Positions 1 to 32,000 of a stretch of DNA of 32,000 bases are shown in pieces. The DNA comes from Patescibacteria group bacterium. GTDB lineage: Bacteria > Patescibacteriota > Patescibacteriia > 2-12-FULL-60-25. The notes under the pieces were generated by a model, which saw only the letters and a list, made by a program, of their open reading frames with translations, searched no databases and was not told where the DNA came from. The position numbers were made by a program, and so were the translations under genes. The stretch lies in contig JBNLCE010000005.1 in assembly GCA_050303655.1 (NCBI GenBank), positions 1 to 32,000 of the forward strand. The letters run 5' to 3'. The stretch's first letter is position 1. Every line of letters begins with the position of its first letter.

Positions 1-2
1 TT

Positions 3-962
3 ATTGGCATCATCGCATCACTCTCGTCCTGCACCGCCGTGATTGCGGGGCTTGTGACGGCCGTGGCAAGTTCCGTCGCCAAAGAACAACAAGCGCTTAC
101 AAAGCTGGAACGATTCTCGTCGCACATCCTCTTCAACGTCGGACGCATCGTCGGATTCGTCGTGCTGGGAACCGCGATCGGATTTATCGGAAAAGGTATT
201 CAATTAAATCCAACAGCAAACGGGGTCTTTGTGCTCATCATCGCCGTCACCATGATTGTGATTGGCATCAATCTTCTTGACCTCTTTCCCACTCCGGTCA
301 TTGGTATGCCCAAATGGCTCGCGCATAAAGTGCACGACCTTGCGGAGTCAAAAGACCCAAAGGCGCCTGCGCTTCTCGGAGCCATGACCTTCTTTCTCCC
401 GTGCGGATTCACGCAGTCCATGCAGCTCTACGCACTTACACTGGACAACCCGTTTTCAGCAGGGCTGGTTATGGGTATCTTTGCGCTCGGCACTGCGCCC
501 GTCCTTCTTGGGATTGGCGGTATTACCGCATCAGCCGGAGGCAAGACCTTGAAAAGAATCACGCGCGCCGCAGGAGTAATCGTTCTCGTACTTGGAATCA
601 GCAATGCTACGAACGGAATGACGTTAATCGGCTTCAACCCTGCGAACGCCTTTGTGAAGCCCGAGCCCGCCGGCAAACTCAACGTGATTAATGGAAAGCA
701 ATACATCCAGATGGAAATTACGGAATACGGTCTCTATCAACCAAATACATTGACCGTGAAAGCCGGTGTTCCGGTTGAATGGTCCATTTTCGGTGCTGAA
801 TTTATGGGCTGCGCCAACACTCTTATTCTGCCGGCGTTTGGCGTTAATACATTCATCAAGCCCGGATCCAACACCGTGTCATTCACCCCCACAAAACCCG
901 GAAAATACACATTCAGTTGTTCCATGGGCATGGTTCGAGGCACAATGATCGTAACGTCGTAA
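3..962 (+). CDS. DsbD_2/TauE-like polytopic membrane protein with C-terminal cupredoxin-like domain (5' end off window)
   Basis: The frame is open from nt 3 (IGIIASLSSCTAVIAGL...), so the ATG at 39 is internal. There are several TM helices and an FFLPCGFTQSMQLYAL motif typical of metal-associated DsbD_2/TauE-like permeases. The C-terminal ~90 aa are beta-rich with KPGKYTFSCSMGMVRGTMIV (cupredoxin-like Cys/Met). The stop is 9 nt before copA. Confidence 0.7.
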   Translation: MGIIASLSSCTAVIAGLVTAVASSVAKEQQALTKLERFSSHILFNVGRIVGFVVLGTAIGFIGKGIQLNPTANGVFVLIIAVTMIVIGINLLDLFPTPVIGMPKWLAHKVHDLAESKDPKAPALLGAMTFFLPCGFTQSMQLYALTLDNPFSAGLVMGIFALGTAPVLLGIGGITASAGGKTLKRITRAAGVIVLVLGISNATNGMTLIGFNPANAFVKPEPAGKLNVINGKQYIQMEITEYGLYQPNTLTVKAGVPVEWSIFGAEFMGCANTLILPAFGVNTFIKPGSNTVSFTPTKPGKYTFSCSMGMVRGTMIVTS

Positions 963-971
963 CCACACAAT

Positions 972-3122
972 ATGAATAAACACGCATTCAAAATCGAGGG
1001 CATGCACTGCGCGTCGTGCGCGGTCCGTATCGAAGAAGCCCTGAAAGAGCTTCCGTCGGTCAAAGACGCGAGCGTAAACTACGCACTTGAGGAGGCGTTC
1101 GTGGAGTCGGACGGAACTCCGGACGAGCTCTATAACATCGTCAAAAAGGAGGGATACCGGGTGCAAACAGAGGATGCAGACCATAAAAAGTCCACGGCGC
1201 ACGAACACGGGAACACGGACAGTGCAAAAAAGAAGGCAATTATTGCCGCGGCACTCGCCCTTCCCGTATTTCTGATCGCCATGTTGCGGATTCCGATCCC
1301 CGGGATGATCGGCCCGCTTACACTTAAAGGCGTTATCGAGGGAGTATTAACGACCATTGTCGTCTTCGGACCGGGCATCGGCTTCCATGTCATGGCACTA
1401 CGTCAGCTTAAAAAAGGCTCCACAAACATGGACAGCCTCATCTCCATGGGAACGCTGGCCGCACTTCTGTTTAGCTGGTGGTCACTCTGGAAAGGCGGGC
1501 ATGTGTACTTCGAAACCGCGGCAATAATTACGGCGCTCATCCTGGTGGGTCGCTACTTCGAAGCGCTCAGTAAGGGACGCGCCGGCGAGGCGATCCAAAA
1601 GCTCTTGGAGCTTGGGGCAAAACAAGCGCACCTTATTCTTCCCGACGGCTCGACGCGCGACGTTGACGTTGACGAACTGAAACTCAATGACACGGTGCTG
1701 GTAAAACCGGGTGAAAAAATTCCACTCGATGGGATTATTTTGGAAGGAACATCCTCGGTAAATGAATCCATGCTGACCGGCGAGAGTATCCCCGTTCAAA
1801 AAACAAAAGAGGACGCAGTATACGGCGCAACCGTGAACCAAACCGGCGCGCTGACGATAAAAATCACCACATCGGCCGGCGATTCAGTACTCGCGAAGAT
1901 CGTTGAACTCGTCCGTAACGCACAAGCGGAAAAAGCCCCGATCCAAAAATTGGCGGATAAAATCTCAAGCGTGTTCGTGCCGATTGTGATTGGAACAGCC
2001 GTCGTCACCTTTGCCGCGTGGATGCTTACCGGCCATTCGGCGGAAACAGCGCTGATTACCGCTGTCGCCGTTCTCGTGATCGCCTGCCCCTGCGCGCTCG
2101 GCCTTGCCACGCCAACCGCAATCCTCGTGGGAACGGGCCGCGCCGCCAAAAAAGGTGTGTTCATCAAAACCGGCGAAGCACTGGAGCGTGTCAAAAAATT
2201 GGATATCGTCATGCTGGATAAAACCGGCACAATCACAAAAGGTGAGCCCGAAGTGACGGACGTGTATCCATCACAAGGAGGAAAAAAGGAACTTCTACGT
2301 CTTGCCGCTGCCGTTGAGATGTCATCCGAACACCCGCTTGCCAGCGCCATCGTTCGCGCCGCTAAAAAAGCAGGCGTTCAAATAGATTCTGCGAGGAGTG
2401 TGAAATCAAAAACCGGCTATGGAATCTCCGGATCATTGGACGGCACCGAGGTCCGCGTTGGTCGCGCCGCATACGTCTCTGAAAGCCGATTAGATGAAAA
2501 GGCCGAAAAAGAGATTAAGCAACTGGAAGGGCAGAGAAAAACCGTCATCCATGTTTCCAAAAACGGAGAATACATGGGAATGATCGCGATCGAAGATCCG
2601 ATTAAAGAAAAAGCTCAAGATGCGATTTCACAAATCCACGACCTTGGCATCCACACCGTAATGATCACGGGCGACAACGAGGCAACCGCCAAATCCATTG
2701 CAAAGCGTGTCGGGATCCCGGATGTGCACGCCAACGTGCTTCCAAAAGACAAACTCGACCTGGTAAAAGCCGCACAGGAACAAGGAAAGCGCGTGGCCTT
2801 TGTTGGAGATGGAATTAATGACGCGCCGGCGCTCACCCAAGCCGATCTTGGTATTGCCATGGGCACGGGAACGGACATTGCGATTGAATCCGGTCAGATT
2901 GTCCTCATGGGAGGCGAAACCTCACGCATTCCGGAAGCGATCCACATCTCACGCGCCACGTTCAAAACCATCCAGCAAAACTTGTTCTGGGCGTTCATCT
3001 ACAACGTGGTCGGCATTCCGCTTGCGGCGTTCGGACTCCTCAACCCTATGATTGCCGCGGGTGCCATGGCGTTCTCCTCCGTATCCGTGCTCCTCAACTC
3101 TCTACGGTTGAAGCGCGCGTAA
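972..3122 (+). CDS. copA: Copper-translocating P1B-type ATPase
   Basis: N-terminal HMA domain ([15 protein letters not shown]), CPC motif in a TM helix ([11 protein letters not shown]), DKTGTIT phosphorylation site, TGDN and [10 protein letters not shown] motifs. Confidence 0.95.
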
Positions 3123-3128
3123 AGCAAA

Positions 3129-3617
3129 TTAAAGACGAATCTCAACGCTCTCCGGCAACGCGGCGCGGATCACTTCGAGATCCTGCTGTGAAATATCGTT
3201 CCCGGAAAGATCTAAAAGCTCGAGATTCTGCAAATTCCCAAGTTCATGCGGGATCCCGGTGAGTGTGTTGTTTGAAAAATTCAGCACACGCAAACGAGAC
3301 AACTGTCCAATCTCCGCCGGGATTCCGGTGAACCCGTTATGGCTCGCATTAAGTACCTCAAGCGTTGTGAGATGACGAATTTCAGCCGGAAGTGCGCCCG
3401 TCATCTTATTGTTGGAGATGTCGAGCTGCTTCACGTTCCGCGCATCAAGCACGGACTGCGGCAATGAGCTCAATCCTTGCCCGCTCAAATCCATAACACC
3501 GCCCCGAACTTCGGACGTTGCTTTTGGTACCACAGGACGAGAAGCATCAGGTGAGATCGTTGAACACCCCGCACCAAGAACTAAAAAGGTCGCCACAAGG
3601 GCAATATATTTCTTCAT
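3129..3617 (-). CDS. Leucine-rich-repeat lipoprotein
   Basis: Signal peptide with lipobox (LVLGAGC), followed by ~5 LRR units (LxxLxLSxNxLTGxIPxELGxL). Confidence 0.8.
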   Translation of the reverse strand: MKKYIALVATFLVLGAGCSTISPDASRPVVPKATSEVRGGVMDLSGQGLSSLPQSVLDARNVKQLDISNNKMTGALPAEIRHLTTLEVLNASHNGFTGIPAEIGQLSRLRVLNFSNNTLTGIPHELGNLQNLELLDLSGNDISQQDLEVIRAALPESVEIRL

Positions 3618-3674
3618 ACGCCAACCGTAGCCTAAATATGGAATTTTGACGAGGTTGTAATGAAAAAAACGATC

Positions 3675-4175
3675 TCACGCAAGGTAACTCCCTCCGGCGC
3701 GGACAAAGTGACACGTGTACCCTCCCGGATTCTTTTGGAGAAAATCCTGGTGATAGCCCTCGGCTTTTATGTAGCCCTTCAATGGCTCCACCATGGTCAC
3801 CACCGGCTTGTCCCAACGTCCGGATGCGTCCACAAGCTTAATGAACTCCTCCGCTTCCCTTTTCTCTTCCTCGTTCTGATAAAAAATCGCGGATCGATAC
3901 GAAGTTCCAACGTCGTTACCTTGTCGGTTCAAGGTCGTGGGATCGTGAATCTGAAAAAAGAAATCCAGCAGATTTCGAAACGAGGTCTCCGCCGGATCGT
4001 ACGTAATCTTAAGCGCCTCCGCGTCACCATGTCGGTTTTTATGGAATGGATGCTCGTCTTCCCCGCGTGCGTATCCCGCCTCGGTGTCGATCACGCCCGG
4101 CTGTTTGCGAAAAAGCTCTTCCATTCCCCAGAAGCACCCTCCCGCCAACACGGCTGTTTTTGTGTTGTGTGACAT
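3675..4175 (-). CDS. msrA: Peptide-methionine (S)-S-oxide reductase
   Basis: [11 protein letters not shown] active-site motif, and full-length similarity to MsrA by eye. Confidence 0.93.
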
Positions 4176-4186
4176 ATAAAAAGATT

Positions 4187-4762
4187 TTATTCTCCTGCGA
4201 GTTTTAAAAACGCGTTCAAAACTTCGGGAACTTCGGTGTATCCCTCCGAATACCCCAAATGCCCCTTTCCATGAAGCACAGCGGTTTCCGCGCCAAGCCG
4301 TTTTTCGAACATCTCTTTATTCTCCAAACCCACAAAAGGATCGTTGTCGCTAAAAATAGCAGAGACACTTCCCGCGTTCCGCTTCACCTTCTCGTCATCA
4401 ATCGGGCGCGTCAGCCACGGTTCTGCGATCTTCTTTGACTCTTCATCTTCCAACGATTCAGGAATTAACGTGAACCATCCAACGACAGAGAGAACGCCTC
4501 CCACGTGAACATCGATCGATTCGAGATAACGCAGAATCGTTTGCACCCCAACACTGTGGCCGATGAAATAAGTTTCCTCATCTGGCGTTCCAACCACTTC
4601 CGCGAGTTTGGGCACCCATTTTTCAATCACCGGCACGCTCGCGTCCGGCATGGCGGGAACATGAACCTCGAATCCGCGTTTTTCCAACTCTGATTTGAGC
4701 CACGGGAACCAGGCTTCTTCGGGAAATCCCTCCCATCCATGGACGATAATCGCGCGTTTCAT
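4187..4762 (-). CDS. RBBP9/YdeN-family alpha/beta serine hydrolase
   Basis: ~190 aa. IIVHGW N-terminus, GHSVG nucleophile elbow, C-terminal GKGHL His motif. Confidence 0.8.
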
Positions 4763-4772
4763 GTGCCTACAT

Positions 4773-4798
4773 TAAATCAAAAACCCCCGGATGAACAG
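4773..4798. repeat. 26-bp exact repeat, copy 1 (TAAATCAAAAACCCCCGGATGAACAG)
   Basis: Identical to 5288-5313. It lies 11 nt upstream (minus sense) of the hydrolase start codon. Confidence 0.9.
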
Positions 4799-4805
4799 GA
4801 CTCGT

Positions 4806-5276
4806 TTAATTCAAATCTACCTCTTCCACAATCCAAGGCGTTGAAGAATCAATAGACTCAAATACCGCACCCGGCTCTCCCGGCTTAGCATCAGGATAAC
4901 TTTCAAATCGAGGATAATCCTCAATACGCAATCGACCGTCCGGTAACCATGAAATTCTAGGATTGAATGAACCAATAATATACAAAATACGATGGTCCAC
5001 ATCGTATACAGAAACTCCTGCTCCACCGCCCTGCCCGGTAACAAAAACGATAAAACGCTCGTTAGGAGACACATGTCTTTCAATCTCTGAACCGAGATGT
5101 GTGTTCTGAGCTACTTCATTTGAACCAGCATCCCGCAGTTCCGCTCCGGATCGGATCAAATCTTCCAGTTCAATGGGTACATCTTTTTCATATTCGTTAC
5201 CGAATAAAAAAACTGCCCCGACAACGACCGCGAATGAAGCGATGATGATTCCAAAATACGCAAACGAACTCTTCAT
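4806..5276 (-). CDS. Hypothetical N-terminally membrane-anchored protein
   Basis: Long ORF with one N-terminal TM helix (FAYFGIIIASFAVVVGAVFLF). No family recognised. Confidence 0.6.
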   Translation of the reverse strand: MKSSFAYFGIIIASFAVVVGAVFLFGNEYEKDVPIELEDLIRSGAELRDAGSNEVAQNTHLGSEIERHVSPNERFIVFVTGQGGGAGVSVYDVDHRILYIIGSFNPRISWLPDGRLRIEDYPRFESYPDAKPGEPGAVFESIDSSTPWIVEEVDLN

Positions 5277-5287
5277 ACTTCTAAGAC

Positions 5288-5313
5288 TAAATCAAAAACC
5301 CCCGGATGAACAG
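5288..5313. repeat. 26-bp exact repeat, copy 2
   Basis: Identical to 4773-4798. It lies 12 nt upstream (minus sense) of the start codon at 5276. Confidence 0.9.
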
Positions 5314-5326
5314 AGGTTTTATTGAG

Positions 5327-5680
5327 CTACATCGACTTTCCATCAAAGAACTTCGGCTTCACGTCACTCAAATCCACATCATCCAAACACCGAATATTCA
5401 CCGCCACCATATCTTTCCCCTCCCACACACTCGTGCAGAACGGCTTCACCCCGCACGTTGGGCAAAAGAGGTGATGGATCGTCTTTTTATTGAACAGATA
5501 ATCTTTGAGCAAATCCTCCCCCTCCACAATCTCAAACTCCTCCGCCGGGATGAATTTTAAGAGCATCCCGCTCTTCTCGCACATGGAGCAGTTACACGCC
5601 ATCGGTTCATCAAGATCCACGTTGGCTTTGAACTTTACGGCGCCGCAATGACACGACCCGCTTCGCATTTGTTTTGACAT
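5327..5680 (-). CDS. GFA/CENP-V family (glutathione-dependent formaldehyde-activating-like) zinc protein
   Basis: Cys clusters CHCGAVKF, CNCSMC and FCPTCG in the spacing typical of the GFA domain. Confidence 0.85.
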   Translation of the reverse strand: MSKQMRSGSCHCGAVKFKANVDLDEPMACNCSMCEKSGMLLKFIPAEEFEIVEGEDLLKDYLFNKKTIHHLFCPTCGVKPFCTSVWEGKDMVAVNIRCLDDVDLSDVKPKFFDGKSM

Positions 5681-5697
5681 AGCATTATTCGTAACAC

Positions 5698-5721
5698 AAA
5701 AGCCGCCTTGGGGCGACTTTT
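5698..5721 (-). terminator. Rho-independent terminator after tRNA-Trp
   Basis: Hairpin GCCGCC-TTGG-GGCGAC flanked by A/T runs. On the minus strand it is followed by TTTGTGTT. Confidence 0.6.
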
Positions 5722-5725
5722 GTTC

Positions 5726-5799
5726 TGGCAGGGGCGGTAGGAATCGAACCTACGACAAGGGTTTTGGAGACCCGCGTGATACCACTTCACCACGCCCCC
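5726..5799 (-). tRNA. tRNA-Trp (anticodon CCA), CCA end encoded
   Basis: The reverse complement folds as a 74-nt cloverleaf: acceptor GGGGGCG/CGCCCCT, D arm GTGA-AGTGGTA-TCAC, anticodon loop CTCCAAA, T arm GTAGG-TTCGATT-CCTAC, terminal GCCA. Confidence 0.9.
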
Positions 5800-5809
5800 A
5801 AGCGGGCAG

Positions 5810-5839
5810 AATGTAGCATAAAATATGCAAAATATTCAA
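5810..5839 (-). promoter_or_regulatory. Candidate promoter for tRNA-Trp
   Basis: Minus strand reads TTGAAT-18 nt-TACATT, ending ~10 nt before the tRNA 5' end. Confidence 0.35.
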
Positions 5840-5914
5840 GGAACCCCGCGAGCGTGTGACGACCAGCGCCAAAGATGGTAACCTTTTTCAAGAAAATTAG
5901 TCATTTTAATTGAT

Positions 5915-6409
5915 ATGACCCAAAAACACATCATTGCCGCTTTGGCCGTTCTCGTCTTTGTTCTCGGTGGAGGATACATCCTCTACGCCGGCCGGCCGGT
6001 CATGAAGCTCGACGCCACACAGTCTGAATCCGAATCCGATACACAGATGCAGGAAGCTGAAGATACGTCTGACGACTCCATGGAAGATGCCATGGAGAAC
6101 GAAGATGAAAACGAGGCTCCGACCGAGGAAACGACCCAAGCGTCAAATACGGACGCGCAACCTCAAGACTCAACACCGGGAACCTACACCCTCGCGGATG
6201 TTCAGACTCACAACAGCGTCGAGGATTGCTGGACGGTAATCGATGGAAACGTCTACGATCTCACAACATGGATCTCGCGCCACCCGGGTGGACCCGGCCA
6301 CATCCTTGAGCTCTGCGGAACAGATGGCACAAATGATTTTAACAATCAGCACGGTAAGTCGCGTAAGCCAGCCTCCATGCTCGCGCTTCTGAAAATCGGA
6401 TCCCTATGA
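5915..6409 (+). CDS. Membrane-anchored cytochrome b5-like heme-binding domain protein
   Basis: N-terminal TM helix and an acidic linker, then a C-terminal domain with HPGG...GTDGTNDF...H (cyt b5 axial His pair). Confidence 0.8.
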   Translation: MTQKHIIAALAVLVFVLGGGYILYAGRPVMKLDATQSESESDTQMQEAEDTSDDSMEDAMENEDENEAPTEETTQASNTDAQPQDSTPGTYTLADVQTHNSVEDCWTVIDGNVYDLTTWISRHPGGPGHILELCGTDGTNDFNNQHGKSRKPASMLALLKIGSL

Positions 6410-6804
6410 ACCTCGCGTCACGCATCGTCCTTCGCTGGTCATTCGCTCTCCTCTTCCTCTGGTTCGGCACCCAACAGCTCATGCATCCCGAAATGTGGGT
6501 CGTGTACCTCCCAACGTGGACCGGATACTTCCCCATGCCGGGTGAAATGCTCGTACAATTAAACGGGTGGACGGAGGTCATCCTCGCATTTCTCCTCGCA
6601 ATTGGCGTATTCACCCGCGCAATCTCCGCATTCCTCGCGCTTCACCTGGCGGGAATCGCAATCTCCGTAGGCGGTGCAATCGGAGTGCGAGATGGAGCCC
6701 TTGCCGCTGTCGGCGTATCGCTCGCTCTCGTAGAGCCGGACAATTGGACACTCGACGCAAAGCATAAAAAAAATTCCCAACAACATGACAAACACAACGC
6801 CTGA
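6406..6804 (+). CDS. DoxX-like small polytopic membrane protein
   Basis: Four hydrophobic helices, and an LRWSFALLFLWFGTQQL N-terminus resembling DoxX-type proteins. The ATGA start overlaps the stop of the upstream gene. Confidence 0.55.
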   Translation: MNLASRIVLRWSFALLFLWFGTQQLMHPEMWVVYLPTWTGYFPMPGEMLVQLNGWTEVILAFLLAIGVFTRAISAFLALHLAGIAISVGGAIGVRDGALAAVGVSLALVEPDNWTLDAKHKKNSQQHDKHNA

Positions 6805-7138
6805 AGAGATGGTCAACGAAGCAAAAGCCTCGGTTCCATCAATCACCACCGAAGAATACCGTGCCATGCGGGATGCAGGAGAGGATCACATCCTCCTCGA
6901 TGTCCGTGAGAAAGATGAATATGACGCCGGGCACATTGAAGGTTCACTCCATATTCCACGCGGACTCGTGGAGCTCAAAATCGAAGAGCATGTGCCAAAC
7001 AAGAATACGAACATTGTCGTTCACTGCGCCAGCGGAGGACGCTCGGCTCTGTGCACGCAAACACTCATGAAGCTCGGGTATACAAATGTGAAGAATCTCG
7101 AAGGAGGATACAAAAAATGGGCCGCGGAAAACGCATAA
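6785..7138 (+). CDS. Single-domain rhodanese (sulfurtransferase)
   Basis: Active-site loop HCASGGRS and the EGGYKKW tail. The ATG at 6785 overlaps the previous gene by 20 nt; an alternative ATG at 6809 avoids the overlap. Confidence 0.9.
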   Translation: MTNTTPEEMVNEAKASVPSITTEEYRAMRDAGEDHILLDVREKDEYDAGHIEGSLHIPRGLVELKIEEHVPNKNTNIVVHCASGGRSALCTQTLMKLGYTNVKNLEGGYKKWAAENA

Positions 7139-7148
7139 GCCTCCACCA

Positions 7149-7175
7149 AAAAAGACCCATAAAGGGTCTTTTTGC
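7149..7175 (+). terminator. Rho-independent terminator
   Basis: AGACCC-ATAAA-GGGTCT followed by TTTTT. Confidence 0.8.
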
Positions 7176-7350
7176 ATTCTCAAATCCCGTCGAATAATCA
7201 CGACCGGATCTCAGAATGAGGAGAGATAGAATTTTAGGTTCTCTCCGTTCTCATCCTTCTTTCCAATTTGTGGAAAAAGAATGAGCGAGACAAAAGCGAC
7301 ATTTCATTTTGAAACATCGATCTGTTAAGACAACATTTTGTAAGCATGAG

Positions 7351-7866
7351 TTAAGCAAAGCGCGACGCAGCGCATACAACCTGAAAGTCCATCGGTGAGT
7401 CGCTGCCGGGTGTCTTGCAGAAAAACGCGCCCACATCTTCGAGAAGCTCAAACTTTTGAGCGGGAGTAAGTCGCAGGCTCTGCAAAAACCTCTCTGTCTT
7501 CCGCCACTCGCCACGCCCCCAGGAAAAACCCAGGGCAAAGAATGCGAGTGAGACGGGGTCGTTCGACTTCTTCACGTAGTACTGTTGCGGTCGTAGTCGG
7601 GTGGAGGAATCGAATATCTTCACTTTGCGTTTGGAAGCCCTCACGAGCCCCTGTGCAAAGTCAGCAACGGATCCGTCTTCCGGGAGCTGAATGCCGGTCG
7701 CCTTCCGAATCTCCCCTGTCAGAGAGAGGAAAGACGTGCGACCTCGGTGGTGTCGATGGCGTTTCCGGGGACGGTCATATAGCTCGATGAATCCCGAGTT
7801 TTGTGGATGTTTTGTGATGATAACAAACACGTTTCTTGCCTTTCTCAATGTACACGCCGGGACCAT
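7351..7866 (-). CDS. Hypothetical protein (orphan)
   Basis: It is the only long ORF in a 0.73-kb gap. There is no SD at the ATG and no recognisable motif, so the coding status is uncertain. Confidence 0.4.
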   Translation of the reverse strand: MVPACTLRKARNVFVIITKHPQNSGFIELYDRPRKRHRHHRGRTSFLSLTGEIRKATGIQLPEDGSVADFAQGLVRASKRKVKIFDSSTRLRPQQYYVKKSNDPVSLAFFALGFSWGRGEWRKTERFLQSLRLTPAQKFELLEDVGAFFCKTPGSDSPMDFQVVCAASRFA

Positions 7867-7926
7867 CCCGACTGCAGCTTTGTATCAAAAATTGACGCTT
7901 TAGTCAAGTATTCGAGACAAAATTAT

Positions 7927-10104
7927 TTATGACGAATAGTCCCGAATCAATTTTTCGATGAGCTCGGGAAGCGTTGTTGTGGTGCGCCATCCAAACTTCA
8001 TCTCTGCGCGATCCACGGCCGCACGGCTCACCGGCACATCCCATGGCCGCCCCTCCGACGGCTCCACACGCGGTTCAATGTGACGCTTATCGAGCCGCTC
8101 CTGCATGTGCTGCACAAACTCAATCAGCGATGTTGAAACACCGGTTCCAATATTCATAATCTCTCCGGCGCCGCGGAAGTTGTGTGTCGACATCATCGCA
8201 TCCACCACATCATCCACGTGGATAAAATCACGTTCAAAATCCGGGTTGGAAAGTGTTGGCGACGTGTCACTCATAAGCGCGCGGTACACAGCCGGCCCAA
8301 GACGATTCTCACCTTCACTTCCTCCGCACACGCTGAAGAATCGGAAGACGGTCAACGGACGTCCGGTGCGCTTTGCCCACTCCTGCGCCGCGCGCGTTGA
8401 CGCAAGCTTGGACTTTCCATACGGCGAATTCGGGTTGCACGGATCATTCTCGCGCATGGTTCCGCCGCTTGTCACGCCATATTCCGTCCAGCTCCCCGCA
8501 ACCACAACCGGGCACTCCGGAAGAGCCTCCAGGGCTGCGAGCAGATTCATCGTTCCTTCGGCGTTGGATTTGATTAATTCATCAACCGTTGTGTTGCGAT
8601 CGGGTCGCACGCCCGCCGCCGCAAGATGGAATACCGCATCAAACTCAAAGCCACGGAATGCACCCTGTACCTCTTCCGCATTCGCCAGATTCACACGAAA
8701 CGCACGAAGCCCGCGCGCAGACCGCGACAATGGATACACAATCGCTCCCTCGCCGTTTAAGCGCTCCACCAGACGAGAACCGATTGTTCCCGTTGCCCCT
8801 GTCACAAGTACGCGCTTCCCGCTCCACGGCTTCGCCGGAGCCACAGCATCTTTTGTTGATGGGACGGCGACCGAAGCTCCTGTCTTTTTTGTGTTCAAAA
8901 ATTCAGCAAATGCCGCCTTCATCCGCTCCACATCTTCGTTGGACAATCCCTGATGACACCCAACGAGCACTGAGCCACGCATCACCTGATCGGCATTGGG
9001 GTACCCCTCCGGAAGCACGCGAGACGCTCGGTCGCGGAACGCCGGCTGACGAAGAACGTTGCCCGTAAAGATCGGTCGCGTTTGAATACCGCGATCTTCC
9101 AAGAACCGAACAAGATCCATGCGATGGAACGGCGCGTCATCACGCACAACCAACGGAAACGCCAGCCACACATGTTCGGCGTTTGGATTTGATTTTGGGA
9201 GGACAAAAAAGGACTCGTATTGCTTAAAAAAGGCGAGCAGTTCGTTGAAATGACGCTGTCGCGTGTCATAAAAACCCTTAAACCGATCGAGCTGCGCGAG
9301 ACCAAACGCTGCGGAAATATCTGTCGCTTGAAAATTGTAACCAACCTCACCGAAGACAAACTTCCGGTCGTACGGAATCCCGTCGATATTCGCGTCAAAA
9401 CGATGGTTCGCGGTTTCACTTTCATCCACCGCTGATGACCGACCCCATCCGGCCAACACTCGCGCGCGCTGATACCACGCGTCATCATTCACACATACCA
9501 TGCCGCCGTTTCCGGCTGCCGTAATAATGTGCGAGGCATAAAAACTGGTTGTTGAAATGTGCGTATATGCTCCGGTCGGTTTTCCGTAGAGCGTGGCACC
9601 AAGCGTGTCGCAGGAATCCTCAACCAACCATAACCCGTGCGCATCTGCGATCTCTGAAAGTGCGCGGTAATCCGGAATGTTTCCCATGAGAGACGGAACC
9701 ATAATCGCCTTTGTGTTTGGCGTAATCAGCCGCTCAATCTGCGAAATGTCGATCTGATAATCGCCCGGCACAATATCCGTAAACGCAGGCACAAGCCCCT
9801 TTTGCAGAATTGGAGCCACCGTCGTACCAAATGTGAGCGCCGGAGTAATCACCTCGCTGCCTGCGGGCAAATCCAAAAGCTCAAACGCAAGCAAGTTGGC
9901 CGAGCTCCCGGAGTTCACGAATACACCCTTCTTTTTTCCGAAAAGCTCCGCGATCCGCGCTTCAAAGACACGTGCCTTCTCCCCATGACAAATCATGGGT
10001 GTTTTAAGTACATCTGCCACGGCGTTCCGCTCCTCATCGCCGAAGACGGCGAGAGCATACGGGATCCGAGGATGTCCTGCCGAATCCTTCCTAAACAATT
10101 TCAT
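7927..10104 (-). CDS. Fusion protein: DegT/RfbH/ColD-type sugar 3-dehydrase-like domain + extended-SDR epimerase/reductase domain
   Basis: The start is moved to the ATG at 10104 (GGAGG upstream; the track's 46-aa extension overlaps the upstream gene). The N-terminal domain has SFYASHIIT (His at codon 9529-9531 where aminotransferases have the PLP Lys) and the RfbH-like WGR...HRF...GYN..TD..AA.GLAQL. The C-terminal domain (about 7930-8820) has VTGATGTIGSRL and PYGKSK (YxxxK). Confidence 0.85.
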   Translation of the reverse strand: MKLFRKDSAGHPRIPYALAVFGDEERNAVADVLKTPMICHGEKARVFEARIAELFGKKKGVFVNSGSSANLLAFELLDLPAGSEVITPALTFGTTVAPILQKGLVPAFTDIVPGDYQIDISQIERLITPNTKAIMVPSLMGNIPDYRALSEIADAHGLWLVEDSCDTLGATLYGKPTGAYTHISTTSFYASHIITAAGNGGMVCVNDDAWYQRARVLAGWGRSSAVDESETANHRFDANIDGIPYDRKFVFGEVGYNFQATDISAAFGLAQLDRFKGFYDTRQRHFNELLAFFKQYESFFVLPKSNPNAEHVWLAFPLVVRDDAPFHRMDLVRFLEDRGIQTRPIFTGNVLRQPAFRDRASRVLPEGYPNADQVMRGSVLVGCHQGLSNEDVERMKAAFAEFLNTKKTGASVAVPSTKDAVAPAKPWSGKRVLVTGATGTIGSRLVERLNGEGAIVYPLSRSARGLRAFRVNLANAEEVQGAFRGFEFDAVFHLAAAGVRPDRNTTVDELIKSNAEGTMNLLAALEALPECPVVVAGSWTEYGVTSGGTMRENDPCNPNSPYGKSKLASTRAAQEWAKRTGRPLTVFRFFSVCGGSEGENRLGPAVYRALMSDTSPTLSNPDFERDFIHVDDVVDAMMSTHNFRGAGEIMNIGTGVSTSLIEFVQHMQERLDKRHIEPRVEPSEGRPWDVPVSRAAVDRAEMKFGWRTTTTLPELIEKLIRDYSS

Positions 10105-10142
10105 AGTGATGTTGAGTCCTCCTTTTTTTGCACCCTGACCTC

Positions 10143-11144
10143 CTAATCCCGAATCGGGATGTTCGGATTCCGTGCAAAGAAATCCGTATACCACGCCACA
10201 ACCCGTGGCAACCCCTCCTCCATCGTCACCTTCGGCTCCCAACCAAGCATTCGCTTAATTTTCTCGGCCGAAAGATACTGCACGAGAATCTCGCGCTGCT
10301 CCCCATTCTTCCGAATCGGTTCCATATCCGGACGACCCATAGCATGCGCGATACGACGCAATACGTCGTACGTAGAAATTGGCTTCTCCCATCCAAGATT
10401 AAACGCTTCACCCGTGAGTCCGTGGTCCAGCCGCTCCGCAATCATCCGAAACGCCGCAACCGCGTCCTCAACGTACACGTAGTCGCGAATGGAGTCGTGT
10501 AACAACTCCGGCTGCAAACCATTCAGGATCCGATGGATCGTACGTGGGAAGATGCGCGTAAAGTGCGAGTCTCCTCCGCCATAGAAGTTACCGGAGCGCA
10601 CAATGGCGATCGGCATCCCATACGTCCGCGCGTACATTTGGCTGATCAAATCGGTACAGCTCTTGGAGACCTCGTATGGAAATTCCCCCTGAAGTGCAGC
10701 GTCTTCTTTATACGGCATGACTTCCTGCGTTCCGTACGCTTTGTCGGAGGATGCCACAACGATATGAATCGATGGATCAATACGACGCGCAGCCTCAAGA
10801 ACATTGATTGACCCAACGATGTTTGCTTCCAAAGTCCCCATGGGGTCCTCAAGCGCGGTCTTGCAGATAGGCTGTGCACCAAGATGAAAAATCGTTTGAA
10901 TTTTGTGGTCGCGCAAAATCCGCTCAATCGACTTGTTGTGCACGATGTCGCCGTAAATCACACGGCATGATTTTTCCAAACCCTCTGTTTCAAACACGGA
11001 AAATGGATTGCGTTGGTAAATCAGCGCGGTCAAATCCGCCCCGCGGCTAATCAAGTCTTTCGACACCCAACCGGCCAAAAAGCCGTTTGCGCCCGTAATC
11101 AACACCCGTCGTCCTTGCCAGTAATTTTCCATACCATTATTCAC
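10143..11144 (-). CDS. NDP-hexose 4,6-dehydratase (CDP-glucose 4,6-dehydratase-like extended SDR)
   Basis: N-terminus YWQGRRVLITGANGFLAGW (RfbG-like W-x-GK-x-V-x-TG), SSDKAYG, and YEVSK (YxxxK). Confidence 0.8.
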   Translation of the reverse strand: MNNGMENYWQGRRVLITGANGFLAGWVSKDLISRGADLTALIYQRNPFSVFETEGLEKSCRVIYGDIVHNKSIERILRDHKIQTIFHLGAQPICKTALEDPMGTLEANIVGSINVLEAARRIDPSIHIVVASSDKAYGTQEVMPYKEDAALQGEFPYEVSKSCTDLISQMYARTYGMPIAIVRSGNFYGGGDSHFTRIFPRTIHRILNGLQPELLHDSIRDYVYVEDAVAAFRMIAERLDHGLTGEAFNLGWEKPISTYDVLRRIAHAMGRPDMEPIRKNGEQREILVQYLSAEKIKRMLGWEPKVTMEEGLPRVVAWYTDFFARNPNIPIRD

Positions 11145-11814
11145 GCCAGTATTTGTACATGTTCTTCAAGAATTCAAAAATGGTTGCCACGCGCACCTGG
11201 GACGATCCATGTTCCCGCGCCGCGGTGCGGATCTCCACTTCGCCCATGGGCACGTTGAGACGCGAGGCCTTGATAACGATCTCCGGATCAATGAACCAGT
11301 CACGCGAATTGATATTCGCCCGCGTAAAGAAATCGCGTGTAAACAGCTTCGGGCTTCCGTTGATATCGCGCAACTTCACACCAAACATGGTTCGGAAAAG
11401 CGTGTTATACCCCTTGCTGATCACCCAGCGATACGCGCCATCATGCCGATCCAAACGCGTGGCCTTGCACACATCAAGGCCGTCATTCCGCAGACGCTCG
11501 TAAATGCGTACCACGTCCATCGGATCCATCTGATTATCCGCGTGCAGATACCCCATCACCCGACCGACGGCGTTGTCAAAACCGGCGTGTAGGGCATTTC
11601 CAAAACCTTTTCGCGTTTCAAGAATGGGACGCAGGCGCGGATACGATGGAGCGAGCTCGTTCAACACCTGCTCCGTGTGGTCGGTAGAGGCGTTATTCAC
11701 CACCAAAATCTCGTACGGAACGCCAACACCCGAAAGAATACGATCCACCCTGGGGACCAATGTTCGGAGGTTCTCGGCCTCGTTATAGGCGGGAATGACA
11801 ATGCTGAGTTCCAT
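11137..11814 (-). CDS. GT2 polyprenyl-phosphate glycosyltransferase (DPM1/ArnC-like)
   Basis: LSIVIPAYNEAENL N-terminus, soluble, ~225 aa, no TM domain. The stop overlaps the downstream start by 8 nt. Confidence 0.88.
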   Translation of the reverse strand: MELSIVIPAYNEAENLRTLVPRVDRILSGVGVPYEILVVNNASTDHTEQVLNELAPSYPRLRPILETRKGFGNALHAGFDNAVGRVMGYLHADNQMDPMDVVRIYERLRNDGLDVCKATRLDRHDGAYRWVISKGYNTLFRTMFGVKLRDINGSPKLFTRDFFTRANINSRDWFIDPEIVIKASRLNVPMGEVEIRTAAREHGSSQVRVATIFEFLKNMYKYWRE

Positions 11815-11893
11815 AGGTAATCTGGCACCTGATGTTCGCGTGGGATATTATCGTTAGAACCTCATATCGTAAAGCCTTTTGGCACTTTTCCGC

Positions 11894-13243
11894 ATGATAG
11901 CCAACGCTCCACGCTCCACGCTCCACGTTTCAAGATACTTGAAAACACCCATTTTTCTTATCTTTTTGCTCGGTCTCATGCTCCGACTCGGCTCATTAAG
12001 CGTCAATTTTGACAAAATGAGCTGGAAAAATGATTGGCGCATGTCCGTACCCGCCGTCCGAATCCTTGAGGGAAAAGGATTGAGCCTCACAGATGAAACC
12101 GGGCCCAGCGCCTATCGGCCTCCGCTCTACATCCTGTGGCTCTCAGGCGCGTATGCCATCTTCGGAGATTTTGCGGAATTCGGTCCGAGCCTCCTCCAAA
12201 TTCTCGTGAGTAGCGGAAACGTCTTGCTCATCTACCTTCTTGCAAAAGAAATCTGGAAGCGCGAAGACGCCGCGCTCTCCGCCGCACTTCTCCTTGCCAT
12301 TCACCCATACGTCGTGTGGCACGATGCCGCGCTGTACCACACCTTTTTAAGCACCGCACTTCTCCTTGCTGGCAGCCTGTTCCTCGTTCGCGGCTTTGAT
12401 TCCAAAAAACCAAAACCTCTTTTTGCGAGCGGGCTCTTTTTTGGACTTTGTATTTTAATCATGAGCGTCATCGTTCCATGGCTCGCGCTTGCGATCGTGG
12501 CAGGTATTACGCTGTGGAAAATCCCGGTCACACGTCGCCTGATGCTTACTGGATCATTCGCCGCCGGGATTCTTCTTGCATGGAGTCCGTGGATCATCCG
12601 AAACGCCGTCGTCTTCCATGAATTCGTTCCCCTCACCACCGAAGCCGGTGTGACGCTCTGGATGGGCAACAACCCGCAGGCGGAAGAGCTACTCAAGCTC
12701 CGCCAGCACGAAGCCGCCCCCGTTCCACAAGGAACCGCGTTTAACTTGCCCAGCGCGTACGAAGGATGCGTGCCGGACGATTGGTGCGTCGGCGGGATCA
12801 AAGAGACCGATGAAAATCGCGCGCTCAAAGACATGGCGATGGGATGGATCAAAGAGAACCCATGGAGATTTGTTCGCCTCACCGCGTGGAGATACGGGGG
12901 TATTTGGTCGCCGTTCCTCACGCCGTCAAAATCATTCTTTGGAAACCAAACCCTCAATGCACTTGCGAACTACGGATATGCACTGTGGAACATCGGGCTC
13001 TTCGTGCTCTTCATCCTCGGCTTCCGTGAGGCATGGAAATCAAAACGTGATCGCTCCATTACGATCCTGCTCACCCTCCTCGCACTTTCCGCCACCGGCG
13101 CATACGCACTCTTCCTCTACTTCACTAAATACCGCATTCCATTTGAGAGCGTTCTCCTCGCCATTTGCGGCGCAGGACTCGCAAACATCATCGCAAAGCA
13201 GATAAAAAAAGACCCGCGCAAGAAGTCGCAGGCCCATGAATGA
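11894..13243 (+). CDS. GT-C fold glycosyltransferase (PMT_2/ArnT-like, family 39/83-like)
   Basis: At least 10 TM helices with an ArnT/PMT-like layout. Start taken at the ATG at 11894 (the track start at 11879 is TTG). It is divergent from the GT2 gene. Confidence 0.8.
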   Translation: MIANAPRSTLHVSRYLKTPIFLIFLLGLMLRLGSLSVNFDKMSWKNDWRMSVPAVRILEGKGLSLTDETGPSAYRPPLYILWLSGAYAIFGDFAEFGPSLLQILVSSGNVLLIYLLAKEIWKREDAALSAALLLAIHPYVVWHDAALYHTFLSTALLLAGSLFLVRGFDSKKPKPLFASGLFFGLCILIMSVIVPWLALAIVAGITLWKIPVTRRLMLTGSFAAGILLAWSPWIIRNAVVFHEFVPLTTEAGVTLWMGNNPQAEELLKLRQHEAAPVPQGTAFNLPSAYEGCVPDDWCVGGIKETDENRALKDMAMGWIKENPWRFVRLTAWRYGGIWSPFLTPSKSFFGNQTLNALANYGYALWNIGLFVLFILGFREAWKSKRDRSITILLTLLALSATGAYALFLYFTKYRIPFESVLLAICGAGLANIIAKQIKKDPRKKSQAHE

Positions 13244-13255
13244 AGACGATTATCC

Positions 13256-13552
13256 TCACTCCGGATCTTCCAGGTAGACCGTTGCAACGCCCTCCTCGTC
13301 GACCTCCATCCGACCGTACACATCGATCCACGCCTTCAGACCATTCTCATCTCCCTCAGTCGACGTTCCCGGAACACAATTGCGATCCGAGATCTGACCG
13401 TCGAAGCCCCACGACGAAAGCGGACAAAAAAACCTCTCCTTTCCGGCGTACACACGCCAGTGGCTTGGACGTCCCTCGCGAATATTGTCTGCACGTCCGG
13501 CAAACCGGTGCCACGCGGTGTCGAATGTTTTTGCCATATACATCGCAAGCAC
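13256..13552 (-). CDS. Hypothetical small protein
   Basis: ~95 aa with a balanced composition. The competing + strand ORF (13240-13893) is Pro/Arg/Ser-rich shadow. No SD and no family recognised. Confidence 0.35.
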   Translation of the reverse strand: MLAMYMAKTFDTAWHRFAGRADNIREGRPSHWRVYAGKERFFCPLSSWGFDGQISDRNCVPGTSTEGDENGLKAWIDVYGRMEVDEEGVATVYLEDPE

Positions 13553-13583
13553 AGCCTAATGCGCTCGCTACGCGAGGTCAATT

Positions 13584-14288
13584 CTACCGCAGAGGACGAT
13601 TCAAACGATACTCACCCTTTGTTCGCGTATACACACCGCCTTCACACGAGTACACAAGCGGAACCCCGTTCGGAAGATCCACAAATGAGATCTTTTCGTC
13701 ATCAAATTTCTCCAAATGCTTGATCACCGCCCGCAGTGTATTCCCGTGCGCAGACACAAGAATCTGTTCGCCCTTTTCCACGCGCGGAAAAATCTCGCTC
13801 TCAAAATACGGGAGAACACGATTAAACACATCCTCTAAGCTCTCCCCACCCGGCGGGCGATCACGAAATCCCCGCCGCCACTTATACGTCTGATCTTTTC
13901 CGTGTTTTTTGACGACGTCATCCTTATTCTCTCCTTGCAACTCGCCGTACGCACGTTCATTCAATGCTTCATGCGAAAAAATGGGGAGCGTTTCATTTAC
14001 AAACCACTTTGGAAGATGATCGAGGTGGTTGTACCGCTCATCATCACCGTGGTCAAAAATACCGATCTTATGCTGGCTGGAAAGGATAATCAGAAGCGTT
14101 TCATGAGCGCGCTCTAGATTCGATGTAAACGCTGCGTCATAATCGAACACTTCGCAATACTCCCCAGCCTTTTGAGCTTCGCGGACTCCATTTTCGCTAA
14201 GAGGGACATCAATCCATCCCGTAAAACGGTTTAGGAGGTTCATCCGAGATTCTCCGTGACGAACCAACACAAGTGCGCCTTTTTTCAT
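13584..14288 (-). CDS. gpmA: 2,3-bisphosphoglycerate-dependent phosphoglycerate mutase
   Basis: LVRHGESRMNLLNRFTGW (RHGE motif), and a histidine phosphatase fold with SAHGNTLRA. Start moved to the ATG at 14288 (MKKGALVLVRHGES). Confidence 0.9.
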   Translation of the reverse strand: MKKGALVLVRHGESRMNLLNRFTGWIDVPLSENGVREAQKAGEYCEVFDYDAAFTSNLERAHETLLIILSSQHKIGIFDHGDDERYNHLDHLPKWFVNETLPIFSHEALNERAYGELQGENKDDVVKKHGKDQTYKWRRGFRDRPPGGESLEDVFNRVLPYFESEIFPRVEKGEQILVSAHGNTLRAVIKHLEKFDDEKISFVDLPNGVPLVYSCEGGVYTRTKGEYRLNRPLR

Positions 14289-14349
14289 AAAATGAGTATA
14301 TCGGTGCCGCATCAAACAAAAAAGCCTGCGCCTTCAGCTGCCATTGAAA

Positions 14350-15522
14350 TCAATGCGCGTGGGCATGCCCATCATCCCCTTTAGCCGCACGTGGATACTT
14401 CGTGTACACCCACGTGGCGATGAGCGTGGAGATAGGAACGGCAAGAACAAGCGCCGTACTGCCAATGAGCGTCCGCACAACCTCCTCCGCCACCACCTCA
14501 CCATTTAGAACCACCCAAAACGGCATACGCGACTCATTGATGGAAAAGGCTAAAAGTAAGGGCAACGACGCACCCGCATACGCAAGTGCGAGCGTATTCA
14601 CCAGAGAAACGATGTGCTCCTTTCCGATCAGCGCCGCCTCGCGATATAACTCGATGAACGTATGCTTCCCTTTTTTCGCTAAAGACCGCACCGCTGCCGT
14701 TTGCGTGGTCGTCACATCGTCGAGCACACCCAGTACACCAATCACAATCCCGGCCAGCAAAAGCCCGCGTAAATCAATGTCCCCACGTCCGGAAAACTGA
14801 AGATAAAACGCCTCTTCGGTGCCACGCCCAAGCAAATGCGAGGCACGAACGAATAGTTCAGAAAGCCCAAGCGAAAGCACCAGCGTCACAAGCGTACTTC
14901 CAAGCGCAATTCCGGTCTGTTTATTAAACCCATGTGCCACAGTCAGCGAAACAATGGCGATAACGAAGACGGACACGGTCGCCACAAAAAATGGCTCACT
15001 CCCGCCAACAATTGCCGGAACCGTGTATTTCAAGAGGACGACAAGGCTGAAGGCAAGACCCAGGATCGATGTTACGCCTCGCTTTCCCGCAAAAATAATC
15101 GCACCTGCAAAGAAGATAAGAAGGAGAATCGCGAGCGCCGGAATGCGGTAGATGTCGGTCACAATGTAACGAACCTCGCCGGGAAACGCCTCGCTGCGGA
15201 CGACCGCGACCTTATCTCCAACCTTCAAATCATCCGCGTCTGAGCCGGCTTTTTCGCTCCATTCGGCATCCACGGTCCATCCGGACGTATCACCTTTAAT
15301 CTCCACCCGAACCTGCCGGATCGCCTCTTCAGGAAACAATTCATCGACTTGCAGCTCGCCCACCGATTTCACCACGCCCTTGTAATACGTCTCCGGAGAC
15401 GGTGCCGCCACCTCATCACCCAATGCATTATCAATAACCTCCGTTTGCGCGTGGGCAAAAGGGGCGCTTATGAGACCAAATCCAGCGAGAGCAGCAAGCA
15501 AAAAACAGTTCAATCTTTTCAT
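14350..15522 (-). CDS. YibE/F-family membrane protein
   Basis: Signal peptide (start at the ATG at 15522, MKRLNCFLLAALAG...), an extracytoplasmic domain, then ~7 TM helices in a YibE/F-like arrangement. Confidence 0.7.
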   Translation of the reverse strand: MKRLNCFLLAALAGFGLISAPFAHAQTEVIDNALGDEVAAPSPETYYKGVVKSVGELQVDELFPEEAIRQVRVEIKGDTSGWTVDAEWSEKAGSDADDLKVGDKVAVVRSEAFPGEVRYIVTDIYRIPALAILLLIFFAGAIIFAGKRGVTSILGLAFSLVVLLKYTVPAIVGGSEPFFVATVSVFVIAIVSLTVAHGFNKQTGIALGSTLVTLVLSLGLSELFVRASHLLGRGTEEAFYLQFSGRGDIDLRGLLLAGIVIGVLGVLDDVTTTQTAAVRSLAKKGKHTFIELYREAALIGKEHIVSLVNTLALAYAGASLPLLLAFSINESRMPFWVVLNGEVVAEEVVRTLIGSTALVLAVPISTLIATWVYTKYPRAAKGDDGHAHAH

Positions 15523-15628
15523 GGTTGATAGGATACTTCCCTTGCCGCGATCCGCAAAACCTGCTACCTTCGCGCCCATCAGGCATTCCGGCTTTTCGGA
15601 ACGCGTGACGCACATTCAAAGGAGAAAA

Positions 15629-17242
15629 ATGATGCAAAACAGTCAACGAACTGCGCTGATTTCCGTCTACAACAAAGAGGGCATCGGCGACTTCGCCGGT
15701 GGGCTAATCGAACACGGCTTCCAGATCATTTCATCCGGAGGCACCGCAAAACGGCTTCGGCAGTGCGGTATTTCTGTGACGGATGTGAGGGAGATCTCGG
15801 GACTCGATCCGATTCTTAGGCACCGCGTCGTGACGCTTGTGCCTCAAATCCACGGTGGCCTCTTGGCCACATTGGACATGATGGAAGAGCTCGAAAGCCT
15901 CGGCTTTCCATGGATCGATCTGGTCTGCGTAGATCTCTATCCCCTTCAGGCGGAGATTGCGAAGCCAAAGGCAACCGAGAAGTCCGTCATCGACAAAACG
16001 GACATCGGTGGGCCAACCATGCTGAGAAGTGCGGCGAAGGGCCAACGGATCGTGATCTGCGACCCGGCGGACCGCGCGCGTGTTCTCACATGGCTCAAGG
16101 AAGGCGAACCCAACGCCGCGGAGTTCAAACGAGAGCTCGCAGCAAAGGCAGAAATGGTCTGCGCCGACTACTGCCTCGCCTCAGCGCGCTATCACGGGCA
16201 GGATCAATACGTGGGCCTACTCGGCACGCGCATCGATTCGCATCCGGTGCGATATGGAGAGAACCCTTCGTGGAACTCCACGCTCTACGCGACGAACGAT
16301 AACCACCCGCTCTCTCCGTGCAACTTCGGTCGGATTGAGGGGGCGGATCCAAGCTACGTCAATCTCACAGACCTGAACGCACTCACGGAGTACATGATCC
16401 AGATCTCCATGACGTACAGGCAAAACGTCGGACGCGTACCAAACATCGCCATCGGCGTGAAACACGGAAACGCCTGCGGAGCGGCGGCTTCAAACGATCC
16501 GTACCGCACCTTGCGGGACATGCTGGACGGCAATCCACGCGCGATCTTTGGCGCCATGGTGATGACAAACTTCGCCGTGGGCGCAAAGCACGCTGAGTCA
16601 CTTCGCCAGCACGGCATTCAGGAGGGAGCACCCGTACGGATTCTGGATGGCGTGGCCGCCCCAGCCGTTGCGCGCGATGCAATCGCAGCGCTTCGTCGTA
16701 AAGGCGGAAAGTGTCGGGTTTTCGTTAATGCGGCGCTCGCGCACATCAGGCCGGAATACGCGGTCCGTACGCGCATCCGTCCTGTGATAGGCGGTTTCCT
16801 CGTGCAAAGTGGCAAGCCGTACGTCCTGGACTTTGGAGCTCGGGGAATGGGCGGGTACGGAAAACTGGACGACCGCATGAAGTTCGACCTCTGCCTTGCG
16901 TATGCGATCGGTTCGCGGAGCACCAGCAACACCATCACGATCGTCAAGGAAGGCCAACTGATCGGCAACGGTGTGGGGCAACAAGACCGCGTCGGAGCGG
17001 CGCAACTCGCATCAAAACTCGCGCGCCAAAGTGGGCATAATACGCATGGAGCCGTCGCCTACAGCGATAGCTTTTTTCCGTTTCCTGACGGGATCCACGT
17101 TCTTGCTCATGCGGGCATCAAGGCGATCCTCACATCACGCGGTTCGATCAACGATGAAAAGGTCTTCACCGCCTGCCGTGAGCACGGCATCACTCTTGCG
17201 CACCTTCCCGACAAAGAATGTCGCGGGTTCTACGGTCACTGA
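15629..17242 (+). CDS. purH: Bifunctional AICAR transformylase / IMP cyclohydrolase
   Basis: N-terminal MGS-like domain (ALISVYNKEGI...SSGGTAK) and C-terminal AYSDSFFPFPDG...GSINDEKV...GFYGH. Start placed at the ATG at 15629 after AAAGGAG; the track's longer call overlaps yibE/F. Confidence 0.9.
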   Translation: MMQNSQRTALISVYNKEGIGDFAGGLIEHGFQIISSGGTAKRLRQCGISVTDVREISGLDPILRHRVVTLVPQIHGGLLATLDMMEELESLGFPWIDLVCVDLYPLQAEIAKPKATEKSVIDKTDIGGPTMLRSAAKGQRIVICDPADRARVLTWLKEGEPNAAEFKRELAAKAEMVCADYCLASARYHGQDQYVGLLGTRIDSHPVRYGENPSWNSTLYATNDNHPLSPCNFGRIEGADPSYVNLTDLNALTEYMIQISMTYRQNVGRVPNIAIGVKHGNACGAAASNDPYRTLRDMLDGNPRAIFGAMVMTNFAVGAKHAESLRQHGIQEGAPVRILDGVAAPAVARDAIAALRRKGGKCRVFVNAALAHIRPEYAVRTRIRPVIGGFLVQSGKPYVLDFGARGMGGYGKLDDRMKFDLCLAYAIGSRSTSNTITIVKEGQLIGNGVGQQDRVGAAQLASKLARQSGHNTHGAVAYSDSFFPFPDGIHVLAHAGIKAILTSRGSINDEKVFTACREHGITLAHLPDKECRGFYGH

Positions 17243-17258
17243 CCGCACATCACCTCCA

Positions 17259-17296
17259 AGAGGCTTCGACGGACAACCGACGAGGCCTCTTTTTTA
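17259..17296. terminator. Bidirectional terminator between purH and sortase
   Basis: AGAGGCTTCG-12 nt loop-CGAGGCCTCT followed by TTTTTT. Confidence 0.7.
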
Positions 17297-17926
17297 TTCC
17301 TGTACCAACTCCCCGATCACAAGAAACCTCCGGAGCGCGGTGCCAATGGGGTAGGACGTCTGCACCGTCAGGAGCGACTCCGAGCCGTCACCCTGGTCCA
17401 GCACAGAGAGGTCTTTCGGCAGTACAACCTTTGTTTCACGAATACGATATCGAAATGGCGTCCCTTCACCGTCTGTCACCGTCACCTCATCTCCGACTTT
17501 CAAATTCGGAAGATTGGCAAAAACATATTTAAAATCCCCCGCTCGCCACGCGTAATCACTTGAATGGCCAAAGATGTACACGTTCCCCGGCTGTCCAGGC
17601 TTCGCAGTTCCCGGGAAATGCACGACGCCGTTCTCGAGAGCTTTTTGAAACGCGGCTTCATTCGATTCCCTAATGTAGACAATGGGCGCGTCCACACCGA
17701 TTTTGGGAATCAAGATCCGATTTGATTCGTACACACGAACCGGCCCCTCCGGCGCCGCGTCAACCAAAAACGGATCCCGCTGACCTGCGTCAACGGAATC
17801 CGTATTCGTGTTTCGATCAAGATAGTAGCGTACCCGCGCCTCAAAGAATCCGTAGTTCAAGGAAACGATGATTGCGAGTGCGCCGAGACCGGCGAGCGCT
17901 ACTTTTTGCGCTTGCGTCCGATCCAT
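17294..17926 (-). CDS. Sortase-family protein lacking the catalytic cysteine
   Basis: N-terminal TM anchor, IPKIGVDAPIV, GNVYIFGHSS (catalytic His). The TLxTC motif reads LLTVQTSYP (Ser codon TCC at 17354-17356), followed by the conserved Arg (ALRRFLV). The protein contains no Cys at all. It overlaps the 3' end of the LPRTG substrate gene by 28 nt. Confidence 0.85.
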   Translation of the reverse strand: MDRTQAQKVALAGLGALAIIVSLNYGFFEARVRYYLDRNTNTDSVDAGQRDPFLVDAAPEGPVRVYESNRILIPKIGVDAPIVYIRESNEAAFQKALENGVVHFPGTAKPGQPGNVYIFGHSSDYAWRAGDFKYVFANLPNLKVGDEVTVTDGEGTPFRYRIRETKVVLPKDLSVLDQGDGSESLLTVQTSYPIGTALRRFLVIGELVQE

Positions 17927-20900
17927 AACAGAGGCACCGCCGAAAGAAGAAGGCTTGCCGCCGGTGTTCCCGTGCGTGGAAGCTCGGTTACAGGGTCTGT
18001 TGACTCTTCCGCCGGATCATCCGTAGCCTCATCGGAGGCACCAAGCACGATCGGTGTCGGTTCTGGTGACTCCGGAGTACCTCCACCCGTTGCCGGTGGG
18101 TTTGGATATGACGTTGCTTCCCAGCGAGGCGTACTTCCGCCCGCGCTTCCTCCGCCTCCTGAAGAACCTCCGCCTCCAGAAGATCCACCACCTCCGCCGG
18201 TGTCACCCGGGTCACCACCACCATCACCAGGATCTCCTCCACCACCATCGCCGGGGTCACCGCCTCCGCCGTCTCCTGGATCTCCTCCACCACCATCACC
18301 GGGGTCGTCGTCTGATTCGGCACACGTAAGGATGATGTTATCCAAGAAGCCGCCATTTTGGTCATCATCACCTGCCGCCGCAAACGTCACCTTGTGCGTT
18401 CCGGCAGTCGTTCCTGTTGCTGACATGGTGTACAACACCCACGCCGAAGTGTCTGTGCTGTGCACCGTGCCCATCAACACGTCGTCGAAGTACACGTCGA
18501 TTTGGTTATCATTCTCATCCGAGGTGCGAGGGCGATACCAGAAGGAAAGTTCGTAATCACCACCATCAAGATCCACTGTCTGAGACATTGTGCTGTTTGA
18601 TGTTCCTCCGTCCACCAAAGGATCCACGTGGCTATCGAGCTCGGCGTAGTGAACGCCGTCCTGAGCCGGAACAACCTTTCCATCGTACTGAATCTCAATT
18701 CCAGGGCCGTCTTCTGTAATCCAAGAGTCTCCGTCGCCATCTGTGACGTCCGGAAGGATACCGAAGACATCCCACTGCTGAACCGAGTTCACGAGATCGT
18801 TCAAGAGATTGCCCCAAATAATACCTTCGCGGTCGTCCACCTGCTCAAAGCTTCCGTTCAAAAGAAGGTTCGGGTCGGTGCACTGATCCTCTTCTTCAAC
18901 CGGTGCGCGGTATACGTTACGAACGACAAGCGTCCGGTTTGGCACACGCGAGCTAAGTACAATGTGACCGTCTGAATCATTGTTTCGCTCTCCGTCATCC
19001 GACGGATCATCGTTAAACAATTCGCCGGAGTACAAGAATGCGTCATCAATGGTCATGTAGTCGACCACGTTTTGGTCGTTGTAGTACGGAGCTGAGTACG
19101 AGGACGTTGCACCCGTGATCACCTCTTCGCCGTAGAAGTAGTTTCCAAACTCGAGGTTGTCATACGTCACACACTCCGCGTCCGGAACGTCATCGCCATC
19201 CAGCAAATCCGTGTTGTAACTCAACGGAGCCGTGAATGTGGTGGTTGGGAGAATATCTGCGGCAGTAAATCCATCCGGTGCATCAACACCTGACACAGCG
19301 AACTCGTCGCCCGTTGATTCAGAGCCGTCGATGATGGCACCGAGCTCATCTGTAAGAACTTTACAAATCGTAATGGAGCCATACTCCGGATCTGGGTCCG
19401 GATCTGGGTCTGGGTCTGGGTCCGTGTCAGCACATGCAAGAATAATGTTGTCCAAAAATCCACCGAGCTGATTTTCCGTGCCGGCGGCGGCAAACGTCAC
19501 CTTGTGCAGCCCAGGCGTTACACCCGTAAGCTCGATGGTCTGCAAGCTCCACGTAGACGTGTCCGTGTTGCTCACCGTGCCAACAAGCACGTCATCAACG
19601 TACACCTCGATCTGGTTATCATCGTCAGACGTGGTGCGTGGACGGTACCAGAACGAGAGATCGTATTCTCCACCTTCGAGGAGAACGAACTGCGACATTG
19701 TTGTGTTCGTTTGGTTACCGTATGTGCTGTTTGGGTGGCTGTCGAGTTCCACATAGTGTGAGCCCTCCTGCGCATCAACCACGGTTCCGTCGTACTGAAC
19801 TTCGATTCCAGATCCTTCTTCCGTAAACCACGAGTATCCATCTCCATCCATGACATCAGGAAGCGCGCCAAACACGTCCCATGTCTTTACCGCAGACACA
19901 AGCGCGTTCAAAAGAGTTCCCCACACTTCACCAATGGTGTCGTCGGTTTCCTCAAACCCGCCATTCAAAAGAAGGTTTGGATCGGTACACGAATCCTGTG
20001 CGATAAAGACATTGTGCACCCAAAGCGTCTGATCTGGTTTTTCGCTGGTGAGCTCCATGTGTCCATCTGAGCCTGGATTTGCATTTACATCGTCAGATGG
20101 ATCGTCGTTAAAGAGCTCATCGTAGTACACATCGGCTTCAGAACCCTTAGGCCCGTCATCAACATAGACCGGATCTGCAAACGAATCCGCCATATCACCC
20201 TCAATAGCTTCCGGAGCGTAGAAATAATCTCCAAGCGGGAGGTCATAGTACGTGACGCAGTATGCATCAAGCTCATTCACATCTCCGTAGGTATCTTTGT
20301 TGGGTGTGTATGGCGTGGAAAGAATCATTGTCGGAAAATCAGCCGCAGCCGTCATACCCGCCGGCGCCGGTGCTCCGGTGATCGTAAACATTTGTCCCGG
20401 AAAAAATACGCCGTCAAGCACGTTGCCGGCTTCATCCGTCAACATCTTACATACGGTAATTGAACCAGTCTCGTCCTCATCCGGCGGTTCAGAAGGGTCT
20501 CCGTCGCAAGGGCCAACATAGTCTAATTCATGACCCGCAGTGCCAACTTCATGAGTGTTATAACCGGCTTCACCCGGATAGATTGTGTGCGCATTTTCAG
20601 GGCTACCATTGGGCACGTGACAAATCGGCTGGGGCCCATCCACTTCAGGAACGGCCGGGGCTTGATCACCCGGATCCTCTTCCGGAACATCCGGCTCTGG
20701 ATCACCTGGTTCAGACGGATCCTCGGAAGGATCATTGCCCGGATCATCTTCCGGCTCTTCAACTTTGCCTTCGGAACATGCACCAACAGTGTCGCCATGA
20801 TTCAAGTGCGTATCCAACGCCGAATCATCAATACTGATGGTTTCTTGGGCGTCTGTACCCGCCTCATGGCAGATGGTAATTGGTGCGGCAATCGCCACCG

Positions 20901-20964
20901 GACCCACAAGTTGCCCAAAGGCAAAAATGGGGATTAAAAACGAGACCAGTCTCTTCGACATCAT
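17899..20964 (-). CDS. Large LPXTG-anchored surface protein with internal duplication
   Basis: Start moved to the ATG at 20964 (MMSKRLVSFLIPIFAFGQLVGPVAIAAP signal peptide). C-terminal sorting signal: LPRTG (17968-17982), a hydrophobic stretch, then RKRKK. There are two ICH...HGD..G.C mini-domains, and two ~350-aa repeats each made of a SpaA/prealbumin-like segment (GSIT[VI]CK) plus a jelly-roll/DUF642-like segment (CTDPNLLLNG.FE...GGFLDNIIL.C). Confidence 0.85.
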   Translation of the reverse strand: MMSKRLVSFLIPIFAFGQLVGPVAIAAPITICHEAGTDAQETISIDDSALDTHLNHGDTVGACSEGKVEEPEDDPGNDPSEDPSEPGDPEPDVPEEDPGDQAPAVPEVDGPQPICHVPNGSPENAHTIYPGEAGYNTHEVGTAGHELDYVGPCDGDPSEPPDEDETGSITVCKMLTDEAGNVLDGVFFPGQMFTITGAPAPAGMTAAADFPTMILSTPYTPNKDTYGDVNELDAYCVTYYDLPLGDYFYAPEAIEGDMADSFADPVYVDDGPKGSEADVYYDELFNDDPSDDVNANPGSDGHMELTSEKPDQTLWVHNVFIAQDSCTDPNLLLNGGFEETDDTIGEVWGTLLNALVSAVKTWDVFGALPDVMDGDGYSWFTEEGSGIEVQYDGTVVDAQEGSHYVELDSHPNSTYGNQTNTTMSQFVLLEGGEYDLSFWYRPRTTSDDDNQIEVYVDDVLVGTVSNTDTSTWSLQTIELTGVTPGLHKVTFAAAGTENQLGGFLDNIILACADTDPDPDPDPDPDPEYGSITICKVLTDELGAIIDGSESTGDEFAVSGVDAPDGFTAADILPTTTFTAPLSYNTDLLDGDDVPDAECVTYDNLEFGNYFYGEEVITGATSSYSAPYYNDQNVVDYMTIDDAFLYSGELFNDDPSDDGERNNDSDGHIVLSSRVPNRTLVVRNVYRAPVEEEDQCTDPNLLLNGSFEQVDDREGIIWGNLLNDLVNSVQQWDVFGILPDVTDGDGDSWITEDGPGIEIQYDGKVVPAQDGVHYAELDSHVDPLVDGGTSNSTMSQTVDLDGGDYELSFWYRPRTSDENDNQIDVYFDDVLMGTVHSTDTSAWVLYTMSATGTTAGTHKVTFAAAGDDDQNGGFLDNIILTCAESDDDPGDGGGGDPGDGGGGDPGDGGGGDPGDGGGDPGDTGGGGGSSGGGGSSGGGGSAGGSTPRWEATSYPNPPATGGGTPESPEPTPIVLGASDEATDDPAEESTDPVTELPRTGTPAASLLLSAVPLLWIGRKRKK
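18136..18312 (-). repeat. Gly/Asp low-complexity tandem repeat (PGDGGGGD x ~5, then GGGGS-like)
   Basis: Direct 24-bp periodicity is visible in the DNA. It encodes the stalk between the repeat domains and the sorting signal. Confidence 0.85.
18322..20466 (-). repeat. Intragenic tandem duplication (repeat 2: 18322-19380; repeat 1: 19432-20466) joined by a (DP)n linker at 19387-19428
   Basis: The two ~350-aa protein blocks align end to end (for example SFWYRPRT..D.DNQI.VY.DDVL.GTV, HKVTFAAAG...GGFLDNIIL.CA). Confidence 0.85.
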
Positions 20965-21095
20965 ATGTATTCGTAAATTGTTACAATTCGCGTTCATTGT
21001 ATGTACAACGTAGCAATAAATCCAGCATCGGGACACAGCCCGGCAAGATCGAGCAACTTTAAGGGAAGTTCAGTGAATATGCAAGGGATATATAA

Positions 21096-21128
21096 AGAAA
21101 AAGCCCCGCCGAACGAATCGGGGGGGCA
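21096..21128 (-). terminator. Rho-independent terminator
   Basis: Minus strand reads GCCCC...GGGGC followed by TTTTTCTTT, about 20 nt after the stop at 21147. Confidence 0.6.
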
Positions 21129-21146
21129 TTTAACACCCACACGGGT

Positions 21147-21776
21147 CTAGGAACCGTCTAGACACGGAATGCCCAGAACACACAAAAAGAAATACGCATC
21201 AGGGCCCGGCGCTACATGCAGCCGCCATCCTCCGTCCTTAGCTGGACTGAAGAAGAGCGCGAGCTCTTCACCATCCGCCGTAAGGACCGTGCTGCCCGGA
21301 ACATAGTAGGTTCTGCGGCCGACTGGCGGACGCGCATCCGTCCACGATACAGCGAGCTCGATATTCGCACCCTCGTGCCCGTGCTCCTTCAGGCTACGCA
21401 CAATCCTCTCGGGAGATTCGATTGGCCCGACGTGTTTGAACAGCGTAAGCTGGCAACGCGGCTGATCATACGGGATCTGACGCGCGGGTCCGGGCCGCCA
21501 CTTCAGCCTCATCCCCGAATCCAAATTGTTGCTCGGGAACTTCTCCATCAGCCCTTCGACAGTTAGAAGGATCGGCGATGGAGTTGGTACAAAGGACATG
21601 TCCACCGGCCGGAGAATATCCTCTTCCTGAAACGAAGGCCTATGCACGGGCTGCCCTGTTGGCGCCGTAGCTCGAGGCTTCGGCAAAAAATCCGCCAGAA
21701 CGCCGGCGACCTTCGCAACCACATCCACCGCCGTTAAAAACAAAAACGTCGGCAACTGCTTCAACTTCTCGCTCAT
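21147..21776 (-). CDS. Hypothetical protein
   Basis: Start moved to the ATG at 21776 (AAAGGAG-6 nt-ATG). The track's N-terminal extension reads through an intergenic palindromic element. No family recognised. Confidence 0.6.
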   Translation of the reverse strand: MSEKLKQLPTFLFLTAVDVVAKVAGVLADFLPKPRATAPTGQPVHRPSFQEEDILRPVDMSFVPTPSPILLTVEGLMEKFPSNNLDSGMRLKWRPGPARQIPYDQPRCQLTLFKHVGPIESPERIVRSLKEHGHEGANIELAVSWTDARPPVGRRTYYVPGSTVLTADGEELALFFSPAKDGGWRLHVAPGPDAYFFLCVLGIPCLDGS

Positions 21777-21856
21777 GTCTTTCTCCTTTCTCGAAAGAAC
21801 ACTCCACCACGGAGTTGGCAATAGCAAAGCACATTTCATCCGTTTTGTCACGCCCG

Positions 21857-21865
21857 TGGTATAAT
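21857..21865 (+). promoter_or_regulatory. Extended -10 element (TGGTATAAT)
   Basis: Perfect TGnTATAAT ~110 nt upstream of the ATG at 21975. The 10-mer GTGGTATAAT recurs at the nrd promoter. Confidence 0.45.
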
Positions 21866-21891
21866 TTTCTTGTATCAATCTCAATAAATGT

Positions 21892-21960
21892 GTCATTCCC
21901 CGACTTGATCGGGGAATCCAGAAATCGAAGCTGGATCCCCGGGTCAAGCCCGAGGATGAC
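21892..21960. repeat. 69-bp double-hairpin palindromic element (REP/MITE-like)
   Basis: GTCAT-TCCCCGA-CTTGA-TCGGGGA-ATCCAG / 9 nt / CTGGAT-CCCCGGG-TCAAG-CCCGAGG-ATGAC. The two halves are inverted copies with the same loop and different self-complementary stems. Confidence 0.7.
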
Positions 21961-21974
21961 AAAACAAATTTTTT

Positions 21975-23129
21975 ATGAAAAAACTTCAAATATTCGCGAT
22001 CTCCTTTTTAGGGATCGCAACACTCATCGCCCCCGCATCTGCCGCGCGCATGGTCGGAGGCGACCAAGTCAGTTTGCGTGAAAGCGATCCGATTCAAGAG
22101 GACGTCTATGCGGCCGGCGGCATCGTGTCAGTGGCAAGCGACGTTCAAGGCGATGTTCTTGCCGCAGGTGGAAACGTCTACATTAACGGCGTAACCGACG
22201 GCGATGTTCATGTGGTAGGTGGTGATATCGAAATCGACGGCACCGTACGTGGTGACGTACGCGTCGCCGGTGGACAAATTGAAATTGGTGGCATTATCGA
22301 GGAAGACCTCGTTGTGTTTGGAGGGTTTATCCGCATCAAGCCGGATGCAGATCTCCGCGGAAACGTTCACATTGTTGGTGGAATGGTCATGTTTGAAGGT
22401 ACTGCCTCGGGAGTACTCAGTTTTTACGGCGGTCAAGCGCAAATCAACGGCGTGCTCCACGGACCGATATACATTGAAGCCGATGAGGTCGATATTCAAA
22501 GCGGCGCCATGCTCGACCTGGGCGGTATGGTGAAGTCCTCCAGCGACATCCGTGTGGATGAAAACGCCACAATCTCGGGCGAACTGCAGAAGGAGAGGTT
22601 GGAACGAGACATTAAATCCCCGAAAAACAAAGAAGAGGCAGCTCGTGATTTTGCCGGGTTGATTCTTAGTCTCGTTGTTGCCGGCTACCTCATCATGCTC
22701 GTAACCGGGCTCGTAGCCCTCAAGGCGTTCCCCCGCTCACTCAATGGACGCGCCGGCGAGGCATGTAAGGATTTTTGGCCAAATGTGGGTCGAGGATTTA
22801 TCGCGGCCGTTGTTGTTCCAATTGCGGTATTCCTGCTCTTCCTCACGGTCTTCGGATCATTTATCGGTGCATTCGTGGGTGTTGCCTTTGCACTGCTGGT
22901 GATGGTCGCCAAGCTCCTGACGTTCTTCATTCTTGGTTCAGCCATTTGGACACATCTCTTTAAGCAAAAAGATGGCGGCGCAAATTGGAAGACACTTCTC
23001 ATCGGAATCGTGGCGGCGTTCATTCTCCAAATGATCCCGATCTTCGGATGGATCACGCTCTGGATCTTCTTCTTGGCCGGTCTTGGCACGATGACCAACC
23101 ACGTGCTGAAAGAAATGAAAAAGAAATAG
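21975..23129 (+). CDS. Secreted bactofilin-like (polymer-forming cytoskeletal family) beta-helix repeat protein with C-terminal polytopic membrane domain
   Basis: Signal peptide (APASAA), then ~200 aa of G-D-V-x-V-x-GG-x-[IV] repeats, then ~5 TM helices. Confidence 0.7.
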   Translation: MKKLQIFAISFLGIATLIAPASAARMVGGDQVSLRESDPIQEDVYAAGGIVSVASDVQGDVLAAGGNVYINGVTDGDVHVVGGDIEIDGTVRGDVRVAGGQIEIGGIIEEDLVVFGGFIRIKPDADLRGNVHIVGGMVMFEGTASGVLSFYGGQAQINGVLHGPIYIEADEVDIQSGAMLDLGGMVKSSSDIRVDENATISGELQKERLERDIKSPKNKEEAARDFAGLILSLVVAGYLIMLVTGLVALKAFPRSLNGRAGEACKDFWPNVGRGFIAAVVVPIAVFLLFLTVFGSFIGAFVGVAFALLVMVAKLLTFFILGSAIWTHLFKQKDGGANWKTLLIGIVAAFILQMIPIFGWITLWIFFLAGLGTMTNHVLKEMKKK

Positions 23130-23132
23130 AAG

Positions 23133-23657
23133 ATGGCCAAAGCACGGAGGAAAAATCACACGCACTCAAAACACGAAAAGGCGACATTTGTACGCAACTT
23201 CATCTTTGGCGTGGAAGACAGTCTCGTCTCCACCGTTGGGCTTGTGTCCGGTGTCGCCGCCGCAAACGTGGATCGCCGTACGATCTTTGTATCCGGCATC
23301 ATCCTTATTGTGGTTGAGGCGCTCTCGATGGGAGTTGGAAGCGTTCTCTCTGAAACCTCCACGCAGGAGTTTGTGTTAAAGCGCGTGAGGACGCAGGGTA
23401 CAACAATTATCGGCGGAGTAATCATGTTCTTCTCCTACTTTGCCGCAGGTTTCATCCCGCTCCTCCCTTACATCCTTCTCGATGTGGAACGCGCCTTCCC
23501 CACGTCTATCCTCGCGTCTCTTGCGTTTCTCTTCATCCTCGGCTACATAAGCGCGCGAAAATTCAATGCTCCGGCCATCCGGAGCGGAACGCGCATGCTC
23601 GTCCTAGGCGGCATCGCGATTCTCGCCGGTGTGGGTATCGGCACGTGGATTGGGTAG
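23133..23657 (+). CDS. VIT1/CCC1-family iron/manganese transporter
   Basis: FIFGVEDSLVSTVGLVSGVAAA motif, with paired TM blocks of VIT-family topology. Confidence 0.85.
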   Translation: MAKARRKNHTHSKHEKATFVRNFIFGVEDSLVSTVGLVSGVAAANVDRRTIFVSGIILIVVEALSMGVGSVLSETSTQEFVLKRVRTQGTTIIGGVIMFFSYFAAGFIPLLPYILLDVERAFPTSILASLAFLFILGYISARKFNAPAIRSGTRMLVLGGIAILAGVGIGTWIG

Positions 23658-23811
23658 TTACCAAACCCTAAGGGGAGTTCATTCTAATGCCTTGAACGAA
23701 GAATATATTCTCCGAACGCAGCAAGACCGACGCTCTGCGAGCTCCGACGCATGTCGGAGAGCTGCTTCGCAGCAAGTGAGGAGGATGTATTCGAGTGAAA
23801 AGTCCGCAAAC

Positions 23812-23840
23812 AAAAAACCGCCCCGAGGGGTGGCTTTTTG
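23812..23840. terminator. Bidirectional rho-independent terminator
   Basis: AAAAAA-CCGCCC-CGAG-GGGTGG-CTTTTTG, 13 nt after the stop of the RRM gene. Confidence 0.75.
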
Positions 23841-23852
23841 TTTAGGACGCTC

Positions 23853-24110
23853 TTAGCGTCGTTCCATCGGCTTTGCGACGTTCACGACAATCTGACGGTC
23901 CATGTGTTCGGTGCCGTCAAGGGCGTCAATTGCGGCCTGTGCCTCTTCGTCGGTCTTGAATTCTACGAATCCAAATCCGCGGCTTCGTCCTGTCTCGCGG
24001 TCCATGACCACGTTGGCAGAAACGATCTCTCCGTACGGAGAAAAGAGTTCTTTCAGGTCCTCATCGGTGGCATCCCATGAGATGCTTCCGACAAACAACT
24101 TGTTCTTCAT
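23853..24110 (-). CDS. RRM-type RNA-binding protein
   Basis: RNP2 (LFVGSI) and RNP1 (RGFGFVEF) motifs, 85 aa. Confidence 0.9.
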   Translation of the reverse strand: MKNKLFVGSISWDATDEDLKELFSPYGEIVSANVVMDRETGRSRGFGFVEFKTDEEAQAAIDALDGTEHMDRQIVVNVAKPMERR

Positions 24111-24225
24111 GATATTTGAGAGAACTAATGAATTATTACCACTCCCGTGATCATGACGAGCAAGAGAACTGGTAACGCATAGAATACACTATTTTCAAGA
24201 AATGTCAAGAGCTCGCGGCGTTTCC

Positions 24226-24720
24226 CTACTGTAAAAAGGGGTATTTCTTCACAAATTTCATTTTTGACCATGCCTCTCCAAACCCAAAGGCATTACCGGC
24301 TTCGATGCGTGGCAACAAAAGAAGGACGATGGCGTAAATGATGTGTTCATCCAAAATCGGGTTATGTGCCAGCGGAAGAACCGCAAAAAACATAAGAAGC
24401 ATGAGCAGTGCCCCGGTCCACGCGGCAATCCGCATACCAATTCCCAAAATGAGCGCAAGACCGATACAAAGAAGACCGAGCATAAACAACCAATCCACCA
24501 CAGCACTCCCCGCCATTGATTGATACACCCCGGCGAACGGGCCCGAGGTACCCATCTTCAAAAACCCTTCCGTGGGCGACGTTCCCAAAAGCCACGCTTT
24601 TTCCGGTGCCGTTGCATAGCCCCAGCCAAACAATTTATCCAAAAACGCCCAGAGGAGTAACCACCCCATTGTTATGCGGAGTGCTGCGGTCAAAAAGATA
24701 CGGCCCATGTCTTTTTTCAT
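24226..24720 (-). CDS. DoxX-family membrane protein
   Basis: GWLLLWAFLDKLFGWGYAT...AWLLGTSPTEGFL...DWLFMLGLLCIGLALILG pattern, as in DoxX proteins. Confidence 0.8.
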   Translation of the reverse strand: MKKDMGRIFLTAALRITMGWLLLWAFLDKLFGWGYATAPEKAWLLGTSPTEGFLKMGTSGPFAGVYQSMAGSAVVDWLFMLGLLCIGLALILGIGMRIAAWTGALLMLLMFFAVLPLAHNPILDEHIIYAIVLLLLPRIEAGNAFGFGEAWSKMKFVKKYPFLQ

Positions 24721-24723
24721 AAC

Positions 24724-24754
24724 GTAGCGAGTAGCGAGTAGTTAGTAGCAAGTA
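24724..24754. repeat. Heptamer tandem repeat (GTAGCGA GTAGCGA GTAGTTA GTAGCAA GTA)
   Basis: Read directly in the 56-bp spacer between the nrdG stop and the doxX start. Confidence 0.7.
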
Positions 24755-24776
24755 ATTGTTATTCTCAGTTCTAAAT

Positions 24777-25466
24777 CTATCGAGTAGCAATCTCTACAGA
24801 AGGATACGCCTCTTTGAGTTGTGTCACAAGATTTGGCACGGAAAACGGAATGGACGACGGGAGATCCGGATCCAGCGTGTTCCCCAATCGCGTTTCCTGA
24901 ATGTACCAGCTCTCTCCCGCCCGGAGGTAGCTTCCCATCTCCATAAAATCCTCTTCGGTGTGTACGCCCGGGCATATTGTGGTCCGAAATTCATGCGCGA
25001 CGCCAGAATCTCGAATCAGCTGAAATGTTTCGCGGCAATTCTTTACGACTGCGTCTGTTCCCGTACGCACCACATCAACGTACCGCGACCATACGTTCTT
25101 CAGATCCATCGCAACGTAGTCGATGATCCCCGCTTCCAAAAAGGAACGGACGACGCGCGGATGCACGCCGTTCGTATCCAATTTCACGAGAAACCCCATC
25201 GACTTTACGCGTTCAATGAACTCACGAAGCCCCGCCTGAATGGTTGGCTCGCCGCCGGTGATGCATACACCCTCCAGCATCTTCCGATTTTTTTGAAGAT
25301 GATCAAACACCACGTCTTCGGAGACACTCGCCGGCGTTGTCGTAGAAATCAACTCCGGGTTATGGCAGTACGCGCAACGAAACGGACAACCCTGTGTAAA
25401 CACGATCGAGCTCAGTATGCCCGGATAGTCCGTTAAGCTCAGCGGCTGAAATCCGGCGATGTTCAT
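24777..25466 (-). CDS. nrdG: Anaerobic ribonucleoside-triphosphate reductase activating protein (radical SAM)
   Basis: CPFRCAYCHN (CxxxCxxC). There is a 4-nt ATGA overlap with nrdD. Confidence 0.93.
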   Translation of the reverse strand: MNIAGFQPLSLTDYPGILSSIVFTQGCPFRCAYCHNPELISTTTPASVSEDVVFDHLQKNRKMLEGVCITGGEPTIQAGLREFIERVKSMGFLVKLDTNGVHPRVVRSFLEAGIIDYVAMDLKNVWSRYVDVVRTGTDAVVKNCRETFQLIRDSGVAHEFRTTICPGVHTEEDFMEMGSYLRAGESWYIQETRLGNTLDPDLPSSIPFSVPNLVTQLKEAYPSVEIATR

Positions 25467-27274
25467 ACCACGGTTTCCACAGGCACGAAGACGGAATCCG
25501 GCTCCGGCACGTTGTATTCCACACGATCTACATACTCGCGCTTCTTACCCGTGTTCCACTGGTCGACCGGGCGGAAGTACCCCACAACGCGCGACCACAC
25601 TTCGCATGATTTTTCACACGTTGGGCACGTCTTGAGCTCGCCGCGAAGATAGCCATGATCCGGACACACACTGAACGTTGGCGTGATAGTGAAGTACGGC
25701 AGGTGATACCCATTCGCCACTTTGCGTACAAACGAGCGGCACGTCTTCCAATCCGTCACACGCTCTCCCAAAAAGAGGTGCAGAACCGTTCCACCCGTGT
25801 ATTTGGATTGCAACGCGTCCTGATGATCGAGTGCGGCAAGCGGATCATCCGTGGTTCCCACCGGAAGATGCGTGGAGTTGGTGTAGTACGGCGCATCCGG
25901 AACACCCGACTGCGTCATCCCCGGGTAGCGAAGACGATCCTCTTTTGCAAAACGGTAGGTCGTTCCTTCTGCAGGCGTGGCCTCAAGGTTGTACAAGTGA
26001 CCCGTTTCTTCCTGGTACTCCACAAGCCGCTTGTTCATAAAGTCGAGAACTTCCTTCGCAAACACACGACCCTTCTCTTCCGCAATCGAAGTGCCGAGAA
26101 AATTCAGGCACGCTTCGTGCATTCCGTTGAGGCCGATCGTGGAAAAGTGGTTGCGGAGTGAGTGGAGATATCGACGCGTGTACGGAAGAAGCCCACGGCG
26201 AATGTTCTCATCAACAACGACGCGCTTGCGTTCGAGCGATTCCATCGCAATATCCATCATCCCGCCAAGTCGCTCAAAAAACTCATCGCGATTCTTCGCG
26301 AGGTACCCGATACGCGCCAGGTTGAGCGTCACAACACCTACCGATCCCGTCATCTCCGCCGCGCCAAACAACCCACCGCCACGCGCCTTGAGCTCGCGCA
26401 GATCCAACTGAAGACGACAGCACATGCTTCGCACATCGCTTGGATTCAAATCCGAATTGATAAAATTCTGGAAATACGGGATGCCGTACTTTGCCGTCAT
26501 TTCAAAGAGCGCCTCCGCGTTCTCGCTATCCCAATCAAAATCTTTGGTGAGGTTGTATGTTGGAATCGGGAACGTAAAAATACGACCCTTTGCGTCACCT
26601 TTTGTCATGATCTCGATGAACGCCTTGTTCAACATGTCCATCTCAGCCTGGCATTCGCCGTACGTAAATTCCTGCTTTTCTCCGCCAATAACAGGCTTGA
26701 GTCGCTTTAAATCATCCGGGCACGTCCAATCAAGCGTAATATTCGTAAATGGCGTCTGTGTACCCCATCGCGACGGAACATTTAGGTTAAACACAAACTG
26801 CTGGACGCACTGCTTCACCTGCTCATACGTCATTTTGTCTTTGCGAACGAACGGCGCGAGATAGGTGTCGAATGACGAAAACGCCTGCGCACCCGCCCAC
26901 TCATTCTGAAGCGTTCCCAAAAAATTCACCATTTGCGCCACCGCCGTTTCCAAATGCTTTGGTGGGGATGATTCCACCTTGCCCGGAACTCCGTTAAACC
27001 CTTCTTCCAACAACTGCCGCAAGCTCCACCCTGCGCAATACCCGGAAAACATATCGAGGTCGTGGATGTGAATGTCACCTTCCATGTGAGCGTTCCGTAC
27101 ATCTTCGGGATATACCTCATGTAACCAATAATTCGCGATCAGCTTTCCGGATGTGTTCAAAATCATGCCGCCCAAACTAAATCCTTGATTTGCGTTTGCA
27201 TTCACGCGCCAGTCGGAACGGTCGAGGTATTCACCAATTGTTTTTTCAACATCAACGGCCACGGACGTTTTCAT
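25463..27274 (-). CDS. nrdD: Anaerobic (class III) ribonucleoside-triphosphate reductase, short form without ATP-cone
   Basis: CCRLQLDL active-site region, a C-terminal Zn site (CPDHG...CPTC) and the glycyl-radical motif RVVGYFRP. Confidence 0.95.
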   Translation of the reverse strand: MKTSVAVDVEKTIGEYLDRSDWRVNANANQGFSLGGMILNTSGKLIANYWLHEVYPEDVRNAHMEGDIHIHDLDMFSGYCAGWSLRQLLEEGFNGVPGKVESSPPKHLETAVAQMVNFLGTLQNEWAGAQAFSSFDTYLAPFVRKDKMTYEQVKQCVQQFVFNLNVPSRWGTQTPFTNITLDWTCPDDLKRLKPVIGGEKQEFTYGECQAEMDMLNKAFIEIMTKGDAKGRIFTFPIPTYNLTKDFDWDSENAEALFEMTAKYGIPYFQNFINSDLNPSDVRSMCCRLQLDLRELKARGGGLFGAAEMTGSVGVVTLNLARIGYLAKNRDEFFERLGGMMDIAMESLERKRVVVDENIRRGLLPYTRRYLHSLRNHFSTIGLNGMHEACLNFLGTSIAEEKGRVFAKEVLDFMNKRLVEYQEETGHLYNLEATPAEGTTYRFAKEDRLRYPGMTQSGVPDAPYYTNSTHLPVGTTDDPLAALDHQDALQSKYTGGTVLHLFLGERVTDWKTCRSFVRKVANGYHLPYFTITPTFSVCPDHGYLRGELKTCPTCEKSCEVWSRVVGYFRPVDQWNTGKKREYVDRVEYNVPEPDSVFVPVETVV

Positions 27275-27307
27275 ACTTGTTTGTTTTCTTTAATTCATTT
27301 TTTGAAT

Positions 27308-27330
27308 AAAAAAAACTCATCAGAGATGAG
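27308..27330 (-). terminator. Short hairpin + U8 between the Com-like ORF and nrdD (possible attenuator)
   Basis: Minus strand reads CTCATC-TCT-GATGAG followed by TTTTTTTT, 34 nt before the nrdD ATG. Confidence 0.4.
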
Positions 27331-27354
27331 CTTCGGGAGCTTCGCGGGACCCCG

Positions 27355-27561
27355 CTATCCAGAGGGGTTTGGCTTTTGGATGGAGATTCTATTTGGGCAT
27401 TTAGGAATCAGGCATAGGAGCTCATTGAATTCGGATCGGGTTATGGTGGTAAGGGCGTGGCACTTTTTGCATTTCACCTCGATCTCCCCCTCCACAAGAA
27501 GACCTTTAAATAGAAGTGCGTGGCACGTTTTGCATCGAAATTCGCGTTGGCAGGCTCCCAT
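27355..27561 (-). CDS. Mu Com-like zinc-ribbon small protein (68 aa)
   Basis: MGACQREFRCKTCHALLFKGLLVEGEIEVKCKKCHAL matches the Com pattern RC..C..LLFK......IE..C..C. Start taken at the internal ATG at 27561 because the longer track ORF runs through the NrdR boxes. No SD. Confidence 0.55.
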   Translation of the reverse strand: MGACQREFRCKTCHALLFKGLLVEGEIEVKCKKCHALTTITRSEFNELLCLIPKCPNRISIQKPNPSG

Positions 27562-27598
27562 ATAGAGGGAGGATACCACACCGTTAAGATGCGCAGAA

Positions 27599-27614
27599 AC
27601 ACAAGATATTGTGT
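27599..27614 (-). promoter_or_regulatory. NrdR box (promoter-proximal)
   Basis: ACACAAGATATTGTGT is a 16-bp palindrome matching the NrdR-box consensus acaCwAtATaTwGtgt. Confidence 0.8.
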
Positions 27615-27624
27615 TTCGTAAATG

Positions 27625-27633
27625 ATTATACCA
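27625..27633 (-). promoter_or_regulatory. Extended -10 (TGGTATAAT) of the nrd promoter
   Basis: Minus strand reads GTGGTATAAT between the two NrdR boxes. Confidence 0.65.
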
Positions 27634-27646
27634 CAACATATTGTGG
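27631..27646 (-). promoter_or_regulatory. NrdR box (distal)
   Basis: CCACAACATATTGTGG. There is a 16-bp gap (32 bp centre to centre) to the proximal box, which is the usual tandem arrangement. Confidence 0.8.
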
Positions 27647-27709
27647 TCACTTAGATTTCCCTGGGGATAAGTGATATTCTATATATGAAAATTATTCATT
27701 TCCTTAAAT

Positions 27710-27982
27710 ATGTTCTTCAAAAAGAAAAACAAAATGTCCTTTGACGTGTCTCGCGCGTCGCTTGCGGCAGGTTTGACCGCCGCCCTCTTCATGCTCGTGC
27801 TCAGTCTTTTAAATGCCGTTGGCGTGTATGAAAACGCCGCCATGCAGATGATGGAGTGGCATATGTTCTACGCCACCGACGTGACCGGTACGATCACCGG
27901 GATGATCGAGGCGTTCATTGTAACCTACGTCATGGTGTACGTTTTTGGCCACACGTACCATCACCTGGGTTCCAAGAAATAG
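27710..27982 (+). CDS. Small two-TM membrane protein
   Basis: 90 aa with two hydrophobic helices, followed by a strong terminator. The family is not securely recognised. Confidence 0.6.
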   Translation: MFFKKKNKMSFDVSRASLAAGLTAALFMLVLSLLNAVGVYENAAMQMMEWHMFYATDVTGTITGMIEAFIVTYVMVYVFGHTYHHLGSKK

Positions 27983-28000
27983 ATTTAATTGAAAGAAAGA

Positions 28001-28030
28001 ACGCCTCGCGAAGTCGCGGGGCGTTTTGAT
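28001..28030 (+). terminator. Rho-independent terminator
   Basis: ACGCCTCGCG-AAGT-CGCGGGGCGT followed by TTTTG. Confidence 0.8.
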
Positions 28031-28032
28031 TT

Positions 28033-28070
28033 AAAAACGCCCCGACCATGGAGTAACCACAGTCAGGGCG
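28033..28070 (-). terminator. Terminator of the small-ORF operon
   Basis: Minus strand reads CGCCCTGAC-15 nt-GTCGGGGCG followed by TTTTTAAAT, 44 nt after the ORFh stop. Confidence 0.6.
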
Positions 28071-28113
28071 CGTACGAGCCACCGAGTGAACCGGCGGCGA
28101 CTATCAGAACGCT

Positions 28114-28335
28114 TCAGCGCATCACTTCGCGGAACATTGCCGCGGTCACGCCGGGAAGCCCCCTGAGCGCCGTGATGGCCTCGTCCATCCGCTTCTCCCT
28201 CCACCACCGCACGGCGTCTTGCGCCATGCGAATGGGGGTGGTCATGACCGCACCGGCCACGAGGGTGATTGGGAGACGCGCGGTCTCCACCCACGCCTTC
28301 GCCCGACGGCGCGTAGCGCGAATGGAGGCACGCAT
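28114..28335 (-). CDS. Small ORF h (73 aa), one hydrophobic segment
   Basis: MRASIRATRRRAKAWVETARLPITLVAGAVMTTPIRMAQDAVRWWREKRMDEAITALRGLPGVTAAMFREVMR. This is the C-terminal part of the 138-aa track ORF; that ORF's N-terminal half is Arg/His junk overlapping ORFg. The ATG is 14 nt after the ORFg stop, with a weak SD. Confidence 0.45.
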   Translation of the reverse strand: MRASIRATRRRAKAWVETARLPITLVAGAVMTTPIRMAQDAVRWWREKRMDEAITALRGLPGVTAAMFREVMR

Positions 28336-28349
28336 CAGAAATGCCGGCC

Positions 28350-28523
28350 TCACACCCGTACTCCAATGGGAACGGTGAGCAGATCGCCGAGCTTTCTGAA
28401 CCCGACGTCGAACGCCCCCTCGAGGGTCATGAGCAGGGCGCCGATGATGCCGCCCATGATGCCCGCGAAGATGAGCGCGGCGATGAAGCCGGCTCCGAGT
28501 CCTGCCAAAAAATCTACTGCCAA
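28350..28523 (-). CDS. Small ORF g (57 aa): glycine-zipper membrane peptide, TTG start
   Basis: AAAGGAGG-TGCACC-TTG, then (M)AVDFLAGLGAGFIAALIFAGIMGGIIGALLMTLEGAFDVGFRKLGDLLTVPIGVRV. It is not in the ORF track (<60 aa). Confidence 0.6.
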   Translation of the reverse strand: MAVDFLAGLGAGFIAALIFAGIMGGIIGALLMTLEGAFDVGFRKLGDLLTVPIGVRV

Positions 28524-28547
28524 GGTGCACCTCCTTTTCTTTTGTTA

Positions 28548-28629
28548 CACCTACATCAGATTCGCAATGATTCGATATATCGTCAATTGGGGAGAGACAA
28601 TATCTCGAATGCGAACCTGGTGTAGGTGG
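28548..28629. repeat. Long imperfect inverted repeat (~30-bp arms)
   Basis: Left arm CACCTACATCAGATTCGCAATGATTCGATAT. The reverse complement of the right arm is CACCTACACCAGGTTCGCATTCGAGATAT. The centre contains TTGACG on the minus strand. Confidence 0.75.
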
Positions 28630-28656
28630 AGGAGCCGCGCGAGTGCGTGACTCCTC
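28629..28656 (-). repeat. Post-stop hairpin, copy D
   Basis: GAGGAGCCGCGC-GAGT-GCGTGACTCCTC, 8 nt from the ORFf stop codon (28665-28667). Confidence 0.75.
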
Positions 28657-28664
28657 TCAAAGAG

Positions 28665-28847
28665 CTAGTCGCTCTTCTTGTCACGCCGACGAGTCATCTC
28701 GTCGACGATCGCCTGGATGTGACCGTCCAGGTCGGTTCTTTCACAGTTCGATGACGTGATCTTTGATCGCGCCTCCGTGAGACGCTCCAGCTCCGCACGG
28801 AGCTCGTCATCGCCCATGTCCTTCAGAGCCTTGAGCTCATCACTCAT
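28665..28847 (-). CDS. Small ORF f (60 aa), helical; paralog of d and e
   Basis: AAGGAGG-TGGGCC-ATG. MSDELKALKDMGDDELRAELERLTEARSKITSSNCERTDLDGHIQAIVDEMTRRRDKKSD. The start overlaps the ORFe stop (ATGAGTGA). The track shows it only as the tail of a 120-aa shadow ORF. Confidence 0.65.
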   Translation of the reverse strand: MSDELKALKDMGDDELRAELERLTEARSKITSSNCERTDLDGHIQAIVDEMTRRRDKKSD

Positions 28848-29055
28848 GGCCCACCTCCTTCGTGTTGACGCGGATACCGCGCGTGCGACACACCGCGAGA
28901 ACTGATTCGATCTTCCGATCCATGCCGGTCTTCCCGACGTAGGAAGACCCTGACTTGCGCTGAAGCTTTGTGAACTCCTCGCGCGACGCGCGGAGCCTCT
29001 TGAGCTCCACCTTGAGCTCATCGTCATTCAGTGCCTCGTAATCAACTTCACTCAT
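28840..29055 (-). CDS. Small ORF e (71 aa), helical; paralog of d and f
   Basis: AAGGAGG-TGAGTC-ATG. MSEVDYEALNDDELKVELKRLRASREEF... Third codon positions are G/C-rich by eye. Confidence 0.65.
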   Translation of the reverse strand: MSEVDYEALNDDELKVELKRLRASREEFTKLQRKSGSSYVGKTGMDRKIESVLAVCRTRGIRVNTKEVGHE

Positions 29056-29087
29056 GACTCACCTCCTTGGTGAGGGATAGATCTGAA

Positions 29088-29156
29088 CTCTCAGAACTGC
29101 CGAAGGATTTCGGAAGTTCAGTTGAGTGGAGGAACCTGCGAGTTGCAAGCTCCTCC
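29088..29156 (-). repeat. Intercistronic two-hairpin element, copy A
   Basis: Forward strand: CTCTCA, GAACT-[GCCGAAGGATTTCGGA]-AGTTC, an 8-nt linker, then GAGGAACCTGC-GAGTT-GCAAGCTCCTC. It is 9 nt from the ORFd stop. Confidence 0.75.
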
Positions 29157-29165
29157 GGGTGGGTG

Positions 29166-29336
29166 TCAGCGTTTGTTGCGGACGGTGAATACTGCGTCGA
29201 TGATAACGATCCTGCGGTCGCCATTCGAACGCTCGGACTTATCACGCGCGAGCCGCTCGAGTTGCGCCATGAGCAGATACTGCTCCAAGCTATCGTTTGG
29301 CTGGTAGTTGCCGCTGAGGTAATTCTGATTTTGCAT
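29166..29336 (-). CDS. Small ORF d (56 aa); paralog of e and f
   Basis: GGGAGG-AAAAGG-ATG. MQNQNYLSGNYQPNDSLEQYLLMAQLERLARDKSERSNGDRRIVIIDAVFTVRNKR. It is not in the ORF track. Confidence 0.55.
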   Translation of the reverse strand: MQNQNYLSGNYQPNDSLEQYLLMAQLERLARDKSERSNGDRRIVIIDAVFTVRNKR

Positions 29337-29381
29337 CCTTTTCCTCCCGAGTTAAAGGGGCTGTTTATTCCCCGATTTCAT

Positions 29382-29439
29382 CTCTCAAATTTCTTTCAGA
29401 AATGGAATCGGGAGAGGAACGTCGAGTGACGTTCCTCTC
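29382..29439 (-). repeat. Intercistronic two-hairpin element, copy C
   Basis: CTCTCA, ATTTCT-TTC-AGAAAT, an 8-nt linker, then GAGAGGAACGTC-GAGT-GACGTTCCTCTC (perfect 12-bp stem). It is 7 nt from the ORFc stop. Confidence 0.8.
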
Positions 29440-29446
29440 GTGCGGC

Positions 29447-29803
29447 TTACGCCGCGATGGCGTTGATTTGAGCATCTTCGCTATAGAGCACGAAGACGTT
29501 TCTCGCCTCATGCAGAAGCGCCAGTCTCCACTCTACAGGAATCCCTGCTCGCATGAGCAACCGTCGTGTCGTGACTCGACGACTCGAGATCGAGAGGCCG
29601 TAGGCGAGCTCGTTCAGCAAGCTCCTCATCGCCTTCTTGATCTCCATGGCGGCTCTCACGCTCTGATCGTCTTGATCCAAAAGCGTGTAGAAAGCCTCTA
29701 GAGCTCTCCGCACCCGCCTCGGCGGCGCGGTCATGATCGCGCCTTCCGGCTTGTTGATGTCACCAAACTCAGTCGACTTCCCAGTCAAATTCAGTACGAG
29801 CAT
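29447..29803 (-). CDS. Small ORF c (118 aa) with possible C-terminal HTH
   Basis: GGGAGGA-TGCA-ATG. The C-terminal segment NELAYGLSISSRRVTTRRLLMRAG resembles sigma-70 region-4 or other HTH helices, but this similarity is weak. Confidence 0.6.
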   Translation of the reverse strand: MLVLNLTGKSTEFGDINKPEGAIMTAPPRRVRRALEAFYTLLDQDDQSVRAAMEIKKAMRSLLNELAYGLSISSRRVTTRRLLMRAGIPVEWRLALLHEARNVFVLYSEDAQINAIAA

Positions 29804-29843
29804 TGCATCCTCCCTCTCTGCCTTTCAGGCAGATTTTGGTTTA

Positions 29844-29910
29844 CTCTCAGAACGCTCGAATGATTCAAACGTTCAATTGAGCGAGGAACCATGCGAGCGC
29901 ATAGTTCCTC
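29844..29910 (-). repeat. Intercistronic two-hairpin element, copy B
   Basis: CTCTCA, GAACG-[CTCGAATGATTCAAA]-CGTTC, an 8-nt linker, then GAGGAACCATGC-GAGC-GCATAGTTCCTC. It is 10 nt from the ORFb stop. Confidence 0.8.
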
Positions 29911-29920
29911 TTCGCCGCTG

Positions 29921-30160
29921 TTACGCGGCGTACTTCTCGTCTAGCCTACGGAGCTTCCGACGTAGATCGCGGATCTCACGCTTCAGCTCCTTGCTCCTCT
30001 CGTCCAACCGAGCGCGTTGCTCGTACACCGAGAATCCCATCGGGTTGAACCCGCCGGGTCCGCCGAACAAAGTCGTCTCCAGAGAGGAGCGGCGCTTTCG
30101 CAGGTCGCGAAGCGCATCTTCCCTACGCGCGATGGAGTCGTGAATCTCGGGCCTCGTCAT
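29921..30160 (-). CDS. Small ORF b (79 aa), coiled-coil ends with a Gly-rich centre
   Basis: AAGGAGG-TGAAGTG-ATG. MTRPEIHDSIARREDALRDLRKRR...GGPGGFNPMG...LKREIRDLRRKLRRLDEKYAA. The ATG shares one nt with the ORFa stop (TGATG). Confidence 0.65.
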   Translation of the reverse strand: MTRPEIHDSIARREDALRDLRKRRSSLETTLFGGPGGFNPMGFSVYEQRARLDERSKELKREIRDLRRKLRRLDEKYAA

Positions 30161-30264
30161 CACTTCACCTCCTTCTCGATATCGTGGTCGCAGTCGCCCA
30201 AGACCAACTCGGCCAAGCGGGCAACGATCTCATTGATACGAGTCTGATTTTCCGAATTTTCCAT
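30160..30264 (-). CDS. Small ORF a (34 aa)
   Basis: GAGGAGG-AATC-ATG. MENSENQTRINEIVARLAELVLGDCDHDIEKEVK. It is not in the ORF track. A competing 15-codon out-of-frame uORF starts at 30277. Confidence 0.45.
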   Translation of the reverse strand: MENSENQTRINEIVARLAELVLGDCDHDIEKEVK

Positions 30265-30358
30265 GATTCCTCCTCATTTATTCACTCCTGATCCCCTCTG
30301 ATCAGAAGCCCCTCGAATGGGAGAATGATTTCTCCTATTTGAGGGTAGATTGTCGAAG

Positions 30359-30426
30359 TAACAATAAAACGTGATAGGAATAGGGCCTTTTATAGAAAAA
30401 GCGCGATTCCTACCACGTTTTGGTAG
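30359..30426 (-). terminator. Leader terminator/antiterminator pair
   Basis: On the mRNA: ACGUGGUAGGAAU-24 nt-AUUCCUAUCACGU followed by UUUAUUGUU. The upstream hairpin CUACCA-AAACG-UGGUAG uses the same UGGUAG. Confidence 0.55.
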
Positions 30427-30477
30427 ATATCTGCCCGCTCTCCCCTTCGGACGTATTCTTCAAGTTTTAACAAGAAC

Positions 30478-30506
30478 AATATAGCACCTTTTGGAAGTTT
30501 TGTCAA
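30478..30506 (-). promoter_or_regulatory. Near-consensus sigma-70 promoter of the small-ORF operon
   Basis: Minus strand reads TTGACA-17 nt-TATATT with TG at the extended -10 position (TGCTATATT). Confidence 0.7.
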
Positions 30507-30600
30507 GTCCCCTTTGCATGGGGGTTAAAAATGGCTTATTTTAGGGAAGATTTTGACGAAACGCTCGCGAACCGCTACAAAACCCCCTATAATTACCTCT

Positions 30601-31365
30601 ATGACACCTCTCCTCTACGCGCTCCTCGCCGGAGCCCTCATCAGCGCGATGGCCTTTGTTGGCGCGCTTTCAATCCTCGTTGCCCGCAAGCAACAAGCTA
30701 AAATCCTCGCGGCGCTCGTCGCCTTTGCGGCCGGAACCCTTCTTGGAGGCGCTTTTTTTCACCTCCTCCCGGAGTCAGTTGAAGAAGGTGGGCCAACGTT
30801 CGAAGCGGCATTGATCGGAATCATACTCTTTTTTGTACTCGATTCTCTCATCTGGCTTTACCATTGCCACGGAGGACACCAGCTCCATGAATCACACCAA
30901 CATGGCTCATGCCCCGTAAAACCGGTTGGCTATCTCAATCTTATTGGCGATGCGATCCACAACATTACAGATGGGATCATCATCGGATCCACATTTTTGG
31001 TAAGTATCCCACTTGGAATTGTCACGAGCGTTGCTGTTGCACTGCATGAAATTCCGCAAGAACTCTCTGATTTCGGCATTCTCCTTCACTCCGGGTTTAA
31101 AAAGAAAACCGCGCTCATCCTCAATTTTGCCGTTGCACTCACCATCCTCACGGGGATCCTTGCGGTTTTTGCCGCCCAGGAACTTTTTGAGTCCGCCACG
31201 CTCTACACAGTACCGTTTGCCGCTGGAGGATTCATCTACATCGCCTGTACAAACCTTCTTTCAGAAATCAAAGAGGAAGAAAAGATTAAAAAACGAGCCG
31301 TTCAAGCTCTCTTCTTTATCGCAGGCATCCTCCTTATGCTCGGAACGCGCAGTTGGCTCGAATGA
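30601..31365 (+). CDS. ZIP-family (ZupT-like) divalent metal transporter
   Basis: HNITDGIIIG and HEIPQELSDFGILL motifs, ~8 TM helices. The ATG at 30601 is preferred (MTPLLYALLAG...); the track start at 30553 is TTG. TATAAT at 30588-30593 lies 7 nt before the ATG, so the transcript may be leaderless. Confidence 0.85.
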   Translation: MTPLLYALLAGALISAMAFVGALSILVARKQQAKILAALVAFAAGTLLGGAFFHLLPESVEEGGPTFEAALIGIILFFVLDSLIWLYHCHGGHQLHESHQHGSCPVKPVGYLNLIGDAIHNITDGIIIGSTFLVSIPLGIVTSVAVALHEIPQELSDFGILLHSGFKKKTALILNFAVALTILTGILAVFAAQELFESATLYTVPFAAGGFIYIACTNLLSEIKEEEKIKKRAVQALFFIAGILLMLGTRSWLE

Positions 31366-31646
31366 GCTATAATACACGCATGCCGCGACCTCATCGCCTC
31401 ATAAAATCATTGCGTAAATCGATCCGCAAAAAAAAGAAAAAGGTTCCGATTCGGGACTTGGCACATGAAGTTCACCGCGTGGCGAATGTTTTGGAAAAAC
31501 AAAATCGCTTCTCTCGACGATTTGTAATGGCTCTTATTGTCGGATTCGGCACGGCTATCGGCGCGACAGTCGTTGCCGCATTTGGCATCATTTTTCTCCG
31601 CGGATTTTTGTTGGAATTATTCGGCATCGATATTGGGGACGTATGA
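31362..31646 (+). CDS. Small basic/TM protein
   Basis: The ATG at 31362 overlaps the ZIP gene stop (ATGA). Lys/Arg-rich N-terminus and one C-terminal TM helix (FVMALIVGFGTAIGATVVAAFGIIFL). Confidence 0.6.
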   Translation: MSYNTRMPRPHRLIKSLRKSIRKKKKKVPIRDLAHEVHRVANVLEKQNRFSRRFVMALIVGFGTAIGATVVAAFGIIFLRGFLLELFGIDIGDV

Positions 31647-32000
31647 AACAAATCGGAATCATCCTCATTGGAATCCTTCTCGTCGGCGGAGGGTGCACCG
31701 AACAGAAGAACCAAACCCGTCATGACGAGTGGGAGTCTGTTACGGGCGTGAATCTTCTCTTAAAAGCAAAGCCCCAAAATGGATCCCCTGTTGTGGTGCA
31801 TCGCCCAAGTATCAACCGACGATTCCGCGCGCAGATTGGCCCCACCTTTGAAGATCGAAACGGGAGCTACCCCATGACCGACGGTGCAACAATCGAACTC
31901 CAACTCGGCGTTCTTGGAACTCCGGAAGAAGACCGCGAGCAACTTAAGCAGTTGGACCGGCTTTCGCTTTTTGATGAAGGCACGTTCGAAGGCTGGCACG
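31643..32000 (+). CDS. Lipoprotein (3' end off window)
   Basis: The ATG at 31643 overlaps the previous stop (ATGA). MKQIGIILIGILLVGGGC lipobox. The frame stays open to the window edge. It is absent from the ORF track, which instead lists an antisense ORF at 31760-31999. Confidence 0.6.
   Translation, partial: MKQIGIILIGILLVGGGCTEQKNQTRHDEWESVTGVNLLLKAKPQNGSPVVVHRPSINRRFRAQIGPTFEDRNGSYPMTDGATIELQLGVLGTPEEDREQLKQLDRLSLFDEGTFEGWH

Follow-up and report, generated by a model that had tools for sequence, protein, structure and literature searches.

A sortase homologue with serine at the catalytic cysteine position, encoded beside an LPRTG surface protein in Patescibacteria

Sortases, the enzymes that anchor proteins to the cell wall, are described in textbooks as cysteine transpeptidases; they serve as drug targets and are in wide use for protein ligation, and to our knowledge no characterised sortase works independently of its cysteine. 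Does a sortase homologue that has serine in that position, in a protein with no cysteine at all, still act as a sortase? The question is raised by a gene in the window, the whole 32,000-nt stretch of DNA analysed here, which comes from the ultra-small Patescibacteria. A preliminary description, made from sequence alone, had proposed three explanations: a serine-nucleophile sortase, a dead pseudo-enzyme or a single-base assembly error. We favour an active serine-nucleophile sortase dedicated to its LPRTG neighbour, and put the probability of this reading at roughly 0.6; catalysis is inferred, and there are no biochemical data. In the literature searched, the coverage of which was incomplete, we found no description of natural Ser-sortases or of sortase pseudo-enzymes, and papers on CPR bacteria mention only "a sortase".

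A sortase-fold protein without cysteine and its LPRTG neighbour

The features of the locus are as follows.

17899..20964, minus strand: substrate gene for a secreted surface protein (~1021 aa from M25) that has two large repeats in addition to a signal peptide
17902..17982, minus strand: cell-wall sorting signal, made up of LPRTG (17968-17982), a hydrophobic helix and an RKRKK tail
17899..17926, minus strand: 28-nt overlap between the substrate stop region and the sortase start, from ORF coordinates
17294..17926, minus strand: Ser-type sortase gene, 210 aa, no Cys, with an N-terminal membrane anchor and a sortase beta-barrel
17843..17902, minus strand: signal-anchor helix, residues ~9-28, VALAGLGALAIIVSLNYGFF, read from sequence
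17564..17566, minus strand: codon of His121 in the GHSS motif, the catalytic His equivalent, invariant in homologues and aligned to solved sortases
17555..17557, minus strand: codon of Asp124 in GHSSD, specific to the Ser clade, its role as a third triad residue only inferred
17354..17356, minus strand: codon TCC of Ser191 at the catalytic Cys position, where LQTSYP replaces TLxTC
17327..17329, minus strand: codon of Arg200, the catalytic Arg equivalent, invariant and aligned to the sortase Arg
17258..17291, minus strand: stable hairpin directly 3' of the sortase stop (RNA fold -23.9 kcal/mol, z -3.0)

The window protein contains the segments IPKIGVDAPIV, NVYIFGHSS, LLTVQTSYP and GTALRRFLV, and its Cys count is zero. 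It matches the Pfam Sortase profile PF04203 over its full length (profile positions 1-125; E 4.9e-24, 84.9 bits) and passes the generic NCBIfam sortase_fam model TIGR01076 (54.1 bits, cut-off 39.35). On the NCBIfam sortase class models (A-F and GN) it stays far under every cut-off, scoring 39-55 bits overall where 140-166 are needed (D 54.2/165, C 48.6/160, E 47.4/160, F 39/166). When the protein was aligned to solved sortases with phmmer, Ser191 fell on the catalytic Cys (LLTVQTSYPIG of the query on LLTLVTCTPLG of 8t28, A. oris SrtC2), and the other two catalytic residues, His and Arg, were matched by His121 and Arg200. These alignments confirmed the Ser191 column and did not place the catalytic position elsewhere.

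Structure prediction gave the same assignment. For an AlphaFold2 model built from a 64-sequence alignment (pLDDT 88.4), the top Foldseek matches in the PDB were all sortases: 4d70 (SrtD, E 1e-12), 2xwg (SrtC), SrtE and SrtA. Strand 114-120 is followed by His121, strand 184-191 ends in Ser191 and strand 200-207 begins with Arg200; in established sortase structures these strand ends are the canonical places of His, Cys and Arg. Profile match, structure match, anchor, His and Arg all meet what defines the sortase superfamily (PF04203, MEROPS C60 fold), with the His expected at the end of strand beta4 present as His121 and the Arg expected at the start of strand beta8 present as Arg200. The catalytic Cys, expected in TLxTC at the end of strand beta7, is absent; Ser191 in LQTSYP takes its place, and no other position of the protein holds a Cys. 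Fold and residue equivalences are thus shown, and the protein is a real sortase-fold homologue that lacks the family-defining Cys and lies outside classes A-F; its transpeptidase activity is inferred. A second match in the window, "QASWP" at 9888-9902, lies inside a 52-aa ORF and was rejected as a chance occurrence.

The model places helices at residues 3-23 and 25-44 with high pLDDT, and the N-terminus of the protein aligns with those of full-length homologues. By inference from this topology, the membrane anchor (hydrophobic residues 9-28) would place the sortase domain outside the cytoplasm.

The substrate ORF spans 17899-21036, with M25 as its likely start, a Sec-type signal peptide and the ending ...TELPRTGTPAASLLLSAVPLLWIGRKRKK. 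Its C-terminus, ...TELPRTG-TPAASLLLSAVPLLWIG-RKRKK, is a complete tripartite wall-sorting signal, so that the adjacent gene does supply the kind of substrate expected of a sortase, in which an LPXTG-type motif is combined with a hydrophobic helix and a basic tail. Profile searches of the protein gave weak choice-of-anchor C and J matches, and 155 aa of it align at 41% identity with an LPRTG protein that adjoins another Ser sortase. In other substrates a conserved VLGA element stands immediately before LPRTG; in this one it is set further away, an acidic insert of ~22 residues (SDEATDDPAEESTDPVTE) at 17983-18050 separating IVLGAS from LPRTG.

The substrate stop codon (17899-17901) lies 28 nt inside the sortase ORF, an overlap that may point to translational coupling of the two genes. 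The hairpin at 17258..17291 sits between the sortase gene and a convergent purH-like gene, and we infer that it acts as a terminator. Given the overlap and the hairpin after the sortase stop, the substrate and sortase genes look like a single operon. A promoter and terminator consensus scan found nothing beyond shuffle expectation, and base composition over 12-26 kb shows no anomaly. The upstream side of the substrate gene holds an unannotated 280-aa ORF (21147-21989, minus strand) and a divergent gene for a 384-aa protein (21975-23129, plus strand). The latter combines a signal peptide and C-terminal membrane helices with a repetitive Gly/Asp-rich region that resembles a beta-helix, and homologues 31-32% identical to it occur in two genomes of the same family.

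These results bear out the preliminary observation in full. Its sortase layout at 17294-17926, with motifs, anchor, His and Arg, held by ORF, PF04203, phmmer and AlphaFold2 evidence. So did the Ser (TCC, 17354-17356) in the TLxTC Cys column of a 210-aa protein without Cys, the 28-nt overlap with a ~1020-aa protein ending in LPRTG, a hydrophobic stretch and RKRKK, and the intact pairing with a substrate.

The serine position across homologues and a cysteine-type sister clade

Serine at this position is the rule among close homologues. A word-index search returned 120 of them at 42-66% identity, every one with Ser in QTS[YWF]P. Because a search of this kind could favour the motif, we added an index-free HMMER scan of 1.84 billion representatives, which yielded 8072 matches at E <= 0.001. 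Among the best 150, 115 have Ser (LQTS[YW]P with GHSSD) and 35 have Cys (L[MIV]TC.P with GHSS[NYG]), and the Cys-type sequences start only below ~E 1e-35. Orthologues therefore carry Ser and are not uniformly Cys. The counterpart of His121 is invariant in 120/120 word-index homologues and in 150/150 of the best index-free ones, and that of Arg200 is invariant as well.

The codon has not stood still. Across 28 other genomes all four TCN codons (TCC, TCT, TCA and TCG) are used for this Ser, and AGC once; the residue has therefore persisted while its codon underwent extensive synonymous substitution. Codons of the TCN type predominate, which is consistent with an origin by a TGY-to-TCY transversion, probably in a single step.

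We define the Ser-type clade operationally by GHSSD and LQTS[YW]P.GTA..R, a length of ~200 aa and clustering apart from Cys sortases. The window protein qualifies by motifs, by tree and by its score on the clade profile (270 bits, against at most 184 bits for Cys-type matches). Its nearest relatives outside the clade form a sister clade of Patescibacteria Cys-type "GHSS" sortases (P0203, P0226, P0255, loci L002-L031), at ~41% average identity. The two clades are alike in length, N-terminal anchor, GHSS, L.T[nucleophile].P.GT..R and the His and Arg, and His121, Ser122, Ser123, Thr190, Pro193, Gly195, Thr196 and Arg200 are common to both. They differ at five positions that are fixed in the Ser clade: Ser191, where the sister clade has its Cys nucleophile; Gln189, at -2 from it (M/I/V in the Cys clade); Asp124, directly after GHSS (N/Y/G); Ala197 (N/S/T); and Pro140 (D/E/N). 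Asp124 itself is Asp in 108 of the 115 Ser-clade representatives and in 2 of the 35 Cys-clade ones. The Ser-clade-specific changes Q189, D124, A197 and P140 cluster at the active site; their roles are inferred.

In a maximum-likelihood tree of 51 Ser and 35 Cys domains, computed with the motif columns removed, the Ser/Cys split takes two changes, a figure that none of 500 label shuffles matched; the starred branches do not exclude one change. All but one of the Cys sequences (34/35) share the same side of one branch. The exception, P0232 (234 aa), combines ITLITCYPIGT with a Ser-clade-like GHSSDY and is weakly placed inside the Ser clade; it could be an intermediate or a reversion.

Constraint in the Ser clade is not relaxed relative to its Cys sister clade. 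Two Ser-clade sequences are on average 48% identical and two Cys-clade sequences 46%, and the columns conserved at 95% or more number 18 and 21, respectively. Clade-wide invariance of the catalytic positions is shown. Proteins without any Cys make up 79 of the 115 Ser-clade sequences.

Genomic setting of the Ser-type sortases

The source genome (917 kb in 33 contigs, 97.6% complete, 0% contamination; G000) contains exactly one sortase-domain match, on which the Pfam profile and the clade profile agree. Across the whole genome one protein has a convincing wall-sorting signal, and it is the sortase's neighbour. A search of the genome for a second, canonical sortase found none; neither here nor in G208, a genome of the same class, is there a Cys sortase, and both are Ser-only. 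The source genome encodes MurG, MraY and three PBPs and therefore makes peptidoglycan. As the sortase is the only one in the genome, any LPRTG processing there must fall to it, and the genome speaks directly against a role of Ser-sortases as mere helpers of a Cys sortase.

Sortase domains are present in 357 of 401 sampled genomes of the phylum. Ser-type sortases, called at >195 bits on the clade profile, occur in ~29 of the 401, concentrated in families f29, f36, f93 and f112, with G208 and the source genome in addition. None of the four other genomes of the source genome's family has a sortase domain (0/4), and few genomes of its class have one; the sortase-substrate pair was therefore probably acquired laterally, an inference from sporadic presence for which no insertion site is defined. 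In an empty-site and synteny check, which used the purH-like ORF and the 384-aa membrane protein in the four same-family genomes and G208, synteny was not conserved. Only G386 has both flanking genes, 34 kb apart and at 32-54% identity.

We surveyed +/-8 kb around 28 Ser-type genes. At 12 of the 28 loci the gene directly upstream encodes a large LPRTG (once LPKTG) protein and either overlaps the sortase gene or ends 0-120 nt before it, and at two further loci an LPRTG protein lies a few kb away. The passenger domains of these substrates are mosaic and only partly homologous; what they share is the C-terminal signal, P.VLGA.T.LPRTG followed by a helix and a basic tail. Among Cys-type loci, for which 1.5-kb flanks only were available, 1 of 30 has an adjacent LPxTG protein. 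Three proteins, P0129 (517 aa), P0137 (673 aa) and P0161 (919 aa), join substrate and enzyme in frame in a single predicted ORF in the order LPRTG, helix, basic tail, second helix, Ser-sortase domain; they are either Rosetta-stone fusions or the result of lost stops in overlapping gene pairs such as that of the window.

Ser-sortases also occur as tandem paralogue pairs, at L064:6825-10211 (G190) and L070:7932-9255 (G362). In the G190 tandem each paralogue is preceded by an LPRTG protein of its own (454 aa and 112 aa).

A second setting is cell-wall precursor synthesis. At ~11 loci of family f36 the Ser-sortase gene directly follows and overlaps murG in a Pfam-confirmed murD-ftsW-murG cluster (for example L068:8015-12221; also L066, L070, L076, L079, L080, L082, L083, L085, L086 and L088). 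The overlap with murG ties the Ser-sortase to the synthesis of lipid II, which classical sortases use as their acceptor. Linkage to LPRTG proteins and to murG is shown; the acceptor used by Ser-sortases is inferred. When three f36 genomes, complete or nearly so, and G208 were scanned for LPRTG patterns, only chance matches came back.

Further observations concern individual genomes. The f36 genomes with murG-linked Ser-sortases also carry a separate Cys sortase. G208 belongs to family f5, and its Ser-sortase is not murG-linked. In G023 (complete, 700 kb) a whole-genome scan found a sole sorting-signal protein, which ends in ...TLPVTGGSARRWLGVLLVSFALAGVVFWERRKKLLH (LPVTG). It is encoded by a 660-aa ORF on the plus strand of L129 (G023:C1:297001-317000), a long way from either sortase of this genome, the Cys-type one (~112 kb) or the murG-linked Ser-type one (~691 kb).

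Proposed mechanism, rival readings and known counterparts

We propose that the window encodes a membrane-anchored sortase of a Patescibacteria clade in which Ser has replaced the catalytic Cys, in a two-gene operon with a dedicated upstream LPRTG surface protein. Sec would export the substrate, and its C-terminal helix and RKRKK tail would hold it in the membrane. The sortase is predicted to bind the extended signal VLGA..T.LPRTG, with His121 activating Ser191, possibly aided by polarisation from Asp124, while stabilisation of the transition state would fall to Arg200 and Thr190. Ser191 would then attack the Thr-Gly bond to give an acyl-O-ester enzyme intermediate, which the amine of a peptidoglycan precursor (lipid II) would resolve, fixing the protein to the wall. 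Asp124 and Gln189 are candidate adjustments to serine chemistry and, by inference alone, might act as a triad acid or take an oxyanion or orienting role.

We favour the active-enzyme reading because conservation is unrelaxed, His and Arg are invariant, LPRTG proteins and murG are linked to the gene, fusions exist and no second sortase is present. The use of Ser191 as nucleophile remains an inference. A bolder form of this reading takes the protein for a Ser191-His121 serine transpeptidase that anchors LPRTG proteins by way of an O-ester acyl-enzyme, with Asp124 possibly completing a Ser-His-Asp triad and Gln189 tuning it. This would be an oxidation-insensitive and hitherto undescribed sortase chemistry, and the only sorting machinery of the source genome. 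We hold this joint reading, in which activity is inferred, to be only slightly more likely than not, and the Ser-His-Asp geometry is itself inferred, without side-chain distances.

The main rival is a conserved pseudo-enzyme that performs no transpeptidation and is kept as an LPRTG-binding partner, whether as a holdase, as a retention or presentation factor or as a regulator of surface display, the substrate staying membrane-anchored by its C-terminal helix. This remains possible. The defining nucleophile is missing, and Cys-to-Ser or Cys-to-Ala mutants of studied sortases are not known to be active, so the sortase fold does not automatically support serine chemistry. For sortase Cys-to-Ser replacements we found no activity data in the literature searched, where C184S SrtA served only as a Cys-less spin-label scaffold. 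Most Ser-sortase genomes also encode Cys sortases, which could conceivably do the chemistry there, and four genomes checked (three of f36, and G208) have Ser-type members without an LPRTG protein. Against the pseudo-enzyme stand the invariance of His121, Arg200, Thr190 and the Ser, conservation equal to that of the Cys sister clade, and clade-wide fixation of substitutions near the active site; in pseudo-enzymes the catalytic positions usually drift. The source genome and G208, moreover, have no Cys sortase to help. Computation does not settle the choice between Ser-nucleophile enzyme and pseudo-enzyme that the preliminary description had left open, but the comparative evidence leans towards an active enzyme.

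An active enzyme with chemistry other than classical sorting appears unlikely. It could be a hydrolase whose cut at LPRT|G sets the protein free, it could rely on a different nucleophile or acceptor, or its murG-linked members could act on peptidoglycan precursors. Ester intermediates hydrolyse readily, ~11 loci lie in the murD-ftsW-murG cluster and the three f36 genomes scanned lack an LPRTG protein, and the GHSS serines are also invariant. Those serines, however, are common to the Cys sister clade and so are not a replacement nucleophile, and the substrates keep a full tripartite wall-sorting signal, which simple release would not need. The remaining explanation, a sequencing or assembly error or a recent inactivating TGC-to-TCC mutation in a Cys-type sortase, has in its favour that TCC is one transversion from TGC. 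Even without read data it can be all but dismissed: the close homologues, down to 42% identity, have Ser together with co-varying Q189, Y192 and D124 (120/120), Cys-type sequences are only more distant (from E ~1e-35) and have different flanking motifs, and other genomes use all the TCN codons. The assembly-error option of the preliminary description thus failed on homologues and codon variety.

If the Ser-sortases are active, a large and strictly conserved Ser clade would show that the sortase fold can run on a serine nucleophile, would point to Gln at -2 and Asp after GHSS as compensating residues, and could yield thiol-independent, oxidation-resistant ligases. For Patescibacteria biology they represent a probable route by which giant surface proteins, candidate host-attachment factors of these episymbionts, are fixed to the wall.

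Known enzymes offer a precedent for the chemistry. DD-transpeptidases (PBPs) use serine where LD-transpeptidases use cysteine, and the PA protease clan includes members with Ser or Cys nucleophiles. They provide, respectively, precedents for Ser acyl-enzyme transpeptidation on wall precursors and for a Cys/Ser switch within one fold; the PBP and PA folds are unrelated to that of sortase, and the analogy extends to chemistry only. In fold, the closest comparators are sortases of classes D, E and C: C. perfringens SrtD (4d70), A. oris SrtC (2xwg/8t28) and the Streptomyces and Thermobifida SrtE (5go5/9m2g). They share the eight-stranded barrel with the window protein (Foldseek E 1e-12 to 1e-10; target-normalised TM-score 0.6-0.7; 26-32% identity), and their His and Arg align with its own, but all are cysteine transpeptidases, and the class C lid motif is not seen in the window protein.

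In organisation, the window recalls the dedicated sortase-substrate pairs of Gram-positive bacteria, such as S. aureus SrtB-IsdC, which use a characteristic variant of the sorting motif. Here too one sortase is encoded beside one cognate substrate. The window pair differs in that its enzyme has no Cys, in that its motif is LPRTG, of a type that has a conserved VLGA..T element before it, and in that its sortase is the only one in the genome. A one-enzyme, one-substrate genome and sporadic presence within the family are particular to this window. With its single Ser-sortase and single LPRTG substrate, and in the absence of a Cys sortase, it is a clean test case provided by nature.

What the first reader, a model, noticed from the sequence alone, without database searches (positions are those of the whole stretch)
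28033..30510. Compact operon of eight tiny SD-led ORFs (34-118 aa) that I cannot place in any known family
A 2.4-kb minus-strand unit lies between a small membrane-protein gene and the divergent ZIP transporter.

Order of elements in the direction of transcription:
- Near-consensus promoter: TTGACA-17-TGCTATATT at 30478-30506.
- A ~205-nt structured leader.
- ORFa 30160-30264, ORFb 29921-30160, ORFc 29447-29803, ORFd 29166-29336, ORFe 28840-29055, ORFf 28665-28847, ORFg 28350-28523 (TTG start), ORFh 28114-28335.
- Hairpin plus U-tract terminator at 28033-28070.

Evidence that the ORFs are real:
- Seven of eight starts lie 4-7 nt after a GGAGG-type SD. Four of them read AAGGAGGTG.
- The a/b and e/f pairs are translationally coupled (TGATG and ATGAGTGA).
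- In the frames I checked (e and f), third codon positions are strongly G/C-biased.
- The opposite-strand ORFs in the track (27989-28378, 28219-28650, 29067-29429, 29402-29701, 29733-30143, 30017-30247) are Arg/Ser/Pro-rich shadows.
- Four of the eight (a, d, g, and f as a separate gene) are missing or mis-framed in the supplied track.

Content: helical or coiled-coil peptides (b, d, e, f), a possible HTH protein (c), and a Gly-zipper membrane peptide plus partner (g, h). No integrase, transposase, or phage structural gene is present.

The combination of a very strong promoter, an attenuating leader, a cassette-like layout and repeated RNA hairpins does not match any system I know.
Basis: partly seen in the sequence, partly recalled or inferred. 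Interest (0 to 1): 0.78.

Follow-up and report, generated by a model that had tools for sequence, protein, structure and literature searches.

The report
Modular small-gene array in CPR bacterium
A real 2.5-kb operon of eight tiny orphan genes in a candidate-phyla-radiation bacterium is built from five cassettes separated by one repeated two-hairpin RNA module, and a second such bacterium carries the same scaffold with different genes, including an anti-CRISPR-type gene.

Summary

The ORFs look coding. GC3 is 0.70-0.82 in the proposed frames. d, e and f are paralogues whose codon-position identities follow the coding pattern. No ORF that I searched in the billion-scale protein collections (c, e, the d/e/f profile) has a relative outside this genome, and none of the eight matches Pfam, PHROGs, PADLOC or NCBIfam.

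The array is five cassettes: ab, c, d, ef, gh. The first four are each followed, 8-10 nt after the stop, by a conserved 12-bp hairpin (HP1) that abuts a tiered hairpin (HP2). The gh cassette has only a weak HP1-like hairpin and then the terminator. The pairs covary, and G-U pairs favour the sense RNA.

A pattern taken from HP2 found one sister locus in another Patescibacteria genome. It has the same type of consensus promoter, a leader that carries a terminator, and the same HP1+HP2 modules placed directly before each SD. Its cargo is unrelated and includes a DUF1874/AcrIII-1 homologue. Both islets are GC3-rich relative to their hosts.

My best reading is an undescribed family of modular accessory-gene arrays, probably derived from a mobile element, with RNA-level intercistronic modules. 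It is not an integron. The function of the genes is unproven.

The parts
30478..30506 (-). Promoter: TTGACA, 17-nt spacer, TG-n-TATATT (near-consensus sigma-70 with extended -10)
   Evidence: 11 of 12 consensus positions, TG present. Both promoters of the sister locus L197 have the same CTTGACAA...GTGnTATA core.
30265..30471 (-). Structured leader of about 207 nt. Its elements are a terminator-like hairpin L1 (30366-30421, followed by UUUUAUUGUU), a small hairpin (30349-30365), an HP2-like hairpin L2 (30310-30345, apex GAGAAAUCAUUC), and hairpin L3 (30284-30309, contains CUUCUGAUCAGAG).
   Evidence: Fold z = -5.2. The 12-nt apex is identical to that of L197 module 2b.
30160..30264 (-). ORF a, 34 aa, acidic. 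Its stop overlaps the start of b (TGATG).
   Evidence: GC3 0.71. Called identically in the public collection.
29921..30160 (-). ORF b, 79 aa, Arg-rich, two helices joined by a Gly/Pro loop
   Evidence: GC3 0.76. Only coiled-coil noise in the family libraries.
29843..29910 (-). Module 1: HP1 (29883-29910) abutting HP2 (29843-29882)
   Evidence: HP2 scores 48.7 bits.
29447..29803 (-). ORF c, 118 aa, orphan
   Evidence: No relative in 5.8 billion or 1.84 billion proteins. GC3 0.70. AlphaFold pLDDT 42.
29371..29439 (-). Module 2: HP1 (29412-29439, a perfect 12-4-12 palindrome) abutting a diverged HP2 (29371-29412)
   Evidence: (I22, I6).
29166..29336 (-). ORF d, 56 aa, paralogue of e and f
   Evidence: hhalign against the e/f profile gives E = 0.018 over 32 columns. 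Alignment. Codon-position identity 31/35/23 of 64.
29087..29156 (-). Module 3: HP1 (29128-29156) abutting HP2 (29087-29127)
   Evidence: HP2 scores 49.1 bits.
28840..29055 (-). ORF e, 71 aa, predicted two-helix hairpin; overlaps f by 8 nt
   Evidence: AlphaFold pLDDT 77. No relative outside this genome.
28665..28847 (-). ORF f, 60 aa, paralogue of e
   Evidence: BLASTP E = 4e-6. Identity by codon position 23/32/19 of 42.
28548..28656 (-). Module 4: HP1 (28629-28656) abutting an expanded HP2 (28548-28628) whose 3' half keeps CCCAAUUGA..GAAUCAUU..UCUGA
   Evidence: I3; HP1 scores 41.3 bits.
28350..28523 (-). ORF g, 57 aa, TTG start, Gly-zipper hydrophobic peptide
   Evidence: It has the best codon score of the eight (0.358) and GC3 0.76. 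It was not found in the public protein collection as this exact sequence.
28114..28335 (-). ORF h, 73 aa, Arg-rich N-terminus followed by a hydrophobic segment; no SD; starts 14 nt after the stop of g
   Evidence: GC3 0.82. Called identically in the public collection.
28030..28110 (-). Distal end: the GUUCUGAUAGU motif (28100-28110), a weak HP1-like hairpin (28078-28098), and an intrinsic terminator (stem 28037-28071 plus a U tract). The terminator region is shared with the convergent 90-aa gene.
27710..27982 (+). Convergent 90-aa two-TM ORF. It is probably part of the same foreign islet, because its GC3 is 0.74.
   Evidence: A weak, sub-threshold holin_4 hit that Pfam and PHROGs do not corroborate.

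Best explanation
This is one member of an undescribed family of modular small-gene arrays in Patescibacteria (CPR) genomes.

Shown:
- A compositionally foreign islet of about 2.9 kb sits between the nrdD/Com-like locus and a ZIP transporter gene.
- One near-consensus sigma-70 promoter precedes a structured leader that contains a terminator-like hairpin.
- Five cassettes of SD-led small ORFs follow: a+b, c, d, e+f, g+h.
- A strong terminator ends the unit.
- Each of the first four cassettes ends, 8-10 nt after its stop codon, with the same bipartite element. HP1 is a 12-bp hairpin with a GAGGARY/RYUCCUC base and an (A)CUC loop. It directly abuts HP2, a tiered hairpin with conserved CUCAAYUGAAC, GAAAUCAUUC and GUUCUGAGAG segments.
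- A second Patescibacteria genome has the same scaffold at a different chromosomal site, with unrelated cargo that includes a DUF1874/AcrIII-1 homologue.

Inferred:
- The scaffold comes from a phage or other mobile element and carries accessory genes, possibly counter-defence genes.
- The whole array is one transcript.
- The leader hairpin attenuates that transcript.
- The HP1+HP2 modules act on the RNA. They would serve as 3' stabiliser or processing sites for the upstream cistron and as a gate on translation of the downstream cistron. In the sister locus the 3' strand of HP2 contains the SD.
- The modules are kept alike within a locus by selection or by gene conversion.
For: Coding:
- GC3 is 0.70-0.82 in the proposed frames, and those frames outscore the shifted frames.
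- Seven SDs are correctly spaced.
- e and f are paralogues (E = 4e-6), with d as a third member.
- Identity by codon position is pos2 > pos1 > pos3: 32/23/19 of 42 codons.

Module:
- HP1 has four copies scoring 31-41 bits. They occur only in the operon within the 32 kb and not in 434 kb of relatives' loci.
- In HP1, 97.8% of cells are paired and 4 of 12 pairs show compensatory changes; slid controls give 43-54%.
- In the HP2 basal and middle helices, 95.8% of cells are paired across six copies from both loci, and 4 of 8 pairs are compensatory; slid controls give 31-68%.
- For most elements the sense strand folds better than the antisense strand, for example HP1_de -20.6 against -12.4 and HP2_bc -15.1 against -6.3 kcal/mol.
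- Every intergenic region folds with z between -4.8 and -8.4.

Sister locus:
- The metagenome pattern scan found L181.
- That locus has at least five HP2 modules (four each directly preceded by an HP1 hairpin), each lying in front of an SD and ATG.
- The HP2 model also finds a copy that was not used to build it, at 26 bits.
- The best window hit of a model built only from sister-locus copies falls on module 1.
- Exact 11-12-mers shared by the two loci are mostly module segments: six of the eleven found.
- The sister locus has the same promoter core and a leader with a terminator.
- Its proteins are annotated Patescibacteria.
- Its context is ruvA | islet | glmS.
- One cargo gene is STIV_B116-like (DUF1874): Pfam 4e-12, PHROG 1.6e-18. 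DUF1874 is the AcrIII-1 family (bioRxiv 10.1101/778746).

Foreign origin:
- Islet GC3 is 0.65-0.82 in both genomes, against host values of 0.35-0.66 in the window genome and 0.40-0.57 in the sister genome.
- CPR relatives lack the operon next to nrdD.
Against: - I have no transcript data, so a single transcript, attenuation and RNA processing are all inferred.
- Neither islet has a phage structural gene, an integrase or flanking repeats, so mobile-element origin rests on composition, patchy distribution and one virus-type gene.
- Only two loci are known, and the sister locus is clonal across samples. Covariation therefore rests on few, related copies.
- The independent sister-only model hits the window module at only 5.6 bits, E about 1.
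- Only modules 1 and 3 carry a canonical HP2. Modules 2 and 4 and the leader are diverged.
- None of the window's eight proteins has any inferred function.
- DUF1874 also occurs as a cellular ring nuclease, and its anti-CRISPR role has been questioned (bioRxiv 10.1101/2023.01.10.523387).
Confidence: 0.5

Rival explanations
1. An integron-like cassette array without an integrase (CALIN-type). In this reading the HP1+HP2 modules are DNA recombination sites, non-canonical attC analogues, at which unrelated cassettes are captured and shuffled.
For: - The cassettes share one orientation, lack their own promoters, carry mostly orphan ORFs and lie behind one strong promoter.
- A conserved imperfect-palindromic element follows each stop codon, while the cargo is unrelated within and between the two loci.
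- The scaffold is shared with different cargo at different chromosomal sites.
Against: - No RYYYAAC...GTTRRRY core pair lies in any intergenic region.
- The element is two abutting hairpins rather than one, and HP1 is a perfect stem without extrahelical bases.
- G-U pairs make the sense strand the better folder. In integrons the folded bottom strand recombines.
- There is no tyrosine recombinase in the 32 kb or in the 20 kb around the sister islet.
- The sister array is identical in seven samples, so no cassette turnover is seen.
Confidence: 0.12
2. A native, lineage-specific operon that grew by tandem duplication of one unit made of a small gene and its 3' hairpins. In this reading the module similarity is only shared ancestry and nothing is mobile.
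For: - d, e and f are paralogues, and e and f share their SD and start context (D3, 23, 40).
- The modules occur only in the operon within the 32 kb.
- There are no mobility genes and no flanking repeats.
Against: - Modules 1 and 3 are about 75% identical over roughly 70 nt, while the ORFs that precede them (b and d) are unrelated.
- The same module segments occur in a different genome, at a different chromosomal site, with unrelated cargo.
- Both islets stand out from their hosts in GC3.
- CPR relatives with 74-79% NrdD identity lack the operon next to nrdD.
Confidence: 0.18
3. Each module is a terminator-plus-promoter unit. HP1 stops the upstream transcript. HP2 carries a promoter for an alternative, ECF-type or element-encoded, sigma factor (TGAAC, 17-20 nt, TCTGA). 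Each cassette would then be transcribed separately.
For: - TGAAC-N17-20-TCTGA occurs only at the two canonical HP2 copies, 2 matches against 0.23 expected. From my own knowledge it resembles the GGAAC...TCTGA type of ECF promoter.
- The main promoter region shares ACTTGAC and ACTTCC..AAA with the 5' half of HP2 (D2), and one sister module reads CACTTGACTGAG.
Against: - Compensatory changes link the supposed -35 and -10 segments, GAAC/GUUC in the window against GGA/UCC in the sister locus. A promoter does not need that.
- The apical stem covaries.
- In the sister locus the SD begins 2-3 nt after the supposed -10, so a transcript starting there would lack its SD.
- HP1 has no U tract.
Confidence: 0.1
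4. The ORFs are not genes. The region would be a structured non-coding RNA array or decayed pseudogenes with chance open frames.
For: - No searched ORF has a homologue anywhere.
- The region is unusually structured.
- Long ORFs are open in several frames.
Against: - Seven of eight starts have a strong, correctly spaced SD.
- GC3 > GC1 > GC2 periodicity is in register in all eight ORFs.
- Two start/stop overlaps are present.
- The paralogues d, e and f keep their protein similarity, with pos2 > pos1 > pos3 identity.
- The hairpins lie strictly between the ORFs, not inside them.
Confidence: 0.04

Closest known systems
[quoted passage not shown]
   Same: - A short conserved motif that contains the SD sits just before the start codons of many small non-structural genes.
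- About half of those sites also have an imperfect inverted repeat with a variable spacer directly upstream.
- All copies have one orientation, and the consensus differs between lineages.
- The function is still unproven.
- The sister locus matches this layout closely: HP1 hairpin, then a conserved stretch that runs into the SD and ATG.
   Different: - The sequences are unrelated. GGGATAGGAGCCC is absent from the operon.
- Here the element is two abutting, covarying RNA hairpins.
- It sits 8-10 nt after the upstream stop codon.
- It lies in small chromosomal islets of Patescibacteria, not in a complete phage genome.
- In the window, 22-45 further nt separate HP2 from the SD.
RNase III processing sites between the early genes of phage T7 (from my own knowledge: Dunn and Studier)
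   Same: - Strong promoter or promoters, one polycistronic transcript of small genes and a terminal terminator.
- A repeated, mutually similar stem-loop with an internal loop lies between cistrons. After cleavage it leaves a protective 3' hairpin.
- HP2 has a basal stem, an asymmetric 4x3 internal loop and an upper stem.
   Different: - No sequence relation.
- Cleavage is untested.
- The HP1 and HP2 stems are 12-15 bp, shorter than typical RNase III substrates unless they stack on each other.
- No phage genome surrounds the array.
Integron gene-cassette arrays, including CALINs
   Same: One promoter, same-orientation small and mostly orphan cassettes, each followed by a structured repeat. The repeats are alike while the cargo is unrelated.
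   Different: - There are no R''/R' core sites.
- There are two hairpins instead of one.
- There are no extrahelical bases.
- There is no integrase nearby.
- The strand asymmetry points to RNA.
acr-aca anti-CRISPR operons (PMC9410906; PMC13551039)
   Same: - Very strong promoter and a short operon of tiny, fast-evolving, mostly orphan proteins.
- The sister array encodes a homologue of the DUF1874/AcrIII-1 family.
- The second promoter of the sister locus overlaps a perfect palindrome, TTGTCAAG-N5-CTTGACAA.
   Different: - No window protein matches a known Acr or Aca family or any HTH model.
- Repeated intercistronic hairpin modules are, to my knowledge, not a described feature of acr operons.
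- The host is a chromosome, not a recognisable phage or plasmid.

Membership tests
Integron cassette array / CALIN | attC sites with complementary core sites R'' (RYYYAAC) and R' (GTTRRRY) 40-150 nt apart | tested here: not met
   A regex scan of both strands found none in any intergenic region. The only pair in the unit lies inside ORF b.
Integron cassette array / CALIN | attC folds as one imperfect hairpin with an unpaired central spacer and extrahelical bases | tested here: not met
   Each site folds as two abutting hairpins, and HP1 is a perfect or near-perfect 12-bp stem.
Integron cassette array / CALIN | Match to the IntegronFinder attC covariance model | not testable with these tools
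   The model is not available here.
Integron cassette array / CALIN | IntI tyrosine recombinase next to the array (complete integron) | tested here: not met
   Pfam annotation of the larger ORFs of the window found no recombinase, and the precomputed Pfam hits for the genes called in the 20 kb of L197 include none.
Integron cassette array / CALIN | Same-orientation cassettes without their own promoters, behind one promoter | tested here: met
SAS/ESAS of Cluster K mycobacteriophages | 13-bp GGGATAGGAGCCC (at most 2 mismatches) 3-8 bp before start codons | tested here: not met
   Two matches in the 32 kb, neither in the operon.
SAS/ESAS of Cluster K mycobacteriophages | Imperfect 17-bp inverted repeats with a 4-13 bp spacer just upstream of the motif | tested here: inconclusive
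   HP1 is an inverted repeat with 12-nt arms and a 4-5 nt spacer in the analogous position, but its sequence is unrelated. This is an analogy only.
acr-aca operon | An HTH Aca regulator or a known Acr family encoded in the operon | tested here: not met
   The eight window proteins gave no HTH hit and no defence or anti-defence family hit. Only the sister locus has DUF1874.
Toxin-antitoxin module | Match of a gene pair to known toxin or antitoxin families | tested here: not met
   Pfam, NCBIfam and PADLOC gave nothing above noise.
Prophage or phage remnant | Phage structural, replication or integration genes, or similarity to phage genomes | tested here: not met
   - PHROGs gave no hit with E below 0.001.
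- blastn against 50,697 phage records found no match.
- Viral-contig scans gave only chance hits.
Any Rfam RNA family (riboswitch, ribozyme, sRNA) | Covariance-model match to the leader or to the modules | tested here: not met
   - Nothing meaningful at E up to 10 in window 28000-30530.
- Nothing at E up to 10 in L181.
- Nothing at E up to 1 in the L197 islet.
Genome-wide REP/MITE-type repeat | Copies dispersed through the genome outside this locus | tested here: inconclusive
   - There are no HP1 or HP2 copies elsewhere in the 32 kb.
- There are none in the 20 kb of L197 outside the islet, apart from one weak 13-bit hit.
- There are none in 934 kb of other loci.
- The rest of both genomes was not available.
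RNase III processing site (T7 early type) | Specific cleavage by RNase III in the internal loop of the hairpin | not testable with these tools
   I can show only the shape: basal stem, 4x3 internal loop and upper stem.

The most novel reading that the evidence does not exclude
HP1+HP2 would be a new class of structured RNA that defines a portable expression scaffold in Patescibacteria and their mobile elements. The scaffold consists of a consensus promoter, a terminator-gated leader and a repeated intercistronic module. Unrelated small genes, including counter-defence genes such as AcrIII-1-type ring nucleases, are slotted into it and exchanged, with the module serving both as an RNA processing or translation gate and as the homology patch for cassette exchange. 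The eight window ORFs would then be a set of uncharacterised effectors used by a CPR bacterium or its mobile element against defence systems, host or rivals.
Probability: 0.2. Interest if true: 0.8.

Novelty: new variant of a known kind. Interest (0 to 1): 0.62.

Why it matters
CPR bacteria are a large, mostly uncultured part of bacterial diversity. Their mobile elements, regulatory RNAs and small proteins are barely charted.

- **A new RNA motif.** The bipartite module is concrete and searchable, has covariation support and is absent from Rfam.
- **A recurrent gene-array scaffold.** It appears in at least two CPR genomes with different cargo.
- **A link to counter-defence.** The sister array carries an anti-CRISPR-type ring nuclease gene.

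If the module marks accessory or counter-defence cassettes, a covariance-model search could pull out many more orphan effectors, much as aca genes are used to find acr genes. If the module is an RNA processing or translation gate, it would be a new example of operon-internal regulation. It could also shed light on the unexplained SAS/ESAS repeats of mycobacteriophages.

Tried and rejected
- **Family libraries.** Pfam, PHROGs, PADLOC and NCBIfam on all eight peptides gave only coiled-coil noise.
- **Protein searches.** The word-indexed search of c, e and the d/e/f profile, and the exhaustive HMMER search of c, returned only the queries themselves.
- **PDB sequence searches.** c, b, h and the d/e/f profile gave spurious short hits or none.
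- **Structure.** AlphaFold of c had pLDDT 42 and was unusable. AlphaFold of e gave a two-helix hairpin whose Foldseek matches were generic uL29-like hairpins with E of 0.5 or more.
- **Synteny through NrdD.** The 59 loci showed that only the Com-like gene is syntenic. None has the operon, ZIP or the hairpins.
- **L001.** It proved to be the same sequence as the window, so it gave no dN/dS.
- **DNA similarity.** blastn of the islet and of L181 against phage records, and of the islet against plasmid records, found no match.
- **HP1 pattern in viral contigs.** It gave at least 120 single chance hits. The best, L140, is a phage structural region with unrelated GGAGGG hairpins.
- **HP2 and module patterns in viral contigs.** They gave nothing or chance hits inside coding regions.
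- **Metagenome hits L182 and L183.** L182 appears to be eukaryotic (long low-complexity tracts, an interrupted amino-acid-biosynthesis gene) and L183 looks like coding sequence. I rejected both as chance.
- **Other checks.** The region has no canonical attC, tRNA-like elements, SAS consensus or flanking direct or inverted repeats.
- **Com-like protein as hairpin binder.** I rejected this because the gene is conserved beside nrdD in relatives that lack the operon.
- **Known ribozymes.** I considered hammerhead and similar readings of CUGAGAG. The core does not fit and Rfam gives no match.
- **Polymorphism in the sister locus.** The locus is clonal, so it was uninformative.

Full report
**1. The observation**

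The minus-strand unit at 28033-30510 is as described.
- The ORF list gives a-h at the stated coordinates.
- The gene caller behind the public collection called a, b, c, d, e and f identically on an independent assembly of the same sequence (the assemblies are identical). Exact look-up found a, b, c, d, e, f and h in the collection, and not g.
- The promoter is TTGACA (30506-30501), 17 nt, TATATT (30483-30478). It has a TG extension and matches 11 of 12 consensus positions. It is the only strong site on this strand.
- Seven starts follow GGAGG or GGGAGG by 4-7 nt. b, e, f and g read AAGGAGGTG. h has no SD and starts 14 nt after the stop of g.
- The a/b overlap (TGATG) and the e/f overlap (ATGAGTGA) are visible in the sequence.
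- The terminator is a 15-bp stem at 28037-28071 followed by UUUUU.

**2. Are the ORFs genes?**

All eight have GC3 of 0.70-0.82 with GC3 > GC1 > GC2 in the proposed frame. That frame scores above the two shifted frames for host-trained codon usage in every case.

e and f are paralogues (BLASTP E = 4e-6), and d aligns to their profile (E = 0.018). Over the 42 aligned e/f codons, nucleotide identity is 23, 32 and 19 at positions 1, 2 and 3. For d against e and f it is 31, 35 and 23 of 64. That order is the pattern of coding sequence that has diverged under protein-level constraint.

With the d/e/f alignment, AlphaFold gives e as a two-helix hairpin (pLDDT 77).

I conclude that the ORFs are very probably real genes. 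Translation itself was not shown.

**3. No known family**

- Pfam, PHROGs, PADLOC and NCBIfam gave nothing above noise.
- c has no relative in 5.8 billion clustered proteins or in an exhaustive search of 1.84 billion representatives.
- e and the d/e/f profile find only themselves.
- The seven products found in the collection (all but g) are singletons at 90% identity. So is the host's NrdD, which shows that the lineage is thinly sampled.
- PDB sequence searches, fold searches, blastn against phage and plasmid records, and Rfam were all empty.

**4. Host and context**

NrdD is 74-79% identical to proteins of Patescibacteria, Paceibacteria and Uhrbacteria MAGs. The rest of the window encodes ordinary cellular genes, including sortase, glycosyltransferases, purH, msrA and a metal ATPase. 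I found no integrase or transposase among the larger ORFs.

In those relatives only the Com-like zinc-ribbon gene next to nrdD is syntenic. The operon, the 90-aa membrane gene and the ZIP gene are absent.

The GC3 of the operon ORFs, and of the convergent 90-aa gene at 27710-27982, exceeds that of all 23 host genes tested, whose highest value is 0.66. The islet at about 27650-30510 therefore looks foreign. No flanking repeats mark an insertion.

**5. The repeated module (new here)**

The ORFs form five cassettes: ab | c | d | ef | gh.

HP1 begins 8-10 nt after the stop codons of b, c, d and f.
- It has a GAGGARY/RYUCCUC base, a variable middle and an (A)CUC loop closed by C-G.
- The copies lie at 29883-29910, 29412-29439, 29128-29156 and 28629-28656.
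- The pattern has 3 exact matches where 0.00 are expected.
- A covariance model finds exactly these four copies in the 32 kb (31-41 bits; the next hit scores 14.6) and none in 434 kb from relatives.
- 97.8% of cells pair, and 4 of 12 pairs show double changes. Slid controls give 43-54%.

HP2 starts at the very next nucleotide after HP1.
- It has a basal stem CUC/GAG, a 4x3 internal loop (AAYU/UGA), a middle stem GAAC/GUUC and a variable apical stem around GAAAUCAUUC.
- The canonical copies are 29843-29882 and 29087-29127.
- Diverged copies are 29371-29412 and 28548-28628.
- GUUCUGAUAGU recurs just after the stop of h.

The leader repeats the theme. L1 (30366-30421) has an AGGAAU/AUUCCU base and is followed by UUUUAUUGUU. 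L2 (30310-30345) has the apex GAGAAAUCAUUC. L3 contains CUUCUGAUCAGAG.

G-U pairs make the sense strand the better folder: HP1_de -20.6 against -12.4, HP2_bc -15.1 against -6.3 and the terminator -27.0 against -16.7 kcal/mol. This points to the transcript rather than to duplex DNA.

**6. A sister locus**

Scanning metagenome contigs for CTCAAYTGAAC-N14-22-GTTCTGAGAG gave three hits. Two are chance: L182 appears to be eukaryotic and L183 looks like coding sequence.

The third hit, L181, shares a further 8-nt run (AATCATTC) inside the unspecified gap. Within 1.6 kb it carries four small ORFs. Each is preceded by a 9-bp hairpin (CCCGAG...CUCGGG) that abuts an HP2-type tiered hairpin whose 3' strand runs into the SD.

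The evidence that the two sets of modules are related is as follows.
- A model built only from three L181 copies that played no part in the search has its best window hit on module 1, on the correct strand, but at only 5.6 bits.
- The combined HP2 model finds a further sister copy that was not used to build it (26 bits), and nothing in 934 kb of other loci.
- Across six copies from both loci the basal and middle helices are 95.8% paired, with 4 of 8 pairs compensatory.
- Six of the eleven exact 11-12-mers shared by the two loci are module segments.

L181's proteins have near-identical copies annotated Patescibacteria. The full context, L197, is ileS-ruvA | islet | glmS-femAB. In order, that islet contains:
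- a TTGACA-17-TATATT promoter with the same CTTGACAA...GTGnTATA core;
- an RNA of about 165 nt that ends in an intrinsic terminator;
- a second, similar promoter that overlaps a perfect palindrome;
- five or six cassettes with modules;
- a terminator.

Its ORFs share nothing with a-h. One of them is STIV_B116-like (DUF1874): Pfam 4e-12, PHROG 1.6e-18 and 43% identity to a phage THSA-485A protein. This is the AcrIII-1 viral ring-nuclease family (bioRxiv 10.1101/778746), although its anti-CRISPR role in native systems is debated (bioRxiv 10.1101/2023.01.10.523387).

Islet GC3 is 0.65-0.82, against 0.40-0.57 in the flanking host genes. The locus is identical in seven samples.

**7. Interpretation**

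Shown:
- a recurrent scaffold of consensus promoter, terminator-bearing leader, repeated HP1+HP2 module and terminator;
- its presence in two different Patescibacteria genomes, at different chromosomal sites, with unrelated small-gene cargo and non-host composition.

Inferred:
- The scaffold derives from a phage or other mobile element, and its cargo is accessory and possibly counter-defence. This rests on one virus-type gene, on composition and on patchy distribution.
- The modules work on the mRNA. Strand asymmetry, covariation, their fixed place just after stop codons, and SD sequestration in the sister locus argue for 3'-end stabilisation or processing of the upstream cistron and gating of downstream translation.
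- The leader hairpin attenuates transcription.

The closest described analogues are the SAS/ESAS repeats of Cluster K mycobacteriophages, whose function is still unknown (PMC3203893, PMC12699233), and the RNase III sites between T7 early genes (my own knowledge).

**8. Rivals**

- **Integron-like array.** The layout fits. The defining attC features fail, no integrase is near, and the strand bias is on the wrong side.
- **Native operon grown by duplication.** This explains d/e/f. It does not explain unrelated ORFs followed by modules that are 75% identical, nor the sister locus.
- **Terminator-plus-promoter units with an ECF-like TGAAC...TCTGA promoter.** This conflicts with the covariation between the two boxes and with the SD position in the sister locus.
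- **Non-coding region.** This conflicts with the SD, periodicity and paralogue evidence.

**9. Verdict**

It is not a member of any family I could test. I file it as a new variant of a known kind: mobile-element-style small-gene arrays with repeated start-associated or intercistronic motifs. It contains an undescribed structured RNA module.

The main limits are:
- only two loci are known;
- there are no transcript data;
- I can infer no function for any of the eight proteins.

Noticed in passing
window 27710-27982 (+): A 90-aa two-TM ORF converges on the operon and shares its terminator region. Its GC3 of 0.74 matches the islet rather than the host. It has a weak, sub-threshold NCBIfam holin_4 hit (E = 1.5e-4, 22 bits against a cutoff of 70) that Pfam and PHROGs do not corroborate.
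   Followed up: partly
window 27355-27639 (-): A Com-like zinc-ribbon ORF (Pfam Zn_ribbon_Com, E = 4e-4) sits directly upstream of nrdD. It is conserved in that position in four CPR relatives (L002, L004, L013, L060). It therefore belongs to the nrd locus, not to the islet.
   Followed up: partly
L197 9793-9795 (also L181 765-767): The DUF1874/AcrIII-1 homologue contains an in-frame TAG. Homology to the phage THSA-485A protein continues across it, over residues 4-104. The TAG is identical in the samples that cover this position. It could be readthrough, recoding or a split gene.
   Followed up: partly
L197 10960-11389: A non-coding stretch of about 400 nt lies before glmS. It has a promoter-like TTGACT...TACTTT, a terminator near 11310-11345 and a weak HP2-like hit at 11253-11306 (13 bits). 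No Rfam family matches, not even the glmS ribozyme.
   Followed up: no
L197 8375-8565: A consensus promoter (TTGACA-17-TATATT) drives an RNA of about 165 nt that ends in an intrinsic terminator, just before a second promoter that serves the cassette array. It may be a separate small RNA or a decoupled leader. It has no Rfam match and no convincing sequence similarity to the window leader.
   Followed up: partly
L197 8674-8946 (-) and 9001-9381 (+): Two public gene calls look wrong. The 90-aa minus-strand call appears to shadow an SD-led 55-aa plus-strand ORF (8707-8874). The 126-aa call reads straight through an HP1+HP2 module, and an inner SD plus ATG at 9190 gives a 63-aa ORF.
   Followed up: no
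window 28114-28530 (-): The reading frame of h stays open upstream to a GTG at 28530 (138 aa) and overlaps g in another frame. Codon scores favour g over this extension. The N-terminus of h (MRASIRATRRRAKAW) is an arginine-rich stretch followed by a hydrophobic segment.
   Followed up: partly
window 13240-13893 (+) versus 13584-14315 (-): Two long ORFs overlap on opposite strands. The minus-strand ORF is a His_Phos_1 phosphatase. The plus-strand ORF has a negative codon score (-0.23), GC2 of 0.60 and no family hit, so it is probably not a gene.
   Followed up: no

Follow-up and report, generated by a model that had tools for sequence, protein, structure and literature searches.

A family of hairpin modules following stop codons in an operon of small orphan genes from a patescibacterium

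Four related hairpins (HP1), each lying shortly after a stop codon, were located in an operon on the minus strand of the window, the 32,000-nucleotide stretch of DNA analysed here. Their rarity, the double changes in their stems and the recovery of a held-out copy by a covariance model support the claim of an earlier note that HP1 is a selected structure and not a chance palindrome. Each HP1 is part of a module (B, C, A and D in the order of transcription) that also contains a longer second hairpin (HP2), and the cassettes marked off by the hairpins within one operon are, as had been proposed, [a-b][c][d][e-f][g-h]. The modules may act as intercistronic mRNA punctuation, in which one hairpin protects a 3′ end and another serves for processing or protects a 5′ end, possibly with a sequence-specific factor reading them; this reading, which draws on predicted folds, is put forward tentatively.

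Hairpins following the stop codons

The positions and sequences of the four hairpins were found to be as first described (Table 1). The distance of 7–10 nt from the stop codon was also reproduced, with HP1 starting 10 nt past ORFb, 7 nt past ORFc, 9 nt past ORFd and 8 nt past ORFf. On the mRNA the consensus is GAGGARY…C-RCUC-G…RYUCCUC, with 12 bp and a loop of 4–5 nt. The pattern GAGGARC-N10-18-YTCCTC occurs in the 32 kb of the window at these four sites only (0.04 expected from shuffles), and in the 41.6 kb of window plus flanking locus there are four HP1 copies, all within 1.3 kb. The folds have energies of −18.4 to −20.7 kcal mol−1 and z scores of −4.6 to −7.3, and none of 500 shuffles was equally stable. 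The folds of the four intergenic regions, too, are much more stable than those of shuffles (z −4.8 to −7.8), and the hairpins are individually significant.

Compensatory change in the stem, an observation of the earlier note, was confirmed at pair 6 of HP1, which is A–U, A–U, G·U and G–C among the copies, and in the apical pairs, which differ wholly between copies with pairing retained. Because MAFFT aligned the four copies asymmetrically over the stem, a loop-anchored alignment was used and copy A was held out. Of the cells in this alignment of the other three copies (B, C and D), 97% are paired, and eight of the 12 pairs are changed on both sides; this pairing was equalled by none of 500 shuffles, and slid registers gave 36–53%. 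The covariance model R1, built from these three copies, recovered copy A with 22.1 bits (E = 0.012). As statistics on four copies from one genome, the covariation values are weak and partly alignment-dependent.

The possibility that the hairpins are functionless relics of a serial tandem duplication of a gene with its intergenic unit would agree with the paralogy of ORFe and ORFf and with an ELxRL-type motif in ORFd, ORFe and ORFf, but is regarded as highly improbable: blastn similarity between the modules is nil, yet the 12-bp pairing has been kept through double changes. Unselected drift would have destroyed the pairing. A coding role was also discarded, the in-frame read-through extensions being 15–16 codons long and closed by UGA in modules B, C and A, and the peptides of the read-through or small-ORF reading being unrelated, with start codons that are not conserved.

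The sequences support an action of HP1 in the mRNA sense, in which eight G·U pairs stand against two A·C mismatches (counted from the pair lists and folds) and the summed energies of the HP1 copies are −78.6 kcal mol−1, compared with −65.1 kcal mol−1 in the antisense direction. Since the base GAGGARY/RYUCCUC and the loop C-RCUC-G are kept while the stem between them varies, the copies further suggest that HP1 is read by a sequence-specific factor, which may be a nuclease or a binding protein.

Layout of the modules and the operon

The layout of the modules is constant: the stop codon is followed after 7–10 nt by HP1 and then, gapless, by HP2. A second hairpin adjacent to HP1 had been described for A, B and C, where it was found again; its restriction to these three did not hold, since HP1-D directly abuts one too. 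Covariation in the second hairpin was substantiated by two double compensatory changes between HP2-A and HP2-B. Similarly, the UGAGAG box is present in A, B and C as claimed, and is not confined to them, as D carries UGAGAG as well. The box lies within the 3′ strand of HP2-C and overlaps the 5′ base of HP1-D, and its distances to the next start codon, recalculated from the coordinates as 40 nt (B), 45 nt (C) and 32 nt (A), agree with the range given previously. The 8-nt linker reported after HP1 exists as a stretch of sequence and not as an unpaired spacer: in A and B its RCUC pairs with the GAGU of the box. HP1 and HP2 abut without a gap in these two modules because the linker RCUC and the box GAGU form the outer helix of HP2. 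In three of the four modules (B, C and D) a further hairpin that includes the stop codon (HP0) ends 2 nt before HP1. That the modules, or HP2-D, derive from a MITE or another repeat was rejected, no further copies being present in 41.6 kb.

Table 1. Positions in the window of the operon features, listed by type
Feature	Positions	Strand	Description
Operon promoter	30478..30506	−	TTGACA-17-TATATT, TG-extended −10; 11/12 matches
5′ leader	30265..30471	−	structured, four hairpins in series; z −4.7
Leader hairpin	30366–30421	−	26-nt arms
Operon terminator	28037..28071	−	canonical hairpin and U-tract; terminator scan
ORFa	30160..30264	−	34 aa, orphan
ORFb	29921..30160	−	79 aa, coiled-coil-like orphan
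ORFc	29447..29803	−	118 aa, orphan
ORFd	29166..29336	−	56 aa, orphan
ORFe	28840..29055	−	71 aa, orphan
ORFf	28665..28847	−	60 aa
ORFg	28350..28523	−	57 aa, hydrophobic; TTG start preceded by AAGGAGG; uncertain
ORFh	28114..28335	−	73 aa, arginine-rich N-terminus
HP0-B	29913..29930	−	6 bp, ORFb stop UAA in loop; z −4.65
HP0-C	29442..29455	−	GCGGC-GUAA-GCCGC, stop codon in loop; z −3.9
HP0-D	28659..28677	−	AAGAGCG-ACUAG-CUCUUUG, UAG stop at loop; z −4.4
HP1-B	29883..29910	−	GAGGAACUAUGC-GCUC-GCAUGGUUCCUC
HP1-C	29412..29439	−	GAGAGGAACGUC-ACUC-GACGUUCCUCUC
HP1-A	29128..29156	−	GGAGGAGCUUGC-AACUC-GCAGGUUCCUCC, two G·U pairs in mRNA sense
HP1-D	28629..28656	−	GAGGAGUCACGC-ACUC-GCGCGGCUCCUC
HP2-B	29843..29882	−	4-bp outer helix GCUC/GAGU, 4×3 internal loop, 11-bp upper stem; z −4.3
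HP2-C	29372..29411	−	6+7+3 bp helix with single-base interruptions; z −5.7
HP2-A	29087..29127	−	outer helix ACUC/GAGU, internal loop, 5+5 bp upper stem; z −4.1
HP2-D	28548..28628	−	81-nt hairpin, ∼31 bp; z −9.0
UGAGAG box B	29844–29849	−	
UGAGAG box C	29382–29387	−	
UGAGAG box A	29088–29093	−	
UGAGAG box D	28654–28659	−	
Fifth module	28078..28110	−	weak candidate, degenerate, 3′ of ORFh stop, GUUCUGAUAGU

As part of the processing reading, and just as tentatively, the elements would be cis-acting RNA structures on one polycistronic mRNA of ∼2.4 kb, with its promoter at 30506 and its terminator at ∼28037. The promoter was the sole σ70-like site returned by a promoter scan of 27900–30600, none being found internal to the operon, and its form matches two other promoters of the same genome. 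A weak TTGACG-17-GAATCT is present in D. In A and B the arrangement GAAC-N19/20-TCTGA is similar to an ECF σE promoter; it was rejected as one, since the spacing is 1–2 nt too long, neither C nor D has the arrangement, and HP2 pairing accounts for its two halves.

One U-tract terminator only was detected in the operon by the terminator scan, and it overlaps a bidirectional palindrome at 28017–28044. As a stable, GC-rich hairpin in sense orientation right after a stop codon (12 bp, −18 to −21 kcal mol−1), HP1 could itself be taken for a U-tract-less or factor-dependent partial terminator that would lower expression stepwise along the operon. This is distinctly unlikely: the tails of HP1 (GCUCAAUU, CCGAUUCC, ACUCAACU and CACCUACA) are without a U-run, HP1 abuts another helix, the scan flags no HP1, and the other terminators of the organism, that of the operon included, consist of a hairpin and a U-tract. 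Termination without a U-tract, one of the options listed originally, is weakened because these other terminators carry U-tracts. Between ORFh and the terminator, the candidate for a degenerate fifth module consists of GUUCUGAUAGU, one mismatch away from the box of A and B, followed by an 8-bp hairpin with CACUCG; it was missed by R1.

The operon genes are closely packed in places, with the start of ORFb overlapping the stop of ORFa (TGATG) and the start of ORFf overlapping the end of ORFe. ORFe and ORFf are paralogues (E = 4e-6). An ELxRL-type motif, read from the sequences, is common to ORFd, ORFe and ORFf. In the public annotation the place of ORFg is taken by an ORF on the plus strand (28341–28625). 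None of the eight proteins matched a known family in Pfam, PHROGs, NCBIfam or PADLOC, where only sub-threshold coiled-coil noise was seen. Searches for homologues of ORFb, ORFc and ORFe returned self-matches only in 5.8 G proteins, and so did ORFc when 1.84 G representatives were searched exhaustively. An AlphaFold model of ORFc was discarded (pLDDT 42). The source lineage is barely sampled, since even NrdD and other housekeeping proteins of this genome belong to 90% clusters with one member.

HP1 may alternatively be the operator of a sequence-specific RNA-binding protein, either an operon orphan or a host factor, as is the case for boxB and N, the MS2 operator and the hairpins of Cas6/Csy4. 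A conserved base and loop with a free apical stem is the pattern expected of protein recognition, and the copies are restricted to one operon; the arginine-rich N-terminus of ORFh and a helix-turn-helix-like stretch in ORFc, both read by eye, might point to a partner. Against this, the operon proteins match no RNA-binding family and the structure model of ORFc is unusable, and the operator reading is considered rather unlikely. Binding would in that case control translation, antitermination or the protection of a cassette, a version given the same low standing and compatible with the processing model.

Relatives and DNA-level alternatives

A scan of this genome (41.6 kb) with R1, as had been suggested, found no copy outside the operon. 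With none in the other ∼40 kb examined, the motif does not look like the genome-wide REP element that had been considered. A REP/BIME assignment is likewise not supported over the 41.6 kb, where the four copies lie within 1.3 kb and are not dispersed, and where a RAYT/Y1 transposase is absent. A CRISPR array, which has short direct repeats and non-coding spacers of about 30–40 nt, was discarded, the repeats being non-identical and the spacings of 284–500 nt holding ORFs preceded by Shine–Dalgarno sequences.

At gathering thresholds Rfam returned tRNA only, elsewhere in the window, and in E-value mode nothing above 21 bits, with all matches far below the family thresholds. In viral contigs the strict HP1 pattern gave seven single matches, none of them hairpins; a loose pattern gave more than 120 single matches with poor stems, mostly GAGGAG…CTCCTC runs; and the HP2 pattern of A and B gave zero matches. 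The strict HP1 pattern with the loop gave at least 120 single matches in metagenomes, a second copy or a box being absent among the matches listed. The composite of HP1 and UGAGAG gave zero matches in metagenomes and one in genome contigs, which lies inside an ORF of 591 aa and was set aside as chance. A blastn search of phages and plasmids with the whole operon returned nothing.

The operon has the look of a cassette array, with small promoterless orphan ORFs that each have a palindrome after them, in one orientation and under one promoter. The modules could accordingly be DNA-level elements, either boundaries of recombination cassettes (attC, CALIN, PeSL) or double-stranded operators of a dimeric protein, and this is very unlikely. 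Equally so is the specific variant in which a dimeric DNA-binding protein would bind the inverted repeat GAGGAAC-N14-GTTCCTC. No integrase, transposase or other recombinase was found in the 41.6 kb of the window and flanking locus; the attC boxes RYYYAAC/GTTRRRY are unmatched, and HP1 is 28–29 nt long and fully paired, with no extrahelical bases; the module, unlike PeSL, has no promoter; and a cassette with the same hairpin was present in no collection searched. In addition, the asymmetric centre C-RCUC-G points the same way in every copy, and the G·U bias favours RNA.

Integron attC sites, which form CALIN clusters, reportedly have R-boxes, lengths of 57–141 nt and extrahelical bases (the description being that of Cury et al. 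in 2016). The modules share with them palindromes of one orientation after small, promoterless, mostly orphan ORFs under one promoter, and a structure that is conserved better than its sequence. The arms GAGGAAC/GTTCCTC of HP1, however, swap purines and pyrimidines at the degenerate positions of attC, and neither copy D nor one of the two arms of A retains AAC/GTT. A CALIN is recognized by two or more sites that share an orientation; the orientation and spacing seen in the operon agree with this, but the sites themselves fail the definition of attC. The PeSL of T4-type phages consist of an early σ70 promoter and a stem-loop and are points of recombination (PMC2839356, PMC4122927). They resemble the modules as repeated composite intergenic stem-loop motifs flanking small orphan genes, and differ in that no promoter was detected in the modules, which show no sign of shuffling.

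Proposed role and known counterparts

The preferred reading of the modules as mRNA punctuation can be set out in three conditional steps. An endoribonuclease would cut in or beside HP2, whose predicted length and internal-loop layout are those of an RNase III-type substrate and whose weak outer helix, if open, would offer the A/U-containing 8-nt stretch as a single-strand target. HP1 would stay folded, because 7–10 nt past the stop codon is by our estimate just outside the footprint of a terminating ribosome, and would stop 3′-to-5′ exonucleases and thereby stabilise the upstream cistron. What is left of HP2 would then act as a 5′ cap for the cistron that follows. The mRNA would in this way fall into the five segments [a-b], [c], [d], [e-f] and [g-h], which would each have a stability and a translation of their own.

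The reading is supported by the presence of a helix, and not of U's, 3′ of HP1 in an organism whose other terminators have U-tracts. Points against it are that the conserved base and loop are not needed by a plain exonuclease barrier, that the outer helix of HP2 in A and B, at 4 bp, is short for RNase III, and that the covariation statistics are weak. RNase III processing sites comprise roughly two turns of double-stranded RNA, often with an internal loop; the predicted pairing of HP2 amounts to ∼31 bp in D and 16 bp in C, and in A and B to the outer helix, an internal loop and an upper stem of 10–11 bp.

RNase III sites in the early operon of phage T7 are said, after Dunn and Studier, to be cleaved so that the upstream message keeps a stabilising 3′ hairpin. 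Related hairpins lie there, as here, between consecutive small genes of a long transcript, and have internal loops as in HP2-A and HP2-B. The T7 sites are, in contrast, single hairpins of ∼50–60 nt, and the modules combine a short perfect hairpin with a second helix; sequence similarity to them is nil, a phage context was not detected, and cleavage in the present operon is only putative. In Escherichia coli operons, 3′ protective hairpins at malE-malF and, consecutively, in menBCE, and a 5′ structure left after cleavage in papBA, shape the stoichiometry of the products (PMC5927463). These resemble the modules as stable hairpins without a U-tract between the cistrons of one transcript (malE-malF having a REP element), which give the upstream segment a 3′ hairpin, the downstream segment a 5′ hairpin, or both, several in a row being possible. 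They differ in being unrelated in sequence or genome-wide REPs, while the hairpins described here are a family, confined to one operon, in which base and loop are conserved; the modules are moreover a fixed array of HP0, HP1 and HP2 and are known from sequence alone.

In a further version, an operon-encoded orphan protein would recognise the conserved base and loop of HP1, and the mRNA would be cut or capped by it at every module. From the sequences this is most unlikely, and the same can be said of the idea belonging to it that the base helix of HP1 copies the duplex of the Shine–Dalgarno and anti-Shine–Dalgarno sequences. If true, it would make the operon a natural, self-contained counterpart of the Csy4 and RNase III insulators of synthetic operons, without a database relative.

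The modules are a new sequence family of a kind, the intercistronic protective hairpin, that is already known. Four copies in a single genome are at hand, and the value of the family is therefore mainly that of a well-documented candidate. If processing or insulation is their role, the modules would represent a compact, sequence-defined operon punctuation from a barely sampled bacterial lineage, in which a stop-codon hairpin is joined to a 3′ cap and to a hairpin for processing or 5′ capping; they could provide a reusable insulator part and would show how the expression of tiny orphan genes under one promoter is individually tuned.

Anatomy and conservation of the hairpin modules

Four arrays of sense-strand RNA hairpins (modules A, B, C and D) stand at a fixed distance past the stop codons of ORFd, ORFb, ORFc and ORFf, respectively. 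The four repeated hairpins reported in the earlier note were confirmed at exactly the same positions, with a refined anatomy. The principal hairpin, HP1, consists of a 12-bp stem and a loop of 4-5 nt (-18.4 to -20.7 kcal/mol, z -4.6 to -7.3 for each copy), with the mRNA consensus GAGGARY-(2-4 variable pairs)-C-RCUC-G-(partners)-RYUCCUC; the four intergenic regions fold with z -4.8 to -7.8. The pattern GAGGARC-N10-18-YTCCTC matched four times in 32 kb (expected 0.04), each time at one of these hairpins. Another assembly of this organism, GCA_050305315.1, is 100% identical to the window where the two overlap and extends it by 9.6 kb, in which no further HP1 copy was found.

The compensatory stem changes described earlier were borne out: pair 6 reads A-U, A-U, G.U and G-C in the four copies, and the apical pairs differ in every copy but remain paired save for one A.C mismatch. 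When B, C and D were aligned on the loop, 97% of cells were paired, with double-sided change in 8 of 12 pairs; this pairing was matched by none of 500 shuffles (slid registers, 36-53%), the signal being owed partly to a 2-nt register shift in copy C and covariation from three or four sequences having little statistical power. A covariance model was trained on B, C and D, and 41.6 kb were scanned; the held-out copy A was the top non-training match (22.1 bits, E 0.012) and all others were generic hairpins or terminators (<=15.5 bits). HP1 keeps its structure by compensatory change, and sequence conservation is seen in its base and loop; that the modules are functionless relics of duplication is very improbable. 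HP1 does resemble the SD in the sequence of its 5' arm and the anti-SD in that of its 3' arm, but no conserved start codon or other mark of ribosome use was found at either arm.

Pooled over HP1 and HP2 (the second hairpin), a hand count from pair lists and folds gave eight G.U pairs versus two A.C mismatches on the minus strand and the reverse on the plus strand (simple sign test, p about 0.05). HP1 energies were -18.9, -20.7, -20.6 and -18.4 kcal/mol for the sense strand and -14.6, -20.7, -12.4 and -17.4 kcal/mol for the antisense strand, and the asymmetric loop C-RCUC-G is identically oriented in all copies. The wobble bias is suggestive, not conclusive, of hairpins acting as RNA in the mRNA sense; roles of HP1 at the DNA level are quite improbable.

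HP2 abuts the 3' end of HP1 with zero gap in all four modules, D included, and not only in the three originally credited with it. An 8-nt linker had been placed before it, but in A and B the RCUC of this linker belongs to HP2 and pairs with GAGU of the UGAGAG box as the outer helix. Covariation of HP2 between A and B held, with compensatory change on both sides at two pairs and a single-sided change at one. The window has 11 UGAGAG sites, a number at chance level overall, and five of them fall on the minus strand within this stretch of 1.2 kb; the box is present in the three modules first assigned it but also at D, overlapping the 5' base of HP1. Modules B, C and D carry a further small hairpin, HP0 (z -3.9 to -4.7), with the stop codon in its loop and a spacing of exactly 2 nt between its end and HP1; module A has none. 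After the ORFh stop, GUUCUGAUAGU and then a hairpin containing CACUCG are possibly a weak, degenerate fifth module.

Operon layout and neighbouring features

The operon is one transcription unit, with a promoter that is the sole sigma-70-type site within 27900-30600, a leader, eight small ORFs (a to h, 34-118 aa) and a terminator. Strong GGAGG-type SD sequences precede seven ORFs, the exception being ORFh (weak GAGG 13 nt 5' of the start).

Features of the operon and its surroundings (L122, coordinates on a stretch of the same contig that reaches past the right end of the window)
Feature	Position	Strand	Description
Operon promoter	30506-30478	minus	sigma-70-type, TTGACA-17-TATATT plus TG extension
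Operon leader		minus	207 nt; four consecutive hairpins, z -4.7 for whole leader
Leader hairpin	30366-30421	minus	26-nt arms
HP0 5' arm, ORFb	29921-29929	minus	Ala-Ala codons GCC GCG
HP0 5' arm, ORFc	29447-29455	minus	Ala-Ala codons GCG GCG
Hairpin immediately 5' of ORFe	29056-29080	minus	CUCACC-AAGGA-GGUGAG; SD in loop and 3' arm
HP2 of A, B			4-bp outer helix, 4x3 internal loop, 10-11 bp upper stem (folding)
HP2 of C			16 bp, three blocks; UGAGAG within 3' strand (folding)
HP2 of D	28548-28628		81 nt, about 31 bp (folding)
Publicly annotated ORF	28341-28625	plus	94 aa, acidic, low complexity; antisense to ORFg
ORFg	28350-28523	minus	57 aa, hydrophobic; AAGGAGG SD, TTG start
GC-rich segment	28001-28500		65% GC; ORFg and ORFh
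Operon terminator	about 28071-28037	minus	canonical hairpin plus U-tract
116-nt repeat	23685-23800		intergenic
116-nt repeat	L122 12205-12317		intergenic; about 1.6 kb past window's right end
Paralogous small ORFs	L122 14500-15260		65 and 63 aa; outside window
Paired TGGCAGCCCGTAGGGGAATCG	L122 about 15800-16060		about 155 nt apart; outside window

The core of the leader hairpin (AGGAAU/AUUCCU) resembles the HP1 base. The hairpin before ORFe, whose loop carries a GGA that overlaps the SD, has a CsrA-site-like layout. The C-termini of ORFb (…KYAA) and ORFc (…AIAA) are Ala-Ala, which is reminiscent of ssrA-type ClpXP degrons. The plus-strand ORF call looks spurious. The GC content of the ORFg/ORFh segment compares with 44-46% in the 1 kb directly upstream and about 52% in the entire window, and this jump suggests horizontal acquisition of at least that end of the operon.

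The two copies of the 116-nt repeat (87% identity) lie one between VIT1 and RRM genes and the other before a BacA gene; Rfam gave no match at the window copy. The paralogous ORFs have a separate TTGACA promoter each and share a near-identical terminator (GAGCAGC…GGGCUGCUCUUUAUUUU); they are another locally duplicated gene-plus-regulatory unit, with canonical U-tract terminators. The paired sequence resembles a tRNA gene's 3' end, and the pair may have arisen by partial tRNA duplication of the att-site type.

Known elements and relatives

No known RNA family matched in Rfam at the gathering or E-value threshold. An integron attC site was rejected on R boxes, length and extrahelical bases, and no integrase or transposase is present in 41.6 kb of the locus; a CRISPR array was rejected on spacings of 284-500 nt occupied by ORFs. 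The generic genome-wide REP element that the earlier note had allowed for found no support within the 41.6 kb examined. The modules contain no internal promoter, though promoters of this organism (TTGACA-17-TGnTATxxT) are readily recognisable. HP1 is not a canonical terminator: no U-tract follows it, whereas the operon's terminator, like two more in this genome, is a hairpin plus U-tract. U-tract-less attenuation at HP1, one of the roles proposed earlier, is improbable.

Homologues of ORFb, ORFc and ORFe were absent from 5.8 billion proteins, as were those of ORFc from 1.84 billion representatives searched exhaustively, and the operon proteins matched nothing in Pfam, PHROGs, NCBIfam or PADLOC. 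When viral, genome and metagenome contigs were scanned for the patterns, the matches listed were single and chance-like, mostly within coding sequence, and none of them had a second copy or a box. Blastn with the operon gave nothing in phages or plasmids, and at 90% identity even the organism's NrdD lacks a relative. Every comparative test is limited by how essentially unsampled this lineage is.

Putative function

We tentatively favour a reading of the HP1/HP2 modules as intercistronic protection or processing sites. HP1 begins 7-10 nt past the stop codon, just beyond the footprint of the terminating ribosome by our own estimate, so that it would be free to stay folded and could act as a 3' exonuclease barrier protecting the upstream cistron. 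HP2 might be an endonuclease target, either of RNase III through its helix or of RNase E or Y at the 8 nt containing A/U once the weak outer helix opens, or else a 5' cap for the downstream cistron. The outcome would be five mRNA segments, each stabilised independently. T7 early RNase III sites are one precedent that the modules would parallel. They would likewise parallel the protective operon hairpins of malE-malF, menBCE and papBA (PMC5927463).

A passive barrier needs no conserved base or loop, and their conservation in HP1 suggests a sequence-specific reader; such a reader, somewhat unlikely though second in probability, would be compatible with protection or processing. In these modules, one orphan operon of an unsampled bacterium carries a very small and new family of structured RNA elements between cistrons, a family that falls within a known general kind and whose function is putative.
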